Shown here: positions 1 to 64,000 of the stretch, piece by piece
Numbering within the stretch: position 1 is the first letter of the stretch
How the letters are laid out: the number at the start of each line of letters is the position of its first letter
Assembly (NCBI GenBank): GCA_963849325.1
Contig: CAWKHF010000012.1
Location: 832,001 to 896,000, forward strand
Source: an uncultured Planctomycetota bacterium
Lineage (GTDB): Bacteria; Planctomycetota; Planctomycetia; Gemmatales; Gemmataceae
Length of the DNA stretch: 64,000 nucleotides
Direction: 5' to 3'
The notes under the pieces: model-generated
Database searches by the model: none
Seen by the model: the letters and a program-made list of their open reading frames with translations, nothing else
Told to the model about the DNA's origin: nothing
Made by a program: the position numbers and the translations under genes

Positions 1-297
1 ATTTTTCCTTGAGGATAGGGGCGACGTCGTTGATGAAGCTGACCGGCCCTTTCGGCGCCGCGGCTTGCGCGGGCTGAGCAGCCAGCAGCATCAACATGGC
101 CAGCACCGCACCCAGCGCGGCGCACAGAACGCAGAAGCAACGATGAGGTCGATACATGAGCGGCAAGCTCCGAGGTAGGAGTCCAGGCAAGGAAATTCGG
201 CGGGTCCAACGGCACCATTATAGCGGGCCGACCCGCTGAGTGCGAGAAAAAAATGTCCCGGTTTCGCCGACGGCGGCAAACCACGCAGCCCTCGGCG

Positions 298-325
298 TTG
301 CCTCGGACAAGCGTGCAGGTATAAT
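298..325 (+). promoter_or_regulatory. sigma70-like promoter of tRNA-Arg
   Basis: TTGCCT-N16-TATAAT, 17 nt upstream of the tRNA. Confidence 0.55.
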
Positions 326-342
326 GATCGGGAGATGGCGTT

Positions 343-416
343 GTCCCCGTAGCTCAATTGGATAGAGCGTCGGCCTCCGGAGCCGAAGGTTACAGGTTCG
401 ACTCCTGTCGGGGATA
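343..416 (+). tRNA. tRNA-Arg(CCG), canonical stand-alone copy
   Basis: Cloverleaf: acceptor GTCCCCG/CGGGGAT, anticodon arm TCGGC-CTCCGGA-GCCGA, T-arm ACAGG-TTCGACT-CCTGT; CCA not encoded. Confidence 0.95.
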
Positions 417-510
417 CTGAAAAACCGCTTCCGACGACCGAACGGGACCGGCTGTCAGGAGCTTCGGGCAAGGCGAATATCCCCCGAAGTTCTTGGAACC
501 TAGGGTACCC

Positions 511-933
511 ATGCCAGCAATGGAGATCAGAAAGGTATCCGAGCCCGAGTTGCCGCAGGCGTTCGCCGTTTTACGGGAACTACGGGACCATCTCGACTTG
601 CTGACGTTCTCGGCGCGTCTGCGACGTCAGTCTGAACACGGCTATTGCCTCTATGGGGCCTTTCAAGGTACCTCCCTTGTCGGTTTAATCGGCATGCGTC
701 CCGTGGAGACGATGGCTCGTGGTAAACACCTTCACGTCGATGACCTGGTTGCAACCGCAAGCCGGCGCGGGGAGGGGATCGGTACGAAGTTGCTGGCCTT
801 CGCCGAGCACTACGCATCAAACAATGAACTTACCTCGGTGTTCTTGGATAGCCGGCCAGAAGTAATCGGCTTCTACGAGGAACTCGGTTACTCCCCTCAC
901 ACGGCGGTGTTGATGCGGAAGAAACTGCCATAA
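511..933 (+). CDS. GNAT family N-acetyltransferase
   Basis: HVDDLVA..RRGEGIGTKLL acetyl-CoA motif A; FYEELGY. Confidence 0.9.
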   Translation: MPAMEIRKVSEPELPQAFAVLRELRDHLDLLTFSARLRRQSEHGYCLYGAFQGTSLVGLIGMRPVETMARGKHLHVDDLVATASRRGEGIGTKLLAFAEHYASNNELTSVFLDSRPEVIGFYEELGYSPHTAVLMRKKLP

Positions 934-1195
934 CCAGCAGACGACACGCCGAAGCCGAGACCATCAACCGATGCAGCTTCACGCCACCAACGCCGAGGTG
1001 ACGGCGCTCCCGCGTCCCATTGCCCTGAGCGGGCCGCACCGCGGGGGACATGTTCTGCAGGCAAATCTCGACAACGCTCGCCTCCACCAAGTCGGAAAAA
1101 ACACCCGCCGAAGAAAGTCTTTTGAGAATTTGCCCGTAGATGGAAAGTAACCTAGACTCTCAAAAGAAAAGACCAGCGCAAGAGGAAAGAGGCAG

Positions 1196-1777
1196 ATGAG
1201 ACGCCATTTCTGCGAAGAAAGCGGCGCGAAGGTTCGCCGGCGGGGCGTGGCGGCGGTGGAATTCGCCCTTTGCTTGCCGCTGATCGTGCTGCTCATGCTC
1301 GGGGTCTGGGAGGTCGGCCGCATCGCCCAGGTGGCCAACATCCTCTCGAATGGTGCCCGCGAAGCCGCGCGCGACGCCTCCCTGGGACAGGACAATCTTC
1401 AGACCATTGCTTCCAATCAGCTCACCTACCTCCAGGGCGCGCTGTCGGGGGCATTCGGCCAGGGTCATTCAACCAGCATGCAGGCGCCGACGATCTCCTT
1501 GCCCGCGAACACCACCGGATACACCTGCTGGGACAATACCGCCAACCAGGAGCTGTTCACCATCACGTTCACGGACCTCACCACGCCCAGCGTCACCGAC
1601 CCGACGGCGATGCAGCAGCTCGATCACTATCAGATTGGCCTGCAGGTTCCGTATGCCAGTATCGGTTGGAATTCCCTGGCTCAGATTACGTCCGTTACCC
1701 GGATTTCCGTTGTCGTGGATTGGGTCTCCATGCGCGACGCCCCCTTCCAGATTTCGCCGGCGCTACCGGCCCAGTAA
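1196..1777 (+). CDS. tadE: TadE/TadG-like pseudopilin
   Basis: RRG-VAAVEFAL prepilin cleavage motif, hydrophobic helix, AREAAR. Confidence 0.85.
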   Translation: MRRHFCEESGAKVRRRGVAAVEFALCLPLIVLLMLGVWEVGRIAQVANILSNGAREAARDASLGQDNLQTIASNQLTYLQGALSGAFGQGHSTSMQAPTISLPANTTGYTCWDNTANQELFTITFTDLTTPSVTDPTAMQQLDHYQIGLQVPYASIGWNSLAQITSVTRISVVVDWVSMRDAPFQISPALPAQ

Positions 1778-1807
1778 CCTCTCCCGTGGACGCGAGGAGA
1801 ACAAGTC

Positions 1808-2257
1808 ATGGTTCGCGCACAGGCTTGCGGAAACCGACGCCGAGGCGCCACAGCGGTTGAGACCGCCGTGGTCCTGATTCCGCTGTTAATGTTTCTCTTT
1901 GGCATTTTTGAGTACGGCCGGTTCTTGATGGACTGGAACCTGCTCGATAATGCCACTCGGGAAGGCTGTCGATATGCCTTGGCGAACAACACGAATACCT
2001 CGATCAACGCGAATGTTCAAGCGGTCGTCACCTCTTACATGGCGGGGAGAGACGCGAGTTTCAGTAACTTCACCGTGACCGTCAGCGGGACGCACTCGGG
2101 CGTCTCCACTGCGGTCAACAGTTTAGCTCCCGGCGATCCGATCACCGTTACGGTCTCGGGGCAGTATCGGTTCATGAACATTATTCCGGTGATCTCCATG
2201 CCGAGCTTCGTTTCCTTGAGCAGTTCATCCACGATGATTTGCGAGGGAGGGACCTGA
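1808..2257 (+). CDS. tadE: TadE-like pseudopilin
   Basis: RRG-ATAVETA..FGIFEYG..ATREGCRYA. Confidence 0.88.
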   Translation: MVRAQACGNRRRGATAVETAVVLIPLLMFLFGIFEYGRFLMDWNLLDNATREGCRYALANNTNTSINANVQAVVTSYMAGRDASFSNFTVTVSGTHSGVSTAVNSLAPGDPITVTVSGQYRFMNIIPVISMPSFVSLSSSSTMICEGGT

Positions 2258-2383
2258 CAAATTTCTTGGGAGTCTTACGCTGCGGTGCCGGTACGGAAGG
2301 CCTTACCTTGCTGACTCCGCTGGCTAATCTCCCTTTGATCCTTTTGGAGTTTACAGCGCAGCCTGATGCGCGGAGAAGCGAAT

Positions 2384-5300
2384 ATGATGATTTCCAAACG
2401 GCCGTCCATTGCCCGATCCACTTGTCGCCGAGGGTCCGTCCTGCCCTTGCTGGCCCTTGCCCTCGTGGCCCTGATTGGCTGTGTGGCCCTGGCTGTCGAC
2501 GTGGCGATAATGACCATCGCCAAATCGCAGATCCAAAACGCCGCCGACGTAGCCGCGCTCACCGCCGCGCGCACGCTGACCGGAAATTCGGCAAGCAATT
2601 ATAATGAGAGCTCCGCCACGACGAACGCGCAGAACGCCGCCAGTTACAACCACGTCTTGGGTCAGTCGATTCAAACGTCGCAGCTCCAGCTATCCTACGG
2701 CACCTACGACTACGACCAGACCGCGCAGACCTTCAACGCCAATTTCCCACCGACGAGCGGCATGCCGCTGACCGCCGTTTCCGCGACCGTCACCTCGAGC
2801 AGTTTATCGGCCGCCTTTAGCACCGTCTTCGGAATCCAATTTCTCCCCAATGTCACCGCCACGGCCACGGCGGTCCATCGGCCGCGCGACATCGCCCTGG
2901 TCATGGATCTGTCCGGCTCGATGCGCATGGGCACCTGCCTCGGCTACGACTTTTATACCAGCTCACGCACCACGAACAACCCCGATACCCTCTACCCGAC
3001 ATTCGGACAGTATTCGTCCGGCAGCGCCGGCATGCAAGGCCCCAGCACCAATCAAACGTCCAGCTTCGATAACTACACGATCTCCCCGAGTAATACCACC
3101 GCTGCCAATTCCTCGTATTCCTTGACCTATGTGAACAACTTCTATCAAAACGCGGCCTATGCGAACACCTTGGTCCGCGCATTTGATTCGTATACCAGCA
3201 CGGACGGCGGGGTTACCTGGACCGCCCCCACTTCGGGGAGTCCGCAGCTGCCTCCCACCACGTACGCCTCGAAGCCGGGGGGAGACGTGCCTCTTTACAA
3301 GAATGGCAGCACGACGACTTATGCCACGAATGTCAACGACGTTGTGAACGGGACCACGCGGAACAAGTGGTGGGAGCTGGACGGTTACTCCGGTTGCACG
3401 AACGGTTCGTTCAACAATGCGGACCTGGGGACCAGTACCTACGCGAGCGGTTCCTTTAACGCTTATACGCAGGGTCCCGCCTACTACGGCAAGACCTTCT
3501 TCACCTGGCCCCCCGACCCGCGCCAGCCACTGACCACGGCGAACAACTCCACCCAGATCAATCAGTTCTTGCAAGATTTCGGCTACAGCACCAGCACGGA
3601 TTTCGCCAATGCCGCCTTCACGACCACGCTGGCGCAGAAAATATCGTCAACGAATAAAACCTCTATCTCGATCAATTCCGCGACACCTTTCCCGGTAAGC
3701 GGTCTTCCGACAACGTCGTTTCGTATTCTTGTCGGTTCGGAAGTCATGCTGGTAACGGCCGCATCGGGACCAGGGAACAAGACCTGGACCGTACAAAGGG
3801 GCATGGACGGGACCACAGCATCAACATACCCTGCGAACACGACGACGGTCAGTCTGTTGACCGGGCCACCCCTGTACGGGATCTATGGAGTCACCACGAC
3901 TTCGGGCAGCCAAAACTGGCCCTGGCCCAATGACAGTGGCACCACACTCAGCAATTACTTGACCAGCAAGGTATACGTGCCCGTTTCTTCCGGCGCTACC
4001 GCCCGTTTGCTCCAAACCACGGATGCGGTTTATCAGAAGATCATGCGCCTTTACAACTGGAACTACGTGGTCGATAACTACAACTCGGCGGGGAGCGGGA
4101 GCAGTTACCCCGGCACCACTCCCTGCGATTGGCGCATGCGCTTCTTCGGCACCAACGACAATACCAAGCTATTCAACTCTTCCGGGTTGTTGAACTTGCC
4201 GAGCAGTTCCACCTACACGATTAATTACAATGAGATCCTGCGCTGGATCGCCACCACGCCGAACCCCTTCCCGCAGCAGATGCGGGCGGGCCGCGTTAAG
4301 TTTTATGGATCCATCCCGACCCAGATCACGGGCAGTTGGCCCAGCTACGGCAGTACGGACCAGCAGTTCTGGAAAGAATTCATTGACTACGCGCTCGGCC
4401 TCCGGCAAACGAGCGCGACCAGCTACCAGGACATCAGCGCCATGGCCGGCTACGGCAGCGATTTCACCTGGGGAACTACGAAAACCAATTCTCCTCCTTC
4501 TGCCACGCAATACATGAATTATTCGGACAATCCTGCCCGCCCGCGGCTCCGCTTCTGGTTCGGTCCCATGAACATGGTCGATTATCTGCATAATTACAAT
4601 ATGGAGGAAAACGTCTCCGGCTATTATTTCCTTCAGCCAGGGGATACTTACGAGGCTCCGGTCTACACGGCCAAACAGGCCTACCTGGCCTCGATCAGCA
4701 CGATGCAGACCAACCATCCCAACGACTGGTTCACTACCGTTTGTTACAGCTGGCCTCGCGGTTCGTCGAATGGGACCGTGGCATCGAATATGGGTCAGGG
4801 GCGCTTCAATTGCGTGCGGTCCCCGCTCGGGCCAAATTACAGCTATGCCAGCGCCGCTCTCGTTTTCCCATTCTCCACCATCAACGCCGATGGTTCCGCC
4901 AATAGTACCGAGATCACTCCCTACGATACCGATCCTGCCACGAGCCAGGTTCCTTCGGCCAACTTCGTGGACACACCGCGCGCAGACGGAGATACCTGCT
5001 TCGCCATGTCGCTCATGCTCGCTTACAACCAGTTCGCCACCACGTCGCCCTCGGATGGCACCTTACGCTCCTTCGTCACGTCCACCCCCATCACTTTCCC
5101 GACGGGCATGGCGGGAGGAATGGGGCGCAAAGGAGCCCAGAAGGTCATCATCTTTGAAACGGATGGCCTGGCGAATACCTCCGCGACGGCCTCTCTGGTG
5201 AACATGGGATCGTACAAGTATTACAAGATCCGCTATGACATGAATAAGCCGAGCTCCAGCGAATACCCGACGGTCGGCGTATCCGTCATCAATGACTCCA

Positions 5301-5599
5301 ATGTCTTGAATCAGATTAATACCCTGGTCCAACAGCTCGCGAGCGATTACGGCACTTCGAGGAACCCCTTTCGGTTGTACGCCGTCGGATTCGGCCCTGT
5401 GTTCCAGGGTCCAAACGCCAGCTCGGCGTCGCAAACATTGCAAAACATGCAGTATTATGCCGGCACTCAGAGCAGTCCTTCCACAGCCTTGCCGCCCGCT
5501 CAAATCATTACGGGAACGGACTCCCAGATGTCGGCGAACATGAACACCACCTTCACGAACATCTTACAAAATGGAGTGCAAATCGCCCTGACCAAGTGA
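2384..5599 (+). CDS. Large TadG-like pilus-associated protein with split vWA domain
   Basis: N-terminal RRGSVL..LAVD..QNAADVAALTAAR Tad motif; MIDAS-like DLSGSM and distal KVIIFETDG; S/T/N-rich. Confidence 0.8.
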   Translation: MMISKRPSIARSTCRRGSVLPLLALALVALIGCVALAVDVAIMTIAKSQIQNAADVAALTAARTLTGNSASNYNESSATTNAQNAASYNHVLGQSIQTSQLQLSYGTYDYDQTAQTFNANFPPTSGMPLTAVSATVTSSSLSAAFSTVFGIQFLPNVTATATAVHRPRDIALVMDLSGSMRMGTCLGYDFYTSSRTTNNPDTLYPTFGQYSSGSAGMQGPSTNQTSSFDNYTISPSNTTAANSSYSLTYVNNFYQNAAYANTLVRAFDSYTSTDGGVTWTAPTSGSPQLPPTTYASKPGGDVPLYKNGSTTTYATNVNDVVNGTTRNKWWELDGYSGCTNGSFNNADLGTSTYASGSFNAYTQGPAYYGKTFFTWPPDPRQPLTTANNSTQINQFLQDFGYSTSTDFANAAFTTTLAQKISSTNKTSISINSATPFPVSGLPTTSFRILVGSEVMLVTAASGPGNKTWTVQRGMDGTTASTYPANTTTVSLLTGPPLYGIYGVTTTSGSQNWPWPNDSGTTLSNYLTSKVYVPVSSGATARLLQTTDAVYQKIMRLYNWNYVVDNYNSAGSGSSYPGTTPCDWRMRFFGTNDNTKLFNSSGLLNLPSSSTYTINYNEILRWIATTPNPFPQQMRAGRVKFYGSIPTQITGSWPSYGSTDQQFWKEFIDYALGLRQTSATSYQDISAMAGYGSDFTWGTTKTNSPPSATQYMNYSDNPARPRLRFWFGPMNMVDYLHNYNMEENVSGYYFLQPGDTYEAPVYTAKQAYLASISTMQTNHPNDWFTTVCYSWPRGSSNGTVASNMGQGRFNCVRSPLGPNYSYASAALVFPFSTINADGSANSTEITPYDTDPATSQVPSANFVDTPRADGDTCFAMSLMLAYNQFATTSPSDGTLRSFVTSTPITFPTGMAGGMGRKGAQKVIIFETDGLANTSATASLVNMGSYKYYKIRYDMNKPSSSEYPTVGVSVINDSNVLNQINTLVQQLASDYGTSRNPFRLYAVGFGPVFQGPNASSASQTLQNMQYYAGTQSSPSTALPPAQIITGTDSQMSANMNTTFTNILQNGVQIALTK

Positions 5600-5631
5600 C
5601 GCGGGTCGTGATGACCGTGCCGAATCGCTCA

Positions 5632-6405
5632 TCACGGCTTCGTGGAGACGTGGCCGTCGATCGCCTGCAACACCTCGTCCGGCGAGAGCCGGGCGATCAC
5701 CTCGGGGGAACGATACAGCCAGCGCACGGTGCCGTCCTGGTCCACGAGGATCGTCGTTGGCGCGTCGGTATCGCCCCCATCGGGTGCCGAATGCGGATGA
5801 ATGACTCCCGCCGCCTCGGACAGACCGCGCTGCTCATCGGCGAGCACGAGCAGGTGCGGGAAGTCCGCCTGTGTCTTCCCGGCGTCCTCGAGTCCTTCCA
5901 CGGAAACCACCAGGACGCGGACGTTCCGCTGGGCGAAGTCTTCGTGCCGACGTTCGAGCTGACCTAGCTCGATCATGCAAAAGGGTCACCAGCGGCCGCG
6001 GAAGAAGACCAGCACGCTGTTCTGCTCGCCGATCAGGTTTTGCTGCGTGAACGGGGTGCCGTCCGCCCGCGCCGACGCGAATGGGGGAAAGGGCTGCCCA
6101 ACAACGATCGGCCCTGTGTACGCCGGCAGTCTCGCCGCTAGCAGGAACGTCCACGCGGCGCCGGCAAGCAGCGTCACCAAGACGAGGGCAAGTACACGCC
6201 AGACGGAACGCCTCTGCCAGAGCGAGACGACCACGAAAACCAGGCCGACGGTTGCCATGATCGGCACGTACCAGGGTGCCGTCAGGCGCTGCGCCTGGAT
6301 TTGAAGGACGTAGCCGATTACACCCAGGGCGGCCAAAGTGAGGCCCAGGGCCAGGAAGAGGCGGCCGGGCGAGCGACGCGGTGCGACAGCGGATGAAGTA
6401 GTCAT
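5632..6405 (-). CDS. Membrane-anchored AhpC/TSA (peroxiredoxin-like) protein, probable selenoprotein with UxxC
   Basis: ORFs 5986-6405 and 5632-5976 are in frame across TGA(5988-5986): FFRGRW-TGA-PFC-MIELGQL; downstream PTTILVDQDGTVRW. Confidence 0.85.
5954..5972 (-). promoter_or_regulatory. Candidate bacterial SECIS hairpin
   Basis: TCGAGCT-AGGTC-AGCTCGA begins 13 nt after the in-frame TGA. Confidence 0.6.
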
Positions 6406-6476
6406 GTCGTCATTCTATGACAGGGGCGGTTGGCGAGGGAGGCCGCACATCCGCTGCGTCCCAGGGTGGAAGGAAG

Positions 6477-6548
6477 AGTGTCCGGCGGGAGTCGCACCCG
6501 CCTATCCGACGCGGCAGGTCGGTGCCTCGGCTGCTCGGCCACGGACAC
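6477..6548 (-). tRNA. tRNA-Gly(GCC), array
   Basis: Acceptor GTGTCCG/CGGACAC, anticodon arm CCGAC-CTGCCGC-GTCGG; variant T-loop TGCGACT. Confidence 0.8.
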
Positions 6549-6553
6549 AAGAG

Positions 6554-6623
6554 CAAGGACGGAAGGAGTCGAACCCTCGGCGCCTGTTTTGGAGGCAGGC
6601 TGCTCACCCAGGAGCACGCCCTT
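6554..6623 (-). tRNA. tRNA-Trp(CCA), array
   Basis: Anticodon loop CTCCAAA, T-arm GAGGG-TTCGACT-CCTTC. Confidence 0.8.
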
Positions 6624-6633
6624 GTCGAACCAG

Positions 6634-6706
6634 CTGCCCCGGCAGGACTCGAACCTGCAACCGTCTCGTTAACAGCGAGCCGCTCTACCGTTTGAGCTAC
6701 AAGGCA
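6634..6706 (-). tRNA. tRNA-Asn(GTT), array
   Basis: TAGCTCAAACGGTAGAGC D-arm, loop CTGTTAA, GCAGG-TTCGAGT-CCTGC. Confidence 0.92.
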
Positions 6707-6726
6707 AGCAGACAGAAATGCCTCAG

Positions 6727-6799
6727 AGACGCCGGCAGGAGTCGAACCTGCTTCGATGTCGGGTTGCGGCCGACCGCCTGGCCGTCCGGCCCCGGCGTC
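6727..6799 (-). tRNA. tRNA-Cys(GCA), array
   Basis: GACGCCG/CGGCGTC acceptor, GTCGG-CCGCAAC-CCGAC, U73 discriminator. Confidence 0.82.
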
Positions 6800-6811
6800 A
6801 TAACAGACAAG

Positions 6812-6884
6812 GGCCGGCGGTGGGACTCGAACCCACTTGGTCCGCGTTACGAAGGCGGTGCCCGGCCCGTCGAGCATCGCCGGC
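6812..6884 (-). tRNA. tRNA-Thr(CGT), array
   Basis: GCCGGCG/CGCCGGC acceptor, loop TTCGTAA, GTGGG-TTCGAGT-CCCAC. Confidence 0.8.
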
Positions 6885-6892
6885 TTTGGTCA

Positions 6893-6963
6893 GCAGCCAG
6901 TGCTGGTGTCGAGCCAACTGGACCGAGGTTCAGAGCCTCCGTCCCCTGCCGAGGGCCTGGCTG
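6893..6963 (-). tRNA. Degenerate tRNA-Gln(CTG), array
   Basis: CAGCCAG/CTGGCTG acceptor, GAGG-CTCTGAA-CCTC, short D-arm, T-loop CTCGACA. Confidence 0.6.
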
Positions 6964-6972
6964 ACGTGCGAG

Positions 6973-7045
6973 GGTGGCCGGCGGGAGTCGAACCCGCACA
7001 ACCCCGGTTCACAGCCGGGTCTCGCTGCCGCTTGAGTTCGGCCAC
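6973..7045 (-). tRNA. tRNA-His(GTG), array
   Basis: GTGGCCG/CGGCCAC, CCCGG-CTGTGAA-CCGGG, C73. Confidence 0.88.
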
Positions 7046-7047
7046 AG

Positions 7048-7119
7048 TGCTTCAACCTGGAATCGAACCAGGAACTCGGCCTTCGCAGGACCGCGTGATG
7101 TCCCTTTCACCATCGAAGC
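7048..7119 (-). tRNA. tRNA-Arg(GCG), array
   Basis: CGGTC-CTGCGAA-GGCCG anticodon arm, CCTGG-TTCGATT-CCAGG. Confidence 0.85.
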
Positions 7120-7126
7120 AACACAG

Positions 7127-7198
7127 TACCCCGGCCAGGAATCGAACCTGGACCTGCTCCTTCGGAGGGAGCCATGATGTCCCTTTCACCACCAGGGC
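7127..7198 (-). tRNA. tRNA-Arg(CCG), array
   Basis: GCTCC-CTCCGAA-GGAGC, CCAGG-TTCGATT-CCTGG. Confidence 0.88.
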
Positions 7199-7210
7199 AA
7201 CACGAACCAG

Positions 7211-7293
7211 TGACCAGGGAGGGACTTGAACCCTCACGCCGCGGTGGGCACGGTCTTCTGAGGACCGCGTGTCTGCCATTCCACCACCTGGCC
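7211..7293 (-). tRNA. tRNA-Leu(CAG), array
   Basis: GGTGGAATGGCAGACAC D-arm, loop CTCAGAA, long variable arm. Confidence 0.92.
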
Positions 7294-7305
7294 ATTTACC
7301 AACAG

Positions 7306-7378
7306 TGGACCGTGGAGGGAGTTGAACCCTCATTTGCCGGGTGCAAGCCGACCGTCTTCCCCGTTAGACGACACGCCC
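7306..7378 (-). tRNA. tRNA-Ala(TGC), array
   Basis: GTCGG-CTTGCAC-CCGGC, G3:U70-compatible acceptor with one bulge. Confidence 0.78.
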
Positions 7379-7392
7379 GGGAGAAAAAGCAG

Positions 7393-7465
7393 TGGCCCCG
7401 GTGGGGATCGAACCCACATCGCCCTGTTTAAGAGACAGGTGCTCCGCCAATTGAGCTACAAGGCC
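7393..7465 (-). tRNA. tRNA-Lys(CTT), array
   Basis: TAGCTCAATTGGCGGAGC, CCTGT-CTCTTAA-ACAGG. Confidence 0.92.
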
Positions 7466-7475
7466 ATTCGGGCAG

Positions 7476-7555
7476 CGTGTCGGGCAGGAGTTGAACCTGC
7501 ACAGCGAATGCGGGTGGGTTACAGCCACTTGGGCTCGCCAGTGCCCAGCCGACAC
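7476..7555 (-). tRNA. tRNA-Tyr(GTA), first gene of the array
   Basis: GTGG-CTGTAAC-CCAC, long variable arm, GCAGG-TTCAACT-CCTGC. Confidence 0.85.
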
Positions 7556-7574
7556 GTCTGGTCCGTACATCTTG

Positions 7575-7602
7575 TAGACGTAGGCACCCGGCCGGAGGTT
7601 CA
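7575..7602 (-). promoter_or_regulatory. ECF-sigma-type promoter upstream of the tRNA array
   Basis: TGAACC-N16-CGTCTA about 20 nt before tRNA-Tyr. Confidence 0.6.
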
Positions 7603-7822
7603 CGGATCCAAGCGAGATTTTTCGAGAAGCAACGGGGGCCACATGGGCAAAGTGGCAAAGCGCGTGCGTCTCCATCGGATGTACCGGATAAGCCTGTTGC
7701 GCCGGAGAGGAGTCAATTCCGTCCTTCCTCCATGCCGATAAAGAGTGATGGGCCGCGCGATCTGCCCGCATTGGTCCCGAGACGGGGAAGGCGCGGAAAG
7801 CATCGGCTCGGGAGGGAACGTC

Positions 7823-9249
7823 ATGCTGTTCTGCTCGTTGGAATTCCTGTTCTTCTTCAGCGCCATTCTGCTCGTCTACTGGCTCATCCCCGGCAAGACG
7901 GCTCGCATCTGGTTGCTGCTGGTGGCCAGTTTCTGCTTCTACGCGGCGTGGAACACCTGGCTGGCCTTGCTCATCAGCGTCACGACGGTCATGGATTATT
8001 TCCTCGCCCTGGGCATCGACCGCGGCACCTCGGAGGTCCGGCGCAAGCTGCTCCTGGCCGTCAGTCTCGTGGTCAACCTCGGCGTGTTGTGCTATTTCAA
8101 GTACGCCAACTTCTTTCTCGATTCGCTATCCGAGATTCTGCACGCGCTCGGCTCGTCGGCATCGCTGCCGCTGCTGGAAGTGATCCTTCCGGTCGGTATC
8201 TCCTTCTACACCTTCGAGGCCATCAATTACACCGTGGACGTCTACCGTCGCAAGGCGCCCGCGGAGCGGAACCTGGGGCACTTCATGCTGTTCATCCTGT
8301 TCTTTCCTCATCTGGTGGCCGGGCCGATCGTCCGCGCCCGCGACTTTTTGCCGCAGATCAAGCGGGCCAAGCGCTTCAGCTGGCCGCGCATGCAGCTGGG
8401 GCGCAGATCTTCCTCATGGGGCTGTTCAAGAAGTTGGCCATCGCCGATCGCATGGCCCTCTACGTCGATCCGGTGTTCCACGACCCGTTGTCGTTCCACT
8501 CGAAAGCGGTGTGGTGGGCGGTGCTGGCCTACGCCCTGCAAATTTACTGCGACTTCTCCGGCTACACCGACATGGCCATCGGCACGGCGCACATGCTCGG
8601 CTACAAACTGGCCGAGAACTTCAACATCCCGTACATCTCGGCCAACGTCTCGGAGTTCTGGCGGCGCTGGCACATCTCGCTGTCGAGTTGGCTGCGCGAT
8701 TATCTGTTCATCCCACTGGGCGGCAGTCGCGGCGGCACCTGGAAGACCAACCGCAACCTGCTGATCACGATGACGCTGGGCGGCCTGTGGCACGGAGCGA
8801 GCTGGACGTTCGTCTTCTGGGGCGTGCTGCACGGCCTGCTGCTGATCGGGCACAAAGCGTTCCAGGGATTTTGCACGAAACGGCCGATGCTCGAGCGCGT
8901 ACTGCGCTCGGCGCCGGGGACGTTGCTGCGCATGGCGCTGACGTTTGCCAGTGTGTGCGTCGGTTGGGTCTTCTTCCGGGCGACAACCTTCGCCATCGCC
9001 GCCGGTGTGCTGCGACGCCTGGTCAGCTTCACTCGTGCCGGGGCGCCGACGCCGATGCCGATCACCGGCTTCGTCCTGACAATCGTGCTGGTGGTGCTGT
9101 GCCATTTGGTTCGCCGCTTCGACCTGTGGCGGCGATGGCAGCCGAGCCTGCCGGCCCCCGTGCTCGGCTTCAGCTACGCCGTGGCGGTGACGCTGGCGCT
9201 GATGCTCGCCCCATCGGGGACCAAGCCGTTCATCTACTTCCAGTTCTGA
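7823..9249 (+). CDS. MBOAT O-acyltransferase (AlgI/PatA-like), one frameshift near 8400
   Basis: LPVGISFYTF, GPIVR, YCDFSGYTDMAIG, EFWRRWHISLSSWLRDY, GLWHGA, FIYFQF. Confidence 0.92.
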
Positions 9250-9266
9250 GAAGAGATCGACCGAAT

Positions 9267-10364
9267 ATGAATGGTCGTCAAAGTCGCATTTTGCGAAGGT
9301 CGCGGCCCGCCCTGTTGTGGTCCTTGTTCTTCTTTCTCGGCGGTCAGGTGATCGCGGGACGTCTCCTCTATCAGCGCCATCCGGACCTGTTCGATCCGGA
9401 ATTCCACCTCCGGCTGCACGACCTGGAATCGCGGTTGGCGGAAGTGCCCGGCCGGCCGCTGGCGCTGGCCGTGGGCAGCTCGCGCATCGCCTGCGGACTG
9501 CGGCCGGCCTGGGCCGACGACGCGCACACACCAGGCGGAACGGAGGCCGTTCTGTTCAACTTCGGCATGTTGGGAGGAGGGCCCGTCCGCGAGCGGATGG
9601 TGTTGCACCGTTTGCTCCGCACCGGGGTGCGGCCGAAATGGTTATTCGTTGAGGTGTGGGCACCAATGCTCCTGCAGGAAGGCTTCTTCCACGAGGAACC
9701 GCGCATCTTCCGCCAGGAGTTGTACTGGCCGGACCTCACCGTGATCGCACGCCTGTATGACCGCACGGGCGAATCGCTGCGCCGGCTGCTGGAAACGACC
9801 CTGGCGCCGCTGGTCCATTACCGTCAACCTCTACTGGCGCGCTACGCGGACTGCCTGATGCCGCCGTCCTTTTGGGCCGAGCAGAATCGAGAGGGCTGGG
9901 CGGGGCTAGACGACTCGGGATGGTTGACGCCCCACGAGCGCCCCAATGCGGCGGGCTTCGCCCTCCTGCTGGAGTATGGAAAGAGTGTGACCAAGCCGCT
10001 GCTGGACGACTTCCGCGTCAGCGCCATTTCGGATCGGGCATTGCGCGATCTACTGGCGGAATGCCAGGCCAACGGCATCCAGCCCATCTTGTTCCTCATG
10101 CCCGAACCGGAGGCGCTGCGGAGCTGGTATCCGCCGGCGACCCGCGCTGCGCTGACGGCCTACCTGCGGTGCCTGGCCAGGGATGGCCGGATGCCGGTGA
10201 TCGACGCCGCGGCCTGGTGCGGCGATGACGAATTCGCGGACTCCTGCCATCTGACATCCGCCGGCGCCCGCTCCTTCAGTGCGCGTTTCGGCCGCCAGGT
10301 TTACTGCCCGCTAATCGCCGGTCAACCTCTGCCGTGCGACGTTCTACTCCGCGATTCGCCGTAG
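9267..10364 (+). CDS. SGNH-like periplasmic partner of the MBOAT
   Basis: N-terminal TM, GSSR block I, FNFG, C-terminal FADSCHL (DxxH). Confidence 0.7.
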   Translation: MNGRQSRILRRSRPALLWSLFFFLGGQVIAGRLLYQRHPDLFDPEFHLRLHDLESRLAEVPGRPLALAVGSSRIACGLRPAWADDAHTPGGTEAVLFNFGMLGGGPVRERMVLHRLLRTGVRPKWLFVEVWAPMLLQEGFFHEEPRIFRQELYWPDLTVIARLYDRTGESLRRLLETTLAPLVHYRQPLLARYADCLMPPSFWAEQNREGWAGLDDSGWLTPHERPNAAGFALLLEYGKSVTKPLLDDFRVSAISDRALRDLLAECQANGIQPILFLMPEPEALRSWYPPATRAALTAYLRCLARDGRMPVIDAAAWCGDDEFADSCHLTSAGARSFSARFGRQVYCPLIAGQPLPCDVLLRDSP

Positions 10365-10381
10365 TAGGAAACCTTCTTTCG

Positions 10382-10431
10382 GAGCCGGAAGCGTAAGCGA
10401 AGGAAGATCCCTTCGCTTACGCTTCCGGCTC
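10382..10431. repeat. REP-like intergenic palindrome
   Basis: GAGCCGGAAGCGTAAGCGAAG..CTTCGCTTACGCTTCCGGCTC; related copy at 18227-18277. Confidence 0.75.
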
Positions 10432-10595
10432 GGAGCGACGTTCACTTGCTCGGGCACGAGGGGCCGACCATACGGGTTGTCCCGGCGCGAACGATCGTGC
10501 CGATTTTTCTGAAGACGAGGCCGGGCGGATGCCGATTTTCTCGGTCGGAGGTGTCTCCTCCTCCGCGGTCTCCTCGCTCACGACAGGACGTTGTC

Positions 10596-12052
10596 ATGTT
10601 GTTCAGTGCGGCCACTTTTCTCTTTCTGTTTTTGCCGGTGCTGCTCCTGCTGTACTTCCTCTGTCCGCGCCGCTTGCGCAACTTGCTGCTCTTGACGGCC
10701 AGCTTGCTGTTCTACGTCTGGGGCGAGAAGACCTACGTTTTCGTCCTGCTCGCCTCCATCGCCGTCAATTACACGCTTGGCCTGTGGCTGGACGGCCTGC
10801 GCACGGCACGAGGCCGGCGTTTGGCGATCGCCCTGGCGGTCTTCGCCAACCTCGGCCTGCTGGCCACCTTCAAGTATGCCGTCTTCCTGCTGCAAAACTG
10901 CAATGTCGCGCTGGCCGCTCTGCATCTGGCTCCGCTGCCGGTGCCGAACATCCACCTGCCGCTGGGCATCTCCTTCTTCACCTTTCATGCCCTCTCCTAC
11001 GTCATCGACGTCTACCGCGGCGAGGTGCGGGCGCTGAAAGACCCGATCGCGTTCGCCCTGTACATTTCCTTCTTCCCGCAGAGTATCGCCGGACCCATCG
11101 TCCGCTATAGCGACCTGGCGACGCAGCTGGTACGCCGCCGCTTCTTCCGCGCGGGCTTCGCCGAGGGGGTACGGCGCTTCATCTTCGGGTTGTCGAAGAA
11201 GATGTTGATTGCCAATACGCTGGCCCTGCCGGCCGACGCCATTTTCGGCCTGCCGCCCGAAGGATTGTCGGCCGGGTTGGCCTGGCTGGGCATTACCTGC
11301 TATACGCTGCAAATCTACTTCGACTTCTCCGGCTACTCGGACATGGCCATCGGCCTGGCCAGAATGTTCGGCTTCGATTTCAAGGAGAACTTCAACTACC
11401 CCTACGTGTCGCGCTCGGTCACGGAGTTTTGGCGGCGTTGGCACATGTCGCTGTCGAGCTGGTTCCGCGATTACCTGTACATCCCGCTGGGCGGCAACCG
11501 CCGTGGGACGATCCACACCTATTTCAACCTGCTGGCGGTGTTTTTTCTGTGCGGCCTGTGGCACGGGGCGAGCTGGGCGTTCGTGGGCTGGGGCCTGTAT
11601 CACGGCGGCTTCCTGGTGCTGGAGCGCACTCGGCCGGGCGCTGGCTCGACGCGGCGCCGGCGCCGTTGCGGCACGCTTACGCCCTGCTGGCGGTGATGGT
11701 CGGCTGGGTGTTCTTCCGGGCGACGACGTTTGGCCATGCCGCGTCCTTCGTGGCCGCGATGTTTGGCCTGGGTTCGGACGGCGCCGTCGAGTACGTACCC
11801 GCCATCTACTTGCAGACGGACGTGGTGCTGGCGCTGATCGCCGGCGCGATCAGCTCGGCGCCGCTATTGACGTGGCTGCGGCGCGTCCGCCCGGGCGACC
11901 TGGCGGCCGCACTGCGGCGGCCCGCTTTGGCGCAGGCACTGGAAGCGGTGTTCGCCGGCGCCTCGGTGGCGGCGCACGCGGTACTGCTGCTGGCCTCGAC
12001 CACGATGCTGGCCGCCGGGACCTACAACCCGTTCATTTATTTCCGCTTCTAG
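10596..12052 (+). CDS. algI: MBOAT O-acyltransferase (AlgI-like), frameshift near 11630
   Basis: LPLGISFFTF, YFDFSGYSDMAIG, EFWRRWHMSLSSWFRDY, YNPFIYFRF. Confidence 0.9.
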
Positions 12053-12091
12053 GACCGCTCGCGGCTCGGTCCCCGATCGGAAGGAGGCGCC

Positions 12092-13257
12092 GTGGACACA
12101 GGCACTCGTATCCGCACCATCGCCGACTGGGCCGTGATTGCCTTGTTCCTGGCGGCGACCGGATTGCCGTTGGCCGGCGCCTTTCTGCCCGACCCGCACA
12201 ACCAGGCGGCCAACGACCTGCGCCCGCTGGCTTCCCTGCCGCCGCTGCGGCCCAAGCGCAGTGTCCTGATCGCTTTCCCCACGCAGTTCGAGAAATACTG
12301 GGAGGACCACTTCGGTTTCCGCGGCCCGCTCATCTACCTGCTGAACGTGGTCAAGGTACGCGGACTGCACGCCTCGACGGCGGCGAACGTCCTGCTGGGA
12401 CGGCCATCCTGGTTGTTCTACACTCATCTCCCCGCTGGCATGGATTACAACGCCGTGCGGCCCTTCACGGCCGACGAGCTGGACCACTGGCGCCGCGTCC
12501 TGGAGCGTCGCCGCGATTGGTTGCAGCGGCGCGGCTGCAAGTACGTCCTCTTCATTCCCCCCGATAAACAGACCATCTACCCCGAATATCTCGATCCGGT
12601 TTATCGCTCAAGGCACGACCAATCGCGGTTGGACCAGTTGCTCGCCCACCTGCGGAGCTGTGGTTCGAGCGTGGAGGTGCTGGACATCCGACAACCGATG
12701 CGGGCCGCCAAGGAGCGCGAGCGGCTGTACCATCAGACCGACTCGCACTGGAACGACCACGGAGCGTTCCTCGGCTATGAGCATCTGACCGGCGTGCTGG
12801 CCCGATGGTTCCCAGCCGTCCGGCCGGTGCCGCGCTCGGGCTTCGTGGAGGAGACGGCCGAGAAACGCGGCGGCGACCTGGCGACGATGGTTTACCTGGC
12901 CGAGCGGCTGCCCGAGCAAATGCTGAACCTCGTGCCGCGCTCGCCGCGGCGCTGGCGTCCGTCCGCACAAGGCGTTGTCGCGCGGCGCGGAAGACCGCCG
13001 CCTTTTACGCGGCCGCCGCCACCGAATGCGACGACGCCAACCTGCCCCGCGCCGTCATCTTTCACGACTCGTTCGCCCTGGCCCTGCGACCGTTCCTGTC
13101 CGAGCACTTCCGCCGTACCGCCTACGTCTGGGACGACGCCTTCCACCAGGATGTCGTCGAACGCGAACGTCCCAACGTCGTCATTCAGGAGATGCTGGAG
13201 CGCAAATTGGGGTTTGTGATACCCAACGACATCGAGGACGCCGAGCCGCTGAAATGA
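12092..13257 (+). CDS. algJ: AlgJ/AlgX-like O-acetyltransferase, frameshift near 12990
   Basis: DHFGFR, PDKQTIYPE, YHQTDSHWN, GGDL, FHDSF motifs. Confidence 0.85.
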
Positions 13258-13496
13258 CGCGAATGCCTCCCCGACGTTATCGCCAGTCGTTGGCGGGTCG
13301 CGTTCTCATGGGGAGCGGAGGTATGTATCCACGAAATTGCATCCTTGCAAACGGCAGGGCACGAGCTAGAATGCAGTTGTCCCGTCGGGGGCGAGTGCGG
13401 TGACTGGGCGACACCGAGCGAACCACCGGCGGGACTTATTTCCCACCGCCTCCGTGACGACGCTCGGCGGACAATCGCGCGGGGAAGCGCGTCGAG

Positions 13497-14325
13497 TCAG
13501 CGCCGTGGCCTGCCGACATGCAGCCAGAGTTGAGGATGGGCGCGAGCCGATTTTTCCAGCGCCGCGATCCCCGGCCGACCGATGGGATTGCCGTCGAGGT
13601 TCAAGAGAGTCAAGCGGGCCAGATGAGGTGAAGCGGCCAGAGCGTACGCTCCCTCATCGTGGACGTTATTATCGACCAGGGAGAGCGTTTCCAGGTTCGT
13701 CAGGTGGGCGGCGGTGGCCAGCGGTCGCCCCCGCATCGCCGATGTCGTTGCGTCGCAGCCAGAGCGTGCGCAGGCTGGTCCCGTTCGCCGAGGCCGCCAG
13801 GGCCGCCGCTCCCGCGTCGCCGATGAAGTTGTATCCCAGGTCGAGCATGTTCAACCAACCCAGCCACGGCGAGGCCGCCAGACGCGCGACCGAAGCTCGC
13901 TCCAGGCCACGAAACGTCACGCCTTCAACCCAGGCGAACGCTTCCGACTGGATCAATTCGCCGGAGTCGTCCAGCAACGCGCCGGCCGAAATCTCCAGGT
14001 GGAGCAGTCCGCGATGCCAACTCCACGAGCGTGCCAGCGGCTTCAGCGGTCCCAGCCATGCCGTCTCGAAGCGCTCGAGCAACTCCGCTTCACGCTCCTC
14101 GTTCGGCGTTCGCGTCCGCAGAGATTGCAGGCGCAGAAACTCGCCCCGCGCCGCCCGCACGGCGTCGCCGTGTTCTTCCAGCCAGTCGGCCAGGATCAGG
14201 CGCGGCGTGTCGTCGCCGGGATGGGCCTTGATGTCGCGCAGGAACGCCAGGACCACCGGACGCCATATCGTCTCGTCGAGTTCGCGGGTTGAGACATGAC
14301 CAGGATCCCCGGAGTAGCCGGCCAA
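13497..14325 (-). CDS. TIGR02996 domain + leucine-rich-repeat protein (frameshifted)
   Basis: PGDDTPRLILADWLEEHGD; repeats LDLGYNFIGDAGAAALA. Confidence 0.85.
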
Positions 14326-14328
14326 GTG

Positions 14329-14880
14329 TCAGCTTCCTTCGGCGGTGGTCTCCGCGGCGAAAACGCGATCGTACGACTCCAGGGCGATTCCGCCCAGGCG
14401 GTTCGCTATCCGCCAATACGCTTCGCGGCGATAATCCCACTTCCGCGAACGGGGCACCTGCTCCAGCCAGTCATACAAATGAATCTTACAAAGGTCCGTA
14501 AAGTCCTCTTCCGACACTTCCCTGTCCTCGTCGGTGAGACGGTCCTTGATCCGATACGGCCCCTCCGCACCTTGCAGAGCGCGATCGAAGGAGGCGCGGT
14601 CCATGGCGCAGTTGAGGTAGGCCAGGCGCTCGGCCCGTTCGCCGAGGAGCGCGCGCACGTCCGGCCGTCGCTCCAGCGGCAGGGCGAAGCGCTGGAACAA
14701 CTCGGTGCCGTAGATGGAGTGGAACATGCCGGCCTGACATAATTCCTCGTTGCAGCCACGCGCTTCCATGTAGCGATACACGCCGATGACGTGGGCCAGG
14801 TACGACTTCTCCGTGTGGCGGACCTGTTCGGTGCCCAGCGCCAGCAGGAAGTCCGTCAACTGCTTGAAATTCCGGTGCAT
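14329..14880 (-). CDS. Hypothetical HD-like (DUF6817-type) protein
   Basis: HT..SYLAH..GV, AGMFHSIYGT motif. Confidence 0.65.
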   Translation of the reverse strand: MHRNFKQLTDFLLALGTEQVRHTEKSYLAHVIGVYRYMEARGCNEELCQAGMFHSIYGTELFQRFALPLERRPDVRALLGERAERLAYLNCAMDRASFDRALQGAEGPYRIKDRLTDEDREVSEEDFTDLCKIHLYDWLEQVPRSRKWDYRREAYWRIANRLGGIALESYDRVFAAETTAEGS

Positions 14881-15113
14881 GGTGTTCTCCTTCGGAGGTT
14901 GCGGCCGTGTGGAACTCGACCGGACAAGCGGAGCATACTCGCGCCGCGTGGGCAGAGCAAGGACGAGATCGAGGCGACCCATCCGGGTCGGAAAAGCCTC
15001 GACGCCGGTTTCACACGGACATTTCTCTTGTCGCCTGACACGCCCCGCCCGCGCGGTTGCCCTGGCGGCGTGCGTCGCTTACACTCGAAGGAGATGCGGA
15101 GGAGCCTCTTTCC

Positions 15114-15738
15114 ATGTCCACCCAAGCCGCAGCTTCCGAGTTGATCCGCCGCTGCCGGGCCGGCGAGGTCCACGCTCGGGAGCAGCTGTTCGCACGCTAT
15201 CAGCATTACCTGTATGTGCTGGCCCGCGCCCAACTCGGCCGGCGCCTGCGCAGCCAAGTGCGCCCCCTCGGACCTGGTTCAGCAGACCTTGCTGGAAGCC
15301 CACCGCGATTTCGACGGCTTCCAGGGCCAGCACGAGAGCGAACTGCTGGCGTGGCTGCGGCGCATCCTGGCCCACAACCTGTTCAACGAGGCGCGCCGCT
15401 ACGGCGCCCGCCAGCGCGATGCCGAGCGCGAGGTCTCGCTCGACCAGGTGCAGTCCGGCGTCGATCACTCCTCCGTTGTCCTGCAGCGCTGCCTGGCGGC
15501 CGGCGGCCCCAGCCCCAGTCAGATTGCCCTGGCCCACGAGGAGGCCGTGCGCCTGGCCGACACTCTCACCCGCCTGCCGGACGATTATCAAACGGTCCTG
15601 CTGCTGCGCGTCTTCGAGGAGCTGCCGGCCGAGGAGGTTGCCCGGCGCATGGGACGCAGTGCCGGCGCCGTCCGCATGTTGCAAATGCGCACCCTGACGG
15701 CCCTGCGTCAAGAGATGGAGAAGGACGCGCGGAGTTGA
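15114..15738 (+). CDS. ECF sigma-70 factor, planctomycete type (frameshift near 15260)
   Basis: SDLVQQTLLEAHRDF..LLAWLRRIL; region 4 EVARRMGRSAGAVRML. Confidence 0.88.
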
Positions 15739-15812
15739 GCATGCGCGGTCACGGCGGCCTGGATGGGGTCGATCCGCGAACACCGTGTCAGCAAGCATGT
15801 TAGATGCTGTTG

Positions 15813-16265
15813 TTACGGACGTGTGGCAGCGGTCTTTGGTGTGATGCATCCGAATGCGCCGAACACGCCGAAGTCGGCGGAGTTCGTTGTGAGAAGCGAT
15901 TGGATGCCAACTTGCCTGTAGGTCGCGGCGAGCAGCGTGTCCAACAGTCGCTTGCGGCCCAAGGAAAACTGCTTCAGCCAGTCGAGAAACTGCCGCGTCG
16001 CGGCCTCGTCAGGAAACACCGGGACGACGTCGCTGGCCGTCCACCATTGTTCGGCAAGTTGCTGGGCTGCCGCCATGTCGAGCGGATGCGTGAAGCGGCG
16101 AGGGTCCGTTACGATATGGATGAATTCCGCCAGCACCTGGGGAGCGAGGGCGATCCGGTCGCCTGCGCCAAGCAATCGGGCCAAGGTGGCGCGTGCATCG
16201 GTGTGCTCGGTGTGCTCCCTCACTGCCACCGCCACGAGAAAGCCGGTGTCGAGTCCATGCATCAT
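15813..16265 (-). CDS. vapC: PIN-domain (VapC-like) toxin
   Basis: LDTGFLV..VLAEF..DTLLAAT..LLTTNSADF. Confidence 0.85.
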   Translation of the reverse strand: MMHGLDTGFLVAVAVREHTEHTDARATLARLLGAGDRIALAPQVLAEFIHIVTDPRRFTHPLDMAAAQQLAEQWWTASDVVPVFPDEAATRQFLDWLKQFSLGRKRLLDTLLAATYRQVGIQSLLTTNSADFGVFGAFGCITPKTAATRP

Positions 16266-16495
16266 CGCCGACCATCCAACATTTCACCGAGCAGATCGTC
16301 GTCCGCTGTTAGCGTGTGCAGTACGGGGCCAAGACTTAAGACCGGAACATCCAGGACACGGTGCGGCGAGCCGGGTAACGAAGCGGCGGTCGGCGCCGTT
16401 TCGGCTCGGAGGACAATCACTTCCTGTCCCTCCGGGAGACGAACGCCATCGTCCAGCACCACGACGCCATTTTGCACGTGACCGCGGGCAACCAT
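16262..16495 (-). CDS. Putative antitoxin (AF2212/DUF104-like)
   Basis: GHVQNGVVVL..LPEGQEV; overlaps the PIN gene start. Confidence 0.65.
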   Translation of the reverse strand: MVARGHVQNGVVVLDDGVRLPEGQEVIVLRAETAPTAASLPGSPHRVLDVPVLSLGPVLHTLTADDDLLGEMLDGRR

Positions 16496-16532
16496 CGTAC
16501 ACCTCATCCTGTGAGGAACTCCTGAGGGCAGT

Positions 16533-17603
16533 TTACCGCGCATCGGGAAGAAGACAAAGCTCTGCCGCTCGGGCGATGATTTGCTCGATGGCCCAGCGTG
16601 CGGCGTCGCGGACCAGCGGCTCGGCGTCCTCCAGGGCGCGGCGCAGGGCCGGCAGCGCGGCGGCGTCGGCCGTGTTGCCCAGGACGAGGGCGGCGTTGCG
16701 TACCAGGCCGCGCCGCTTCGTCCGCCACAGGGCCGTGCCGCGAAATCGACGACGAAACTCCTCCTCCGACAACCCGAGCACCTCGATCAAATCGAGCCTC
16801 TCCAACTCGGGACGCGCTTGCAGGGCCGGCTCCGTCCCCGGCGGCGCCTTGCGGTTCCACGGACAGACTTCCTGGCACACGTCGCAGCCGAATACCCAGT
16901 CGCCCAGGCCGGCGCGTAGCTCCGGTGCGATCGCGCCCTTGTGCTCGATGGTCAGATAGCTGATGCAGCGACGCGCGTCGAGCTGTCCGGGACCGGCGAA
17001 GGCACTCGTCGGGCAGGCGTCCAGACAAGCGGTACACGTGCCGCAGTGGGAGGCGATGTGCGGCGCATCCGCGGCCAACTCCAGATTGACGAGAAGGGCG
17101 CCGATAAAGAAGTAGCTCCCCAGGCGCTTGTTCAGCAGCATGGTGTTCTTGCCGAACCAGCCCAGCCCCGCGCGGCGAGCGAAATCGCGCTCCAGCAGCG
17201 GTGCCGTGTCCACGACGCCGCGACCGAGGCAGTCGGGGCGCTCTTGGCGGAGCCAGTCGAGCAGGCGGTTCAGGCGTTCGCGCAGGACGTCGTGATAATC
17301 CGTTCCGCGGGCATAGCGGGCGACGCGGCCGGTCGGCGAGTTGAGAGCGTCAGCCCCCGGCTCACCGGCGGGACGATAGTTCATGCCGACCATGAGGACG
17401 CTGCGGACGTCGGACAAGATCGAGGAGGGATGGCGGCGGGCCTCGCCGTGGCGGTGCATGTAGTCCATCGTGCCGGCGAAACCGCGGTCCAGCCAGTCGC
17501 GCAGACGGTCGAAGCCGTCGGCCTCCGTCGCCGGCGCGATGCCGGCCATCTCGAAGCCGAGTGCGCGAGCTTGTTGTTTCAAACGATCTTCCAACGGGGC
17601 CAT
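16533..17603 (-). CDS. queG: Epoxyqueuosine reductase
   Basis: ARYARGTDYH, VDTAPLLER, CGTCTACLDACPT, FGCDVCQEVCPWN. Confidence 0.95.
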   Translation of the reverse strand: MAPLEDRLKQQARALGFEMAGIAPATEADGFDRLRDWLDRGFAGTMDYMHRHGEARRHPSSILSDVRSVLMVGMNYRPAGEPGADALNSPTGRVARYARGTDYHDVLRERLNRLLDWLRQERPDCLGRGVVDTAPLLERDFARRAGLGWFGKNTMLLNKRLGSYFFIGALLVNLELAADAPHIASHCGTCTACLDACPTSAFAGPGQLDARRCISYLTIEHKGAIAPELRAGLGDWVFGCDVCQEVCPWNRKAPPGTEPALQARPELERLDLIEVLGLSEEEFRRRFRGTALWRTKRRGLVRNAALVLGNTADAAALPALRRALEDAEPLVRDAARWAIEQIIARAAELCLLPDAR

Positions 17604-17820
17604 GTCTCCATCCTAACGGATGCGCGGGGTCCGGGAAGTCGTGGATGTACGCCGATTGCCGTCGGGCGATCGGGATCCTATCACTGAGGACAACGGAGCG
17701 ATCGGGAGTCGGAAGGATCGAATAGGCGACGCCCGGTTTCCGTCGAAGACAGTGTATTTTGGTGCGCCGCCGCGGGGCGGTGCCGAACGTCGGCAACCAA
17801 TGACGATGAGGGATGAGAGA

Positions 17821-18211
17821 ATGCGCACGGTGAAGTATTTCATGATGGCGGTGCTGACCACGGGCCTGGTGGCCGGCCTCGGCATGTTCCGGGCCGCCGA
17901 CGACAAGCCCAAGTACAACATCGAAGAGATCATGGAGACAAGCCCACAAAGCCCCCAAGGGCAAACCGAGCCTGTTCAAGCAGGTAGCCGGCGGCAAAGC
18001 CAGCGCCGAGCAAAAGAAGCAATTGCTGGCGTATTATCAGGATTTGGCCAAGAATAAGCCCGAGAAGGGCGAGTTGAGCGATTGGAAAAAGCGGACGGAC
18101 GCCATGGTCAAGGCGGCCCAGGACGTGGTGGACGGCAAGCCCGGCGCCACCCAGGAACTCGGCAAGGCCACCAACTGCAAGGCTTGCCACCAGCTGCACA
18201 AGGGCGACTAA
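17821..18211 (+). CDS. Secreted monoheme cytochrome c (class II-like), frameshifted
   Basis: Signal peptide; C-terminal CKACH. Confidence 0.75.
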
Positions 18212-18299
18212 GGGCCGATTCGTCCGAGCCCGCAGCGTAAGTGAGGAAACATACATCCTCGCTTACGCTGCGGGCTCTTCTCTCCGCGACGAGGACGCC

Positions 18300-18704
18300 A
18301 TGAGAAACCGTCTGGCGATACTTCTGGTAGTGGCGACGAGCCTGGGACTCGGCGGTGCCGAGCCGGACAAAGCTCCCGACATCAAGGAGATCATGCAGCG
18401 GGCCAACAAGCCGACGGGTCTCTACTTCAATCTGAAAAAAGACCTGGAGGATGAGGAACCGATGTGGGACGACATGCTTGCGGAGGCGCGCGAGCTGGCC
18501 CAGCTGGCGGCCGCCCTCGGCAAGCAGACGCCGCCCAAGGGCGACAAGGCGTCGTGGGCCAAGTTGACCCGTGCCTACGCCAGCGAGGCCAAAGGGCTGT
18601 CTCAGGCCGTTGCCAAAAAAGACCGCAAGGCCGCTCAGGCCGCCATCGGCCGCATGGGCGGCGCCACCTGCAAGAGCTGTCACAAGGTCCATCGGCCGGA
18701 GTAA
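18300..18704 (+). CDS. Secreted monoheme cytochrome c (class II-like)
   Basis: Signal peptide; helical; C-terminal CKSCH. Confidence 0.8.
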   Translation: MRNRLAILLVVATSLGLGGAEPDKAPDIKEIMQRANKPTGLYFNLKKDLEDEEPMWDDMLAEARELAQLAAALGKQTPPKGDKASWAKLTRAYASEAKGLSQAVAKKDRKAAQAAIGRMGGATCKSCHKVHRPE

Positions 18705-18732
18705 CCGCGCGGGATTTCCGGGAGGCGCAATC

Positions 18733-19215
18733 ATGCTTGATGGTCCCGCTGTCGTCGCCGCGCTGCAGGACTGCGGCGTAACGCACGTGGTCTGGATACC
18801 CGACAGCGACCTCGGCCGGTGGGAGCCGGCCCTGAGTGCCGCGTCCAGCCCGCGATTGCTCCGCGTCTGCCGCGAGGGCGAGGCCATCTCCCTGGCCGCC
18901 GGCCTGCACCTCGGCGGCCAACAGCCGATCGTCGTCATCCAGTGTACCGGCCTGTTCGAGGCCGGCGACACACTGCGCAACATCCTCCACGATCTGCGCC
19001 TGCCGCTGTTTTTCGTCATCGGCGTTCGCAGTTACCACGCCCATCGACAGGGCACTTCGACCGACAGCTGCCCCGTCTTCACCGAGCCGATCCTGCGCGC
19101 CTGGCTGTTACCCTATACCGTGTTCGAGGACAACCACACGATCGCCGACCTGGTGACGGCATACCGTCAGGCACGGGCGAAAGGCCAGGCGTTCGCCGTC
19201 CTGATCGCCGAGTGA
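18733..19215 (+). CDS. TPP-dependent decarboxylase alpha subunit (ComD/phosphonopyruvate decarboxylase-like)
   Basis: WIPDS, CREGEAISLAAG, IQCTG. Confidence 0.8.
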   Translation: MLDGPAVVAALQDCGVTHVVWIPDSDLGRWEPALSAASSPRLLRVCREGEAISLAAGLHLGGQQPIVVIQCTGLFEAGDTLRNILHDLRLPLFFVIGVRSYHAHRQGTSTDSCPVFTEPILRAWLLPYTVFEDNHTIADLVTAYRQARAKGQAFAVLIAE

Positions 19216-19223
19216 GTCCAACC

Positions 19224-19808
19224 ATGATGACGTTGCGCGAAGCCCTGGAAGTGCTGGCGGCCCATCGCGGACGGCGGATCGTCGTCACGACCATGAGTTC
19301 GGTCGGCGTCTGGCCGAGCCTGTCGGATACGCCGCTCGACTTCGCCTACATCCCGTCGGCGATGGGCCATGCTCCGCCGCTGGGGCTGGGCCTGGCCCTG
19401 GCCCAGCCGGAGCGCGGCGTCATCGTCGTCAACGGCGACGGTTGCACGCTCATGAACCTCGGCAGCCTGGTGACACTGGCGCATCATCCGGCCAACATCT
19501 ATCTGCTGATCCTGGACAATGGCCTGTACGAAGTGACGGGCGGCCAGTCGGTCGCCGGCGCCGGCCGCACCGACTTTGCCGGCCTGGCCCGCGCCGCCGG
19601 CATTCGGCGCGTGTATGCCTTTGATACCGCCGAGGCCTGGCGCGCGGACGCCGCCGAGGCGCTGGCGGGAGATGGGCCGGTCGTGGTGTGGCTGCGGGTC
19701 GAAGGGCGCCTCGGCCAGAAGACACCGAAAGCGCCGCGGCCGATGGCCAAGCAGATCGAGCGCCTTCAACAGGCGCTGGGCGAGCCGGGTGCGTCCGCCT
19801 CCGGTTAG
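19224..19808 (+). CDS. TPP-dependent decarboxylase beta subunit (ComE-like)
   Basis: SAMGH, NGDG..MNLGSL..LDNGLYEVTGGQ TPP motif. Confidence 0.85.
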   Translation: MMTLREALEVLAAHRGRRIVVTTMSSVGVWPSLSDTPLDFAYIPSAMGHAPPLGLGLALAQPERGVIVVNGDGCTLMNLGSLVTLAHHPANIYLLILDNGLYEVTGGQSVAGAGRTDFAGLARAAGIRRVYAFDTAEAWRADAAEALAGDGPVVVWLRVEGRLGQKTPKAPRPMAKQIERLQQALGEPGASASG

Positions 19809-20198
19809 AGCGATCGCGGCCAAGGAGTTCGTCAATTCGTCAGGATGTCTTGCCAATATGCCACCCATCATGTAGAATGAGTTGGTTGCTCTACATTCCT
19901 GATGCCTTCCTCATCCTCAGAATCATTTCTTCGGATCCGGCCGACATCGAGTGTGCGGAGTAGGACATTGTCCTCGGAGGCACTCCGATGCAGGCCACGA
20001 CTCTCTTTCCCTTTCACAAACCCTTGCGCACCTTGTCGCAAAGGTTGCCCCCTTCCCAGTGGGGAGGCCTCTTGCGTTTCCGGCTCGCTTCGGGACACGC
20101 AGGGACGAGACAGTCTGCGCCAGGTAGGACCAGCGGGTTGGCGGCGGCACGGAGTTATTCCGGGAAGCCCCTTTCGCTCTGGACAAGGAGGTACAGCC

Positions 20199-20414
20199 AT
20201 GTTGGTCCTCTCGCGACGTGTGGGAGAGCAGATCGTGATCGATGGCTCGATCTATGTGACGGTCGTGGCCATCAAGGGGAACACGATCCGTCTGGGGGTC
20301 ACCGCGCCTGAGTCCGTATGCGTGGATCGCGCGGAGATCCACGAACGGCGCCGGGCGCCGGGCCGGCCTAGCCCCGAGCTTTCTTTTTCCTCCCCATCCG
20401 CAGGAGACTTTCGG
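20199..20414 (+). CDS. csrA: Carbon storage regulator CsrA (no in-frame stop before the slyD-like gene)
   Basis: MLVLSRRVGEQIVID..IRLGVTAP..VDRAEI; RBS AAGGAGG. Confidence 0.9.
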
Positions 20415-20882
20415 ATGCAAACGGTTCAACAGGGCGACCACGTCCAGGTCCATTACGTGAAACGCTTTTCCGACGGCCGAGTGGCTTCGTCCCGGTCGCG
20501 TGGCCAGGCGCCTCTGGAATTAACCATCGGCACCGACCACCCGCGTCTGCCCGGACTGGGATTGGGCCTGATCGGCCTGGCCCCGGGGAACCACGTGACG
20601 CTCACCGTCCCCGCGGAGCGGGCCTATGGGCTATCCGACCCTGGACGGATACGCCGCTTGGCCCGCACGCGCTTCGCGGCCAACCAAGCGCTCCCCATCG
20701 GCAAGTGGGTGCGAATCCTGGACCGCCGCGGCCGGCACCGCCTGGTCCGTATCATGGAAGTCCATAATCGGTTGGTGGTCGTGGATACCAATCACCCTCG
20801 GGCGGGGCAGGCGCTCGAGCTGGACGTGGAACTCGTCACCATCCATGGCCCAGACGCCGATTCGAACGCCCAGAAGATCTAA
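20415..20882 (+). CDS. FKBP-type peptidyl-prolyl isomerase (SlyD-like)
   Basis: GDHVQVHY, VPAERAYG, VDTNHPRAGQAL; own RBS AGGAGA. Confidence 0.85.
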   Translation: MQTVQQGDHVQVHYVKRFSDGRVASSRSRGQAPLELTIGTDHPRLPGLGLGLIGLAPGNHVTLTVPAERAYGLSDPGRIRRLARTRFAANQALPIGKWVRILDRRGRHRLVRIMEVHNRLVVVDTNHPRAGQALELDVELVTIHGPDADSNAQKI

Positions 20883-20987
20883 GAACCACTAACCGAATGC
20901 CCCACGAGCCGGAGCGTCCGCGACGGGTGCTTGCAACCCGTCGCGGACGCTCCGGACTAGTCGGCAAAAAGACGGATCGGAAAAAAG

Positions 20988-21281
20988 ATGTCCGTGAAAC
21001 AGCGCGATGAGCAGCACAAAGAGGAGCGGCACGCGGAGGGCGAGAAATCCGAGCGCCAGCAGCGAAATGTCCGGATTGGCCAACACGTCATGCGCGGCCT
21101 GGGCCAGCCGGGCAACCTCCAACTGGTGCAAGTCCGACAGCTGTGGGAGGATCGCTACCGGGTGAACATCCTCGTCGGTGTCGATGCCGCTTCGGTCAAG
21201 GTCGCGCACAGCTTTTTCTTGGAGACCGATGGCGACGGCAACGTGGTCGCTTCCACCCCGAGGATTACGAGGCAGTATTAA
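20988..21281 (+). CDS. Hypothetical protein
   Basis: Co-directional operon member; LWEDRYRVN..SFF. Confidence 0.65.
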   Translation: MSVKQRDEQHKEERHAEGEKSERQQRNVRIGQHVMRGLGQPGNLQLVQVRQLWEDRYRVNILVGVDAASVKVAHSFFLETDGDGNVVASTPRITRQY

Positions 21282-21365
21282 CCGAGGATCGAAGGGACGG
21301 CCGTCCCTTTCTCCGCTCTTATGCTTCTCTCGCCAAGCGGCACCCCCGGCGCGAAAGGACCAAGC

Positions 21366-21704
21366 ATGCGAAACCTCGTGGAGATCGAGAACATCGAGGA
21401 AATGCGACGCCAGGAGGGCATTGATGATGTCGAGCTTCGCGACGAGATTCGCCGGCTCGCCGTCGGCGATTTCGTCAAGGTGACATTCCTGGCCGGCACG
21501 AAGGCGTGTGAAACCTTGTTGGTCCGAATCACCAGCATCCGCGGCCCCGCATTTCGCGGCAAGTTGGTCCACGGGCCGACCTCGACGGGGCTATCGCAAT
21601 TGCGGGCCGGATCGCCCATCGCCTTCACGACGGCCCACATTCATTCCCTCTCGAAAGGGCCGTCCACGCGAGAGCAAGGATGTCCTTCCTCCCTGAGGGA
21701 GTAG
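21366..21704 (+). CDS. Hypothetical small beta-rich protein
   Basis: RBS AAGGA; IEEMRRQEGIDDVELR. Confidence 0.65.
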   Translation: MRNLVEIENIEEMRRQEGIDDVELRDEIRRLAVGDFVKVTFLAGTKACETLLVRITSIRGPAFRGKLVHGPTSTGLSQLRAGSPIAFTTAHIHSLSKGPSTREQGCPSSLRE

Positions 21705-21745
21705 CTCGGCAATCTTCCTCGCCCCTAACTGGAAAGCAGGCTGTC

Positions 21746-22101
21746 ATGGCAGGCCGAATTCTGAATCGACGTGAGCTGCGCAGCAGGCCGATCAAGCGGA
21801 GAAGTCCGAAGCGGTGGCCCCGGAAGCAGGGACCGTGGTTGTTGCCGTCAAGAAAGGGGCCAAGCGGAAGGCCGCCGCGACCCCCAAGGTGAAAAAGCCG
21901 CGCAAGGTGAAGGCGCCGCCGCGCCTGCGCGCCCGCTGGTGCATCTTCGACTCGGCCATGAAGCAGATCGCGCTCTTCGACTACAACCAGCGGGCCGCCG
22001 CCGACGAAAAGCTCGTGGACCTGCTTGCCAAGAAGAAGGGCCTTCACTTCATGGGGATTGTGAAGGAACCGATGCCCGAGCCGGCGCCCGCGGTCGAGTG
22101 A
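21746..22101 (+). CDS. Hypothetical Lys-rich protein (frameshifted)
   Basis: MAGRILNRRELR joined to KKPRKVKAPPRLRARW..VKEPM. Confidence 0.6.
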
Positions 22102-22207
22102 GTATCCTCGTCGAGAAGCGACGGGGAGAGGGATTCGTGTCTGTTTCGTTGACGGGCCTTGCTCCTCCGTGTGGAGGAAGCGGTCCTTTTCTTTGGAGAG
22201 TTCGTAA

Positions 22208-22528
22208 ATGGGTAAGAAGCTGTATGTCGGCAACCTGACCTATGGGGTGACCGACGGGGATCTCGTGAAGATGTTCGAGCCTCACGGCACGGTGGAGTCC
22301 GCTCAGGTCATCATGGACCGCGACACCGGCCGGTCCAAGGGCTTCGGCTTCGTGGAAATGAAGACCGATCAGGAAGCCCAGGGGGCCATCGCCGCCCTGA
22401 ATGGACAGGATTCGGGTGGTCGTCCGTTGACCGTCAACGAGGCGAAACCCCGAACCGAAGGGGGACGAGGCGGGTCCGGCGGTCGGGGGGGACAGGGCGG
22501 CGGCTACGGCGGCCGGCGCTCCTATTGA
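22208..22528 (+). CDS. RRM RNA-binding protein with Gly-rich tail
   Basis: RNP2 LYVGNL, RNP1 KGFGFVEM. Confidence 0.95.
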   Translation: MGKKLYVGNLTYGVTDGDLVKMFEPHGTVESAQVIMDRDTGRSKGFGFVEMKTDQEAQGAIAALNGQDSGGRPLTVNEAKPRTEGGRGGSGGRGGQGGGYGGRRSY

Positions 22529-22555
22529 GTCGAGCACGGTCCTTGTCCGCCCGAC

Positions 22556-22610
22556 GAGCCGTGAGTGTCCGCGAGCGGGAGCAACACCGCTCGCGGACAC
22601 TCACGGCTCG
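22556..22610. repeat. REP-like palindrome / possible terminator
   Basis: GAGCCGTGAGTGTCCGCGAGCGG..CCGCTCGCGGACACTCACGGCTC. Confidence 0.7.
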
Positions 22611-22713
22611 TGTCTTTCCCCGGAATGGTCCTTCTCGGGCGGTTCCGCGTACAATGCCCTCGTCCGCTCGTCCTTGAGGGGCAAGGGGTGTGGACGGCGT
22701 TCGGAGGAAGGGC

Positions 22714-23806
22714 ATGGTCCCCGTTCGCACCGCCCTGGTCGGTTGCGGCAAGGTGGGGCAGATCCACGCCGCGGCGCTGGGGAGCCTGCCGGAGTCGGAA
22801 TTCGTCGCCGTCTGCGATAGCAGCGGCGAGCGTGCTGCCGCCTTCGCGGCGCGCTTCGGGGTTCGGCCCTACACAGACCTCGCCGTCATGCTGCGCGAGG
22901 CGCGGCCGGAATCCGTGTTCGTCTGTACGCCGCATCCGCTACACGCCGCCGCCGCGATCCCGGCCGCCGAGGCCGGCGTTCACGTCTTGGTTGAGAAACC
23001 GCTGGCCGCCACCCTGGCCGACTGTGATGCCATGCTCGCCGCGGCGCGGCGGACGGGCGTCCACCTCGGCGTTGTCAGCCAGCGCCGCTTCTACGAGCCG
23101 GTTCGCCGCATGAAGGACGCCATCGACGCCGCCAAGATCGGCGCGCCCGTGCTCGGCGTCTTCGAGATGTTCAGCTGGCGCGACCGAGCCTATTATCAGT
23201 CCGACCCGTGGCGCGGTCGCTGGGACGCCGAGGGCGGCGGCGTCCTGATTAACCAGTCGCCGCACCACCTCGACCTTCTGCAATGGTTCATGGGGGAGAT
23301 CGACGAGGTAAGCGGTTACTGGGCCAACCTGAATCATCCCTACATCGAGGTCGAGGACACGGCGGTTGCGACGCTGCGATTCAAGAACGGCGGACTCGGC
23401 TCGATCGTCGCCAGCCTGTCGCAGAAGCCCGGACTGTGGGCGCAGCGTCCACGTCCACGGCCGCAATGGCGCCTCGGTTGGCGTCGAGACGGATCGCGGC
23501 GCCACCTTCGTCGCCGGCGTCTCCGCCATCGCCGAGCCACCGCTCAACGACGTGTGGACGGTGCCGGGCGAGGAGCAGCGATTGGCCGAGTTCCAGGCCG
23601 AGGACCGCGCCCGCTTCGGCCAGGTCAACGCCACGACACATTATCACGCCCTGCAAATTCAGGACTTCCTGCGGGCCGTGCGGGAGGACCGCCCGCCGCT
23701 GGTGACGGGCGAGGACGGCCGTATCGTGGTGGCCATGTTCACGGCCATCTATCGCTCCAGCCGCGAGCGCCGCCCAGTCGCATTCCCTCCGCCGCCCGAG
23801 GGATGA
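22714..23806 (+). CDS. Gfo/Idh/MocA oxidoreductase (frameshift near 23440)
   Basis: VGCGKVG, HVLVEKP, GGGVLINQSPHHLD. Confidence 0.9.
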
Positions 23807-23873
23807 TTGGGATGCGTTCCGGAATGACTTCCGTAAGGCGTTTGGGAGGGAGGCCGGCGGCGGGGAATTGGAC

Positions 23874-25414
23874 GTGTAGGCGTCTCTTCTGTTGGTAGAA
23901 CCGATGTTCAGGCTGCGGCCATTCGCGGTGGGGAGCGGCGCCAGAAGGCTTGCCATTGCCCTGTCTCGCTCTTGAACAGAGCCCGCAAATGACAGAGGGT
24001 GTCGGTGCCGTATTCCCGCCAGCGCATGCCCGACAGCTTGAGACGCTGGCCGACGATCGTCTTGCAAGCCGACTCCACGGCACCCGAACCGATCGACCAG
24101 CCATTGCCTACATAGGTCGGGTAATCCATGCGATGCACGTTGTTGCGGAAGTAGTTCACCGTCGCAGTCTGCTTCTCCCCAACCGCCGGCTTGCGCGAAG
24201 TGGGTAGCGCTTCCAGGATTTCCAGGACGCGGGCGCCCCCCTCGCGTTTCAACATTCGACACCATTCCCCAACCACACGCTGCCGCGTCTCCTCGTCGGC
24301 GGGGTAGAGCAGTTGGCCCAACTCCGTGAGGTATTCACTGGCATGCCAGAAGTCGAGGATCAGCACGGCATCGCGGGGAAAATTGCGGCGCACAAATTCT
24401 TCCAGGCCGTTACCGCCATCCGTCAGGCCGATCCACACCTCCGCCTTGTCCATGCCGACTTGGCCCGCCTGCTTGCGCAATTCCAGCCCCAACGAATCGA
24501 GGTCGTACAAGCCGGAAAGGTAACGCGCCTGCATGCGGGCGTCCGTCGGGGGTTGGTGTGGCGAGTCCTCGGGCAGTTCCGGGACCGGGTTGAAGATCAT
24601 CGCCACATAGGGCATGCGTCCCTCGGCCTTGCCGCCGTCTTTGGCCTGTTGACGCACGCCGGTCAGATCGATGCCGACCTAGGCGCACGGTGCGACCCCG
24701 CGCGTCCTTGTACCAGTCCCAAGGATGGGGAAAGGCCCAGGTGCCGCCCGCACGCAGGTGATCGGCCACGCGCTGGCCAGCCGCTTCGGTCGTCCGCTGC
24801 ACGGTGGTTTCGGCGACCCGCAGACCCGCCATCTCGGGCAGCACCTTCGTGGCGGCTTCTTCAAAGCCGTCGCTCAAGGTGCCGGCGAGGCCGACCAGTC
24901 GCTCGGTGGCCGGGGTGAACGAGCGTGACGTCAAGCCGACCGCCCTATCCCAGGGGGCCAACCCATACCCGCAACGGCCGCAGTAGTAATAGGCCCGCAG
25001 GCAGGGAACCTGTCCCAGCAGGCTCAACGGCGTTTTCGGGCGGTATCCCTGGAACTTCGCGGACTGCTGACAGCCGGGGCAATCGATGCCCGATCCTTGG
25101 TAGCCGAGCTTTTTTTAAGCGCTCTTGGAGGGCGACGGCGCCGAGGTGATGGACGATGTTGCGGGCTTCAAACTCGGTATCGCCGAAGACCTCGGTGTCG
25201 CCCTTGCTGACCAGCAAGCGCGCCAGGGCCAGGATGTCGCTGTCGGCACGAGCGTGAATGCGTGCCGCCAGTTCCTGGGCTTGGGCTTCCAATTCCGCGT
25301 TCAAAGGCTCGTGCAGCGACATGGGATACTCCTTCGCCAGAGTGAAGTTGCCATCATACCGCGATTTTCGCACGTCCTGGACAAAAGTTCTACCAACTCT
25401 TCAGATGCTCACAC
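23874..25414 (-). mobile_element. ISKra4-family insertion sequence, probably degenerate
   Basis: Transposase 23908-25322 with DGG, DFWHA, IGSGAVESACK..RLKLSGMRW; imperfect IRs GTGT..GTTGGTAGAAC at both ends; frameshifts and an in-frame TAG near 24680. Confidence 0.85.
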
Positions 25415-25534
25415 TCGGGTTGCCCGGACCCCAATTTTGATGTTCATTCCTGGATAAGTTCGGTTACGATGGAGATGGCCTCCGCTTCGTACCCCGCCGC
25501 GATCGGAGGTGGGAACCCCTGACCGGAGGAGCGC

Positions 25535-26545
25535 ATGATCGACCGCCCGTCGTCCTCCGCGGCCCCGGAGAAGTGGCCCGCGGACTTCGAGTTTCGCCCT
25601 CTGCCATTTCTGAGGAACCCCCACGTGCAGACCGTCCTGGGCGTGCTGGTGCCCGGCGCGGATTGTCCGCTGCCCAACCAGCGGCGCCTCGTGTACCTGC
25701 CCGACGGCGACGCGCTGGTGCTGCACAACAACACGCCGGCCGGTTGGAAAGCCGGCGATCCGCTGGCCCTGCTCATCCACGGCCTGAGTGGTTCGCACGT
25801 CTCCAAGCACATCCGCCGCCTGGCCGCCTTGCTGCTGGCGCGGCGCGTGCGAGTCGTTCGCCTGGACCTGCGCGGCGCCGGCCACGGCCTGCCCCTGGCC
25901 CGCCGCAGCTACCACGCCGGCCGTTCCGACGATGTCCGCGCCGCCCTGGAAGAGATCCACAGCTGGAGTCCGACGTCGCCGCTGTTGCTGCTGGGCGTGT
26001 CGTTGGGCGGTGCCCTGGCGTTGAAGATGGCGGCCGAGGCGGCCGACCGTCCGCTGCCCGCCCTGGTCCGCATCGCCGTCGCCGCCCCGCCGATCGACCT
26101 ACCGCGCTGCGCCGCCCTGCTGGCCCTGCCGAAGAATCGCCTCTACGACAACAACTTCGTCCGCGACCTGACCGCACAGGTCCGCCTCCGCCAGCGCTAT
26201 TTCCCCGACCTGCCGCCGCTGCGTTTCCCGCGTCGCATGACCCTGCGCCTGTTCGACGAGCTGTACACGGCCCCGCGCGGTGGCTTCGACGACGCCGAGG
26301 ATTATTACCGCAAGGCTTCCTGCGCCGCGCTCATCCCCAACATCCAGGTGCCGACCTTGATCCTGACGGCCCGCGATGATCCGTTCATCGCCGTCGAGCC
26401 GTTCGAGCAGCTCAAAGTGCCGCCGCACATTCGGGTGCGCATCGTGCCGCACGGCGGACACATCGGCTTCCTCGGCTGGGACGGCCTGGGCGGCATCCGC
26501 TGGGCCGAACGCCGCATGGTCGAGTGGGTCCTCAACCTGTACTGA
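25535..26545 (+). CDS. YheT-like alpha/beta hydrolase
   Basis: NPHVQT, HGLSG, GVSLGG, DDPF, GGHIGF. Confidence 0.9.
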   Translation: MIDRPSSSAAPEKWPADFEFRPLPFLRNPHVQTVLGVLVPGADCPLPNQRRLVYLPDGDALVLHNNTPAGWKAGDPLALLIHGLSGSHVSKHIRRLAALLLARRVRVVRLDLRGAGHGLPLARRSYHAGRSDDVRAALEEIHSWSPTSPLLLLGVSLGGALALKMAAEAADRPLPALVRIAVAAPPIDLPRCAALLALPKNRLYDNNFVRDLTAQVRLRQRYFPDLPPLRFPRRMTLRLFDELYTAPRGGFDDAEDYYRKASCAALIPNIQVPTLILTARDDPFIAVEPFEQLKVPPHIRVRIVPHGGHIGFLGWDGLGGIRWAERRMVEWVLNLY

Positions 26546-27618
26546 TTGGTTGCTGCTGCGTCAGGCAGTGCAGCGTGCCCAGACCCCACACCAGATCGAC
26601 GGCGTGGATGCCGAGGACCGTCCGCCCCGGAAACAGGCCGGCGAGGACGTCCAGCGCGCGGCGATCGTTGGCGTCGTTGAAGGTCGGCACTAGGACGCAC
26701 TCGTTGGCGATGTAGAAGTTGGCGTAGCTCGCCGGCAGCCGTTGGCCGGCGAAGTACAGCGGCGCCGGCATCGGTAACGTGTGGATCTCCAGCGGCCGGC
26801 CGTCGAGGTCCGTCATGCCCCGCAGCCGCAGCAGGTTCTCTTGCAGCGGCTCGTAATTCACGTCGCCGCGATCCTCCTCCACCGCGGTGACGACGGTGTG
26901 CGGGCCGACGAACCGGGCCAGGTCGTCGATGTGGCCGTGCGTGTCGTCGCCGGCGATGCCGCGGCCCAGCCACAGTACCTTGCGGACGCCGAGGTAGTCG
27001 GCGAACAGGCGTTCGTAATCCTCCCGCGAAAATCCAGGGTTGCGCTGTTGCACGTCGCCGAGTAGGCATTCCTCCGTGGTCAGGAGCAAGCCCTGGCCGT
27101 TGACGTCGATGCTGCCGCCCTCCAGGACAACGCGGCGACCGTCTCTCTCGGGCCGCCACACCGGCAGCGACAACCGGGCCACGAGTCGCCGCGTCACGCC
27201 GTCGTCGCGCTGCCAGTTGGGGTACTTGGCCCAGGCATTGAACGCGAAATCGACAATGGCCACACCATCGCTTGGCTGGCCCGACGTGAGGAAGAGCGGG
27301 CCGTAGTCGCGCGTCCAGACGCGATCCGTGGGGATGTGCCAGAACGAAATACGCTCCGGATCCAAGGCTAACTTCTCGAGTACGGCGCGAGCCTTGCCGT
27401 TCGCCGCGCGCACCGTTGACCAGGATGCGCACCTCTTCCGAGCGGTGCAGGTGGCGGACGATCTCGCCGTAGACCCACGGGACCGGAGCGAACTTGTCCG
27501 GCCAATCGTCGCGCTGGTGCGGCCAGGCGATCCACGTCGCCCGGTGCGGCTCCCATTCCGCAGGCATGTGGTAGCCCAGCGGCGACGGCACGGCAAGAGG
27601 AGGGGCTTCGGGGGACAT
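26532..27618 (-). CDS. aguA: Agmatine deiminase family protein (frameshifted)
   Basis: MPAEWEPH, WTRDYGP, LEGGSI, DDTHGHIDD, SYANFY, GTLHCLTQQ. Confidence 0.92.
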
Positions 27619-27651
27619 GACAGAAGTGTATAGACGCTCCGGATTCTGTCC

Positions 27652-27740
27652 GAGCCGCGACCGTCAGGGAGTGGGGGCAACCGCTCGCTAACGCTCGCGG
27701 CTCTGTTGGGTCGGCAACCGCTCGCTGACGCTCGCGGCTC
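27652..27740. repeat. REP-like repeats (GAGCCGCGA..CCGCTCGCT.ACGCTCGCGGCTC family)
   Basis: Inverted and tandem copies; related copies at 38594-38647 and 53486-53539. Confidence 0.75.
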
Positions 27741-27757
27741 TGTTGGGTCCGCTCGCT

Positions 27758-28531
27758 CTAATACGGAAACGTCTCATCCACCGGGGCGGCGGCCAGTTCG
27801 ATGAGGAAATCGCCCAGGCGCTCGGTCAGCACGTCCATCAAGCGCCGGCCCTTGTCGGCGGAGGCGGCCCTGGGATCGCCCAGGCCGGTGTTGGCGCTGA
27901 CCAGGTGCCAGGGTCGGGTCAGACTGATCCAGCCGCGATTGATCGCCTCGAAGCGCGACGGCTTCGCCGCGCCGTCATCTGCCAATTCGGGATGAAGGAG
28001 ATCGGTAAAGAAGGCTAAACCGAGGCTCGTCTCCACCTCGTCGGCGTGTTCACCGGGATTGTCGAACAGGCCCGGATAGACGTCGCGGGCCATGCGGAAC
28101 CAGTCGCACACGCACAGGAAGACGCCACTCTTGTGGTGCAGTTCGCGCGTCAGCGGCTTCAGTTCGTTACCACCGTGACCGTTGAGCAGCACCAACTTGC
28201 GCACGCCCTGTCGCTCCAGCGAATCGACCAGGTCGGTCAGCAGATGCAACAGCGTCGTCGGCGTGACGCTGCACGCCAGGGCGCCGGGGATGTGCAGGTG
28301 GTTGGTGTTGACGCCGTAAGGAATGGTCGGCAGCAGCGCCACGCGCGCGCCGGCCTGGTAAGCTCGCTCGCAGGCCCGTTGGCCGAGTATCTCGACCTGG
28401 AACGTATCGGTGCCGTAGGGCATGTGCAGATTGTGCGGCTCCGTCGCCCCGAAAGGCAGCACCGCCGCCTGCCAGCGCTGCTCACGGACAAAGGCGTGCG
28501 TTTGTTCCGCCAGAATGCTCTCGCGCATCAA
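27758..28531 (-). CDS. Creatininase family amidohydrolase
   Basis: GATEPHNLHMPYGTD, NGHGGN, HADEVETS. Confidence 0.9.
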   Translation of the reverse strand: MMRESILAEQTHAFVREQRWQAAVLPFGATEPHNLHMPYGTDTFQVEILGQRACERAYQAGARVALLPTIPYGVNTNHLHIPGALACSVTPTTLLHLLTDLVDSLERQGVRKLVLLNGHGGNELKPLTRELHHKSGVFLCVCDWFRMARDVYPGLFDNPGEHADEVETSLGLAFFTDLLHPELADDGAAKPSRFEAINRGWISLTRPWHLVSANTGLGDPRAASADKGRRLMDVLTERLGDFLIELAAAPVDETFPY

Positions 28532-28636
28532 AGGATTTCCCGATGGACAATGCAGTTCCTCGTTTTATAGCGTCTGCGGAAAGGAATGTCCGCCCGTCTC
28601 GGGAATGGTCCAAGGATTTCTACCTTACCGCGGCGT

Positions 28637-29702
28637 TCACGAGGCGGGAAGCGTCTTCAGGAAGTTCTCGACTTCCTCATCGACGAGCCGGTCGAACAGC
28701 TCGCGGTCGGCGGGAGTGAACGCCGGCGAGGCGCGATAGGCACGCTTGCTCTCGGCGCGTTGGCGCTCAACGGACTCGGCGATGTCCGTGCGCAACGCCG
28801 CCCAGGAGGTCGGCGCGGATCGTCGCTTGCTCGTCGCGGTCGTTGACGTCGAGCTGCTGGAACAGTTGTGCCAGCTCCAACTCCTGCCGGCGGGCCAACT
28901 CCTGCTGGTCGCGCTGTGCGGCCAAGGTCCGGGCGAGGGATGCCGACAGGGCGCGGAAGGCCGGCGTGGCGCGAACATGGGCGATTCGGCGAGCGTGTTC
29001 CGCGGCGCGGCGCTCGGCCAGCCGACGCTCGGCGTCGCGCTTCGCCTGGCGCTGTTGCATCTCCCTGGCCAGTTGGCGGCGCATCGTGTCCTTGAGGATC
29101 TCCCTTACTCCCTCGGCGTGCAACCCGCCGTCTTTGGGGAGCTGTCCGTCTACCGCGAACGCGGTCAGGGCATCGTCGGAGAGGCCGGCCAACGTGCGGG
29201 CAGCCTCCGCGCTGGAGGTGGCGCGTTCGACATCCGCGCGCAGCAACCGGGCATGCTCGCGTTCCGTCGCTCCGGGGTGAGCGTCATAGGCGCGGAGCAG
29301 AAGGAGGGCGTTGACCGCGTCCTTGCCCTCGATGGCGCGGGTGGCGGCTTGAAGCAATGCATCGGCCTGGGAGCGCCACGCCTGTTCGAGTACCGATTGC
29401 ACCTCATCGAGGTTGATTGCGTGCTCCTCGTTCAGTGCGTCCTCCAGCTGGCAGATGGCTTCCTCCCACTGCCGTCCCGCGAGGTGCGTGCGAGCAGCTT
29501 CGATCCGGGCGGCGACGCGCTCGGTGGCACGGGCCGCCACCCGAACTTCCTGCCGTCCGCGCAGCCAGGCGCATTCAACGCCGACCAGCCCCGCGAGGAA
29601 GAGAACGAAGGCCGCGAGGTACGAAGGAGGAATCGGCCGTGACGGCCGGCGCGCCCATCGAGGCAGTGGGGGAGGAACAACGGGGGCTTCTCGGCTGGAC
29701 AT
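28637..29702 (-). CDS. Hypothetical membrane-anchored helical protein (frameshifted)
   Basis: N-terminal TM followed by TPR/coiled-coil-like sequence. Confidence 0.55.
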
Positions 29703-29794
29703 GGCGATGCCTCATCGACGACGAGCCGCACCGGCCCACAGCGGCCGGCGAAGAACGCCTTCGCCGACGCCGCGGGCCGGTGGGGCCGTTCGCG

Positions 29795-30846
29795 TCAACC
29801 ACCGACCTGCACGACCGGAGCGGTGGAGACCTTTTCCTTGAGAACCTTCTCGAAGACCAGCTTGTAGACCTGCTCCAGTCGCGGCAGCGGCGCCGTCGCC
29901 AACAGGAGATGAACCCGGCCCGGGTTGCTCAGCTGTGGATGACGGCCGGAGCGGCCGGCGCACGCCAGCTCCATGCCGTGCTCGCGCGCAAACGCTCGAC
30001 GTGGGCCTTGCGCCAGAACAGCCGTAGGCGGACCTCGGTTTTGACGTCCTCCAGCAGGGCCAGCTTCGAGGTTTCGACGACCCAGCGCGCCTCGCGCAGC
30101 AGGACGTCGGCCTTGACCGGCCCGGCGATGATGTGCAGGACACGCCCTTCGGACGTGCAGAAATAGCTGGCGACATTGCCGCCCTGCTTCTGGCCGCCGT
30201 TGATCGTGAAGGTGCCGACCTTCTGATAGGTCGCCACAAAAGAACCGTTGAGATACTTGCCGACTTCCGGATTGGTCAATGCGTTCACACGGAACGCCTC
30301 GGCGTTGTTTCAGGTGAAGCAGGAGTCTTCAAAGTTCCCGGAGATGTGCATGACGAACAGCAGCTTCTTGTCGCGTCGGGCCAGCTGCGCCGCAGCCTCC
30401 GGGTTGTTGAGAAAAAGCACCTGCGTGCCATACGTTTCGCCGGTGGGCGGAGCGGCCGGTGCTTGCGCGGCCGGGATGGGCTTTTGGACGGGGGCCTTCT
30501 TCGGCCCCAGCGGTACAAGCGGCGGAGGCGCCTCCTCGATTAACGGCAGGCGGGAGAGCAGCACATCCTGCCGGTCGGCAGGATGGACGGCCGGCGTTAC
30601 CTCGATGGGCGGGACCGGCTCGGGTGGTTGCGCCTCGGCCTCGGACGAGGGAGTGAGGGCCGCGATGGTCGCAGCCGGCGCGGCGGCCTGCGAGGGCGTC
30701 TTGTGTGGATGCGTGACAATCCAGGCGATGACGCTGACCAGCAGCGCGAACGAAACGGCGACCGCCGCAACGATGGCCGACCCGTTGACGAGAGAGTTCC
30801 TCCTGGACGGTGGGTTGAACAACTGGGGCGGAGGGTGCGAGGACAC
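29795..30846 (-). CDS. Membrane-anchored thioredoxin-fold protein, probable selenoprotein (CxxU), plus a late frameshift
   Basis: ORFs 30310-31011 and 29929-30288 are in frame across TGA(30312-30310): HISGNFEDSCFT-TGA-NNAEAFRVNALTNPEVGKYLN; GGAGG RBS before GTG 30846. Confidence 0.75.
30281..30297 (-). promoter_or_regulatory. Candidate bacterial SECIS hairpin
   Basis: GCGTTC-CGTGT-GAACGC begins 12 nt after the TGA. Confidence 0.55.
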
Positions 30847-31082
30847 GGCGTAATCCTCCAGTGCAAATCGGTTCGGCCTGTCCGGCCGAGGACCGAGGGG
30901 CCGGGGCGAAGGCTGTGGCCTGGCCGACGTTTGTCGCCGGGGGGCCACGGGAAGCGCAAAACGAACGCCGCATAGAGGAGGGCTTGCGCGGTTTTGTTCG
31001 TCGCGTGACAAGTCCTCTACCTGGGTACAACCCGTGACGCACGGGTTCGTTGGCGCATCCCCTTCGCCTTCGGACTGGAGGA

Positions 31083-31388
31083 CTAAAGACGGATGTTTTC
31101 ACTCCATCGCCGCTGTTCCGGATCGGGCTCATTCCCAAGCGAATCGCGCGGTTGTGTCCCTCTCTCTCCCTGGGGTGGCTGCACGATGAAAAAGGAGATC
31201 GGCCCGACGATTGGGGCGACCACGATCCAGATGGTCCACAGGACGCGGGCCGTGGCCTCGATCCGCGAGAGGCGCAGGTTCCACAAGGCGGCGAGGTCCA
31301 GGCCAATGACGAAGAACCAGAAGGCTCCGAAGGCCAGTATCTCAAGAGGGTGTGACCCGAACATCAGTGTCTCAATACCATTGGACAT
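31083..31388 (-). CDS. Small membrane protein (PLDc_N-like)
   Basis: RBS AAGGAG; two TM helices, LWTIWIVVAPIVGPISFF. Confidence 0.55.
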   Translation of the reverse strand: MSNGIETLMFGSHPLEILAFGAFWFFVIGLDLAALWNLRLSRIEATARVLWTIWIVVAPIVGPISFFIVQPPQGERGTQPRDSLGNEPDPEQRRWSENIRL

Positions 31389-31435
31389 GATATGCTCCTT
31401 CGGACGTTGAGTTGGCGATACCGAACACGGCGCGA

Positions 31436-32470
31436 TCAGACATTCTGCGTCCGTCCGGCCTGGGCGGCCTGGTAAAAGGCGAAGATGGTTCGTAGGACGT
31501 GCAGTCCTTCCTCGCCGCTGATCGGCGCTTCCTCCAGGCCGGCGCTGGCGCGCACGGCGGCGCGGACAAACGGCGTGTAGCCGCCCTGACCTCTAGCATA
31601 CTCGAAACGCTGCACCTTCGGCTCTTTCGTCCCTTTCGTGCTGTACCACTCCAGCGGCAACTCCTCGAAGCTGGCAAGACGAAGCCAACCGTGCTCGCCC
31701 CAGACCTGGAGGTGCGATTGTTTGCCCTTATCGAGATAATAGCCAGCGGTCATGGTGCCGAAAGTACCGTTGTCGAAGCGCAGGGCAACGGCGGCGGAGT
31801 CCTCGATGTCCAGCGGTTGCCCGCCGACGACGCCGGCGAAGCCGCACGTCTGCCGGACCTTCAACCCGGTGATGAAGAGGGCGAGATCGAGCCAGTGGAT
31901 GCCGAGCCAGATCAGGTTGCCGCCGCCGCCCCGTGCCTTGACGCAGTACCATTCCTTGCGATACGACTCGCGTTTCAGGCGCGTCTGGTCCGCCACCAGA
32001 TGCACCTCGACGGCGTAGACCTTGCCCAGCAGACCGTCGCGGACGATGCGCCGCGCCTCGCGCACCGGGGCATGGACGCGATTGGCCAGGGCGAGCATGA
32101 GATGGCGATGCTTTTGCTGGGCCTTGCGGACCAGGGCGGCGAAGTCCTCGGCGCGGACGCAGGATGGCTTCTCGCAGAAGACGTGACAGCCAGACTCCAG
32201 GGCCGCGTCGATCGCCGGCGGCGCCAGGCGAGCTTCCATGCTCACCAGCGCCATCGATGGCTGCTCCTTGTGGAGCATTTCGCCCACGTCCTTGTAAGTC
32301 GCTTTGAGCTTCGCTCCGAGCGCCTTCTGGGCCAGGGCAATCGTTTGGCCGCTCGGATCGGCCACAACGACGGACTCGGCTTCCTTCGTCCGTGCCAGCG
32401 CCGGAAAGTATGCGTCCAGGTGAGCGCCCTGGGCGTGCGTGATGACACCGACCTTGATCGTCTCGGCCAT
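31436..32470 (-). CDS. Gfo/Idh/MocA oxidoreductase
   Basis: HVFCEKP, GGGNLIWLGIHWLD. Confidence 0.9.
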   Translation of the reverse strand: MAETIKVGVITHAQGAHLDAYFPALARTKEAESVVVADPSGQTIALAQKALGAKLKATYKDVGEMLHKEQPSMALVSMEARLAPPAIDAALESGCHVFCEKPSCVRAEDFAALVRKAQQKHRHLMLALANRVHAPVREARRIVRDGLLGKVYAVEVHLVADQTRLKRESYRKEWYCVKARGGGGNLIWLGIHWLDLALFITGLKVRQTCGFAGVVGGQPLDIEDSAAVALRFDNGTFGTMTAGYYLDKGKQSHLQVWGEHGWLRLASFEELPLEWYSTKGTKEPKVQRFEYARGQGGYTPFVRAAVRASAGLEEAPISGEEGLHVLRTIFAFYQAAQAGRTQNV

Positions 32471-32490
32471 GTTCGTCTCGCGGTTTGGTT

Positions 32491-32539
32491 TCGCCGCGAC
32501 GCGCAGCGGAAGCGCGCTCCGCTGCGCGTCGCGGCGAAA
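32491..32539. repeat. REP-like palindrome
   Basis: TTCGCCGCGACGCGCAGCGGA..TCCGCTGCGCGTCGCGGCGAA; half copy near 40122. Confidence 0.7.
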
Positions 32540-32561
32540 CGGGAATTGGTTCCACGACGAT

Positions 32562-33272
32562 CTATTCCTTGATCGTCGTCATCTTGTCCTCGGGAAACGT
32601 GGTCAATTTGAGGTCCTTGAAGTGGACTTCCTGCGGCACGCCGTTGGAATGCAATTGTAGACCGATCGGCCCTTCCTTGATGCGATTCGGCTCGGGATCG
32701 CGCCAGTCCACGACCAGCTTGCCGTTGACGCCCACGCGCACGCGGTTGCCCTGGGCGAGAATCTCCAGGTCATTCCAGTCGTGCTGCTTGCCAGCCTTCT
32801 TCGCTGGCCCGCCGGGCACCGGCAGACCGTTTCGGCCATACAGGTCGTACATGCCCCAGCCGGACGGGAACATGACCAGATGGCCAGCGTAGGTATACTT
32901 GTCGCCCTTCTCCGGCGCGACGCGGCCCCAGAAGGCGATGCCGGAGTGCATCTCGGACTGCACCAGCTTGACCGTCGCCGTCAGCCGGAAATCGCTGTAC
33001 TTGTCCTTCGTCAGCAGGTAAGTGCTGACCTTGATCGGCTTGGTGTTCTTGGCGACGATGACGCCGTCCTGGACCGACCAGAGATCCGCGTGGCCCTCCC
33101 AACCGTCCAGGTTTTTGCCGTTGAAGAGCTTGATCGTCTTCGATTCGCCCTTGCGCGGCGGGACGACAGGGGCTTCTTTCTTGTCCTTGTCGGCGGTCTG
33201 CGCGACCGTCAGCGACAGGACGAGGCAGGGTCCGGCCAGCCCGGCGAGAATGGAGAACCGTGTGCGTTTCAT
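32562..33272 (-). CDS. DUF1080 / 3-keto-disaccharide hydrolase family
   Basis: Signal peptide, LFNGKNLDGW, WSVQDG, GPIGLQLH, FKDL. Confidence 0.9.
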   Translation of the reverse strand: MKRTRFSILAGLAGPCLVLSLTVAQTADKDKKEAPVVPPRKGESKTIKLFNGKNLDGWEGHADLWSVQDGVIVAKNTKPIKVSTYLLTKDKYSDFRLTATVKLVQSEMHSGIAFWGRVAPEKGDKYTYAGHLVMFPSGWGMYDLYGRNGLPVPGGPAKKAGKQHDWNDLEILAQGNRVRVGVNGKLVVDWRDPEPNRIKEGPIGLQLHSNGVPQEVHFKDLKLTTFPEDKMTTIKE

Positions 33273-33350
33273 GGAGCGCCTCCTAACAGGGTGTGATGGT
33301 CCCGGCGCGACGATACCACCCGCCCGGAAGCGATGCAACGAGTTTCCAGG

Positions 33351-34514
33351 TTACTTTTCGCGCCGGCCGGGGACGAGATAGCGCAAGAATTGCAGACCGA
33401 GGAACACAACGATCAGCGGCACGATCAACCAGCCCACCTTCGGCCACCACACCGACAGGATCAACAGCAGCAGCACGGCCCACACCAGGGAACAGCCAAC
33501 CAGCGTCATGGTGCCCTTGAAGCCGACTTCCTCGGTCGCTTCCGGATATTCCAGCACGCTCGAACGCCGTCGTTCGACGCTGCGCCGGGCGGCGTCGTCC
33601 AGCTCCAGGGCGCGGATGGCGTCCTGCCAGCTCAAACCCTGCCGCTCCGCCGAGCGAGCTTCGATCATGCGCTCGAATGTGTCGATCAGCACCGGCCACG
33701 GATCCCAGCGTTCCCAGTATTCTTCATGCACTTGTCCGTTGGCGTCGCGCCAGTCCAGAAAGGCCGGGCCGTTCCAGCCCAACGGAAACAGCAGCTCGAC
33801 GCGGCCGGCGCTGCCGATCGCGGTCAGGCGCCACGCGGCTCCTTTTCGCCCGGCAACAAGGTGACGTGAAACAGCCCGCCGCGCTCGAATCGCCCGGCCA
33901 GCAGCACCGGCTCGCCCTCGCGCAACTCCTCGCGCTGGGCGAAGGCGGACACCTCCTGGATCTCGCCGCCCACGGTGCGAAGAATGTCCCAGCCGGGGAA
34001 CGCCGGTTTCTGGCCGGCAATCCAGAACGCCGTCGAGCACCTCGCCGGTCGCGCCGCGTTCCATCTCCAGCAGGCGGAAGGAGCCGATCGGCGCGGCGGC
34101 CTCGTCCTTGCGGTGGAGGAAGTCGGCGAGGCGGCGGAAGGCGGGATGCGTCGCCTCGGGCAACAGCGGCAGCAACACGCAGCCAGTGTCGTTGCGGATC
34201 ATCGCCGCCTCGTAGGCGATCTCCGGCGTCTGGTCGGCGGGGTGGACGCAAAGAACGTGACGCTCCGATTGCAGAGCGCGACGGAGTTGGGCCGGACGCA
34301 CGGTCCCAGCGCCAGCGACGAGGACCGCCTCGACAGCGGGGTCGGCCAGCACCTCTTCCACGTCGCCAACTCGGCGCGCCTCGCCGCCCCAGCGGCGCAG
34401 CACGTCCTCGCTCACGGGCGCCGTGTAAGCGATGACGCGATGACGGCCGGACTGTGCCAGGGCGCCGGCCATTTCCACGCCGTCGGGGTGGTCTCCCAGT
34501 AACGCGAAGCGCAT
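33351..34514 (-). CDS. Degenerate Gfo/Idh/MocA-like protein with C-terminal TM helices (frameshifted)
   Basis: Rossmann-like N-terminus EEVLADPAVEAV; two C-terminal TMs. Confidence 0.55.
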   Translation of the reverse strand: MRFALLGDHPDGVEMAGALAQSGRHRVIAYTAPVSEDVLRRWGGEARRVGDVEEVLADPAVEAVLVAGAGTVRPAQLRRALQSERHVLCVHPADQTPEIAYEAAMIRNDTGCVLLPLLPEATHPAFRRLADFLHRKDEAAAPIGSFRLLEMERGATGEVLDGVLDCRPETGVPRLGHSSHRGRRDPGGVRLRPARGVARGRAGAAGRAIRARRAVSRHLVAGRKGAAWRLTAIGSAGRVELLFPLGWNGPAFLDWRDANGQVHEEYWERWDPWPVLIDTFERMIEARSAERQGLSWQDAIRALELDDAARRSVERRRSSVLEYPEATEEVGFKGTMTLVGCSLVWAVLLLLILSVWWPKVGWLIVPLIVVFLGLQFLRYLVPGRREK

Positions 34515-34531
34515 GCTTCCATCCTCGTAGC

Positions 34532-34607
34532 GATCAGCAATCAGCGGTCAGCAATCAGCAAAGACCACATTGCTGATTGCTGACCGCTGATTGCTGATCG
34601 CTGATCG
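34532..34607. repeat. Inverted heptamer repeats (ATCAGCA/TGCTGAT)
   Basis: GATCAGCAATCAGCGGTCAGCAATCAGCA..TGCTGATTGCTGACCGCTGATTGCTGATC. Confidence 0.8.
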
Positions 34608-37600
34608 CTACTTCTTCGGCTTCGTCGTGACACCGAGTTTTTCCAGGTCGGCCCCGGGGACTTTCGCTCCGACGAGGCGTTCGAGCGGCCAGCTCTCCGC
34701 GTCGAGAGTGTGCGCCGTGGCCAGGTAAAGCTGGGCGTGTCGCAGGGCCGGCGTCCCCCACCATTCGACCCAGGTTGTGTGCTCCTGTCGTTTCTCCGGC
34801 GGAGGTTTGTCGGCGGTGGCGGCAGCGAACCAGAGCCGGCGGTCGAAGGCGTCATTGTCGCTCTGCCACACGAGCAGGCCGCGCGACAGACCCTCGCCAT
34901 CGTACAACACCAGGCCGGCCTGGCTAGGTAGGCTAACCACGCCGGCGCGACGGCGGAATAGGTTGAGGAAGGCGCAGTCGTGCGTCTGCACCACGGCCGG
35001 CTCTTCCGGCGCGGCCGCTCGCGGATCGTCGGCGACGTGGACGACGGAGCCGCGCCCCGCCACGGTGGCGTGGTCGAAGAGACACTGCACGTTCGTCTTC
35101 CAGGCGAAGGGTCGAGATGTGCCGGGCGGCGAAGCTCGCGGAGGGTTAGTCTCGAACGTCAGACGGATCGCGTCCTCGCCGGCGATCAACAGCGTCTGCG
35201 TCAGCAGGACGCGGGCGCCGACGCCCTGGACGTGGATGCCGGTGCGACCGGAGACGAGGATCGTTTCGTTGACGACGCAAGAGCGACGCGCGCTCGGCGG
35301 CGGTATCGCCAGAGCCGTCAAGGACGATCAGGCCGCGGAAGGCCGACCCCTGGTTCTTCGGCGGCACTTCCAGACGGCTGCGGAACAGGCGGATGTCGCC
35401 GCCGCGAACCTTGAGCAGCCAGGGCAGCACCCGCGCCTCGGCGGCGTCGGAGAAGCGAAAACTGCCGTTGAGAATGTCGAGGCTCCCCTGCTCGATTTCG
35501 AGGAGCGCGTCCGGCGTTCCTTGGCCGGTGGGAACGAGGGTCAGCCGCTCGGACTTCTCGGCCGGCGGGCCGGAGGACTTCTCGGCCGGCGGCTCGAAGT
35601 AGAGCACCAGGCTGCTGCCCTTGAGGCGGATCGGCGACGTGAAGCGTTCGCCGCTGCCGGTGAGGTGGAGTACGACCAGGGCGCGAGCCGTCGCGTCTGC
35701 TGGACGTTTTGCAGATAGGCGCCGAGGTCGATCTGATTGAGGTCCAGCCGTTCGCCGTGATAGAGCGTGTCGGCGGGGGCGGGGATCTCGGGAGGGCCAG
35801 GGTCGTCGGGCACGGCGGGCGCCACGATGGCGAAGCGATCGAATGTCAGCGACAGCCAATTGTCACGCACCGGCGGCAGGGCGTCCAGGTCGCAGCCGAG
35901 CGGCTGGTCGGTGGCCGTGCTGGCGGCGAAGGCGACGAGAGAGTCGGCCGTGCCATACGTCCCGGAGGGCGTCTCGGCCGGCTCGGGAGGGCTGACTGTC
36001 GGCCAGGCTTCTGGAATCGCCACGTCGCCCTCGATGCGTCCCCACCGACGCCGCCAGGCGGACACGTCCGACCCCGCAATCGACGGTTTGCCCGCCAACA
36101 AAGTCTCCCAGCCGGCGTACAGACAGTTGATTGCGCGCCAACCCATTTGCTGCGTGCCGACATCGCTAGTCAGCCGCAGCAACTCGCCGCCGACCTGACG
36201 GGTCTTGCGGCTGAGGAGCGTGTCCCAGCCCAGCCACTGAAAAGCGGGTTCGCGGTCGGTCTCCTTGGCCGGCCCCAGGGTCAACAGCTCCTTGCCGCAG
36301 ATCATCGTCGAGCGCACTGCCGTGAGATGCGTGGGCGGCTCCGTGCCGGCCCGAACCTGCAACAACGGCCGATCGCCGCCGACAAGTAAGCAGTTGTCGA
36401 AGAGAACATGGGCCGCAGGCGCGTTCAGGTCCAGGACCGACAGCCCCGTCCCCCGAACGTAAGAGCGGCTAAAGCGGCAACGGCGGCCGTCTTTACTTCC
36501 GCCCGAGACGGAGGGAGGCGTCGCGGTGAAGCGCGCCAGCGTCACGCCGTCGCGCGGCTTGCCGGCGACGGAGAAGGTACAGCCGCTGACGGTCAAATCG
36601 CCGTCCTCGATGCGCAGAACGGCCGCGCCTTCGGACGGCGCCTCGGGCCAACGCAGGGCCACGTGGAGGTCTTGCAGAGTCAGGCTGCCGTGCTTGACGT
36701 CGAGGAAGACGAGCGGACCCGCTTCCTCGGTTCGCTGCCCCCTGGTCCGGCCGCGGCGTTCGTCGAGCGTCCGTTGCACGTCCCAGACGAGAAGCGGGCG
36801 GTAGCCTTTGCCGGGACGAAGGACCAGGCTGCGGTCGGCGACGACGGCCGGTACGTCGAAGAAGGGACCGTTGTCCCGTAATTCAATGACGCCGATCGCG
36901 CCGGCGGGGATGGCCTTGCAAGCGTCGGCGAGAGAGCGGAAGGTGTTGCCGGCGCCGGCGGACGACAGCCGACCGACGACCAGTTCGACCGTTGGCGCTG
37001 CCGGGGGAGGCGTGGCCCAGGGCGCTTCGATCTCCTTTCTCAGTGCGGCGAAATCGACGGGGTTGGCCGGCGGATAGAGGACCGGCCAGGTCGGTTTCTT
37101 CGGCGGGACCACGACCGGCGGCAGCCTGTCCGGCTTCTCGTCCGGTCGCGGCTTCGGGCTCGGCGGCCTGGGAGACACATCAATAGGAGGAGTCGTCGTC
37201 AACACGACCGGCGTGGGTTCCTCGGCGTGCGGTCCTCCCCGGTGGGCGCGGCGCAGGGACAGAACGATGCTCAATCCCACGGCCAGGAGGAGGGCGGCGC
37301 CGGCGACGGCGTGCCAGAAATACGGAGGCAGCGTCTCGGCGGCGGAGGGCAGGTCCACGGCCGTGGACTTGCGGGCGGCCAAGTCCGCGCGTGTGTGGCT
37401 CCGCGAGGGGGGCGGGGTCTTTCGGCCGTCGCTGGTTCGCCGACTCTTCTTCACGCCGCGCGTCGGCGTCGCGGCCGGCGCCACGGGCGCCGCCTCTTCT
37501 TCCTTCGCCAGACCCTCCAGCAAGTCATCGGTGGACAGCGGCGCCTCGCCCCGGGCAAGGGCTTCCAGGTCGCGCAACAACTCCGCCGGCGTCTGGTAAC

Positions 37601-38408
37601 GCTGCGACGGCGCTTTTGCCAGCAAGCGATGCACGATGACGGCCATCGGCCCGGACACGCGCGGATTGAACCGCCGCACGTCCTGCGGCTCCTCGTTGAG
37701 GATGCGGTTCAGCCGTTCGCCCAGTCCGCCCTTGGGGAAAGGAGCATGGCCGGCCAGCAGGTGATACCAGGTGCTGCCCAGCGAATACAGGTCGCTGCGA
37801 ATGTCCGCCAGGCCGCTGTCGCGCGCCTGCTCCGGGGCCATGTAGTCCAGCGTGCCGACCGTCGTCCCCGCTCGGGTGACGCGAAACTCGTCGTTGCCGG
37901 CCTCGCGGGCCAGACCGAGGTCGGTCATCTTGACCACCAGCCGCTCACCCTGGCGGCAGATGAGGAAGTTCGACGGCTTGATGTCGCGGTGGATGACTCC
38001 CTGCTCGTAGGCGTGGTCGAGAGCGCGGCAGCCTTGCAGGATGATTTGCAGTGCCTCGTCGGGGTCGAGAGGCCCTTTGCGATTGACGTATTCGTGCAGG
38101 TCGATGCCGTCGATGAACTCCATGGCGAGGAAATAGGTGCGGTTGGCCTCGCCGAATTCGTAGAGCGTGACGACGTTTTCGTGACGGAGCTTGGCGGCGT
38201 GGCGGGCTTCGCGGCGGAAGCGTTCGACCATGGCCGGCTTGGCGGCCATCTCCGGCGACAGCACCTTGAGGGCGACTTCGCGGTCGTGCTCGGTGTCGCG
38301 GGCCTTGTAAACCGCTCCCATCCCGCCGGTGGCGACGTGCGACAGCACCTCATATTTGCCGATCCGGATGTTCCGGCGCGGCCCCTTGGCGGGGGGATCC
38401 GAGGACAT
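34608..38408 (-). CDS. Large membrane Ser/Thr protein kinase (frameshifts in the C-terminal part)
   Basis: GGMGAVYKA, VALKVL, HRDIKPSN, DLGLA, GTLDYMAPEQ; TM; repeated beta-rich C-terminal region. Confidence 0.9.
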
Positions 38409-38666
38409 GACGCTCCCGAGGGAATGCTGCCGTGAAGCGAGACGGTGCGGCTCTCCCCTCAGGCAGCCAGGATTCTTCTTGACTCCTGATTATAACTTCG
38501 CGGACGCAAGCCCGTCAACGAATGTGCCGGCCATTCAGGCACCTCGCCCTGCCTGCGCGGCGGCGGAATCGGCTATGATGGGAGAAACTCTCCGAGCCGC
38601 GAGCGTCAGCGAGTGGGGACGGCACCGCTCGCTGACGCTCGCGGCTCGGACCCGCCGGAGTCCTTC

Positions 38667-39972
<1,306 letters not shown>

Positions 39973-39986
39973 AGTCTGTCCGTTAA

Positions 39987-40101
39987 GCCCCTCTCCCCCG
40001 GTACTCCGGGGGAGAGGGGTTGGGGTGAGGGGGCGCGCTTTCCCCGGGTTTCTCTCCCCCTCACCCCCAACCCCTCTCCCCCGAGTACGGGGGAGAGGGG
40101 A
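39987..40101. repeat. REP-like nested palindrome between convergent genes
   Basis: CCCCTCTCCCC..GGGGAGAGGGGTTGGGGTGAGGGG / CCCCTCACCCCCAACCCCTCTCCCC. Confidence 0.8.
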
Positions 40102-40151
40102 GATTACGCAACAGACGCTTAGCCGCGACGCGCAGCGGAGCGCGACCGGTG

Positions 40152-42889
40152 TTACAGTCCATAGCGCTTCGCTGTCCGCGGATCGATGGAGCGCAGGGCG
40201 TTGGCCGCTTCCTTTCGTACCGCCGCCACGTTGTCTTGCAGCAGGGGCAGCAGCACCGGGACGGCCTCGCGCGCCTTGGGACCGAGATTGCCCACGCCCG
40301 AGCGATCATCCCTCGCGTGCTCGGGTCGCGGTCGCGGAGGGCACCCGCCAGGACGAGCACGACCTGCAACGTCCGCTCCGGCTCGATGCGCACCAGCAGC
40401 GTCGAGGCATTGAGGCGGACGCCGGCGCTCTCGCCATTCAGCTCGGCGACCAGCATGTGTACGGCCGCTCGGGCCTCCTCCGGGTCCAACTCGATGAGTC
40501 CCTCCACGGCCCGGAAGCGCGTGACCGGATACTGCGGCGGCCGGCTCAGGGCGACGAGGATCGGTACGAACGTCCTTGGTGTGCGTCCGGTCGATGCGCG
40601 TCAACGAGTCGATGGCGGCCAACTGCACTCCCGGATACGGGTCGTCGAGGGCGTCGCGCAGGGCCGGCACCGACTCGACGGACTTGGGATCGATGCGTCC
40701 CAGGGCCAGGGCGGCGGCGTAACGAACGTCCTTTTCCGGATCCATGAGGCACTCGCGCAGCGGCAGACGGGCCTCCTTGGCGGCCGGACCAAGGTGCCCC
40801 AGGGCCAGGGCGGAGGTGGCGCGGACTTCGCTCTGCCAGGCCAGCAGGTTGGCCACCAGGTACGGCACCGCGTCACGGGCCTCGGGACCAATCGCCTCGA
40901 TGGTCTCGGCGGCCCGCGAGCGCACTTCCGTGTCGGAATCCGTCAGCGCCGCCAGCACAGGGCCAAGCGCCTCCCGCGCGTCCGGCCCGAACCGATACAG
41001 CACCACGAGGGCCTTGCGACGGTACTCGGGGTTTGGATCCTTGAGCAGACCGACCAGGACCGGAATCGCCGCCGGCCCCATCTCGCTCAGGGCCATAAAG
41101 GCCGCTCCGCCCAGTTCGATGTCCTTGAGCTGTTCCGCCAGGGCGGGAGCGGCGGCCTTGGCCGCCGGGCCGAGATTGGCCAGGGCGAGCAGCGCCTCGT
41201 GGCGACGGGCATCGTCCGGCGCCTTGAGTTGCTCGATGAGGATGGGCACTACTTTGTCCGCCTGGCCGGGGTCGATGCGCACCAGGGCCACGGCGGCTCG
41301 GGAGCGCACGGCGGCGTCGGCCAGCAGGGCCGTCAGGTCGTGTACGGCGTCGCGCGCCACCGGGCCGAGTTGTCCGAGGGCGAGGGCGTAGACACCGGCG
41401 TGGGCGCGATCGCGCTGGATCGCCTGGCGCAGCGCGGGGACGGCCTGCTGTTGTGGCGGCAGCACCCAGCCCAGCGCCTCGCCGGCCAGGGCGCTACCCC
41501 GTCGCTCGTGTCCTTCAGGGCGTCGAGCAGCGCCGGCACTGCCGGCGGGCCGATGCGGGCCAGGGCGTAGCGAGCCGCGTCGCGTAGGGCATTGTCCTCG
41601 GCGGTGTTCTTGCGCGGCTTCAGGGCGGCGATCAGCGCCGGCACGGCGGCGCGAGCGTCCGGGCCGATCTCCGCCAACGCCTCGACGGCGGTGGGCGTGT
41701 CCAGGGAATCGGCCAACCGCGGTACCGCCTCGCGGGCCCGTGTCGGATCGATCTGGGCCAGGGCCAGGGCGGCGGCCAGAGCCACTGCCGGCGTTGTGTC
41801 CTTGAGCAGTCCGGCCAGGGCCGGCACGGACTCGCGGGCCACCGGGCCGATCAAGCCGAGTACCTCCGCCGCCATCCGCCGCACGGTCGCCTCGTCGTCG
41901 CGCAGGGCGGCGGTCAGCGCCGGCACGGCGAACGAGCCGATCGAGACCAGCAAGGCGCGAGCGTGCAGGGATTCCTTTTCCGTCCCCTTGGCCAGCGGAA
42001 TGAGGGCCGGCACGATCACCGGGACAGTCGGCCCCAGGTTCCACAGCGCCCAGCCGGCCGCCTTGGCGATCTCATCGCGGCTACTTCGGAAGGCTGCCAG
42101 CAGAGGCGGGACCGTCCCGGCGTCGCCGACCTGGCCCAGGACCAAACACGCCGCCGACACCACCTCCGGCCGGTCGTCCTTGAGGGCGGCGATCAGCGCC
42201 GGCACCGCCTCGCGGGCCGGCGGGCCGATCCAGAGCAAGGCGGCGGCGGCCCGCCGGCGCATTTCCGGCTTCTCGTCCTGGAGCGCCGCGCTCAGCACCA
42301 CAACGATGTCTTTCGCCGGAATGCCGATCCGTCCCAGGGCGCCGGCCGCTTCTTCGCGGAGTCCGGCAGCCGCCTGCCGTTGCTGCACAACGCCGATCAG
42401 CGCCGGCACCGCATCGGCCGCGCGAGGCCCCATCAGGCCGAGGACGCGGGCCGCCTCCTTGCCCACTTTCTCTTGCGGAAGGGCGTCGATCAGAGCGGGT
42501 ACGGCGTTCGGCCCCATGCGCACCAGGGCCGTTTCCACGCGCTCGTTGGGTCCGTCCTTCAAGGCCGCGACCAGACCGGGCGCGGCCGGCGCCCCGATCC
42601 GCACCAGGGCGGCGGCGGCGCGGCGGTGCAAGCGAATATCGCCGTCCTTCCGCGCTTCGAGCAGGACCGGCACCGCGTCGGATCCGGCATGGACCAGAGC
42701 GTCGGCCGCGCGGTCACCAATCGTATAATCGGGGTCTCTCAAGTCTCCAATCCATTGCGCCAGCGTCTTGCCCTCGTAGGTGGGCACGGTGGGTTGGCGA
42801 TAGCGATTCCACGCCAGATAGCCCAGACCCAGCAGTGGCAGCACCAGCAGCGCGACCTGGCCGAGCGTCTGCCATCGCGGGGACTTCAT
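40152..42889 (-). CDS. HEAT/PBS-lyase repeat protein (several frameshifts)
   Basis: N-terminal TM, YEGKTLAQW, many ALGRIGP.AREAVPALIAALKD repeats. Confidence 0.88.
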
Positions 42890-42920
42890 CGCATTCTCCC
42901 GTTTGCCGCCAGCGGCGCGA

Positions 42921-44162
42921 TCAGCGCACCGCGCCGCCGTTGATGCGAACAACCTGCCCGGTGAGAAAGGCAGCGGCCGGCGACACCAGCCAGCGGGCCA
43001 CGGCCGCCACGTCTTCGGGCCGGCCCCAGCGCCGCAAGGGCGTCTCACGCCGTACGCGCTCCTGCCAGCGCTGGGACGCTCCCTCGCCCCAGGCCGTGCG
43101 TATCCATCCCGGCGCCAGGCAGTTGACGCGCACCGTCGGGGCCAGGCTCACGGCCAGACTCTTGCTGAAGGCCATGACAGCTCCCTTGGACGCCGCGAAC
43201 AGCTCGCCGCTGTCGCCTTCCATGCCGGTCTCCGCCTGGTCCCAACCCATGTTGATGATCGTGCCGCCGCCGTCCTCGCGCATGCGCCGCCCGGCGGCAC
43301 GCGACAGAATCAGGGTCGCCGTCACATCGACCGCCAACAACTCACTCAGCTTGCGCTCGAACGACAAGCTCGCCGCCTCTCCGGTGAGCGTATCGGCGCC
43401 CGCATTGTTGATCCAGACATCGATCCCGCCCCAGCATTGCCACGCCTCTTGCACCAGGCGCCGGCAGGCGTCGGCGTCGGACAGGTTCGCCATTCGCACC
43501 TCGGCGCGGACACCTGCCCGCCGAACCTCCTCTGCAACCTCCACCGCCGCCTGCGGCGTGCGCCGGCCATGCACGATTACGTCCGCCCCGGCCGTCGCCA
43601 GCTCCAGGGCAATCGCCCGGCCGATACCGCTGGTCGAACCTGTGACGAGGGCGCGCCGCCCCGCCAATTCTCGCCCGGTAGCGCTGCCGTACAGGCGGAG
43701 TCCTTGCAGTTCGGCCAGCAGATCGGCGACGCTGCGCTTCCGCACGGGATGGACGAGACCGGGAGCGAGCTGCGCCAGCGGTTGCAGCACGAACGCCCGT
43801 TCGTGCAGCCGAGGATGGGGGAGGGTCAACCGCTCGTCGGCGTGGACCCGGTCGCCGTACAGCAGCAAATCGAGGTCGATCGTGCGCGGCCCATCGCGTT
43901 CCTGGCGGACGCGCCCCAGGTGTTGCTCGATGGCAAGCAGCACGTCCAGAAGATCGTTCGGCTCGCGCTCCGTCCGCAGCTCCGCGACCGCGTTGAGATA
44001 CGCTCCCTGCCCCGGCGGGCCGCCGACCGGCCGTGTCTCGTACCACGGCGACACGCGCATCACCTCGACGCCCTCCGTCTGCCGCAGGGCCGCCAATGCT
44101 CGCTCCAGGTAATCGCCCCGGTCGCCGAGGTTGCTGCCCAGGGCGATGTACGCCGTGATCAT
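42921..44162 (-). CDS. folK: FolK (HPPK) fused to an SDR oxidoreductase
   Basis: YIALGSNLGDR..GPRTIDLDLL..PHPRLHERAFVL then TGSTSGIG, NNAG, ASKGA, VNCLAPG in one ORF. Confidence 0.88.
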   Translation of the reverse strand: MITAYIALGSNLGDRGDYLERALAALRQTEGVEVMRVSPWYETRPVGGPPGQGAYLNAVAELRTEREPNDLLDVLLAIEQHLGRVRQERDGPRTIDLDLLLYGDRVHADERLTLPHPRLHERAFVLQPLAQLAPGLVHPVRKRSVADLLAELQGLRLYGSATGRELAGRRALVTGSTSGIGRAIALELATAGADVIVHGRRTPQAAVEVAEEVRRAGVRAEVRMANLSDADACRRLVQEAWQCWGGIDVWINNAGADTLTGEAASLSFERKLSELLAVDVTATLILSRAAGRRMREDGGGTIINMGWDQAETGMEGDSGELFAASKGAVMAFSKSLAVSLAPTVRVNCLAPGWIRTAWGEGASQRWQERVRRETPLRRWGRPEDVAAVARWLVSPAAAFLTGQVVRINGGAVR

Positions 44163-45033
44163 TTCTCGTCGAGCCAGTGCAGGATGATCGAGGCGTAATA
44201 GGTGCCCGAGACGTTCGACGGCCGGCCGGGGGCGACGCCGTAGCCGCCATCGTCGTTGCGGCAGCGCGCGATGAAGGCCCGCACGCGGTCGGCCCCTTGC
44301 GGCTGCGTCTTGAGCATGTGGAACGCCCGCAGGACCCGATAGGTCGTCCCCAGATCGGAGCTTTCGGCGACGGCCTCGCCGAAGCCGCCATCCTTGCGCT
44401 GACCGGCGTTGAGCGCCTGGAGGACGTTGTCGGAGTGCTCGACCTTGCCGCCCAGGCGCATCACGGCGCAGACGGCGCCGCCGGTATCGCGGGCCACGCC
44501 GTCGCCCTTGCCGTAGGTGCCGTCGGCATGCCGCAGCTTGGCGATCTCGCGCAGCCAGGCGTCGGCGCGCGGCGGACGTTTGCCCAGCGCCTCGAAGCTC
44601 GCCGCCGTCAGGCGGATTTCCTCGAATGTCTTCGAGTTGTCATCGAGGTACTTGATGACGGGATCGGCGTAGAGTTCGACCGGCATCTTCAGCTCGACAA
44701 CGGCCATGATGCCGACGGCGGTGGGGCGATACGCGGCCTTGCCGCCGGGACGCGCGGCGAAGCCGCCGCCCTCCTTGTCGAAGCAACTCTTGACGAAGGT
44801 GACGCAGGCCGACGGATCGCGCGGTGCGCCGCCGAAATACTTCAAGGACCGCAGCGCCGCGGTGAGGGCGGGCAGGTCCGATTGACCGGTGCGAGCGTCG
44901 GGACGAAAACCGCCGTCGTCGGCCTGTAATTTCCGGAGATAGGCGAGGGTAGCCTTTTTTTGCGCGTCGCTCTGCGCGGCGCGGGGAGGACGATGACCAG
45001 CAGGCATAGGACGCCAAGCAGGGTGCGTTTCAC
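44159..45033 (-). CDS. Secreted prenyltransferase/squalene-oxidase repeat protein (frameshifted)
   Basis: Signal peptide, repeats Q..DGGF, CRNDDGGYG. Confidence 0.8.
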
Positions 45034-45143
45034 GGGGGAACTCCTCGGCTGCGAAAGAGGCGGATCACCCTGTTTGTCCTACAGGGAAACCGCAACCGAT
45101 GCAAGCAGGCGCTCCCCAGGGGAAAGCTCGCGCACGATGGAGG

Positions 45144-45584
45144 TCAATCCCGACCAAAGTTCTTGGGCAAGTCGAACGCGAACGCTTTGTCCGTGAACCA
45201 AACCTGAAAATCGCCGTCCTCGCAGATTGCCTTGCCTTGGTGCAGGTGGATAATCAGCTGTTTCTTGGTCCCCCGCACACTCAGTTCGGCGGTGCGAGCC
45301 TGACATACATAATCAACCTTTCCGTGGGCGTCCTTGTGTTTGAGCACCGGATTCACCAACGTCCGCCCCTGGAACTTTTTCACGAAAATGGTGATAGGCA
45401 GCCCCGGTACGTTGACTACGTTGTTCTGCTTCAGGCGATAATAGAGATACCCGGCAGCGTTCATTTTTGTCTCCGCCGACCCCTCAATGGGAGCGGACGG
45501 GGCCGTTCTTCCGCACGGCCCCAAGAAGGCCGCCAGGAGAAGGACAGAAGACAGGATCGCACAGAAGCGGAGCGGATTGCACAT
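45144..45584 (-). CDS. Hypothetical secreted protein
   Basis: Signal-like N-terminus; AGGAGG RBS. Confidence 0.55.
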   Translation of the reverse strand: MCNPLRFCAILSSVLLLAAFLGPCGRTAPSAPIEGSAETKMNAAGYLYYRLKQNNVVNVPGLPITIFVKKFQGRTLVNPVLKHKDAHGKVDYVCQARTAELSVRGTKKQLIIHLHQGKAICEDGDFQVWFTDKAFAFDLPKNFGRD

Positions 45585-45723
45585 GGCCGTTGACCTCCTG
45601 GCGTGGCTTTCAAAGAGCGGAAAGATGCCAGCCGAGATATATACTCGCGGAGCGAAGGCGGGGCAACAGCGAGAACAGGAAGGGTGTCAGGAACCTTTTC
45701 GGATCCGAAAAGGTTCCTGACAC

Positions 45724-47228
45724 GAATGGCGTTCGGTTAAGCGTAGCCTCTTTCGCTGCTTGAACTTCTGACGATCTTGGAAAGGCGGCAGCCTCCTGCC
45801 ATGATGGAGTTGTCCAGACCTCATCATCTCAGGAGGCCGCCATGCTTAGTATGTCGCAAGCCCTCGAACGCATCAAGGGTGCTACCGCCCAATGGATCGA
45901 TGCCCCCCTCATCCATTCCCTCGCACGAGCGCTCCGTCTCGGCGAACATCAGCGTCGGCTGACTCCCCTGGTCACCACCCACTTGTTCATCCGCCAAATC
46001 CTCGAAGGGAACACCTCGGTCTCCGAACTCCGCCGCCTCGCCAAGCTTTCCTTCGCAGACTCGTCCTACTGCGAGGCCCGACAACGCCTGCCCGTGCCCT
46101 TCTTCCAACGACTGGGCGTCGCCGTCCTCGACCGCTGCCGCTCCAGCGACAACGACCCACGCGCCTTGTGGCATGGTCATCGCGTCTTTTTCCTCGATGG
46201 TTCCAGTTTCTCCATGCCGGACACGCCCGACTTGCATGCCGCCTTCGGTCAGAGTGGCCAGCAGGCCCAAGGCTGCGGCTTCCCCACGGCCCACCTGCTG
46301 GTGCAGTTTCATGCCTACACCGGCTATCTGATCAACGTCATGCCGGGACCGTTACGGACGCACGACCTGGCCGACCTGACCTGGACCCACCGCGGACTGC
46401 GGGCTGGCGACGTGGTGGCCGGCGATCGCGCTTTCTGCTCCTATGCTCACCTGGCGATGCGACACCAACGAGGCGTTTTCAGCCTCTTTCGTGCCCATCA
46501 GCGTCTTATCATCTCCTTCAAGCCGCGGCGGAAGCACGTCGCGCCGAACCGTCAGCCCCGCAAGGCAGAAGCGGGCTTGCCCCACTCGCGCTGGCTGCGT
46601 CGGCTGGGCCGCGACGATCAACTCGTCGAGTACGTTAAGCCAGCCGAGTGTCCGGCCTGGATGGACAGCCAGGAGTATGAATCCTTGCCGTCGTCGCTGG
46701 TGGTCCGTGAGGTGCGTGTGCCGATCCGGACGCCGACTTGCCGGGTGCGGGAGTTGACCCTGGTGACAACGCTGTTGGATCGACGGCGTTATCCGCCGGA
46801 GGTGTTGGCTCGGCTGTACGAGAAGCGTTGGGGCGTGGAAGTCAATCTGCGTCACCTGAAACAGACCTTGCGCATGGACGTGCTGCGTTGTGAGACGTGG
46901 CAAGGTGTGTGGAAGGAACTGTTGGTCTTCGTGCTGGTGTATAATCTGGTGCGTCGGGTGATGGTGGAGGCGGCGCGACAGCAAGAGGTGGAACCAGAAC
47001 GTATTAGCTTCGCGGATGCGTGGCGTTGGTTGCGGGAAGCGCGGCATGGCGAAGAATTGCCGCGGCTGCAGGTAGTACCGTGTCGTCCCGGTCGCGTGGA
47101 ACCGCGGGTGAAGAAACGTCGGGCCAAACCCTACGACTTGATGAACCAACCACGAGCCGCGCTGCGCGAGAGATTGTTGCATCAAACGTCACCACCACAA
47201 GAAGATGCGGCTTAACCGAACGCCATTC
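45724..47228 (+). mobile_element. IS4-family insertion sequence
   Basis: Transposase 45842-47215 (DGSS, GDRAFCSY, YEKRWGVEVNLRHLK); perfect 19-bp TIR GAATGGCGTTCGGTTAAGC; 11-bp TSD GTTCCTGACAC. Confidence 0.95.
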
Positions 47229-47259
47229 GTTCCTGACACCCTTACTTCTCGGCGGCTTT

Positions 47260-47858
47260 CTACCCCCCTACGATCAGCGACAGGATGCCGACCAGCTTGG
47301 GCAGTTGGCGGACGTGATACTCCTGCTGGTCGAGAGCCACCGCCGACCCCACCAGCCGCAGGAACCGCCACACCGACCCGGATGTAACGGCCCCGTAGAC
47401 CTCGCTCCCCGGCTGCCCCTCCCGTTCGTTGAACAGCCGCGCTCCGACCATCGCCGCCACACATTGCCCAAGCCCCGACTTGAGGTTCTCGTTCTTCGCC
47501 TCCACGATGGCGGCGACCGGGCTCCGCAGGAACTGTTGCTCCGGCGATCGGGACAGGATGAAGTCGCAATACCCCGCTAGCCCTTGGGACGCATCGACCG
47601 TGAAGTCGATCCCGGAGAAAACGCTGAACCGGTGTCCGAGCTGAGCCCGGAGGGCGGCCAGGAGCGGGGCGATCACCAACTCGGAACGGGCCTTCTCGGT
47701 ATTGATGGCCAGGGCGAGCGGGACGAACTCCGGCAGCAGGCGCGGAGCAGCGGCCCCGGCTCGACTTCGGGCGCGTCGCCGAACAGGTCGGGCACGTCCG
47801 TGAGGGTGAGGCCGAACCGGTCGATCACCTCGCGCAAGGTGAAGTCGCTGTATGCCAC
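47260..47858 (-). CDS. Hypothetical PD-(D/E)XK-like protein (frameshifted)
   Basis: MAYSDFTL..GYCDFIL..VEAKNE..GQCVAAM..VYGAVTSG..W.FL. Confidence 0.7.
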
Positions 47859-47970
47859 GCGCCCTCCTACACGCCTCTTTCGCCGAACACCCAGATCAGC
47901 AGCCAGTTGGCCAGGACAGATGTTGAAGCTTGGAAAGCCAGAATGGCCGCCCGGTCTGCTGCAGCGCCTG

Positions 47971-49803
47971 GATACTCATGAAGGCTCTTGAAGCACACTT
48001 GAAGGAGACAGCACTCAGCCGCTGTCTCCTTCACCTGCTAACAACGAGAGGTCTTCATGCGCTACTTCCAACCTCCACCCGACACCCGATTCTATGCCGG
48101 CGTCGATCTCCACGCCAGATCCCTCTTCCTCGTCGTCCTCGACCACACCGGACAGATTCGCTACGCACGCAATCTCCCCGCCGCACCCCAGCCCTTCCGC
48201 AAAGCCATCACACCTTTCCGCGATGGACTCGTCGTCGGCTGCGAGTGCATGCACTGCTGGTACTGGCTGGCCGACGCCTGCCGCGACGACAACATCCCCT
48301 TCCTGCTCGGACACGCCTGGGCAATGAAAGCCGTCCACGGCAGCAAGACCAAGTGCGACCGTAAAGACGCCGAGGCCATCGCCCACCTGCTCAAGGGCGG
48401 CAACTTCCCGCTCGCCTACGCCTACCCCAAAGAACGACGTGGACTCCGCGACCTGCTCCGCGCACGCCTCCGCCTGGTCCGCCAACGCGCCGAACTCTAC
48501 GGCCACGTCCACACCGCACGACGACAGCTCAACTTGCCGCCCATCTCCAACGATGTCAAATACAAGTCCAAGCGTGCCAGCGTCCTGGCCGACATCGACG
48601 ACGACTGCGTCCGTCGCCGCGTCGAGGCCGACCTGTCGCTGCTGGAGCCGCTCGATACCACCATCCGACGACTGGAGAAGGACATCGAGGTCGCCGCACG
48701 ACAGCACTATGCCACCGAGATGGCCGTGCTGCAATCGACACCCGGCGTCGGCCTCGTCATCGCCCTGACCATCCTTTTGGAGATCGACACCCTCGAACGC
48801 TTCGACACCCGCCAGCAGTTCTGCTCCTATGCCCGGCTATGCGGCGCCCGCCAGGAGTCGGCCGGCAAGAAGGTGGGCACGGGCAACGCCAAGCAGGGCA
48901 ACGCCTGGCTGAAGTGGGCCTTCTCCGAGGCGGCCGTACTCAGCGCCCAGAAGGACGAACGCATCGGCCAGTACCTGGACAAGCTGTCGGGCCGTCTGGG
49001 CCAAGCCAAAGCCTTGTCGGCATTGGCCCACAAGCTGGGACGAGCCTTCTACCACATGCTCCACAAAAAGGAGGTCTTTCAGATCGACCAATTCCTGAGA
49101 CACTGAGAAGCCAGGGCGCGGCCGGCGAGCCGAAGCCGAACGGGAGCCGCTACGGGCTAACCCTTACGACGACCCCCACCATCCAGGGAGCATCGACTCC
49201 GCAGTGGGGGTCCGGGACCGCCCAGGCATCCAGCCGCTTTGATGGGACGCCGGCCGCGTCCGTATTATTTCGACCGCGGTGGTCGCAAAAACAGGCCGCG
49301 ATCCGCCGGTGGGTCGGGGGACCAACGGGATCAGCGTAACGCTGTCCCAAGGAATCGGGCTTGGCTTTGAGCCATCCCACGTCCTCCCGACCCCCGCCAG
49401 ACCGCGACCCGTGATCGCAAGGAGCCATTCGCCCGGACGATCCGCCCCAGTCGCCAGCCTGGCCGAACGGGACGCTCCTTTGGGGGAGTGAGCCAGTCGC
49501 TTTTTGAATGGCGGCGAAGCTGGGAACGTATGAATATCGGGACCGGCCAGGGCAGGTTCCCTGGCACAGCCGCCTGGTCCTTCGGGTCTGGGCCGCCGGA
49601 GTCCGCATGAGTGTTGGGTGCGGTTCGCCTCGGCCGTGGGCCGAAGGTGTTCCGCGTCCGTCGCTGATATCCAAGCCGGATCGCCGAGGACGATTGCTCA
49701 CTGCCGCTGCAACCTTGTTCGGTCATCCTTCCGGCAAGAAAAACGCCGGAGATACCCGTTCCCGTGGAAAATATTTTTACTTGACACCAAGAGCCTTATG
49801 AGT
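47971..49803 (+). mobile_element. IS110-family (IS1111-type) element with long 3' non-coding region
   Basis: Recombinase 48057-49106 (AGVDLH, GCE, KCDRKDA; PGVG, SYARL..ESAG); inverted repeats ACTCAT(G)AAGGCTCTTG at both ends; no TSD. Confidence 0.9.
49107..49780 (+). ncRNA. Candidate bridge/seek RNA region
   Basis: About 670 nt non-coding, several hairpins, short matches to target and element end. Confidence 0.55.
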
Positions 49804-49839
49804 GTTCGGCCGCATTGTCTGCTGCAATCCTTGAGCGAA

Positions 49840-50349
49840 TTACCACCAACACCTGGCCTGCCCGACGCCTGACTTCGGGATCAGCCCAATCCAATCGGGA
49901 TTCAAGCGCCGTCCGTAGCGCCCGGAGGAGTGAACTCCCGCCACACGGGCGTAGCGGGCGAACACCCGCCGACTGCCTCCTTCAATACTCCGCAAAATAC
50001 ATTGCGTAAGCCTCTCGCGCTGTCCTGCGTTCAGGTGGCAACGCTTTAATCGATGCAGGATTTTTTCTTTGATGTATCCCGATCGAAAAAACCAGGGATC
50101 TACTTCGAGGAAGCAGATGGCATCTTCCACTGCTTCGGGTTCTTGCTGTCCCAACTCCTGGAGTCTCTTGGCAAGGCCGCCGGGGAAAGCTAAGTGATCG
50201 TAGAGACCCAGAAACGAATCGCGGGCAGAAGCGTAATTCTCCGAGCGATTTTGCACGGCTTCATTAAAGCGCCGATTCAGTGCGGCCAGGCGCGTCGTAC
50301 TCTCGACAATTTGCCGATGGCGAACGGTTATGCTGCGATTCTTGGACAT
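49840..50349 (-). CDS. Gene-cassette hypothetical protein
   Basis: ATG 5 nt after GTTCGGC; visibly lower GC; FLEVDPWFFRSGYIKE; ends next to attC. Confidence 0.7.
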   Translation of the reverse strand: MSKNRSITVRHRQIVESTTRLAALNRRFNEAVQNRSENYASARDSFLGLYDHLAFPGGLAKRLQELGQQEPEAVEDAICFLEVDPWFFRSGYIKEKILHRLKRCHLNAGQRERLTQCILRSIEGGSRRVFARYARVAGVHSSGRYGRRLNPDWIGLIPKSGVGQARCWW

Positions 50350-50354
50350 ACGTT

Positions 50355-50373
50355 GCCGAACATCTGATTATGT
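50355..50373 (-). other. attI-like integron simple site
   Basis: ACATAAT-CAGAT-GTTCGGC: L box, 5-bp spacer, R box. Confidence 0.6.
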
Positions 50374-50389
50374 CGCGCACGTGCGCGAT

Positions 50390-50457
50390 CTAGCAAGGCT
50401 GCTGCGCAACCTAGCAAGGCTGCTGCGCGACCTAGCAAGGCGCTGCGCGATCTAGCA
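50390..50457. repeat. 21-bp tandem repeat, about 3.3 copies
   Basis: CTAGCAAGGCTGCTGCGCRAC. Confidence 0.85.
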
Positions 50458-50668
50458 CGACTCTCCTTATCTATCCGCAACGTTGCGCAACCGTCAAGGA
50501 AAAACGACTCCCCTTTGAGATTTTTCAGCCTCGCCACCGCCACCGTGGCCAGGGAGTCGGTCTTGACGGCCCTGCGGCGCCTGCATTACTATTCGCCGGC
50601 CTCTCGGTGCCTGCGTGCCGTCGATACCGCACTCCCACCTCCGATACTGCTCCAGAAAGGACGCCGCC

Positions 50669-52722
50669 ATGTCGGACTCGCTCACTCGTCCGCGTCGATT
50701 CGCCGTGTCGGCCCCTTCTCGGCCCCCGAGCGCGTTCGCCACGTTTGTCCGCGGCGATTCGTCGCGGACAGCTCCGGCGGGGTGGATGGTCCCGGCGCTG
50801 GTTTTTCTTGTTACCCTGCTGCTCGCCGGCGCCCTGTACGTCCGCTTTCTCGACGTTCACCGCCATCTCTGGGACGCGCCGTTGCACGACCGCAACGCCC
50901 ATTATCTTTTCAGCCTGAAGCTGGCGACGGCACTGCGGAACGGCCAGGTGCTTGCGTTCCTGAATGATCTCAACGAGGCGCGCGTCTGGCCGCCCTTGCA
51001 CGGCCTGCTGGCGGCGTCGCTGCTGTTGGTGGGGGGGCTGGATTACCGCCTGGCCGTGTTGCCGAGCCTGGCCGGCTGGATCGGCGCGGTCTTGTTCGCA
51101 TTCCTGACGGCGCGACGAATGGTCGAGCGCGGCGGCAACACGGCCGGTCTTCTCGCCGCCCTGTTCGTCGCGGCCAGCCCCGCTCACCGTGCCTTTGCCA
51201 CGGACATCATGCTGGAGGGTCTCGGGGCGGGACTGTCCCTGGCCGCCCTCTATGGCTATCTGCTGGCCGTGCAGGGTCGGCCGGATGAGACGTGGAAGGG
51301 GCGTTGCCTGGGCGTGATCCTCTCCGCCCTGTTTCTGGAGAAATACAATTACTGGCTGCTCGTCGTCCTGGCCCTCCTCCTCGCGGAATGCCTGACGCGG
51401 CCGCGCCTGTACTTCGCGGCCGTTCGCCGCCATCTGCGCGGCATCGACTGGCGGCGGGCGCGGCGCAACTCCGCCATCCGCTGAACGGGGCCGTCGTTGC
51501 TGTCGTGCTCTTGAGCGCCGGGGTGTACCAGCATGGCGATCAGCCTCTCGTCGTGGCCGGCCGTAGTCTCTCGCTGTATCCTCCGCACAACTTGATAACC
51601 ATCGCCTACGTCCTCCTGTTCCTGCGCCTGGCCCCGTGGTGGTGGCGGACGGGTCGGCAGCGGGTCCGACAACTCGACGGCCGACTGCGGCAGGTGATCC
51701 TCTGGCACCTTTGTCCGCTGGCCGTGTGGTTTCTGCTGCCCAAGCACCTCAGTTACTTCCTGTGGTATCTCAGTCCCGCCGACTGCGGCCCAGGTCAGGG
51801 GATGGACCTCGCCGCCGGCGTCCGCGATTACAGCAACTGGCTGACACACGACTATCATCTCAACCCGGTATGCGCCCTGGTCGCTGTGGGGCTGTGTGTG
51901 GCGGGCCTGTTGGCCTGGCGATGCCTTCGGAGGGGGGGGCAGGTCGTGCTGGTGCTGACGGTGCTGGCGGCGGTGTTGACGGTGACGCACCCCAACCACA
52001 AGAGTCGCAACTTGCATTCGTGGATCGCGGCCATCTGGGTGGGTGCGGGCGCGGGGGCGGCGTCGCTGATTTATGGCCGCGCCACCGCCGGTTGGCCGCG
52101 TCTGCGGCCGTGGCTGGCCGGCGCGGTCGTGACCGGATTGGCATGGATGCAGTATCCCGCCCTGACGGCGTCCGGGCACGCTCCCGAGGGCGGGCCTCAC
52201 CCCGACCATCCGTCCATGCTCGACGCGACCGACGGTTATCTCGCCGACCTCGACGGCGCATGCCGCACCCTCATCCTGACGGCCGCGCCGGTCAAGCCGC
52301 TGACGCAATGGACGTTTCTGCAGCGCTTCGGCGATTTCAAACGTCTTGAAGAACGCTGGTATGGTTTCGGCGAGGCCGGCGCGGACAACCGCCGCGGCTT
52401 CGTCCGCTGGCTGCAAACGACGGATTGCGACACGCTGGTCTATTTCGAGGCGCTCCGTCCCCCGGAATCCTGGCCGGACACCGGGCCGGAGTGCCGGCCC
52501 CACGCCGAGTTGAGCGACGTTTTGCGAACGCAGCGTGTCTTCCACCTGGTCAAACAGTGGGACGTGCCGCATTATTTCTGCCGCGTACAGGTGTGGAAGC
52601 GCGACTCCGAAGCTCTCACCCTCCTGTCAGACGCTCCACGATGGCCTTCCCCTGGCGCAGTGCCTCTGCCGGCGCCGGGTTCGCCGGATTCAATTCCAGC
52701 GATAGCCCGCCTCGATAATTGA
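50669..52722 (+). CDS. Polytopic membrane protein, GT-C glycosyltransferase-like (frameshifted)
   Basis: Many TMs; HDRNAH, WPPLHG, DIMLE, EKYNY. Confidence 0.6.
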
Positions 52723-53410
52723 TTTCGCGCAACACGGCCATCACGGCGGCGAGTTGTTGCTCCGTCAGGCAGCCCGTGAACAACGGCCAGTGCAGATCGC
52801 TGGCCCCGTCATTGTCGTCCAGGTGGACGTAGCCGAGCCGGTCGTCGGCTTGCCGTACCACGTCGGCGGCGTCTTCGCGGCTGAGAAGACAGTGGCCCAC
52901 GTCCAGGAGTATTCCGAGATTGGCGTGTCCGACCTGCCCCAGCCAGTCGAGCGTCCGCGCCGCCGTGGGCAGGGCGCGGCCGGGAACGTGTTCCACGCAC
53001 AGGCGAACCATGCGGGCGGCGGCGTAGTCGGCCAGCAGGGTACAGCTCTCGGCGAAACAGGCCAGGGCGGTCTCGCTGCCGTCGGTGCCGGGCACGAGGT
53101 ACGCGGTGGTCGCGCCGAGGCGAGCGGCGTCTGCCAACTGACGCCGCAGCAGTTCCAGAGCGGCCCGACGCAAGCCAACGTCGGCGGCGTCGAGTGCATG
53201 GCCCGCAGGCAGGTTGCGTCCCAGGGCCGCGCACGAGACCAGCAGGCCGGAGTCGGCCAACGCTTCCAGGTACACGGCCGGGCGATCCGTCTCGGCGACG
53301 ACATCGACACGGGAAAAACCAAGGGCGGCGAGTTGCGGCAGCACGGCGACGAAGTTGCCCGGCAGCGAGGTGGCGAAGGCGGCCAGGGGCCAGGAGTGAT
53401 TCGTGGTCAT
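52616..53410 (-). CDS. Sugar phosphate isomerase/epimerase (TIM barrel)
   Basis: LCVEH, LLDVGH, YVHLDDNDG..HWP, LSLE. Confidence 0.85.
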   Translation of the reverse strand: MTTNHSWPLAAFATSLPGNFVAVLPQLAALGFSRVDVVAETDRPAVYLEALADSGLLVSCAALGRNLPAGHALDAADVGLRRAALELLRRQLADAARLGATTAYLVPGTDGSETALACFAESCTLLADYAAARMVRLCVEHVPGRALPTAARTLDWLGQVGHANLGILLDVGHCLLSREDAADVVRQADDRLGYVHLDDNDGASDLHWPLFTGCLTEQQLAAVMAVLREINYRGGLSLELNPANPAPAEALRQGKAIVERLTGG

Positions 53411-53660
53411 GGGTGACACTCGATTGTCAGCACACGGCGCCGGCAAGCGCCGGCTGTCTTTCCTGGAGGATTATAGGAAAGAGTCGAGCCGCGACCGTTA
53501 GGGAGCGGAGAAAGCCACGCTCCCTAACGGTCGCGGCTCGGCTGGGCTGGCGACGTGACCGTCTGGTCCGTAAAAAAACCTCAACCTCACGCGGGCACGG
53601 ACACGCCCATCCGCCGTGCGGGGGCTGCGAACGCCAGGCACACCCATCCGAAGGCGGGGC

Positions 53661-54330
53661 ATGACGATTTACGAACGGGCACTGGCACTGGTCCGCGCCG
53701 GCGACACCGTCGGCCTGGGATCGGGGCACGCCTCGGCGGAGTTCATCCGCGAGCTGGGCGAGCGGGTGCGCGACGGTCTATCGGTGCGCGGCGTGGCGAC
53801 GTTGCGCGCCTCGGAGGAGTTGGCGCAGCGCCGGCATCCCGATCGTGTCGCTGGCCGAGGGACTGCCCCTGGCCTTGACCGTGGATGGGGCCGACGAGGT
53901 CGATCCGCACCTCGACCTCATCAAGGGTTACGGCCGAGCGCTGGTGCGCGAGAAGATCGTGGCGTCGGCGTCGCGCCGACTGGTCATCCTCGTCGGGCCG
54001 GGCAAGGAGGTGCCGGTGCTCGGCTCGCGCGGCAAACTGCCGATCGAGGTGGTGCCGTTCGCCGTGCCGTTGTGCCACGAGCGCCTGAAGAAGCTCGGCT
54101 GCACGGCCGTACTCTACGAGGAGAACGGCGCGGCGTTCGTGACGGACAACGGCAATCACATCCTCGATTGCGCCGTAGCGCCGATCCTGCATCCCGAGCA
54201 ATTCGAGGCCCATCTGCGTGCCATCCCCGGCGTCGTCGGCACCGGGCTATTTTTGGGCATGGCGGACACGGTGCTGGTGGGCGACGAGCAATTTCGATTG
54301 ATCGCCGAGAAACAGCGGAACATCCCCTGA
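53661..54330 (+). CDS. rpiA: Ribose-5-phosphate isomerase A (frameshifted)
   Basis: [35 protein letters not shown]. Confidence 0.92.
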
Positions 54331-54344
54331 AAGGAGCGTGCATC

Positions 54345-55354
<1,010 letters not shown>

Positions 55355-55366
55355 CGATTTCAAAAT

Positions 55367-55398
55367 TCCTGAGCGGGGGCGTCAGCCCCCGCTCAGGA
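55367..55398. repeat. REP-like palindrome downstream of gnd
   Basis: TCCTGAGCGGGGGCGTCAGCCCCCGCTCAGGA. Confidence 0.65.
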
Positions 55399-55865
55399 GT
55401 TTTGCCCGCGTCTGGCCAGCTTGCTTCAAGTCCGCGAAGCACCCGGCCGATAACTACCTCTGTACTCGTGACAAACCTCGGCAACGTCGCCTGGCCGCCC
55501 GAATGCCAAGGTCGTCAGGAAGCGTCGGACTCGGCCGCGCCAAGGCCGACGGGTCTGACTCAGACCTCCGTGTACCAAGCCCCCGACCCCCACGGAGGTC
55601 TGTTCCTGCGACCGACACGCCGCCGCTGCTCTGCCTCGTCCCCGCGAGGAGAGCAGCGGCGCCTCCCTCCCCGAGAGACCCCGGCAACCCCCTGCGAACG
55701 CCCTGACCGCTTCGGCTCGCGTCATTACCCCCTGTTTGTCCCCACCTGCGAAGCGGTACGACACCACGACACGCCGGGGTCTCTCGCCCTTTTCCCGCCC
55801 CCTTCCCCGCGATACTGGAAACGCACCCTCCAGTGCCTAAAACGATGGTGGTCCCGAGCGGCTGA

Positions 55866-57214
<1,349 letters not shown>

Positions 57215-57221
57215 AAACAAA

Positions 57222-57322
57222 AATGAACCACAGATGAACACAGATAAACACGGATAAAACAAGAAAGAGAAGTAGTCTTTTTTTGTTTTATCCGTGTTTA
57301 TCTGTGTTCATCTGTGGTTCAT
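57222..57322. repeat. AT-rich inverted repeat of decamer units between convergent genes
   Basis: AATGAACCACAGATGAACACAGATAAACACGGATAAAACAA..TTGTTTTATCCGTGTTTATCTGTGTTCATCTGTGGTTCATT. Confidence 0.85.
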
Positions 57323-57682
57323 TATTCTTCGAGCCAGGCGCGGGCCTCGGCGGCCTTGCTGTGATCGAAATAGCGGATGGTCGCCGTCGTGAACGGCTTG
57401 CAGAAAGCGGCCATGCCCGCTTCCCACTTCGTTTCACCGACCAGGGCCAGCTTTTCCAGGTGGCCGAAGTGCTTGACGTTCGAACTTGATGTCCTCCCAC
57501 AGTGCCCCGGCGGTCCAGCCGTGGAAGTCGTGCATGGTGCAGAGCACCCGGAGCTTGCCATGCTGCTTGATGAGACGATCGATCTCGCTGCCAAAATGCT
57601 CGTAATCCGCGGCGGTCAGCTTGCCGCTGAGATTCACCGCCACGATCTTGCCGCCCGCCTCTTCGCGCAATTCCACTGGCAT
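57322..57682 (-). CDS. STAS/SEC14 (SpoIIAA-like) protein (frameshifted)
   Basis: SGKLTAADYE..DFHGWTAGALWEDIKF..EKLALVG. Confidence 0.8.
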
Positions 57683-57844
57683 GGGAACTCTCCTGCTGAG
57701 GATTCGATTTACGCCCGGACGCCCGCCGACCGCACGGCGGCACCACCCTTTCATCCTATGCTGCCGGGCGGCGCCGAACCATCGCGGCCGACTGGCCGGT
57801 GACATCCGAACCGATGTATCCTGTTACGAAAGGAGGGACGAGCG

Positions 57845-59753
57845 ATGACAGCAGCCACGCATCCCAGCGAAAAACTCGAATTCAAAACCGAGCTAAAACA
57901 ACTCCTCCACATCATCACCCACTCGCTGTATTCCCATAAAGAGATCTTCCTGCGCGAGCTGATCTCCAACGCCAGCGACGCCATCAACAAGATCAAATTC
58001 GATTCGCTTTCGCATGAGGAAATGCTGGAAGGCAACAAGGACTGGAAGATCAAGATTATCCCTGATCGCTCGACGGCCACGCTGACCGTCTCGGACAACG
58101 GCATCGGCATGGCGCGTCCGGAGGTCATCGACAACCTCGGCACCATCGCCAAGTCCGGCACGCGCGCCTTTCTGGAGAGCCTGAAAACGAAGGACAGCCG
58201 CGAGCAACCGGAGTTGATCGGCCAGTTCGGCGTCGGCTTCTACTCCGCGTTCATGGTCGCCGACCGCGTGACAGTCCTCATCGCGCCCGGCCGGCGATCC
58301 GCGCGACGGCGTCAAGTGGGAGTCCGACGGCCAGGGGGAATTCACCGTCGAGACCGTCGAGAAGCCCACGCGCGGCACCGACGTCATCCTGCACCTCAAG
58401 GCCGAGGAGAGGGAGTTCCTCAACGAGCACCAGCTCCGCGAGATCGTCAAGCGGTTCTCCGACTTCATCGAGCATCCCGTGGTCATGGACGTCGAGAAGA
58501 CCGACGAGAACAAGAACAAGAGTGTCGTCGAGGAGACGCTCAACTCGCGCAAGGCCATCTGGCTGCGGAACAAGTCCGAGAACACGCCGGAGGAGTACAA
58601 CGCCTTCTACAAGCAGATCGCCAACGACTTCGACGATCCCGCCAAGATCATCCACTACACCGCCGAGGGCGTCAACGAATTCCGCGTCCTGCTGTTCATC
58701 CCGGCGCAGCGGCCGATCGAGTTGCGCTGGGGCGGCGAAGTGAAATTCGGCCCGCGACTGTACATCCAGCGCGTGCTCATCATGGACCACTGCGAGGCGC
58801 TGCTGCCGCCCTACCTGCGCTTCGTCAAGGGCGTGGTCGATTGCTCCGACCTGCCGCTGAACATCTCGCGCGAGATGCTGCAGCACAACCCGCTGCTGGA
58901 ACGAATTCGTACCAACATCGTCCGCAGCATCCTCAAGGCGCTCGAGGAGATGAAGGAGGACGAGTACGACAAGTACGTGAAGTTCTATCAGGAGCTGGGT
59001 TCGATCCTCAAGGAAGGCCTGAGCCGCGATTGGAGCAACCGCGAGAAGATCGCCGACCTGCTGCTGTTCGAGTCGATGAAGACGCCGGCCGGTCAGTACA
59101 CCACGCTGGCGAAATACGTCGAGGCGATGCCGGCCGAGCAAAAGGCGATCTGGTATCTCATCGGCGAGGACCGCGAAATGCTGGAACATTCGCCGTACCT
59201 GGAGAGTTTCCGCGCCCGCGGCCAGGACGTGCTGCTGTTGACCGAGCCCATCGATGAGTTCGCGCTGCCGGGCCTGGGCAACTACAAGGACAAGCCGCTC
59301 AAGGCCGCCGATCGCGACGAACTGGAGCAGAGCAAGGACGAAGCAGCCCAGAAAAGCGAAGGGCAAGAGAAGTTTCGGAAGCTGTTCGAGTATCTCCAGA
59401 CGAAGCTGCCGGAGGTGAGCGACGTGCGCCTATCGAGCCGGCTGAAGGAGAGCGCCGCCTGCCTGGTGGCCGGCGAGGGCGCGATGACGGCCCACATGGA
59501 GCGGCTGATGCGGCAGTTCGGCCGCGACAAGGAATTGGGGCCGTCGCGCCGTGTCCTGGAGCTGAACGGCGAGCACCCGGCCGTTCTGGCCCTGCAACAG
59601 CTGTTCGACAAGAACTCGGATGACCCGCGCGTCGAAACCTATGCCCGCCTGCTTTACGATCAGGCCGTCATCGCCGAAGGCTCGAAGATCGAGGACCCGA
59701 CGGCCTTCGCCCGGCGCCTCAACGATTTGCTGGTGCGGGGAATGAAGGAGTGA
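57845..59753 (+). CDS. htpG: Chaperone HtpG (frameshift near 58285)
   Basis: [51 protein letters not shown]. Confidence 0.97.
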
Positions 59754-59890
59754 AAGGAACTTCGCTTTCGTCTTTGCACCCACGTCCAGGATCGGGTACA
59801 TCTGGAGTAAGGATTTGCCGCTCGCGGCTTAGCGAACAGCCGCAAGCGCCAAGCCACTTGCGGCTTTCTCCTCACGGGAGTGTGTGACCC

Positions 59891-60616
59891 ATGAAGCGTG
59901 TGCTCGTTCTCGTTTGTCTGTTTTTCCTGTTGACCCTCGGCCTTTCGGCCGTCGAACCCTCGCGGCGGACATCGAAGGAGGCGTTGAAGGAGTTCAACGA
60001 CCTCATCGGCTCCTGGCGCGCGACCGGCGAGCCGAACGGCACGCGCGAGGAGAAACAGCGCCACTTTTGGCGGGAACAAATCTCCTGGGAATGGCAGTTC
60101 AAGGGCGACGACGTTTTCTTGCGAGCCGCCATCGACAAAGGCAAATACTTCACCGCCGCCGAACTGCGCTACCTGCCCGATAAGGATCGCTATCAGCTCA
60201 CTGCCAAGACGCCCGCCGGCGAAACGCTCGTCTTTGAAGGCCCGCGCACCAAGAACCGTCTGACTCTGGAACGTCAGGACGAGAAGAAGAACGAAACGCA
60301 ACGGCTGATCGTGACGGTGCTGCACTTCAACCGCTACCTGTATCGTTACGAGGTCAAGCCGGCGAACCGGACGACGTTCGCGCTAGTCTACCAGGTGGGG
60401 GCAACGAAGGAGGGCGTGGACTTCGCCGGCGGCGACGACAAGCCCGAATGCGTCGTCAGCGGCGGCTTGGGGACGATGCCGGTGGTGTACAAGGGCAAGA
60501 CCTACTACGTTTGTTGCTCCGGCTGCCGCGATGCCTTCAAGGACGAACCCGAGAAGTACATCAAGGAATTCGAGGAGCGCAAAAAGGCGAAAAAGGAAAA
60601 GACGAAGGAGCATTGA
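59891..60616 (+). CDS. Secreted YHS-domain protein
   Basis: Signal peptide; CVVSGG..YKGKTYYVCCSGC..F...PEKY. Confidence 0.85.
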   Translation: MKRVLVLVCLFFLLTLGLSAVEPSRRTSKEALKEFNDLIGSWRATGEPNGTREEKQRHFWREQISWEWQFKGDDVFLRAAIDKGKYFTAAELRYLPDKDRYQLTAKTPAGETLVFEGPRTKNRLTLERQDEKKNETQRLIVTVLHFNRYLYRYEVKPANRTTFALVYQVGATKEGVDFAGGDDKPECVVSGGLGTMPVVYKGKTYYVCCSGCRDAFKDEPEKYIKEFEERKKAKKEKTKEH

Positions 60617-60670
60617 TCTTCCGACCTTCCTCGCCGTGGAGGCAGCTTGGGTCGGGAAAGGCGGCTACCC

Positions 60671-61639
60671 ATGCTCGAATCGCGCTGGCTCGAATGCAAA
60701 CGACCGTCGCCGATGCTGCGCTTCGTGGCCGGCCGAGCCAGTCCGCGCAAACTGCGTCTGTTCGTCTGCGCCTGCTGTCGCCGATTGTGGCCGTGGCTGC
60801 GTGACGAGGCGGGCCGGCAAGCCGTCGAGGAGTTGGAGCGCCAGGCGGACACACGCGGGACGCTGACACCGACCGCGGCCGTGCGGAAACTGGCCCTGCG
60901 GAGTATGGACGCCGCGGACGAGAAGCGCCAGGCCGCGCTGGCGGCGCGGCAAGAAGCGGATCGGCGCCGGGCCGCCGTCTGGGGGTCCATCTGGGTCGGC
61001 GATCCGCCGGAGCCGTCGCTACTGGTCCGCAGCGCGGCCGAGGCGCTGGAGGCGTCGGCGATGGAGCAAGAAGCGCAGGCGGCGGTGCGGGCGGCCCAGT
61101 TGGTCCACTCTCTCGCCGAGGGGCTTCGCGACAGTGGCGAGGCGGCGCAGGAGGCCGTGCAGGTCGTCGTGGACGGCCGCCAGGCGGCCATCACACGCGC
61201 CTGCTCCGCGCGCTGGGTCCACCGCGCCGATCGAGAGGCCGACCGTCCCGTACCGCGCGGCAAGGCCGCCCTGCGTGCTTCCCAGGCGGCGCATTGGATC
61301 GAAATGCAGGAGGATTCCTTGCACGAGCGGCACGTGCGCCTCGACGAGCAGGCGGCGAAGGCGGAGCGCCGCGCTCAGGCCGCCCTCGTCCGCGACCTGT
61401 TCGGCAACCCCTATCACCCCGCCGCCATCGAGCCGGCGTGCCTGGATTGGAACGAGGCGTGTATCGTCAAGATGGCCCGGATCATTTACGACGAGCGCAA
61501 ATATCAAGACATGGCGATTCTCGCCGACGCGCTGGAGGAAGCCGGCTGCGACAATTCCGAGGTCGTCAATCATTGCCGCCAGCCCGGTGAGCACGCGCGC
61601 GGTTGCTGGCTGCTGGACTTACTGCTGGGGCGAGCGTAA
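60671..61639 (+). CDS. Planctomycete-expanded hypothetical protein (RKLRLF/ILADALEEAGC family)
   Basis: RKLRLFVCACCR..RDLFGNP..ILADALEEAGC..H.RGCWLLDLLLG. Confidence 0.8.
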   Translation: MLESRWLECKRPSPMLRFVAGRASPRKLRLFVCACCRRLWPWLRDEAGRQAVEELERQADTRGTLTPTAAVRKLALRSMDAADEKRQAALAARQEADRRRAAVWGSIWVGDPPEPSLLVRSAAEALEASAMEQEAQAAVRAAQLVHSLAEGLRDSGEAAQEAVQVVVDGRQAAITRACSARWVHRADREADRPVPRGKAALRASQAAHWIEMQEDSLHERHVRLDEQAAKAERRAQAALVRDLFGNPYHPAAIEPACLDWNEACIVKMARIIYDERKYQDMAILADALEEAGCDNSEVVNHCRQPGEHARGCWLLDLLLGRA

Positions 61640-64000
61640 ACGGGGCTGCATCTGCCGAATCCCCTCAAAAAACTCCGGCGCGTTCCGCACTCCCTCGATC
61701 AGCCCGGCCACCCCCTTGTCACCGAGGATTTCCTGGCGCGCCGGGTTGGCCGCGATGCGGCGGGCGATGGCTTGCTGCTCGTCTTTCGCGCCCAGACGAT
61801 CGGCGGCGGCTTTGAGGAACAGGTCGATACCCAGGCGCTTCACGTCGTCATCGGCATCGCTTCGGAGCTTCCGCCAGCGCGGCACGAGTCCGCGCACCTG
61901 CTTGTCGGACAGGCCGGCCAGGAACTCGGGAGCGAACAGCGGCAGCAGACTCAGGCCGTCGGAGTACGCCAGCACGAGGTTCGCTTGCTGCTGGACGGGT
62001 GCTGTGTGCGGGCGCGGTTTCCAGGTGCGGAGCAGAAGGGGCAGCACGGTGTCCGTCGCCAGCTCCGCGTACTCTTCGTAACGGCCGCGCAACAGGAGGA
62101 ATTGCGTCAGCACCAGGGCCTTGCTCAGACGGTCGGCGTCCGACCGGTCATTCTTCAGGCCGTCGCGGAAGAAGCGTTCGCCGTCCTCGACTGCATCGAG
62201 GCTGAGAAACACTTCGGCGATGTAGAGATCACGCCAGTGCAGCAGCTGTTCTTTCGTCGGCCGAACGTCCGCGGCACCGAACGGAGCGGGCGAGTTCGGC
62301 GCAGCCGCTTTCGGCGCGGCGGGCAACTCGGGCAGGAAAGTCGCCTCAAATTGTTGGCGTTTGGCGCGGGCGTCTTCGTCGCGGCCGAGCTTGGCGAGAC
62401 AGTAAGCGTGGAAGAAGAGCGCATCGCGGCTGCGGACGAAACGGTGGATGAACTGCTCGGGCGAATGATCGTCCACGTCCGGCGCCCCGACGGCGGCTTG
62501 CTCGTACCAGCGCCACGCCTCGGTGTATTCGCGGCGGAGCAGGTGGTAATGGCCGATCTGCGTTTTCTCGCGGGCATCAATCGCCTTCCAGTTCCGCGCG
62601 CCGGTGGCAGGGTCGAGCACGAGGGCGGGATCGCCCGGCCGCAGCGTCAGACCGCGCAGCGGCTCTTGTTCATTCCCGCCGAGTTCGAGCAGGTGCGATA
62701 GCCACGAGCGATAAGCCGGGCGGAACGTGGCCCACAGTGAGAGCCTGGCGTCCTTGGGCGACCAGCGCGGGAAGGTCACTTGCAGTCCGGAGAAGATCGT
62801 CCGCAACCGAGCGGGGTCCGCGTCCGGCGCCACCCGCACGCAGTTGCGGGCGCGGACGTCGGGCAGCAGCAGGAACGCCCAGGTCTTCGCCGGGTCGTGC
62901 GGCAACGGCTGTCGGGCGACGAGCGCCAGTTGCTCGCCGGTGGTCTCCCAGCCGACGAAGTTACACACGTCGTCCGCGCCGAGGACGCGATCGCCTCCGC
63001 CGGCCAGATCGGCCAGGTGAAGCGCGCCGGTTTCACCGCCGCGGAGGTATCCCAGGCGAGCACCGTCCGGCCGCCAGTGTAGATCGCGGATCGGTTTGTC
63101 GCCCTCGGCGAATGTCTGGACGGTGCGCGTATCCGGGGCGGCGACGTGCAAGGAGTGGACGAGGGGAGCTTTGTCCTTGCCCGGAGAAGTGCTGACAAAG
63201 GCGAAGCGGTTGCCGTCCGACGTCCAGACGGGGCGAGCGCTGCGCAAGTCCTCCAGACCTCGGCAGCCCAACCCGGCGGAGTCCGGCACGTGCCACCAGT
63301 CGGACTCGCCGGGCTTGCCGATCCAGATGCCACCGTCCGACGATGGCTCGATTTTACCCGCGAGCACACAGGCGATGTGGGCATTATCGGGAGAACAGTC
63401 GAAAATCAGGGCGTCGCCGGTATGCGGAAAGACCGGACGCGAGGACTGGGTCTGGAGGTCGTACTCGTACAGGCCGTGCCGTCCCGGATCGTCCTGCTGG
63501 ATGTAGAGGATGTGTTGGCCGTCGGGGTGCCAGCGGACGGCGAGGTTCGCGGCGACATAGCCGGGATGACCGCAGGGAACGGTGAACAACGGCACATTGA
63601 GCGGCTGACCGGGCTTGACTTCCTCGCGCAGCCAGCAGGTGTACAGCGTCGGCCGCGCGGCGTGCTGATCGCCGACCGGATCCTGCTCGGCGGGCAGACC
63701 GCCCTGGCCATTCTGGTCCTTGCCGGCGTCGCGGGCCGTCGTGAACAGCAACCGCTTGTCGGTGGGACTCCACAGCGGCGCGCTGACGGCGATGACGTCC
63801 GCGTCCGGCTGGAAGATTTTGGTCGGCGCCGCCCCCTCCGTCTCGACGACGAAGATGCCGTCGCGTCCGTGCTGGAAGGCGACTTGCTTGCCGTCCGGTG
63901 CGAAGGTGATGCTGCGGTCCTCGCGGACGGTCGCATTGCAACCAACCAGCAGAATGGATGCAAAGACCGACAGCCCAACACGGCGGAGTGTGAGCGACAT
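61619..64000 (-). CDS. Lipoprotein with TolB/WD40-like propeller and TPR-like C-terminus
   Basis: LLVGC lipobox; WSPTD/WHPDG/WRPDG repeats; start at window edge. Confidence 0.75.
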   Translation of the reverse strand: MSLTLRRVGLSVFASILLVGCNATVREDRSITFAPDGKQVAFQHGRDGIFVVETEGAAPTKIFQPDADVIAVSAPLWSPTDKRLLFTTARDAGKDQNGQGGLPAEQDPVGDQHAARPTLYTCWLREEVKPGQPLNVPLFTVPCGHPGYVAANLAVRWHPDGQHILYIQQDDPGRHGLYEYDLQTQSSRPVFPHTGDALIFDCSPDNAHIACVLAGKIEPSSDGGIWIGKPGESDWWHVPDSAGLGCRGLEDLRSARPVWTSDGNRFAFVSTSPGKDKAPLVHSLHVAAPDTRTVQTFAEGDKPIRDLHWRPDGARLGYLRGGETGALHLADLAGGGDRVLGADDVCNFVGWETTGEQLALVARQPLPHDPAKTWAFLLLPDVRARNCVRVAPDADPARLRTIFSGLQVTFPRWSPKDARLSLWATFRPAYRSWLSHLLELGGNEQEPLRGLTLRPGDPALVLDPATGARNWKAIDAREKTQIGHYHLLRREYTEAWRWYEQAAVGAPDVDDHSPEQFIHRFVRSRDALFFHAYCLAKLGRDEDARAKRQQFEATFLPELPAAPKAAAPNSPAPFGAADVRPTKEQLLHWRDLYIAEVFLSLDAVEDGERFFRDGLKNDRSDADRLSKALVLTQFLLLRGRYEEYAELATDTVLPLLLRTWKPRPHTAPVQQQANLVLAYSDGLSLLPLFAPEFLAGLSDKQVRGLVPRWRKLRSDADDDVKRLGIDLFLKAAADRLGAKDEQQAIARRIAANPARQEILGDKGVAGLIEGVRNAPEFFEGIRQMQPRLRSPQQ

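Follow-up and report, generated by a model that had tools for sequence, protein, structure and literature searches.

Comparative evidence for a membrane-anchored UxxC selenoprotein of Planctomycetota whose gene is annotated in two halves

The question raised by this locus is whether an in-frame TGA ends one gene or encodes selenocysteine (Sec) inside a longer one. In the window (the whole stretch of 64,000 nucleotides of planctomycete DNA that was analysed), positions 6405..5632 of the minus strand form one reading frame, which starts with an ATG (6405..6403), runs over 257 codons to a terminal TGA (5634..5632) and is broken solely by a TGA at 5988..5986, codon 140. The codons around the break (TTC TTC CGC GGC CGC TGG TGA CCC TTT TGC ATG) read FFRGRW-U-PFC-M if the TGA is taken as Sec; the TGA (5986..5988, minus strand) then occupies the first position of a UxxC motif, and the TGC of Cys143 (5977..5979, minus strand) supplies its resolving or partner cysteine. 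Under translation table 11 the same frame yields two ORFs, 5986..6405 (139 aa) and 5632..5976 (114 aa). The N-terminus MTTSS..APRR.PGR is common to the selenoprotein and its relatives, which supports the ATG as the start. The initial annotation had proposed a membrane-anchored selenoprotein gene that annotation splits, with the TGA in place of the first Cys of an RG.WCPFC motif and a peroxiredoxin-like half continuing in frame beyond it, co-directional with a tRNA array 71 bp away. Its sequence details hold except in two respects: the strand, which it left unstated, is the minus strand, and the gap between array and ATG (6406..6475) is 70 nt. The array itself, twelve tRNA genes at 6476..7555, does lie on the same strand as the selenoprotein gene. 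Its closeness is incidental, because none of the loci of 28 relatives has a tRNA array within about 1.5 kb (one has tRNA-Met and tmRNA). At 30 loci, the gene's own halves and an antisense shadow frame were the only conserved features within about 1.5 kb, and a promoter and terminator scan of 5400..6700 returned no promoter-like site and nothing else of use.

The domain content of the frame bears directly on the question. Pfam AhpC-TSA (3.1e-18, residues 102-229; 66.3 bits against a cut-off of 26) and Pfam Redoxin (2.2e-15, residues 102-235) both cross the TGA, in agreement with the proposed in-frame continuation (the query for the Pfam, NCBIfam, public-protein, 151-genome and PDB searches had one residue too many at its C-terminus, because the terminal TGA had been translated; the correct form of 257 residues is P0224). 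The closest relatives in public protein catalogues (55-71% identity) exist as halves only. All 12 aligned N-terminal halves end in ...F-F-R-G-(R/H)-W, and the four aligned C-terminal halves start with M-(I/L)-E-L-G-Q-L-E; one N-terminal half is labelled 'hypothetical protein' of a Gemmataceae bacterium at NCBI. Full-length public proteins appear at 38-51% identity, and these read RGRW-C-P-x-C-M. The split is widespread: when 50%-identity representatives were searched exhaustively, 82 of the best 150 matches stopped exactly at query residue 139 and 25 started at residues 142-145. Cys orthologues reading RGRWCPFCM bear out that the TGA takes the place of the first Cys of the motif.

The codon was then inspected in individual loci. 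TGA stands at the homologous position in 30 of 30 family loci (L022-L051; 45-75% identity), in both distant family loci (L137/L138; 28-33% identity) and in nine of nine loci from a further three families of the phylum (29-41% identity), i.e., at one codon in all 41 inspected Sec-form loci, the most distant of them 28% identical. When 151 genomes of the same family were searched in six frames, 54 gave a match, and an in-frame TGA was present in 51 of the 61 matches listed (49 genomes). The ten listed matches without it comprise five fragments that stop short of residue 140, four distant and uninspected sequences (29-31% identity) and one from genome G044, which reads TGG (Trp) at the Sec site and adjoins a contig end. 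Nine orthologous loci of the Cys form (from Planctomycetia and Pirellulales MAGs; 41-47% identity over the best segment) have TGC (6) or TGT (3) at this codon, i.e., the U/C pairing between homologues that had been proposed as a check is seen in all nine, and full-length Cys proteins are also present in the protein alignments A1, A2 and A4. Across the family loci, the frame is kept through the three codons that separate the TGA from the next ATG. One of the three is that of Cys143, for which 29 of the 30 family loci have TGC and the remaining one TGT; this change is synonymous and falls in a stretch that a two-gene model leaves untranslated, which argues that the codon is translated.

A real stop at codon 140, leaving either a pair of genes (for a membrane protein of 139 aa and a truncated redoxin of 114 aa) or one gene inactivated by a nonsense mutation, would agree with the table 11 reading, with the way public gene callers annotate the relatives and with the use of TGA as the gene's own terminator. 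A nonsense mutation would not, however, last at this codon through all 41 loci of such divergence, nor would a domain be expected to cross the site or orthologues to carry Cys there; the 9 nt from the TGA to the next ATG keep both frame and Cys codon with one synonymous change, and the C-terminal piece alone would be without the whole redox motif. We regard a real stop as very improbable. A base error, i.e., a TGC misread in an error-prone assembly, is harder still to credit. It could appeal to the fact that each of rpoB, rpoC, selA and selB is spread over several frames in this assembly and that reads for the site were not found (no public sequencing run with the locus, the best of 24 runs listed holding 6% of the sampled words, probably from tRNA genes, and no RNA run holding the locus among the runs listed), but the assembly errors seen are indels and not substitutions, the same TGA recurs in 40 other inspected loci of other genomes, many of them many-contig assemblies, and the source genome too has the SECIS hairpin described below. 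Neither a stop, nor a pseudogene, nor a base-call error can explain the pattern of an in-frame UGA that is conserved together with coding conservation on both sides. The codon comparison thus shows UGA140, as a predicted Sec position, to be a conserved sense codon.

Immediately downstream, at 5954..5972 of the minus strand, lies a hairpin composed of UCGAGCU (5972..5966), the loop AGGUC (5965..5961) and AGCUCGA (5960..5954), which corresponds to the 7-bp hairpin with a G-containing loop of the initial annotation. It begins 13 nt past the UGA and has a 5-nt loop that includes GGU; its 76-nt context has a folding energy of -31.2 kcal/mol (z = -2.63). Hairpins are present in all 41 Sec loci, with a stem of 6-8 bp and a loop of 3-5 nt that starts 23-27 nt past the U of the UGA, and the loop is G-rich, mostly GGU: it contains GU in 36 of the 41 and is GGC or GGGCG in the other five. 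By comparison across these loci, position and shape of the predicted stem-loop, just downstream of the UGA and with G in the apical loop, are shown to be those expected of a bacterial SECIS element. Bacterial SECIS elements bind SelB-GTP-Sec-tRNA(Sec) and recode UGA; the predicted element would bind this complex here, and UGA140 would be recoded as Sec. A scan of 5000..8000 against Rfam (E <= 10) returned tRNAs and noise only, with no SECIS family on the hairpin.

In the family alignment of the 30 closest sequences 92.1% of cells pair, and a compensatory change is seen in just one of eight pairs, the weak covariation within the family being due to a stem that is almost invariant. After addition of distant Sec forms (35 register-aligned sequences), 91.0% of cells pair and four of the eight pairs have changed on both sides (10 cells); none of 500 shuffles matches this covariation, and slid controls pair in 21-41% of cells. 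The covariation signal stems, i.e., from the more distant homologues. The six Sec sequences outside this alignment have a different register, with stems ACUGCAA/UUGCAGU, GCUCCAA/UUGGRGC and CUCCGA/UCGGAG and loops GGU or GGUC placed one codon further downstream. Since the stem doubles as code for the conserved peptide IELGQLE, conservation of the hairpin is partly at the level of the protein. Synonymous sites in codons +5 to +11 are frozen in the Sec forms (GAG in 30/30, GGT in 22/25, CTC in 29/30, GAA in 28/30), GGT being retained in the hairpin codons although GGC is preferred elsewhere, whereas variation is free in the flanking codons and at codons +5 to +11 of the Cys forms. The energy of the hairpin is -10.8 +/- 1.1 kcal/mol in 30 Sec forms versus -4.9 +/- 2.9 in nine Cys forms; a hairpin of similar stability (-12.0 kcal/mol), but with an AGC loop, occurs in one Cys form, L058.

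A stem-loop 3' of the UGA with a GGU apical loop is the design of the SECIS element of E. coli fdhF. The hairpin described here shares with that type its place 3' of the UGA within the coding sequence and a GGU apical loop about 20 nt downstream, but no bulged U is evident in it. The same genome has a second selenoprotein gene, an fdhA in which an in-frame TGA precedes a stem of 7 bp capped by a GGUCU loop; there the GGU is at +21..23, compared with +24..26 in the gene studied here and +27..29 in some of its relatives. A de novo scan of the genome for genes with a TGA plus hairpin gave 23 candidates; the scan is crude and missed the target gene, the downstream GC3 of which (0.73) is below the threshold of 0.78.

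The source genome (G000; 14 contigs, 8.16 Mb, 65% G+C, 84.69% complete) is predicted to encode selA, selB, selC and selD. The tRNA-Sec scores 72 bits in Rfam (cut-off 47) and is called tRNA-SeC with anticodon TCA by ARAGORN; selD (386.9 bits) is a single open frame without an internal stop; and selB (313.7 bits) and selA (286.7 bits) lie side by side over ~3.3 kb within C12:1294100-1297550. The components whose absence had been named at the outset as an argument against the selenoprotein (selA, selB and tRNA-Sec) are thus all present, selA and selB being frameshifted in the assembly: selA occupies three frames and selB two, which amounts to three changes of frame in about 3.3 kb. Taken alone, these would mean a dead pathway, and it might be argued that Sec decoding is decaying in this strain, selA and selB being pseudogenes, and that the gene is no longer expressed at full length. 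The essential genes rpoB (four pieces) and rpoC (at least three frames) are, however, broken at a similar density, and the assembly consists of 14 contigs yet reaches a completeness of only 84.69%. Elsewhere in the family, split selA genes cluster in assemblies that likewise have few contigs and low completeness (G048, G049, G100, G110, G113, G120 and G144). Furthermore, at the sites examined in selD, tRNA-Sec, the target gene and the TGA-bearing part of fdhA, the frame is open to either side. Because essential rpoB and rpoC are frameshifted too, we read the frame changes in selA and selB as probable indel errors of long-read assembly, to which the combination of few contigs, low completeness and split selA in similar assemblies also points; on this reading decay of the pathway is an improbable explanation. 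At the level of the family, selA is present in 140 of the 151 genomes, so the whole family is predicted to use Sec. For the same reason the co-occurrence of selA with the TGA form is uninformative (selA accompanies the TGA form in 47 of 49 genomes, the exceptions being G038, which is 95% complete, and G051, which is 68% complete).

On the evidence of codon, hairpin and gene content, 6405..5632 (minus strand) is a real selenoprotein gene, with one predicted product of 257 residues. What this product might do was approached through its redox domain, which occupies residues 102-235 (5701..6102, minus strand) according to Pfam, PDB alignment, AlphaFold2 and Foldseek and has two motifs, W139-U140-P-F-C143 and the loop A215-P216-T217-T218. 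Residues about 100-250 are shown by structure prediction to adopt a thioredoxin/peroxiredoxin fold. Much in these comparisons would suit a genuine peroxidase, i.e., a membrane-anchored selenoperoxiredoxin and not a thiol:disulfide oxidoreductase: AhpC/TSA is the best Pfam family, the best sequence matches in the PDB are AhpC/1-Cys Prx (1.1e-07), the closest solved folds are true peroxiredoxins (best Foldseek match Bcp4, 3hjp, E = 2.2e-11, TM 0.87 on the target), the best ~40 Foldseek matches are all peroxiredoxins or thiol peroxidases, and selenols react fast with peroxides. The catalytic residues argue otherwise. In the HMMER alignment to 1-Cys Prx, U140 stands opposite the Thr, C143 opposite the peroxidatic Cys and R136 opposite the Pro of P-x3-T, while the catalytic Arg aligns with P216, a nearly invariant residue of the A-P-T-T loop. 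The signature of catalytic peroxiredoxins (P-x3-T/S-x2-C plus a conserved Arg) is therefore absent, its Pro, Thr and Arg positions being taken by R136, U140 and P216, and the protein shares with Bcp4 (3hjp), AhpC2 (5ovq) and Prx6 the overall fold but none of these three residues. The peroxiredoxin models of NCBIfam score 17-25 bits, all below their cut-offs of 211-456. A Trp-Cys-x-x-Cys motif together with a Pro-Thr loop is reported as a hallmark of thioredoxin/TlpA-type proteins (Copley et al. 2004; CDD description of PRX_like2). The term 'peroxiredoxin-like' of the initial annotation is accordingly apt for the fold but not for the catalytic residues, which are thioredoxin-type, and we consider a peroxidase unlikely.

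The redox domain is preceded by three predicted membrane helices, as the initial annotation had proposed: helix 1, residues 13-37 (6295..6369, minus strand); helix 2, residues 46-64 (6214..6270, minus strand), which follows the invariant loop P44-W45-x-x-P48; and helix 3, residues 68-90 (6136..6204, minus strand), with the invariant R70 at its predicted cytoplasmic start. Hydropathy (segments 12-38, 41-65 and 66-93) and AlphaFold2 agree on them, the latter model continuing with a beta-alpha domain (mean pLDDT 91.8, pTM 0.84). It was built from 24 sequences, i.e., 13 Sec-form rows (P0224 and 12 read-through relatives) and 11 non-Sec full-length homologues, ten of which have a CxxC motif and one of which (P0007) has lost the motif. 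Lysine plus arginine number two in residues 1-14 (plus R15) and three in the loop 63-70, compared with one in the loop 36-44 and none in residues 93-110. According to the positive-inside rule, this distribution (about six basic residues on the inner side versus one or two on the outer) suggests that the N-terminus is cytoplasmic and that the UxxC domain probably lies on the outer (periplasmic) face of the cytoplasmic membrane. The rule is statistical and the topology derives from a hydropathy script and AlphaFold2, which leaves some room for the opposite arrangement, with the N-terminus outside and the redox domain facing the cytoplasm, or for helices that embed the domain at the inner leaflet. 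Besides the charge distribution, the known membrane-anchored CxxC proteins of this fold (TlpA, ResA and CcmG), which are extracytoplasmic, speak against both arrangements, and we think neither of them likely.

From the predicted topology and the thioredoxin-type residues, we read the protein as a membrane-anchored, probably extracytoplasmic thiol:disulfide oxidoreductase in which Sec would attack and C143 resolve. The selenolate of U140, the N-terminal nucleophile of the Trp-Cys-x-x-Cys-type motif, would attack a disulfide or sulfenate of the substrate; C143 would resolve the intermediate, giving a selenenylsulfide; and the UxxC motif would be re-reduced, plausibly via a membrane electron carrier of the CcdA/DsbD type. 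A DsbD_TM-type carrier as the electron source is only a guess: the genome has one DsbD_TM match (72.7 bits), at C12:94076-94600, far from the selenoprotein gene. The likely working model is a protein of the TlpA/ResA/CcmG(DsbE) type, by analogy with their membrane anchor followed by an extracytoplasmic thioredoxin-fold domain, their W-C-x-x-C-type motif and their Pro-Thr loop. These proteins differ in having Cys instead of Sec and in being anchored by one helix or a lipoprotein signal and not by three helices. No cytochrome c maturation or copper genes were found near the selenoprotein gene. Taken as a whole, the best explanation of the locus is a single gene for a 257-residue Sec protein that would be recoded through its SECIS element and would act as a membrane-anchored, extracytoplasmic thiol:disulfide oxidoreductase, to which we assign a probability of roughly 80%.

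The membrane module may have a role of its own. Of the 16 columns that are invariant in the family alignment, six (P44, W45, P48, R70, P94 and Y96) fall into it, which hints that the module is more than an anchor. A more speculative proposal, and one that we hold only tentatively and think rather doubtful, is that module and UxxC domain together would form an uncharacterised membrane-integral selenoenzyme at the outer face, e.g., one that reduces oxidised components of the membrane or envelope, with Sec perhaps as the ancestral state.

Curated models do not capture the read-through protein: no NCBIfam model reaches its cut-off with it. The best is that of a SelL-related redox protein (NF040769, Prx-like2 group; 55.2 bits against a cut-off of 120, residues 105-200), of which the protein is thus not a member, the two having in common a CxxC-type motif on a Prx-like fold; SelL proper has UxxU. 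The models of ResA (30.1 bits; cut-off 170) and DsbE (20.4 bits; cut-off 123.15) likewise exclude membership of either family.

Among described selenoproteins, the portions of the prokaryotic selenoprotein reviews that treat classification define families by domain plus Sec motif, and for Prx-like thiol:disulfide oxidoreductases this means pfam00578 with UxxC or UxxU (PMC9312934, in the section concerned). The family is given there as 'predicted with high confidence' (Table 1 of PMC13188914; PMC9312934), and its members have been counted in deltaproteobacteria (PMC1794560, in the passage concerned). By the definition given in that section the gene belongs to the Prx-like thiol:disulfide oxidoreductase selenoproteins, its predicted product combining pfam00578 with U140-P-F-C143 as the UxxC motif. 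Shared with the family as outlined in these sources are PF00578, Sec in the first position of UxxC, Cys homologues and a SECIS hairpin just downstream; the planctomycete lineage and the N-terminal three-helix module with its invariant residues set the gene apart, the likeness being one of family definition and not of comparison with a reference sequence. Within the phylum, a genome study of 2016 lists in its Table S9 (PMC4807772) candidate selenoproteins, termed 'peroxiredoxin' and 'AhpC/TSA', whose annotation consists of two genes and which have a SECIS. As far as that table describes them, these candidates share with the present gene the phylum, the Pfam-type description, the two-gene artefact and the presence of Cys homologues in other planctomycetes, a likeness of descriptions attached to IMG gene numbers; their organism is a marine, alga-associated isolate, unlike the source here. 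The word 'planctomycet' is absent from the available text of either prokaryotic selenoprotein review, and no description of the membrane-anchored family was found in the searched literature on bacterial selenoproteins. What is new is the membrane-anchored planctomycete member, the UxxC kind of selenoprotein being already known.

A large family of planctomycete proteins thus sits in public catalogues almost entirely as two meaningless halves. As no curated NCBIfam model reaches its cut-off, pipelines that rely on these models are expected to keep splitting the family, and a family model in which the Sec position is flagged would mend many records at once. The main value of the present result lies in the correction of this widespread annotation error and in a candidate for biochemical work: the selenoproteome of planctomycetes from soil and fresh water gains a membrane-anchored, probably extracytoplasmic UxxC protein, of which natural Sec and Cys versions allow an experimental comparison, while knowledge of Sec decoding is unchanged.

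To place the Cys forms relative to the Sec forms, a quick maximum-likelihood tree was computed from 40 Sec and 16 Cys forms, with the Sec/Cys column masked and one locus (L042) left out on account of its short flank. The Cys forms fall into two or three groups nested inside the Sec forms. In this tree, rooted by midpoint only, Sec may be ancestral in the family and the Cys forms may have arisen by later replacement. Sec forms are found on all deep branches of this tree, which needs three changes between Sec and Cys, one of them forced by well-supported branches.

The genome containing the window (G000) encodes further putative selenoproteins outside it. The alpha subunit of formate dehydrogenase (L132 and L133; contig C10:540688-543804) has an in-frame TGA at C10:541153, where the sequence reads ARI-U-HSAS, together with a hairpin whose 7-bp stem closes a GGUCU loop. 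A candidate for a second UxxC selenoprotein in this genome is the small AhpC-TSA/Thioredoxin_8 protein at C5:286499-287047 (L148), in which the TGA at C5:286712 falls in the motif DFWASY-U-GPC and is followed downstream by a hairpin. The protein at C13:52961-54577 (L149), which combines a thioredoxin-like domain with NHL repeats, is likewise a candidate selenoprotein (TGA at C13:54307; DFWTLC-U-INC). Three frames on contig C7 (L150-L152, at C7:255508, C7:475911 and C7:288535) contain a Cys-TGA-(N/T)-N motif, preceded in all three by a common K-P-(I/V)-L-L-(W/F) stretch, and the motif-bearing part had no Pfam match in any of them; the frames may represent a C-U type selenoprotein family, or the motif may have arisen by chance.

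Some relatives of the membrane-anchored UxxC selenoprotein of the window (5632..6405, minus strand) differ from it at the Sec position or in the surrounding motif. In a genome of the same family (G044:C923, locus L136), TGG (Trp) occupies the Sec codon where TGA is expected, and the hairpin loop is GGC, not GGU; the codon lies in the final 35 bases of the contig, and the TGG may reflect a genuine loss of Sec or an error at the assembly end. The homologous protein P0005 (347 aa) has Ser at the Sec position of its redox domain (RGRW-S-PYC), with a protein-kinase domain N-terminal to the redox domain in place of the membrane helices, and in another homolog (P0007) the entire CxxC motif has been lost.

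The G000 assembly comprises 14 contigs with a completeness of 84.69%, and rpoB, rpoC, selA and selB, all located outside the window (C1:334967-343005 and C12:1294158-1297495), are each broken across several reading frames. Within these four genes the assembly seems to carry about 1 indel error per 1-1.5 kb, and therefore any frameshift "pseudogene" in this genome is to be distrusted.

Within the window, a closely packed array of 12 tRNA genes on the minus strand (6476..7555: Gly, Trp, Asn, Cys, Thr, His, Arg, Arg, Leu, Ala, Lys and Tyr) is situated a short distance upstream of the selenoprotein gene, an arrangement found in none of 28 relatives' loci. On the plus strand, convergent with the selenoprotein gene, lies a gene for a 1077-aa protein (2366..5599), which had no Pfam match beyond its N-terminus; the N-terminus itself matched the Pfam Tad family (Flp pilus-assembly TadE/G-like, 4.8e-07).

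Follow-up and report, generated by a model that had tools for sequence, protein, structure and literature searches.

Compact rows of tRNA genes are familiar from phages, as in the tRNA clusters of mycobacteriophages and of T4/T5-type phages. The array described here differs from these in being without phage genes and in a sequence match that is confined to a generic Asn gene. Long tRNA arrays have also been surveyed in bacteria, and in one such survey Planctomycetes are placed among the phyla that carry them (Santamaria-Gomez et al., 2021, PMC8421152), with arrays of 9 and 13 genes entered for Gemmata sp. SH-PL17 in its Supplementary Dataset 1B. In a second survey, Planctomycetes appear among the phyla with a few tRNA array units (Tran et al., 2016, PMC4758250). 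Our literature search for a dedicated account of tRNA arrays in Gemmataceae or Planctomycetota found only these two surveys.

The closest described system is the trn operon of Anabaena PCC 7120, likewise a co-oriented, tightly spaced and non-periodic row of supernumerary tRNA genes with a patchy distribution, which adds isodecoders more than new anticodons (PMC8421152). In this study, we analysed a 64,000-nucleotide stretch of DNA (the window) from a soil planctomycete of the family Gemmataceae, and the array that it contains agrees with the L-array description given there in its single orientation, its operon-like spacing and its lack of periodicity, the last of which sets it apart from accretive arrays; as to redundancy, 11 of its 13 anticodons are also found in dispersed genes, while Asn GTT and Arg GCG are found in the array only (PMC8421152). 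It differs from the Anabaena operon in having neither a plasmid location nor a neighbouring homing endonuclease, in holding the sole Asn tRNA gene found, and in that the accessory set of this Gemmataceae genome is distributed among three arrays on the chromosome, with 13, 13 and 7 genes. The tRNA array units of the second survey, going by its definitions, are likewise dense and favour redundancy of core isoacceptors; with 13 units over a length of 1,080 bp, or roughly 12 per kb, the window array lies well within their density of at least 2 genes per kb and falls short of their size of at least 20 tRNA genes, a size that is reached by homologues in the genomes G016 (20 genes), G006 (25) and G021 (45) (PMC4758250). 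The window array is therefore an accessory long tRNA array of an already published kind at a new locus. It adds a well-documented planctomycete lineage to a phenomenon for which functional studies are confined to a single cyanobacterium, and cultured Gemmataceae with similar arrays, such as Gemmata sp. SH-PL17, make it testable at the bench.

Gene content and organization of the array

Between positions 6476 and 7555, ARAGORN called 12 tRNA genes, all of them in minus-strand orientation. The row begins with Tyr(GTA) (7475..7555), which has a short variable arm and scores 38.1 bits with RF00005 and 36.2 bits with the tRNA-Sec model, and continues with a canonical Lys(CTT) (7392..7465; 62.3 bits), Ala(TGC) (7307..7378; 49 bits, with a mismatch flagged), Leu(CAG) with a long variable arm (7210..7293), Arg(CCG) (7126..7198; 55.4 bits), Arg(GCG) (7047..7119; 54.9 bits) and His(GTG) (6972..7045; 48.2 bits). 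After a gap, to which we return below, follow Thr(CGT) (6811..6884; 33.9 bits), Cys(GCA) (6726..6799; 37.2 bits with RF00005), a canonical Asn(GTT) (6633..6706; 62.5 bits), a Trp(CCA) of 70–71 nt (6553..6623; 29.2 bits, and 32.9 bits with the tRNA-Sec model) and, as the last gene, Gly(GCC) (6476..6548; 49 bits). All genes lie on the minus strand with spacers of 1–19 nt, and the density of 12 genes in 1.08 kb is far above chance, given 92 tRNA genes in 8.16 Mb genome-wide. The two Arg genes are the sole tandem pair (79 nt, 73–76% identity); otherwise only T-arm motifs recur, and no ORF is embedded in the array.

An earlier, sequence-only reading of this DNA had proposed a compact array of 13 tRNA genes. 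Its order and anticodons were borne out by ARAGORN for 12 of them, the remaining Gln(CTG) being a conserved tRNA-like unit, and its estimate of spacers of about 2–20 nt compares with the 1–19 nt measured here. The absence of an encoded CCA, which it had also pointed out, is true of the array but not distinctive, as the dispersed tRNAs that were examined are also without CCA.

When RF00005 was searched alone, all 12 ARAGORN-called genes reached at least 29 bits (range 29.2–62.5), which is the curated gathering score that we used as the membership cut-off, whereas 8 of the 12 passed at the gathering score in a filtered scan of the whole window, so that the outcome depends on the search mode. In the scan at E-values up to 10, the tRNA-Sec model outscored the tRNA model for Tyr, Trp and Cys (36.2, 32.9 and 28.0 bits), all of them below its own cut-off of 47. 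The median RF00005 score of the array genes was 49 bits, against 64.9 bits for 53 dispersed genes (Mann–Whitney p = 1.6e-4).

A non-canonical Gln-like unit

The 87-nt gap between the array His and Thr genes (6885–6971) is occupied by a further unit, X (6893..6963, minus strand), a non-canonical tRNA-Gln-like element with the anticodon CTG, which was not called by ARAGORN and had no Rfam match at E-values up to 10. Its predicted cloverleaf has a 4-bp D stem with a 4-nt loop, a 6-bp anticodon stem and the T loop CTCGACA, and its anticodon and T arms are similar to those of array Gln genes. A pattern scan of metagenomes gave 46 matches, of which 21 were true X homologues; the other 25 were chance matches in coding DNA without tRNAs and were dropped. 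Twenty of the true matches lie within tRNA rows (on 19 different contigs, one caught twice), and one (L029) has no tRNA called alongside. After two units cut by a contig end (L069, L070) had been left out and identical sequences collapsed, the alignment comprised 18 distinct sequences at the same array position, with the anticodon CTG in 13 and TTG in 5, hence always Gln. In this alignment, the 3' half of which was fixed beforehand by the search pattern used to collect the homologues, 97.7% of cells in the predicted cloverleaf are paired, compared with 29–55% in slid controls. Only two pairs show double changes, and covariation is not significant, its score being attained in 38 of 500 shuffles. 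One homologue, in contig L034, was called Gln(ttg) by ARAGORN itself. Judged by its conservation and predicted pairing, X is a conserved tRNA-like unit, and we do not count it as a member of RF00005. As it goes unreported by both ARAGORN and Rfam in the window, standard annotation may undercount tRNA genes in such genomes.

Redundancy and the only Asn tRNA gene found in the assembly

The array had been read as a second tRNA set, on the strength of an Arg(CCG) gene that differs strongly from the dispersed, housekeeping-type copy at 343..417 (plus strand; ARAGORN; Rfam 69.8 bits). The two are identical at 48 of 74 positions (65%), so the difference is indeed strong. More generally, 11 of the 13 array anticodons are also present in dispersed genes of the assembly, and the array copies are 53–77% identical to the dispersed genes with the same anticodon, with the exception of a stray array-type Leu(CAG) on contig C7 (G000:C7:207741), a solitary copy that is 94% identical. 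Together with the lower model scores, this upholds the idea of a second set for most of the array, but Asn(GTT) and the Arg GCG anticodon occur in the array alone. That the array might hold the only copies of its isoacceptors is thus the case for these two and not for the other 11 units.

Asn(GTT) was found by ARAGORN and Rfam only in the window array when all 14 contigs of the assembly were searched, although at a completeness of 84.7% a second, missed Asn gene is possible. Two candidates for a hidden Asn gene were rejected: the ‘tRNA-Stop(tta)’ on contig C2 has a true UUA anticodon, and the anticodon of an Asn-like tRNA on C5 is GCU. When the window Asn gene was compared by BLAST with the genomes G007, G002 and G016, its top match in each was array-borne or in an array region, and the remaining matches are at most 78% identical or short fragments. 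For the Arg GCG anticodon, Arg(ACG) reads the same codons. The array would be partly essential, because Asn(GTT) and the Arg GCG anticodon are found nowhere else in the assembly, and from the gene content of the assembly this accessory array appears to have taken over the essential tRNA Asn. This is relevant to the question of whether accessory arrays form an integral part of the translation system or are cryptic passengers.

The genome holds two further arrays, on contigs C4 (13 genes) and C1 (7 genes), and the three jointly cover 19 amino acids with little overlap. Of the 12 amino acids served by the window array, 11, all but Ala, have an array anticodon that matches their most frequent codon.

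Conservation and unusual positions

The discriminator bases of the array tRNAs are A in Lys, Ala, Leu and Arg, C in His, U in Cys and Gly, and G in Asn and Trp. For all of these tRNAs they agree with the bacterial identity rules. Anticodons are conserved across the array homologues, and compensatory double changes were found in 6 of 20 predicted pairs of Lys, 6 of 22 of Trp and 5 of 22 of Tyr; by this comparison the predicted cloverleaves of all three are kept by compensatory substitutions among homologues.

Several members nevertheless depart from the standard tRNA. In Ala, retention of G3:U70 and A73 requires a bulged G in the 3' strand of the acceptor stem, and the gene is almost invariant across 10 distinct homologues. 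In Trp, a predicted 5-bp D stem directly abuts the acceptor stem, and the anticodon stem has 6 bp in most homologues. The His gene, with C73, has T at position −1 and no encoded G-1, and T is found at −1 in all five sequences of the same type. These traits of Ala, Trp and His, like those of X, are conserved across several genomes or contigs. Other departures set the window copy apart from its relatives: the Tyr discriminator is G, against A in 11 of 12 aligned homologues; the Thr discriminator is C, against T in all 13 other homologues, in a gene with a conserved C:C at 31:39; position 33 of Cys is C, against T in all 11 other distinct sequences; and the Gly T loop TGCGACT, with G at position 55, is common to 2 of 9 other distinct sequences. 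With such changes at fixed or identity positions in Cys, Thr, Tyr, Gly and His, some units may be weak or dead.

This might suggest that a horizontally acquired array is eroding here, with function left only in Asn and a few of the canonical members. The low tRNA-model scores, the genome-specific changes at U33 of Cys, at the Thr and Tyr discriminators and at G55 of Gly, the His without G-1, the failure of standard tools to recognize X and a size of 13 genes where relatives have 20–25 would all be expected of such a relic. However, the odd traits of Ala, Trp, X and His are conserved rather than random, stems are kept by compensatory changes, anticodons are retained and RNA-library contigs exist for every unit region, and we therefore regard general decay as rather improbable.

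The conserved departures could also be taken to mean that X, Trp, the bulged Ala and the G-1-less His serve outside bulk translation, as toxin decoys or as substrates of aminoacyl-tRNA-dependent enzymes, and in the scan at E-values up to 10 three members of the array do fit the tRNA-Sec model better than the tRNA model. Yet no linked enzyme gene is conserved beside the arrays, the flanks of which differ in every genome, and the anticodons and discriminators are like those of ordinary decoding tRNAs, which makes such a role very improbable.

Transcription and proposed function

RNA-library contigs from four studies, belonging to relatives that are 90–99% alike, cover only positions 6453–7574; since these relatives have different flanks, the lack of coverage there is uninformative. 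Such contigs exist for each unit region, and some bridge several genes, among others at 7124–7361 (Arg-Leu-Ala) and 6970–7171 (His-Arg-Arg); as these are assembled contigs of relatives, DNA carry-over is possible. In none of the sequencing runs did the share of sampled words exceed 0.15, which means that no run yielded the organism itself. The intergenic region upstream of the first gene (7556..7731, minus strand) presumably contains the promoter, although a scan of 5900–7900 with the sigma-70 consensus gave no promoter-like site; the same promoter and terminator scan identified no regulatory repeats near the array and no terminator on the transcribed strand, its one terminator-like site being on the wrong strand.

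On balance, we consider it probable, if by no great measure, that the 13 genes of this locus constitute a single co-transcribed operon of accessory tRNAs, with mostly working products, that belongs to the core through Asn. Thirteen genes on one strand with spacers of 1–19 nt would give a single precursor transcript, most likely processed by RNase P together with a 3' endonuclease. CCA would then be added enzymatically, because none of the tRNAs examined from this genome encodes it. The products would be mostly working tRNAs that are aminoacylated and act as divergent isodecoders for the most-used G/C-ending codons, and the array would have joined the core set through the sole tRNA-Asn(GTT) gene found, with an expression that is probably constitutive rather than only stress-induced.

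The main alternative to constitutive expression is that the array is an inducible backup, low or silent during normal growth and activated by impaired translation or by anticodon-nuclease cleavage of the housekeeping tRNAs. Its architecture is that of the published long arrays, and in the Anabaena member ribosome-targeting antibiotics trigger expression, which is co-regulated with that of the RNA ligase rtcB (PMC8421152). The sequence-divergent isodecoders of the array would suit such a function, and the genome encodes an RNA-repair cluster made up of Hen1_L, RlaP and a Thg1-like protein. A search of 41 relatives detected a Thg1-like gene in only 5, all five with strong array-type matches, the tRNA rows themselves having been read in four of the carriers (G000, G006, G009 and G022, not G023). 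However, the repair cluster is on another contig, with no linkage to the array, and a Thg1-like gene is missing from many relatives that have arrays. The anticodon loop of the array Lys is identical to that of the dispersed copy and so holds no nuclease-evading change, no regulatory repeats were identified, and the sole Asn gene found, being in the array, argues for at least basal constitutive transcription. By analogy with Anabaena a backup function is conceivable, but we think it unlikely.

A more specific idea, which we hold to be rather improbable, is that the structurally non-standard tRNAs together make up a partly autonomous set for decoding that would stay functional while standard tRNAs are under attack or damaged, working alongside the Hen1/Thg1-like/RlaP repair cluster. 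This set would consist of the Gln with a mini D arm, the linkerless Trp with its 6-bp anticodon stem, the Ala with a bulged acceptor and the G-1-less His, in which C73 could be available as the template for G-1 addition by a Thg1-like enzyme.

Whether the G-1-less His goes together with the Thg1-like gene was considered separately, and a link was rejected for want of a clean correlation: genome G001 has this His type and no Thg1-like match, and G006 and G022 have the enzyme, yet their array His genes encode G-1.

Distribution and flanking genes

Homologous arrays, 77–79% identical over about 900 nt, are present in G016, G006 and G022, which are assigned to the Planctomycetota, Gemmataceae or Gemmatales. 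The core order Tyr-Lys-Ala-Leu-(Arg/His)-X-Thr-Cys-(Phe)-Asn-Trp-Gly is conserved. The homologous arrays of three other species have 20–25 genes, compared with 13 in the window; 20 were counted in G016 and 25 in G006 (by ARAGORN; 23 in the main run), and G021 has 45 in one locus. The array type of the window was found in four species of three genera, with different flanks in each. The surroundings are not conserved: the flanking Pfam families differ from genome to genome, no neighbouring protein gene is conserved, and tblastn matched none of the ORFs downstream of the window array to another array locus.

Such a pattern could mean that the array arrived with a mobile element, such as a phage or plasmid, that is now integrated at this site. 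The occurrence is patchy, with the exact Ala motif in only three other records among the species genomes scanned, the flanking genes differ in each genome, and in three congeners the MBOAT orthologue has no array upstream. The statement in the sequence-only reading that no phage genes flank the array nevertheless stands: the neighbours are TadE/Tad-like pilus genes and MBOAT/GDSL genes, an AhpC/TSA gene also lies downstream, PHROGs gave nothing for the three flank ORFs of the window, and no integrase or transposase adjoins the array. For 27 flank ORFs overall, PHROGs gave nothing for 25, and the other two, both in L015, fell into families of unknown function or a sigma factor. Furthermore, blastn against phage and plasmid collections matched the generic Asn gene only, with no place covering 80% of the query, and two array motifs had no match in viral contigs. 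We consequently give mobile cargo hardly any credence.

The guarded preference expressed above, which applies to the explanation as a whole, also includes the view that the window array is a piece of a long-array lineage of the Gemmataceae. For a second array type, a DAGK/YegS flank is common to the genome studied here (G000) and G007, which suggests vertical descent of that type.

Results

The tRNA array in the window is genuine and of an ordinary type: it is a further member of the class of long arrays. ARAGORN called 13 tRNA genes in the window, namely a dispersed, housekeeping-type tRNA-Arg(CCG) gene at 343-417 and a head-to-tail row of 12 minus-strand genes spanning 6476-7555, in the transcription order Tyr(gta), Lys(ctt), Ala(tgc), Leu(cag), Arg(ccg), Arg(gcg), His(gtg), Thr(cgt), Cys(gca), Asn(gtt), Trp(cca) and Gly(gcc). 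The coordinates, order and anticodons of the sequence-only reading were therefore right for 12 units. Spacers are 1-19 nt, with the sole exception of an 87-nt gap from His to Thr. The outcome with Rfam varied with the search mode: under default filters 8 of the 12 genes were above the gathering score, and with RF00005 alone, searched genome-wide, all 12 reached at least 29 bits (range 29.2-62.5). In a permissive Rfam scan the tRNA-Sec model fitted Tyr, Trp and Cys better than the tRNA model, yet below the tRNA-Sec cut-off, and Tyr and Trp were lost at a stricter ARAGORN setting. The lack of an encoded CCA, which had been pointed out as a feature of the array, is true but not distinctive, as the dispersed genes inspected also lack it. 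C-T follows the discriminator in all 13 array units and likewise in 8 of 13 dispersed genes inspected.

The gap (6885-6971) contains the unit claimed as a 13th gene, Gln(CTG), which we refer to as unit X and place at 6893-6963 in the minus-strand array. In the window it was called neither by ARAGORN nor by Rfam at E up to 10; however, it is strongly conserved: homologous arrays in three genomes have it in the same position, immediately upstream of Thr(CGT), and its anticodon is always one for Gln (CTG in 13 and TTG in 5 of 18 distinct sequences). A metagenome scan with a 19-base motif taken from X matched 46 stretches, 25 of which were discarded as chance matches within coding DNA, and 21 were true homologues, although their 3' half is preset by the motif, which limits the conservation evidence there. 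Twenty of the 21 lie within co-oriented tRNA rows; the homologue in contig L029 has no adjoining tRNA called, and L039 represents the very contig that carries the array of the related genome G016. In the cloverleaf model the acceptor stem is 7 bp long, the D stem 4 bp with a 3-4-nt loop, the anticodon stem 6 bp and the T stem 5 bp with the loop CTCGACA; 97.7% of the model's cells are paired, compared with 29-55% with slid partners. Base changes are mostly one-sided but pair-preserving, both sides having changed in two pairs only, and covariation was not significant against shuffles (38/500). The anticodon and T arms are similar to those of canonical array Gln genes, and the homologue in contig L034 is Gln(ttg) according to ARAGORN. 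We read unit X as a divergent, non-canonical tRNA-Gln gene.

The source genome (G000; 8.16 Mb in 14 contigs, 84.7% complete, 65% G+C) contains 92 tRNA genes according to ARAGORN, which found three further clusters across the whole assembly: an array of 13 genes on contig C4 (C4:433741-435175; Phe, Lys ttt, Trp, Lys ctt, Pro ggg, Pro cgg, Leu taa, Asp, Leu gag, Val cac, Ala cgc, Ala ggc, Arg tcg), one of 7 genes on C1 (C1:515629-516193; Gln ttg, Leu caa, Glu ctc, Glu ttc, Ser gga, Ile, Val gac) and a small cluster of 3 genes on C5. The C4 and C1 arrays are complementary to that in the window; overlap between the three is limited to Lys(ctt) and Trp(cca), and jointly they cover 19 amino acids, with Met alone missing. 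Median tRNA-model scores of the three arrays are 49, 48.8 and 49.8 bits, compared with 64.9 for 53 dispersed genes (Mann-Whitney: window array, p = 1.6e-4; three arrays pooled, p = 4.9e-8). Gaps of 84-102 nt in the C4 array may hide further units unseen by ARAGORN; transposase-like HTH_32/HTH_21 fragments lie downstream of it, and the C1 array has a gene for a XhoI-type restriction endonuclease close by. A solitary Leu(CAG) gene (G000:C7:207741-207823), 94% identical to the array gene and with a low score of 38.3 bits, is apparently a dispersed copy of it; an ordinary Leu(CAG) gene is at C10:473794. A 110-nt Rfam tRNA match of 48.9 bits without an ARAGORN call (G000:C6:820794-820903) resembles a tRNA of the Leu(UAA) type, with ~26 nt inserted in the anticodon loop.

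The array had been proposed to be a second tRNA set. This stands for most units, but Asn(GTT) has no copy outside the array in the 84.7% complete assembly (ARAGORN and Rfam), and the Arg anticodon GCG is also found only in the array, Arg ACG being present elsewhere; for 1-2 of the 13 units, therefore, the array carries the sole copies in the assembly, contrary to that proposal. The window array is probably transcribed, at a basal level at least. In three relatives (G007, G002 and G016), the match that BLAST ranks first for the array Asn gene is array-borne or inside an array region; other matches are at most 78% identical or short fragments, and the 78% matches sit beside a match to the source genome's own dispersed Arg(tct) gene. 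Two tRNAs were ruled out as hidden Asn genes by their anticodons, UUA on C2 and GCU in an Asn-like tRNA on C5. The former (G000:C2:189639-189710, 72 nt, 52.7 bits) has a 6-bp anticodon stem and an anticodon that would read the stop codon UAA; a UUA-anticodon gene is also present in related metagenome arrays (L036, L041, L059). The latter (G000:C5:716836-716909, 60.3 bits), with an anticodon for Ser codons, has a body 85% like the array Asn gene and a short variable arm, a long one being normal for bacterial Ser tRNAs.

Homologous arrays come from Planctomycetota, Gemmataceae and Gemmatales, and their flanks include the planctomycete-typical PSCyt/PSD1/DUF1501 families. Those of G016, G006 and G022 (three genera, one family) have 20-25 genes, are 77-79% identical to the window array over ~900 nt and have the common core order Tyr-Lys-Ala-Leu(cag)-(His/Arg/Arg)-X-Thr-Cys-(Phe)-Asn-(Ser)-Trp-Gly. 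A second array type, Gly-Gln ttg-Leu caa-Tyr-Glu-Leu cag-Gln ctg-Arg gcg-Thr-Cys-Asn-Ser-Ile-Val, is present in the congeners G007 and G009 and partly in G002. The C1 array looks like this type minus its middle, and the isoacceptors it lacks are those in the window array. The flanks of window-type arrays differ from genome to genome: Tad pilus genes and MBOAT in the window, cupin and cation efflux in G016, topoisomerase and aldo-keto reductase in G006. In three congeners neither tRNA genes nor Tad genes lie within 12 kb upstream of the MBOAT orthologue. The C1 and G007 arrays, by contrast, have a DAGK/YegS neighbour in common. The presence of arrays in relatives, the differing flanks and this common neighbour therefore indicate that the arrays are old in the family and were rearranged or moved, by transfer or by vertical descent with rearrangement. 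The remark that no phage genes lie beside the array was borne out, with no mobile-element signal: phage and plasmid collections matched nothing but the generic Asn gene of the array, viral contigs gave no exact match for two array motifs, and PHROGs matched none of three window flank ORFs and 2 of 24 in relatives, both at locus L015 and to families of unknown function or sigma factor. The MBOAT ORF (7732-9249, plus strand; orthologues L083-L085) has N-terminal 230 and C-terminal 280 residues that align in different frames or with intervening stops in relatives, and therefore its gene model or start may be wrong.

Discussion

Long tRNA arrays are an established class. PMC8421152 lists Planctomycetes among the phyla that have them, gives arrays of 9 and 13 genes for Gemmata sp. 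SH-PL17 (Suppl. Dataset 1B) and reports for the Anabaena trn operon induction by translational stress and charging of 23 of 26 tRNAs; Planctomycetes are mentioned in Tran et al. 2016 (PMC4758250) too. Our literature search for Gemmataceae arrays found no dedicated description. Several observations favour function of the array genes. Among homologues, stems are kept by double changes (Lys 6/20 pairs, Trp 6/22, Tyr 5/22), the anticodons are conserved, and the discriminators match bacterial identity rules. For 11 of the 12 amino acids, the codon used most is the one matched by the array anticodon. The odd features are likewise conserved, not random. Ala is near-invariant in 10 distinct sequences and retains G3:U70 and A73 only with one bulged G in the 3' acceptor strand; in Trp the predicted 5-bp D stem abuts the acceptor stem, and most homologues have a 6-bp anticodon stem. 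The window type of His has T at -1 and C73 in 5/5 sequences, whereas G-1 is encoded by the dispersed His gene and 5/6 array His genes of other types. Against full function stand C33 in the window Cys (T in 11/11 other sequences), discriminator C in Thr (T in 13/13 others), discriminator G in Tyr (A in 11/12) and, in Gly, G at position 55, common to 2/9 others.

None of the public sequencing runs contained the organism (sampled-word share at most 0.15). Metatranscriptome contigs 90-100% like the array, from four runs of four studies, cover 6453-7574 only. Several connect adjacent genes: Arg ccg, Leu and Ala (7124-7361), His, Arg gcg and Arg ccg (6970-7171), Cys, Thr and X (6771-6933), and Gly and Trp (6473-6582). 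Polycistronic precursors in close relatives would fit this pattern, but the contigs are assembled ones and DNA carry-over is possible. A stress or anti-nuclease role, as put forward in the sequence-only reading, may be hypothesized.

Three features merit follow-up: the Asn gene, the only one in the assembly; the non-canonical yet conserved designs of Gln, Trp, Ala and His; and a Hen1/Thg1-like/RlaP RNA-repair cluster unlinked to the array. This cluster (L075; G000:C5 ~827000-832700) runs along a single strand and consists of Hen1_L, a small ORF, a Thg1-like protein (Thg1 and Thg1C domains), a HEAT-repeat protein, an unassigned 446-aa ORF and RlaP; the Thg1-like gene is present in 5 of 41 related genomes (G000, G006, G009, G022, G023). 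A single frame on the array's strand (5632-6405, minus strand), its start lying 70 nt downstream of the array, is broken by an in-frame TGA at codon 140, within a W-U-P-F-C redox motif. Read through, it would give a 257-aa membrane-anchored protein, a candidate selenoprotein, in which AhpC-TSA and Redoxin matches span the TGA; a tRNA-SeC gene is present on contig C6 of the source genome.

Follow-up and report, generated by a model that had tools for sequence, protein, structure and literature searches.

The 698-nt noncoding region (NCR) downstream of the gene for the transposase in an IS1111-type insertion sequence of a Gemmataceae genome (a soil planctomycete) is, as indicated by about 70 relatives from genomes and soil metagenomes, a conserved structured RNA supported by covariation and equipped with predicted guides of the seekRNA and bridge-RNA type. 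We consider it very probable that this tail is an IS1111-type 3' NCR whose plus strand encodes a structured guide RNA of that kind, ~500 nt long. Three parts make up the RNA: a target loop that stands alone, a three-way-junction domain specific to the lineage, and a closed domain that combines a second target loop with a donor multiloop. The recombinase is not the new RNA-guided enzyme that the original prediction had considered possible, but an ordinary IS110-family DEDD transposase in an IS1111-type layout; the unusual part is the architecture of the RNA, with its two target loops and one extra domain.

Insertion sequence and its target repeats

The insertion sequence belongs to the IS110 family and occupies positions 47972-49804 of the window, the 64,000-nucleotide stretch of DNA that was analysed, on the plus strand (1,833 bp). 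Its boundaries were established computationally by comparison with a 99% identical copy with other flanks, a 5'-truncated copy (85%), a miniature derivative that retains only 49502-49810, and empty sites. A single G (47971/49804) is assignable to neither side of the junction and is the sole shared base. The transposase gene (48057-49106, plus strand) encodes 349 amino acids, and its frame is intact in both full copies. The protein matches PF01548 (DEDD_Tnp_IS110, E 1.4e-11) and PF02371 (Transposase_20, E 1e-16), both passing the curated cut-offs (44.8 and 61.5 bits). An N-terminal DEDD/RuvC-like domain combined with a C-terminal PF02371 domain assigns it to the IS110 family.

The left end starts with ATACTC at 47972, and the right end (49781-49804) extends from TTGACA (49781-49786) to the terminal ATGAGTG (49798-49804). 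Subterminal inverted repeats, CTCATGAAGGCTCTTG at 47975-47990 and its reverse complement CAAGAGCCTT-ATGAG at 49788-49802, differ by one indel; such repeats, of 7-17 bp, define the IS1111 group in PMC11208160 and PMC11187229. Two further features of this group are present. The longer NCR lies downstream of the transposase gene (698 nt vs 85 nt for the 5' NCR; 49 relatives with both NCR ends located have a median of 687 nt for the 3' NCR), and the insertions are site-specific, all in one orientation, and share only one G with the target instead of a long duplication. TTGAC at the right end is invariant in 28 of 28 aligned relatives. Across the joined ends, TTGACA (-35) and GATACT (-10, 47971-47976) are separated by a 17-nt spacer and may form a candidate junction promoter, for which Pjunc of ISEc11, as cited in PMC11187229, is an analogue. 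Within the tail, scans yielded a single promoter-like candidate (49239-49268), whose second hexamer sits in a stretch that is variable among relatives, and a single terminator-like one (49245-49261); for both, the result is at or close to what shuffles give by chance.

The element interrupts an attC-like repeat. The left part of this repeat (47882-47971) runs from an R''-like box GCCGAAC (47882-47888) to the left flank ending in GCAGCGCCTGG, where CGCCTGG occupies 47965-47971 and the final G is common to the flank and the element end. The right flank TTCGGCC (49805-49811) and the G that precedes it contain an R'-like box GTTCGGC. The repeat is bounded by GCCGAAC and GTTCGGC, with insertion at G|TT, and four uninterrupted copies of it occur elsewhere in the genome. 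Among 80 related loci, the left flank ends with TGG in 58 of 64 insertions, and the right flank starts with TTCGGC in 33 of 45 right junctions. The attC R' end consensus used for the IS1111-attC group is GTTRRRY, and the relatives carry the canonical guide GCCTAAC.

The identity of the repeat as a true attC is unproven. No integron integrase (TIGR02249) scored over the cut-off in the 85%-complete assembly, the attC model is absent from Rfam, where the four empty target sites gave only chance-level matches, and the repeat folded as single-stranded DNA is no better than its shuffles (z -0.72). Target-like sites are scattered across the genome; the 19-nt target pattern with at most two mismatches has 35 matches vs 35 for the reversed control, i.e. 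no excess, and its only match in the window, with three mismatches, is at chance level.

Structure of the noncoding tail

One-step folding of the 885-column NCR alignment resulted in an unusable structure, and the tail was therefore folded domain by domain. Conservation of the RNA and covariation of its pairs were observed computationally in each of the three domains described below. Module 1 (49120-49255), the stand-alone target-binding stem-loop, is closed by an outer stem (49120-49127 with 49248-49255). Its alignment, A5, supports 25 pairs with 95.8% of cells paired and a covariation of 0.251 vs 0.110 in shuffles (reached by 0 of 500); five pairs of the outer stem have changes on both sides. 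The middle domain (49297-49407) is a long stem around two hairpins, forming a three-way junction. In the fold of a 37-sequence alignment it comprises 33 pairs, 11 of them with changes on both sides, such as CG17/GC13/AU3, CG20/GC15, GC19/AU17, and UA24/CG12.

The closed domain (49442-49623), the likely bridge-RNA equivalent, consists of the long-range helix P0 (49442-49449 with 49615-49623) around module 2 and the donor multiloop. Alignment A1 of this domain contains 37 pairs, of which 97.6% of cells are paired, with a covariation of 0.254 vs 0.143 in shuffles (reached by 0 of 500); sliding the pairing partners drops this value to 0.073 or less. Module 2 (49450-49517), the second target-binding loop, has an outer stem (49450-49455 with 49512-49517), in which pairs 14/80, 15/79, and 16/78 are changed on both sides in 3, 10, and 8 sequences, respectively, and an inner hairpin (49473-49490). 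Two structural hairpins of the donor domain (49547-49596), H3a at 49547-49564 and H3b at 49569-49596, correspond to helices 5-7 of A1; of their 17 pairs, 9 show changes on both sides. In P0 itself C-G is replaced by U-A in four sequences, and the homologous helix of gammaproteobacterial relatives covaries repeatedly; a local helix pairing GGUGCGG with CCGCGUC competes with P0 and is likewise compatible in all sequences. Many G-U pairs are compatible with the plus strand alone.

The attC-inserting relatives from gammaproteobacteria, at ~49% amino acid identity, share the same plan, namely two loops, P0, and a right-end guide, and on their 3' strand the guide is a sense match to their own left flank. 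The middle domain is missing from their ~480-nt tails. Modules 1 and 2 are alike in loop motifs and layout only, so far as alignment can tell: tandem duplication of the tail was considered and rejected, as the comparison of 49107-49440 with 49441-49810 scores 55 against 40.5 in shuffles (sd 7.6, maximum 68). A search of Rfam around the element gave no match at E<=1. The only hint of expression is a 691-nt contig of a relative, from an RNA library, that spans 49120-49810, and such a contig can show neither ends nor transcription; of the sequencing runs just two contain a minor fraction of the sequence words (0.05 and 0.04), and the contigs of relatives carry no start, end, or strand information.

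Guide segments for the target and the element ends

The four strings named in the original prediction are present in the tail, namely GGCCGAAC (49461-49468), CGCCTGGT (49571-49578), ATGAGTGTT (49607-49615), and TATC within GATATCC (49666-49672), and the flanks and ends to which they had been compared are real. To see how far such matches go beyond chance, exact k-mers common to 49107-49780 and the four junction sequences on either strand were counted against 500 dinucleotide shuffles. There are 16 common 7-mers vs 5.4 in shuffles (reached by 3 of 500), four 8-mers vs 1.34 (sd 1.56; 47 of 500), and one 9-mer vs 0.34 (115 of 500). The 8-mer and 9-mer matches seen in the window alone are not beyond chance. 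The validity of each string was judged from relatives. Two of the strings have second occurrences nearby, CGCCTGGT at 48471 and GGCCGAAC at 47810.

Both target modules have guide-like segments on the two strands of an internal loop. The 5' strand of module 1 carries T1, GAAGCCGAAC (49132-49141, with AGCC), which complements G+TTCGGC of the right flank; its counterpart in module 2 is T2, TGGCCGAAC (49460-49468). The latter includes GGCCGAAC, proposed originally as a complement of the right target flank in an internal loop, and it does complement that flank from a conserved internal loop with a covarying closing stem. On the 3' strands lie B1, CGCTTTGAT (49235-49243, in the strand 49227-49247), which follows the left junction CGCCTGG|AT in sense orientation, and B2, CGCTTTTTGAA (49498-49508, in the strand 49491-49511). 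With T1 and T2 located 5' of B1 and B2 in loops of covarying stems, and with the two matches overlapping at the shared G, this layout is that of seekRNAs.

Complementarity of T1 and T2 to the right-flank box is family-wide. The reverse complement of T1 is GTT[A/C/G]GGC in 68 of 68 loci; T2, unlike T1, drifts in a divergent clade, and it tracks the flank in the truncated 85% copy (CCTAAC with GTTAGG). Neither guide fits its own right flank better than the flanks of other elements, and 116 (T1) or 829 (T2) of 2000 shuffles are as good; both guides read GTTAGGC next to a GTTCGGC flank in 16 of 38 loci. On the left side, position -5 of B1 tracks position -5 of the flank. A G in B1 is accompanied by a G in the flank in 12 of 14 loci vs 14 of 38 otherwise (Fisher p 0.004), and a C in B1 by a C in the flank in 17 of 38 vs 0 of 14 (p 0.002). 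In one related locus CGGCGGGAT is identical to its own junction; in the present copy B1 matches the left junction at seven of nine positions, one mismatch being a possible U-G wobble. A scan for mutual information between flank and NCR columns (41 sequences) gave no signal for the left or the right flank. An antisense reading of the 3' loop strands, with CCNGNCGC as the complement of GCGNNTGG, typically yields six of eight matches, a constant mismatch at -3, and no covariation with the own site; it was rejected in favour of the sense reading, to which the gammaproteobacterial relatives had led.

Two more segments concern the element ends. T3, TATGAATATC (49529-49538), of which ATGAATATC occupies 49530-49538, complements the left end, G+ATACTCATA/G. 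It is complementary at 8 of 10 positions in the present copy. With 11 rows removed as regex mis-hits, 38 loci were correctly extracted, and in 33 of these no fewer than 8 of 10 positions are complementary. In the divergent clade, where the left end is GATRCTGTTG, T3 becomes CAACAGCATC. B3 (segC), ATGAG-TG-TT at 49607-49615, reads as the right end ATGAG, a putative core K-G, and the flank TT. In 42 of 45 loci its first five nucleotides are those of the right end of the same element, with eight different 5-mers represented; shuffles average 12.5 such loci and never exceed 21. The predicted match of ATGAGTGTT to the right end is thus upheld by the relatives. In an unbiased mutual-information scan, right-end position 4 pointed to column 49610 and position 5 to column 49611, in collinear order. 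Since B3 tracks the right end through eight variants against an unchanging left end, this match cannot be put down to the inverted repeat. At position 6, B3 is identical to the DNA in only 13 of 45 loci, with U in the RNA where the DNA usually has G; we conjecture that a K-G core accounts for this mismatch at the first core position. T2/B2 and T3/B3 lie together in the P0 domain, and the donor guides covary with both ends, as in a bridge RNA.

In this computational comparison, three guide segments covary position by position with a DNA partner, which is the right end for B3, the left end for T3, and the left flank for B1. The proposal that guide segments would covary with targets and ends in homologous elements is borne out for these three and fails for T1 and T2 against their own flanks. 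The idea of a long multi-domain RNA with guides for the target and the element ends agrees with the covariation and with the relatives. Two of the suggested guides did not survive the comparison: CGCCTGGT, regarded as a match across the empty junction, has seven of eight bases paired in the covarying helices 6-7 of A1 (H3b) and is retained in only 3 of the 10 loci that also have CGCCTGG as their left flank, and TATC (49668-49671), regarded as a left-end guide, is retained at its position in 1 of 28 aligned relatives. Three guide segments, at 49132-49141, 49235-49243, and 49530-49538, had been missed.

Proposed mode of action and relation to known systems

We suggest that the guide RNA directs the DEDD transposase to DNA for recombination. 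It would be co-transcribed with the transposase gene, probably from the TTGACA-17-GATACT promoter of the joined ends, and then presumably processed and bound by the transposase. Modules 1 (49120-49255) and 2 (49450-49517) would act as internal loops with an identical two-part plan, both taking part in recombination. According to the putative strand assignments, the 5' strand (T1 or T2) would pair with the top strand of the right flank, GCCGAAC against G|TTCGGC, and the 3' strand, reading as the left flank and core, with the bottom strand, as in B1 CGCTTTG-AT against CGCCTGG|AT. This order of a 5' top-strand and a 3' bottom-strand guide is the one reported for IS1111 seekRNAs (PMC11187229). In the donor multiloop closed by P0, T3 would be complementary to the left end's top strand, G|ATACTCAT, and B3 would read as the right end ATGAG and the 2-nt core K-G, continuing with TTGGG, which resembles the right flank.

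More tentatively, attC-inserting IS1111 elements from Gemmataceae to gammaproteobacteria could have two independent target loops hard-wired in a ~500-nt transcript, one stand-alone and one fused to the donor multiloop, a generalization that we hold to be possible but on balance doubtful; the Gemmataceae lineage may add a further three-way-junction domain to this plan. The two loops often differ in guide (GCCGAAC vs GCCTAAC), and if the two-loop reading is true, the element could read two target variants, or alternatively a dedicated target-loop-only RNA could serve a direct-transfer or excision step and the fused loop insertion. It is rather unlikely that the P0-closed domain alone (49442-49623, target loop 2 and donor multiloop) is the working bridge RNA, with module 1 and 49297-49407 representing a decayed duplicate, a stability or processing element of the mRNA 3' end, or a regulator or decoy titrating the transposase. 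This domain has the published TBL+DBL content in ~180 nt, near the 145-170 nt of the 'long seekRNA' in the text of PMC11187229, the middle domain is lineage-specific, and the miniature derivative retains just 49502-49810. However, the better target guides are in module 1, as seen from the T1 pattern kept in all 68 loci and the drift of T2, the left-flank covariation was measured on B1, a strand of module 1, and this module with its covarying stem is conserved from Gemmataceae to gammaproteobacteria.

Two other readings deny the tail any guide function. That it is a conserved structured RNA, or else a series of DNA sites, and owes its matches to chance or inverted repeats, would agree with the chance-level 8-mer and 9-mer counts in the window and with the one originally proposed match that is indeed fortuitous, but B3 follows eight right-end variants against a constant left end, the mutual-information scan picks exactly the collinear columns, and B1 tracks the flank, making this reading highly improbable. 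Scarcely credible is a protein-coding tail: frames of 70-183 amino acids are open in the window at 49150-49701 and 49331-49726 on the minus strand and at 49508-49801 and 49279-49491 on the plus strand, yet none has a Pfam match at E<=0.01, they are in frame and open in only 2, 10, 8, and 2 of 41 relatives, respectively, and the substitution pattern is of the base-pair type.

RNA-guided DEDD recombinases are under development as programmable genome-insertion tools, and mechanistic knowledge of them comes mostly from IS621 and a few IS1111 members. The guide RNA proposed here would extend attC-type targeting by IS1111 elements to Planctomycetota and provides a natural reprogramming series, in which eight right-end variants have matching guide changes and the left flank covaries as well. 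It also defines a donor multiloop whose closing long-range helix is conserved across phyla, and raises the question of why attC-inserting IS1111 elements would have two target loops. If the second loop or the extra domain is dispensable, the finding amounts to one more member of a known family. A second or additional target-binding loop, a second seekRNA, or a tandem bridge RNA found no mention in the literature searched.

The closest known systems are the attC-targeting IS1111 members ISKpn4, ISPst6, and ISPa25, whose seekRNAs were described experimentally (Siddiquee et al. 2024, PMC11187229). In that work, NCR-derived seekRNAs co-purify with IS1111 transposases, including those of ISKpn4 and ISPst6, and the top-strand match lies 5' of the bottom-strand match. 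The present element shares with these members a DEDD transposase of ~340-350 amino acids, subterminal inverted repeats, a long NCR downstream of the gene, a stem-loop RNA with the same order of matches overlapping at the insertion point, and insertion at one end of an attC-like site in a single orientation. It differs in its planctomycete host, in a transposase only ~49% identical to those of gammaproteobacterial relatives, in a tail of ~700 nt vs roughly 480 nt in the nearest of these relatives compared, and in having two target loops and a ~110-nt extra domain vs one seekRNA of 82-86 nt, with a long form of 145-170 nt, according to the text description of PMC11187229. A tblastn search of plasmids for ISKpn4-type comparators found no named ISKpn4, the best match being an Alteromonas element (48%).

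Compared with the IS621 bridge RNA of Durrant et al. (2024, PMC11208160) and Hiraizumi et al. (2024, PMC11208158), the predicted RNA likewise has separate target and donor guide sets in one molecule, each reading both strands around a 2-nt core, with guides that extend into the partner sequence in a handshake-like manner. It departs from the IS621 type in its position 3' of the gene (5' in IS621), in a reversed guide order, in donor guides placed in a multiloop under a long-range helix where IS621 has a simple internal loop, in the second target loop, and in the putative core (K-G vs CT); PMC11208160 also describes many IS1111 orthologues as having their donor nucleotides in a multiloop. In CazIS110-1 (bioRxiv 10.1101/2025.10.25.684509), a target-loop-only RNA similarly exists beside the full TBL+DBL RNA, but as a truncated form of the same bridge RNA, whereas here a separate upstream target loop with its own guides is predicted. 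Finally, ISPpu9/Ssr9 of Pseudomonas putida (PMC12288879), likened here by its published description, also belongs to the IS110 family, has an RNA gene downstream of the transposase gene, inserts into repeats, and has partial or modular copies scattered in the genome, its targets being REP sequences in place of the attC-like repeats of the planctomycete element.

Element, target sites and relatives

The IS110-family DEDD transposase (48057-49106, plus strand; PF01548 and PF02371) is encoded in an element whose subterminal inverted repeats and 3' tail of 698 nt give it the layout of IS1111. Its limits, 47972-49804 with one G common to both sides, follow from comparison of copies, a miniature derivative, solo ends and empty sites. 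The genome of origin (8.16 Mb, 14 contigs, assembly 85% complete) contains a second copy, 99% alike with other flanks (L002), an 85% copy lacking its 5' end (L003), three solo right ends and several empty target sites. The solo ends (L009, L010, L013) measure about 55 bp each and adjoin GTT-type flanks. The miniature derivative (L004/L008; contig C5 of this genome, G000:C5:954490-954908, minus strand) joins 80 bp of left end to the last 309 bp (49502-49810) and contains the donor guides described below and no target loops. In L002 (G000:C7:540413-542367), locus positions 3353-3455 are a 103-bp tandem repeat of the last 103 bp of the element (49708-49810), followed by a normal right flank; L051 (CCTTATGCGTC TTATGCGGG) and the gammaproteobacterial relatives L066 and L090 show shorter duplications of the right end.

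As its target the element uses, with insertion at G|TT, a ~90-nt repeat that has GCCGAAC and GTTCGGC as its boundaries and looks like an attC site. Such sites are dispersed across the genome; no integron integrase scored over the cut-off in the 85%-complete assembly, and the repeat folds no better than its shuffles. Target-like sites at C5:64373, 65106 and 67221 lie close to weak fragmentary matches to the integron-integrase model (C5:59798-60445 and 71247-71597, all below cut-off), and G000:C5:59798-71597 is possibly the remnant of an integron. The 457-aa DDE_Tnp_1 (PF01609) transposase of a different insertion sequence is encoded some 750 bp before the element (45842-47215, plus strand). Downstream, a direct repeat of about 20 nt (CTAGCAAGGCTGCTGCGC-like) occurs three to four times at 50388-50460, just upstream of a minus-strand ORF (49840-50349) without a Pfam match.

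Homologues were identified in 43 of 267 genomes of the order, and further loci came from scans of genome and metagenome contigs, where relatives of the source genome are titled Gemmataceae. The working set comprised 80 loci (64-100% protein identity); other matches (~45-50%), gammaproteobacterial elements of 1.5 kb, served as outgroup only. Across the 80 loci the left flank ends in TGG in 58 of 64 readable cases and the right flank begins with TTCGGC in 33 of 45, and the median tail length is 687 nt (49 loci).

The 3' tail as a structured RNA

The original prediction proposed a multi-domain guide RNA from four short strings, all of which are present in the tail: GGCCGAAC (49461-68), CGCCTGGT (49571-78), ATGAGTGTT (49607-15) and TATC within GATATCC (49666-72). 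We counted exact k-mers common to 49107-49780 and the empty-target, left-, right- and circle-junction sequences on either strand, against 500 dinucleotide shuffles. Sixteen 7-mers were in common (5.4 in shuffles; 3/500 reached 16), four 8-mers (1.34, sd 1.56; 47/500 reached 4) and one 9-mer (0.34; 115/500 reached 1); two of the strings also recur close by, outside the tail. On their own, the four strings are not beyond chance, and their roles were therefore decided by comparison with relatives.

The tail was folded by domain in three alignments, and pairs were counted against controls. At 49440-49668 (41 sequences), 37 pairs have 97.6% of cells paired and a covariation of 0.254 versus 0.143 in shuffles, reached by none of 500 and falling to at most 0.073 once the 3' partners are slid. 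The alignment of 49112-49266 (38 sequences) yields 25 pairs, 95.8% of cells paired and a covariation of 0.251 versus 0.110, again reached by 0/500 shuffles. Between them, 49256-49452 (37 sequences) forms a long stem around two hairpins, with 11 of 33 pairs changed on both sides. Frequent G-U pairs are compatible with the plus strand only, and covariation in these alignments indicates that the tail is a structured RNA of that strand. We also considered protein coding, and rejected it: the open frames lack Pfam matches, and relatives do not conserve them as open frames. In a rhizosphere RNA library (run X1, record 7), one contig of 691 nt corresponds exactly to the tail of a relative (49120-49810, ~87% alike), beginning with module 1 and finishing at the right end; transposase-gene contigs are separate and shallower. 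This contig is the sole hint of expression and proves neither transcription nor ends.

Module 1 (49120-49255) stands alone immediately 3' of the stop codon. A long-range helix, P0 (49442-49 with 49615-23), encloses module 2 (49450-49517) and the donor guides, which lie in the resulting multiloop. P0 has one compensatory change within the family, and an alternative local helix of its 3' strand is compatible as well; the outgroup counterpart of P0 covaries repeatedly (GCGCUUACA/UGUAAGUGC, UUGUUUACA/UGUAAACAA, GUACUUGCA/UGUGAGUAC). The domain at 49297-49407, between module 1 and P0, is missing from the outgroup. Thus, two target loops and a donor multiloop are common to both groups, and the Gemmataceae lineage is set apart only by the extra domain and some inserts.

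Guides for the element ends and the target

A guide for the right end lies at 49607-15, as proposed for ATGAGTGTT. In 42 of 45 loci (exceptions L131, L163 and L164), positions 1-5 of the 7-mer at 49607-13 are identical to those of the 7-mer that terminates the same element; shuffled pairings average 12.5 such loci and never exceed 21. The match extends over eight different 5-mers (ATGAG, ATGAC, ATGCG, ATCCG, ATACG, ATGTG, ATGGG, AGAGA). An unbiased mutual-information scan of all tail columns against all end and flank columns paired right-end positions 4 and 5 with columns 49610 and 49611. The inverted repeat cannot account for this match, because the left end is constant while the right end varies. 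For the left end, the segment 49529-38 complements G and the nine outermost bases of that end at 8 or more of 10 positions in 33 of 38 loci, a count leaving out 11 further rows (regex mis-hits); the present copy scores 8/10, and the segment changes in step with the left end in the GATRCTGTTG clade. These sequence comparisons are strong evidence that the tail carries guides for the element's own ends. At the first core position (49612 versus 49803), U in RNA against the usual G in DNA, the two are identical in 13 of 45 loci; we conjecture that the mismatch reflects a base inside the 2-nt core inheritable from the target. Among the 57 loci where the 3' guide of module 1, B1, was extracted, its homologous position (49240) carries U 38 times and G 19 times.

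Both modules contain an internal loop of common plan: outer stem, AGCC, a 9-10-nt segment ending in AAC, GGG, inner structure, CC-N-G-N-CG-N-(T)TTTGA(T/A)-(T)GG and outer stem. The 5' loop segments, T1 (49132-41) and T2 (49460-68), both on the plus strand, are complementary to G+TTCGGC and are assigned as putative target guides from conservation, position and analogy. The reverse complement of T1 reads GTT[A/C/G]GGC in 68/68 loci; T2 varies more. In L003 the flank GTTAGG faces a T2 of CCTAAC, and over all loci T1 and T2 fit their own flanks no better than those of other elements, as would be the case for a target box that is itself conserved. In a divergent clade (L024, L025, L178, L053), T2 has lost its complementarity to the GTTCGGC box (GTTTCTGG, GTTGGTG, GTTTTCG) and T1 has kept it, so that the specificities of the two target loops have diverged.

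The guide on the 3' loop strand was located through the outgroup, where ...YTTG-AT-TAG on that strand matches the left flank of each element in sense (e.g., TCACTTG, GCCTTG, GCTTTG); the homologous stretch B1 is CGCTTTGAT (49235-43), versus the left junction CGCCTGG|AT. A G at its variable position is accompanied by a flank G in 12 of 14 loci, versus 14 of 38 otherwise (p 0.004), and C in B1 goes with C in the flank in 17 of 38 versus 0 of 14 (p 0.002). In L025, CGGCGGGAT is identical to the unusual junction of that locus.

The original observation is thus partly confirmed. GGCCGAAC, proposed to read the right flank, does lie inside T2 and complements G+TTCGGC, but without preference for its own flank. 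CGCCTGGT, proposed to match the empty target across the junction, does not hold as a left-flank guide: 7 of its 8 bases are paired in helices with compensatory changes, and it is kept in only 3 of 10 loci sharing the left flank. The TATC downstream of the right-end guide, a supposed partner of the left end, is retained by 1 of 28 relatives.

Proposed mechanism and comparison with known systems

By analogy with described systems, the guide RNA would be co-transcribed with the transposase gene, and end joining would create TTGACA-17 nt-GATACT, a candidate promoter in line with the Pjunc concept of PMC11187229. The transposase would bind the RNA, whose 5' loop guides would base-pair to the top strand of the core and either the right flank or the left end, and whose 3' guides would base-pair to the bottom strand of the core and either the left flank or the right end; this is the guide order reported for IS1111 seekRNAs in the same source. 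Because the 3' guides extend into partner sequence (B1 is followed by AT, the right-end guide by TTGGG), they resemble integrated junctions. This likeness fits the reported role of flanks in excision of IS1111 elements (PMC11187229) and the reported binding of IS621 excision substrates across both loops (PMC13626964).

The original interpretation is partly supported: a multi-part guide-type RNA stands, but a new recombinase does not. The element is of the IS110 family with IS1111 layout and, judged by analogy, works like the published seekRNA and bridge RNA systems; its guide RNA is of a known kind in an expanded form. Published systems, according to the portions of text available (PMC11187229 among them), have either a single seekRNA of 70-100 nt, with a long form of 145-170 nt, or a single target loop and a single donor loop. 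We found no mention of two target loops in this literature, and the figures or supplements of PMC11187229 may already show them. In an IS110 system described in a preprint (bioRxiv 10.1101/2025.10.25.684509), a shortened target-loop-only RNA cooperates with the full bridge RNA, and a separately encoded target loop is therefore a testable idea.

Follow-up and report, generated by a model that had tools for sequence, protein, structure and literature searches.

How did a 1,833-bp insertion sequence come to split an integron cassette site (attC) in a planctomycete, and by what means might it find such a site? The locus lies in a stretch of 64,000 nucleotides (hereafter the window) from an uncultured Gemmataceae bacterium, and we are fairly confident that the element, IS-A, is an intact member of the IS110 family with an IS1111-style layout that is guided by RNA into the R'' end of attC. 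In Pseudomonas and in clinical integrons, attC sites disabled by IS110/IS1111 elements are known. An IS1111-attC group (ISPst6, ISKpn4, ISPa21, and also ISPa25) is said to have been described by Tetu & Holmes in 2008 and by Post & Hall in 2009, the former reportedly also noting decayed IS "footprints" beside attC sites. Elements targeting attC are already known, and what is new here is a distant transposase lineage and another phylum.

An intact element with defined ends

The window sequence, read directly, contains an intact IS110-family element of 1,833 bp with the following parts:

47971..49803, + strand: IS-A, the whole insertion sequence, with a 1-nt ambiguity (G) at the joints
47971..47990, + strand: left end, GATACT followed by the subterminal repeat AAGGCTCTTG (47981-47990), kept in relatives
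48000..48033, + strand: perfect 13-bp hairpin in the leader, 5' of the transposase start
48057..49106, + strand: intact DEDD transposase gene (349 aa) with Pfam and NCBIfam matches
49107..49803, + strand: 3' non-coding region of 697 nt, alignable over its full length with relatives (seven sequences)
49781..49803, + strand: right end, TTGACA (49781-49786), the subterminal repeat CAAGAGCCTT (49788-49797) and the terminal ATGAGT

The left flank ends with ...GCAGCGCCTG at 47970 and the element opens with GATACT at 47971, while on the right the element closes with ...TATGAGT at 49803 and the flank opens with GTTCGGC at 49804. One G can be assigned to either side (alternative limits 47972-49804, circle junction unchanged), and the joints share a core of at most this single nucleotide. 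These limits are matched by a second copy (G000:C7:540433-542265), 99% identical over exactly positions 1-1833, and agree with uninterrupted target sites, which read ...CAGCGnCTG-GTTCGGC. The claim of the initial annotation that no target duplication accompanies the insertion is borne out, as the joints carry no direct repeat and the uninterrupted sites match. The two copies differ at 13 nucleotides, all within the ORF (three amino acid changes) and none in the 3' region, and IS-A has probably been active recently.

The perfect inverted repeat of the ends is 10 nt long and reaches 16-17 bp when counted with one gap; of the arms first annotated (47974-47990 and 49788-49803) the inverted repeat is real, but their full length needs this 1-nt gap. 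There are 14 inverted pairs of at least 10 nt in the same 1.9 kb, the terminal repeat alone being within chance, and we regard it as real because relatives have it too, both arms having changed. The left end is kept in six planctomycete relatives, gammaproteobacterial relatives having GATACTCATTGAGCC, and TTGACA of the right end is present in all seven aligned elements. Joined ends would read TTGACA-N17-GATACT, so that at the sequence level the junction promoter proposed earlier holds, and the arrangement is maintained in relatives; the left-end GATACT would be both the -10 of this promoter and part of the stretch matched by a guide segment. Relatives likewise keep the leader hairpin at the same place with different letters. 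A sigma-70 scan of the integrated element returned one weak site (49239-49268, versus 0.3 expected), which was set aside.

According to PMC11187229, the IS1111 group is defined by a longer non-coding region downstream of tnp, its subterminal inverted repeats are usually 11-13 bp and its terminal extensions are asymmetric, with 7 (or 6) bp at the left end and 3 bp at the right end. The non-coding stretches of IS-A measure 86 nt upstream of the transposase gene versus 697 nt downstream. Beyond the perfect repeat it has extensions of 10 nt (left) and 6 nt (right), asymmetric by 4 nt, which differ from the 7 and 3 of the IS1111-attC group, and which become 6 and 3 if CAT/ATG is counted into the repeat.

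Guide-like segments in the 3' non-coding region

The 3' region is likely non-coding, since related metagenome contigs carry 1-nt indels there, and it contains the following candidate features:

49432..49626, + strand: candidate bridge/seek RNA core, a multi-stem fold with three guide-like segments
49461..49468, + strand: guide-like segment GGCCGAAC, reverse complement of the right target flank GTTCGGCC
49529..49538, + strand: guide-like segment TATGAATATC, approximately the reverse complement of the left end GATACTCATG (8 of 10 positions)
49606..49618, + strand: guide-like segment CATGAGT+GTTGGG, in the same sense as the right junction

The predicted fold of the core has 61 pairs, 10 of them with compensatory change among the seven sequences. 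The right-flank guide, placed by the prediction within a multiloop, matches perfectly in four of seven elements, differs from the actual flank by one nucleotide in two relatives (L053 and L057) and fails in L055; in a copy of 86% identity it reads CCTAAC where the flank reads GTTAGGG, and the gammaproteobacterial consensus has CTAAC. The left-end guide of IS-A is mismatched at 49534, an A that is G in relatives, including related contigs in which the match is restored; the 86% copy has an exact CATGAGTATC, and GAGTATC occurs in four of six relatives, GCGTATC in the other two. The third segment echoes the element end ATGAGT and then the target GTTCGG, and its variable triplet, predicted to sit in a 9-nt hairpin loop, tracks the last three nucleotides of each element (AGT/AGT, ACG/ACG twice, ACT/ACG, CGT/CGG twice, CGT/CGT). 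All three segments are carried by the gammaproteobacterial consensus, which at the third reads ATATGTGTT, i.e., its own end plus GTT.

Three of the four expected guide segments (right flank, left end, right end) were therefore found, with partial co-variation, and none was found in the 3' region of IS-A for the left target flank. Candidates for the latter were rejected: CGCCTGGT (49571-49578) is part of a variable hairpin, and L051 and L052, whose target is the same, do not have it, and GGTTCG (49622-49627) does not change alongside the flank. GCCTGG (49457-49462) adjoins the right-flank guide, but L051 and L052 are without it.

Could the recombinase read attC mainly through protein contacts or the folded shape, the RNA matches being incidental or secondary? 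The missing left-flank guide, the tolerated mismatches between guide and flank, and gammaproteobacterial flanks that vary past GTTA while the guide stays CTAAC would all suit such a mode of recognition. We nevertheless consider it improbable, given that the right-end triplet co-varies in seven elements, that the right-flank guide and the flank change together in the 86% copy, and that an unrelated second element in the same genome, IS-B, carries two matches of its own, 11 nt complementary to the attC sub-site that it occupies and 12 nt repeating its left junction. Moreover, RNA guidance has been demonstrated experimentally for other family members in PMC11187229 and PMC11208160, with which the layout and RNA logic of IS-A agree. 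The matches in the 3' region fit a candidate bridge/seek RNA that probably steers insertion.

Public sequencing data were not counted as evidence of expression, habitat or absence. Each of 24 public runs held at most 0.10 of the sampled words, and the Logan contigs of four runs (two DNA and two RNA-library) cover IS-A at 88-99% likeness and its flanks hardly at all, so these contigs stem from relatives; no circle junction or transcript ends were seen in them, nor did an empty allele of this locus come to light.

A transposase lineage distant from the IS1111-attC group

The IS-A transposase matches PF01548 (E 1.4e-11) and PF02371 (E 1e-16) in Pfam, both over the cut-off, and scores 182 bits (cut-off 140) on NCBIfam NF033542, "IS110 family RNA-guided transposase". 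The initial annotation had read the element as IS110/IS1111-type, of which the IS1111-style layout stands, whereas the transposase falls far outside the described IS1111-attC subgroup. Insertion near the 5' end of attC, antisense to the cassettes, is documented for that group (PMC3001079), and PMC11187229 demonstrates a seekRNA for it.

IS-A might then simply be a member of the described monophyletic IS1111-attC subgroup (ISPst6, ISKpn4, ISPa21, or the ISPa25 set) that has reached a planctomycete. It shares with that subgroup both behaviour and layout: site-specific insertion into attC near the 5' (R'') end and antisense, a DEDD transposase, a long 3' non-coding region, subterminal inverted repeats, no target duplication and, judged from its ends, a putative circle-junction promoter. 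Against this, its transposase is only 20% identical to that of IS4321 (263 aa, 35.8 bits), and relatedness to IS1111-group transposases over the full length was not found. The distance to the ISPst6/ISKpn4/ISPa21 clade was gauged by proxies, namely IS4321, the plasmid genera and the published identity matrix of ISMahy12, the ISfinder relative of IS-A and the sole transposase with the motif HCWYW in the ISfinder-derived file searched. In that matrix ISMahy12 is 17.1/16.8/17.8% identical to ISPst6/ISKpn4/ISPa21; the row of ISMahy12 displays 171 transposases, a set that covers the IS1111 group, and identities in it are 14-23%. A tblastn search of 72,556 plasmids gave 172 records at E<=1e-8 and 1,806 at E<=1, and Klebsiella, Escherichia and any other enterobacterial genus, as well as Pseudomonas, were absent from the ten commonest genera in both lists. 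Membership in the subgroup is therefore very improbable, and by sequence (for the ISPst6 group by proxy) the IS-A transposase is a separate, undescribed lineage far from the IS1111-attC group, from which IS-A also differs in its Gemmataceae (Planctomycetota) host with a GC-rich attC family; the 697-nt length of the non-coding region is counted as a further difference.

Loci from Marinobacter (L105 and others) encode proteins 50% identical to the window transposase, and that of L105, compared by eye, is nearly identical to the printed ISMahy12 protein. The source data of PMC11187229 list ISMahy12, from Marinobacter, under "IS1111" with 38 copies and two unique insertion events. It falls in the same transposase clade as IS-A (the tree is a quick IQ-TREE result) and has homologous ends (GATACTCAT..., TTGACA...), but ISMahy12-like elements are shorter, at about 1.58-1.61 kb, with a non-coding region smaller by some 200 nt, and no target logo has been made for ISMahy12. 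The clade includes marine gammaproteobacterial elements adjoining GTTA... boxes inside cassette arrays, and the right flank opens with GTTA in 37 of 43 gammaproteobacterial elements. A stricter flank test, in which the stretch 47-157 nt upstream was searched for a reverse complement of the 7-nt right flank with no more than one mismatch, was weak (11 of 43 elements versus 104 of 860 shuffles) and was discarded. Our literature search found no paper naming ISMahy12, and its attC habit seems undescribed. The attC-targeting lineage proposed earlier for planctomycetes is supported, but it extends to marine Gammaproteobacteria, where the ISMahy12-like elements are its nearest kin.

The ISMahy12-like clade spans marine Gammaproteobacteria and Planctomycetota.

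The target is a genuine attC

The target and the genes on either side of it comprise:

47882..47970, - strand: main part of the split attC, with the R' box (47882-47888), spacer, L boxes and variable middle
49804..49810, - strand: R'' box of the split attC, separated by IS-A (GCCGAAC on the - strand, GTTCGGC on the + strand)
49840..50349, - strand: cassette gene whose attC is interrupted, a 169-aa ORF ending 30 nt before the R'' box
47260..47858, - strand: next gene past the attC, 61-aa and 139-aa ORFs, with a GGAGG-type ribosome site after the R' box

The R' box reads GCCGAAC on the + strand, the top strand of the attC being the - strand of the window. None of the three ORFs matches a Pfam family, and the 61-aa and 139-aa ORFs are apparently one frame-shifted gene. 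The rebuilt site is predicted to fold into an R stem, an open spacer and an L stem, and its main part has an arm with an extrahelical T. Its features are those of attC, i.e., an imperfect palindrome, R''/R' boxes, an unpaired spacer, L boxes with an extrahelical base and a variable middle, and its boxes (GCCGAAC/GTTCGGC) differ from the consensus RYYYAAC...GTTRRRY at one position.

The genome holds 49 nhmmer and 43 covariance-model matches to this repeat of about 100 nt. RNAalifold on a MAFFT alignment of 20 repeats gave only nine pairs, two sub-families being offset by one base, and the attC structure was instead named by hand and then tested: 87% of cells were paired, versus 17-41% when the structure was slid, and 7 of its 19 pairs showed compensatory change. 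The covariance model R1, built from the repeats of this genome, matches the main part of the split site (C12:879877-879981) and also finds two attC sites of the R751 class 1 integron, on the strand opposite to the cassettes, in which the extrahelical T lies in the same arm. In two relatives (G060 and G020) no R1 match adjoined the intact intI. The own genome (assembly 84.7% complete) contains no intact integron integrase, and a remnant of one lies 3.8 kb from a cluster of three sites.

That the target is a palindromic repeat of another kind (REP-like), such as those used by ISPa11 or IS621, with a superficial likeness to attC, is barely credible: the repeats of this genome are indeed scattered as singles and groups of two or three with no intact integrase, and R boxes are short and easily found, but R1 recovers 22 sites, all on one strand and adjoining an integron integrase gene that passes the cut-off, in one relative (G049), sites beside intI in two others (G013 and G011) and the R751 sites at E 7e-7 and 2e-4, ORFs stop before the sites and the next ones start, with a ribosome site, directly after (the arrangement CTCCTTC-GCCGAAC recurring at other copies), and integron integrases over the cut-off occur in 25 of the 61 genomes searched in the host's family. 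The target of IS-A is a genuine attC, as had been annotated, the array beside intI in G049 and the R751 sites bearing this out.

On the top strand of the cassettes the insertion point directly follows RYYYAAC (here GCCGAAC), with the R'' box on one side and the unpaired spacer on the other, and IS-A lies antisense, its transposase gene opposing cassette transcription. The placement against the R'' box recurs: all three own copies with both ends lie at the same position, adjoining the R'' box and in antisense orientation to the cassettes, and share flanks that end with ...GCAGCGnnTG on the left and open with GTTCGGC on the right, without a repeat. Among seven planctomycete relatives four occupy the same attC position by R1, one of them within an array of six sites (L053), and a fifth does so by eye; the left flanks of the other two (L051 and L057) were not called attC by R1. 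As GTTCGGC occurs once per strand in every attC, the strict orientation of IS-A needs some explanation.

A proposed route into and out of attC

IS-A most likely excises as a circle like other family members, and the circle junction would switch on the transposase and an RNA encoded in the 3' region. Loaded with this RNA, the DEDD recombinase would then recombine the circle junction with a base-paired target, resulting in no duplication. Given that the right-flank guide has the sequence of the attC R' arm, the RNA could take the place of this arm. Insertion moves R'' by 1.8 kb from the rest of the attC, and an occupied site would be unable to fold for the integron integrase until IS-A leaves.

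The IS621/IS110 group offers a parallel. As set out in PMC11208160, it has a DEDD recombinase and separate RNA segments that read the target and the element ends on opposite strands, to which the putative segments of IS-A may be likened. The RNA of that group, however, lies in the left end, whereas the candidate RNA of IS-A lies in the 3' region with one guide segment predicted in a hairpin loop and another in a multiloop, and the shared core is a dinucleotide there versus at most one nucleotide (G) for IS-A.

Wider significance

One attC on contig C7 carries two unrelated, putatively RNA-guided elements at two sub-sites. It is conceivable, though we hold this tentatively, that attC targeting arose more than once in the IS110 family, in at least three lines (the ISPst6 group, the ISMahy12-like clade and the unrelated IS-B), the guide of each reading a different sub-site. 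If true, RNA-guided recombinases across phyla would repeatedly use integron cassette sites as landing pads, and such elements would be a general cause of the decay of integrons into attC clusters lacking an integrase. The guide-like RNA segments of the IS-A lineage are readable from natural variation, and the double insertion on C7 supplies two naturally paired elements with which to examine the reading of a structured, palindromic target by bridge/seek RNAs and the choice of orientation. IS-A also suggests a concrete route by which chromosomal integrons may turn into scattered attC clusters without an integrase.

Anatomy of the element and its insertion site

The IS110-family element of the window (hereafter IS-A) lies among the following features, in a neighbourhood that is rich in mobile elements:

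343-416 and 6477-7465: tRNA genes, nine in all, of which eight form one − strand cluster within 1 kb
45842-47215, + strand: DDE transposase gene, 457 aa (PF01609, IS4-like), directly downstream of the post-attC gene
47260-47858, − strand: post-attC gene, 61-aa and 139-aa ORFs overlapping by a few bases
47970 to 47882, − strand: remainder of the split attC, then a GGAGG-type ribosome site and the next ORF
47971-49803: IS-A, 1,833 bp, with one ORF (direct reading)
47981-47990 and 49788-49797: perfect subterminal inverted repeat of IS-A, 10 nt
48057-49106, + strand: IS-A transposase ORF, 349 aa
49781-49786: TTGACA, 17 nt from the right tip of IS-A, with GATACT at the left tip
49810 to 49804, − strand: R'' box GCCGAAC, with IS-A directly after the box
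50349 to 49840, − strand: cassette ORF, 169 aa, ending 30 nt before GCCGAAC

The IS-A protein contains both IS110-family transposase domains (Pfam PF01548 and PF02371) and scores 182 bits, against a cut-off of 140, with NCBIfam NF033542 ("IS110 family RNA-guided transposase"); non-coding parts of 86 nt and 697 nt precede and follow the ORF. At the left joint the flank ends in ...GCAGCGCCTG and IS-A starts with GATACT, while at the right joint IS-A ends in ...TATGAGT and the flank resumes with GTTCGGC. Both joints could be read directly and nothing is repeated, as the initial annotation had stated, a single G being assignable to either side. The inverted repeats that it placed at the ends are perfect over 10 nt, and its longer arms (47974-47990/49788-49803) require one gap. 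The proposed TTGACA-N17-GATACT arrangement is likewise present, and the ends, once joined, would form a near-consensus promoter directed at the transposase gene. The two ORFs of the post-attC gene, which match no Pfam family, are probably the product of a frameshift.

The flank of IS-A is part of a repeat of ~97-101 nt with 49 nhmmer matches in its own assembly (G000), occurring as singles or same-direction groups of two or three, spaced 270-2,100 bp. On the + strand of the window the repeat reads GCCGAAC, a ~9-nt unpaired spacer, CAGCAG-CCGG, a further stem and a variable middle, followed by the return arm CCGG-T-CTGCTG (with one extra T), the spacer CAGCGnCTG and GTTCGGC. Across 20 full copies the named attC structure pairs 87.3% of cells, versus 17-41% with the partner slid by 1-3 columns, and two-sided changes are found in 7 of 19 pairs.

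A covariance model built from the same 20 copies (R1) was applied as an outside test. Of the 61 Gemmataceae genomes searched, 25 encode integron integrases above the TIGR02249 cut-off; neither G000 nor the single same-genus genome does. Among five integrase-bearing relatives searched with R1, G049 has 22 matches on one strand, 300-600 bp apart, the first 420 bp from the 5' end of intI; two and five matches lie beside intI in G013 and G011, and none beside an intact intI in G060 and G020 (G060 has one beside a broken copy). In plasmid R751, R1 recovers the dfrB3 and DUF1010 attC sites (E 7e-7 and 2e-4), each on the strand opposite the cassettes, and the third site (qacE) only at E 0.5. As R1 is oriented along the bottom strand in every case, the attC top strand in the window is the − strand, on which the cassette ORF is followed by GCCGAAC and then IS-A; the placement next to the R'' box is thus correct. 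In its computed fold, the rebuilt empty attC has R and L stems separated by an open spacer. The transposase gene runs antisense to the cassettes, and insertion in attC in this way is a habit that PMC3001079 describes for IS1111-family elements in integrons. The insertion of IS-A in attC is genuine, and its earlier interpretation essentially right.

An integron-integrase remnant at C5:71040-71627 (L017:1294-1881), consisting of two N-terminal SAM-like pieces with the catalytic part absent, has two integron-integrase models as its best NCBIfam matches. It lies 3.8 kb from a three-site attC cluster, on the strand expected for an integron, and together they look like a decayed integron. The cluster also contains a second element (IS-B, see below) and another transposase gene.

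Copies of IS-A in the genome

At the DNA level, IS-A has 10 matches in the assembly (8.16 Mb, 14 contigs, 84.7% complete), including:

C7:540433-542265: full copy (copy 2), 99% identical
C12:1417572-1418760: 5'-truncated copy, 86% identical, beside GTTAGGG
C5:954502-954869: internally deleted copy inside attC, keeping left-end (76 nt) and right-end (~300 nt) parts and lacking the right-flank guide
C12:510833-510878 and C7:458540-458586: right-end stubs of ~47 bp, beside GTGCGGC and GTTAGGC

The remaining matches are short right-end remnants. All three copies retaining both ends share the flanks ...CCGGTCTrCyGCAGCGnnTG / GTTCGGC. Between the two full copies there are 13 differences, all within the ORF and only three changing a residue, with none in the 783 non-coding bases; this speaks for recent movement, with the protein and the non-coding part both under constraint. 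Seven of the differences cluster in 60 nt and may not have arisen independently.

The last 96 bp of copy 2 recur exactly and in tandem behind it (C7:542266-542360), with GTTCGGC only afterwards, so that right end and TTGACA box are each present twice; the planctomycete relative L057 shows a comparable short duplication at its right tip. A remnant of a third relative (C12:1472070-1472438; 53% identical over residues 1-125) adjoins an attC at C12:1471910-1471995, whose match stops at model position 97, a stop common to three IS-A-occupied sites and also to some uninterrupted ones.

A second, unrelated IS110-family element, IS-B, likewise targets attC. It occupies C7:538905-540357 (L131:1106-2558; 1,453 bp, 337-aa transposase), with other copies near C12:958.8-959.8 kb, C5:65.9-66.8 kb and C5:713.6-714.6 kb. 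Its transposase is 28% identical to that of IS-A (NF033542, 204 bits), and the gene is preceded by 92 nt and followed by 347 nt of non-coding sequence. All four copies sit at one position in the other attC arm, between CTCAG and CAGCCGG of the L box, and the 3' region holds an 11-nt complement of the attC sub-site, GCCGGCTGCTG, and a 12-nt copy of its own left junction. A single attC (C7:538860-542370) holds both elements, IS-B in the 5' arm and IS-A copy 2 in the 3' arm.

Relatives in other genomes

Scanning one genome per species recovered 79 loci, seven planctomycete (Gemmataceae, "Planctomycetaceae" MAGs and Fimbriiglobus; proteins 68-93% identical to that of IS-A) and 72 gammaproteobacterial (Marinobacter, Halomonas, Marinobacterium, Alteromonadaceae, Vibrionaceae and others; 45-51%). 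The expectation that homologs would also be flanked by attC, which the three two-ended copies of the own genome bear out, holds for L052, L053, L055 and L056, where R1 finds an attC ending at the left tip of the element (that of L053 within an array of six attC sites in 5 kb), and for L054, whose attC arm was recognised by eye only; the left flanks of L051 and L057 are not called attC by R1, that of L051 ending in CTGCGCCGCCTG, which resembles the target.

The gammaproteobacterial elements (1.58-1.61 kb, their non-coding sequence shorter by ~200 nt) are homologous at their ends, (T)GATACTCATTGAGCC... and TTGAC...GGCTCATATGT, and their right flank starts with GTT in 38 and with GTTA in 37 of the 43 with enough flank. 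R1, built from GC-rich planctomycete sites, finds attC-like sites flanking 10 of 38 of these loci at E<0.01, and 14 of 15 matches at E<=1 are on the strand of the transposase. In a quick maximum-likelihood tree (79 rows), the eight planctomycete rows form one clade (SH-aLRT 85) on a long stem, placed among unresolved gammaproteobacterial groups, with IS4321 and IS-B far outside. The attC-targeting lineage proposed for planctomycetes is not confined to them, 72 of the 79 related loci being gammaproteobacterial.

A candidate guide RNA

The 3' region of IS-A can be aligned over its full length across seven planctomycete elements, its first 320 nt (49107-49430), upstream of the guide-bearing core, equally well. 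It contains three guide-like segments:

49461-49468: segment 1, GGCCGAAC, reverse complement of the right flank GTTCGGCC
49529-49538: segment 2, TATGAATATC, near reverse complement of the left end GATACTCATG
49606-49618: segment 3, CATGAGT then GTTGGG, a copy of the right junction (element end, then target)

Segment 1 reads CCTAAC in the 86% copy, which abuts GTTAGGG, and matches the own flank in L051 and L052; L053 and L057 have one mismatch (CCTAAC versus GTTCGG), and the flank of L055 does not fit. Segment 2 is an exact complement in the 86% copy, GAGTATC is kept in four of six relatives, and related soil contigs have a G at position 49534 that restores the match. The variable triplet of segment 3 tracks the last three bases of each element.

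Segment 3 triplet / last three bases of the same element
Window: AGT / AGT
86% copy: ACG / ACG
L051: ACG / ACG
L052: ACT / ACG
L053: CGT / CGG
L055: CGT / CGG
L057: CGT / CGT

The consensus fold of 49423-49633 with six relatives has 61 predicted pairs, 10 with compensatory change, and places segment 1 in a multiloop and the segment 3 triplet in a 9-nt hairpin loop. A consensus of 43 gammaproteobacterial 3' regions contains the same three pieces in the same order (CTAAC, ATGAATGTC and ATATGTGTT), fitting those elements' own ends. A segment complementary to the top strand precedes one complementary to the bottom strand, and their target stretches overlap, an arrangement that PMC11187229 reports for IS1111-type seekRNAs. 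No guide-like segment matching the left target flank was found; GTTCGGC is present on both strands of every attC, and the orientation of IS-A is nonetheless strict. Public sequencing runs yielded fragments from relatives only, and showed neither a circle nor a transcript.

Relation to known attC-targeting elements

The IS-A protein and the IS4321 transposase of R751 share 20% identity (263 aa, 35.8 bits). A tblastn search of 72,556 plasmids gave 172 records at E<=1e-8 and 1,806 at E<=1; the best matches were from Alteromonas, Vibrio and Catenovulum (43-48%), and the ten commonest genera among the 1,806 records include no enterobacterial or Pseudomonas genus. Plasmids of such genera abound in IS4321 and IS5075.

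Among the ISfinder transposases in the PMC11187229 supplement, the motif HCWYW occurs only in ISMahy12, whose printed protein is, by eye, nearly identical to the Marinobacter salarius protein of one related locus (L105). In the identity matrix of that source, ISMahy12 is 17.1%, 16.8% and 17.8% identical to ISPst6, ISKpn4 and ISPa21 and 20.4-20.7% to IS5075 and IS4321, standing at the far end next to ISGsu4, ISGsu5, ISShfr7 and ISShwo5; it is classed "IS1111" with 38 copies and only two unique insertion events, and the target logo is absent for elements with so few (PMC11187229). No paper naming ISMahy12, ISShfr7 or ISShwo5 was found in the literature searched, and the titles and abstract openings surveyed on attC, planctomycetes and insertion sequences announce no such element.

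The identity to IS4321, the plasmid genera and the ISMahy12 values argue that IS-A is not a member of the IS1111-attC group by descent. IS-A resembles the group in its attC habit and, judged by sequence comparison (20% to IS4321; 16.8-17.8% to ISPst6, ISKpn4 and ISPa21 for the proxy ISMahy12, through which ISKpn4 was compared), differs in the descent of its transposase. Elements of the IS110/IS1111 family that target attC were already established; new are an apparently undescribed, distinct lineage that behaves in this way, its occurrence in Planctomycetota, and guide-like segments that natural variation makes readable.
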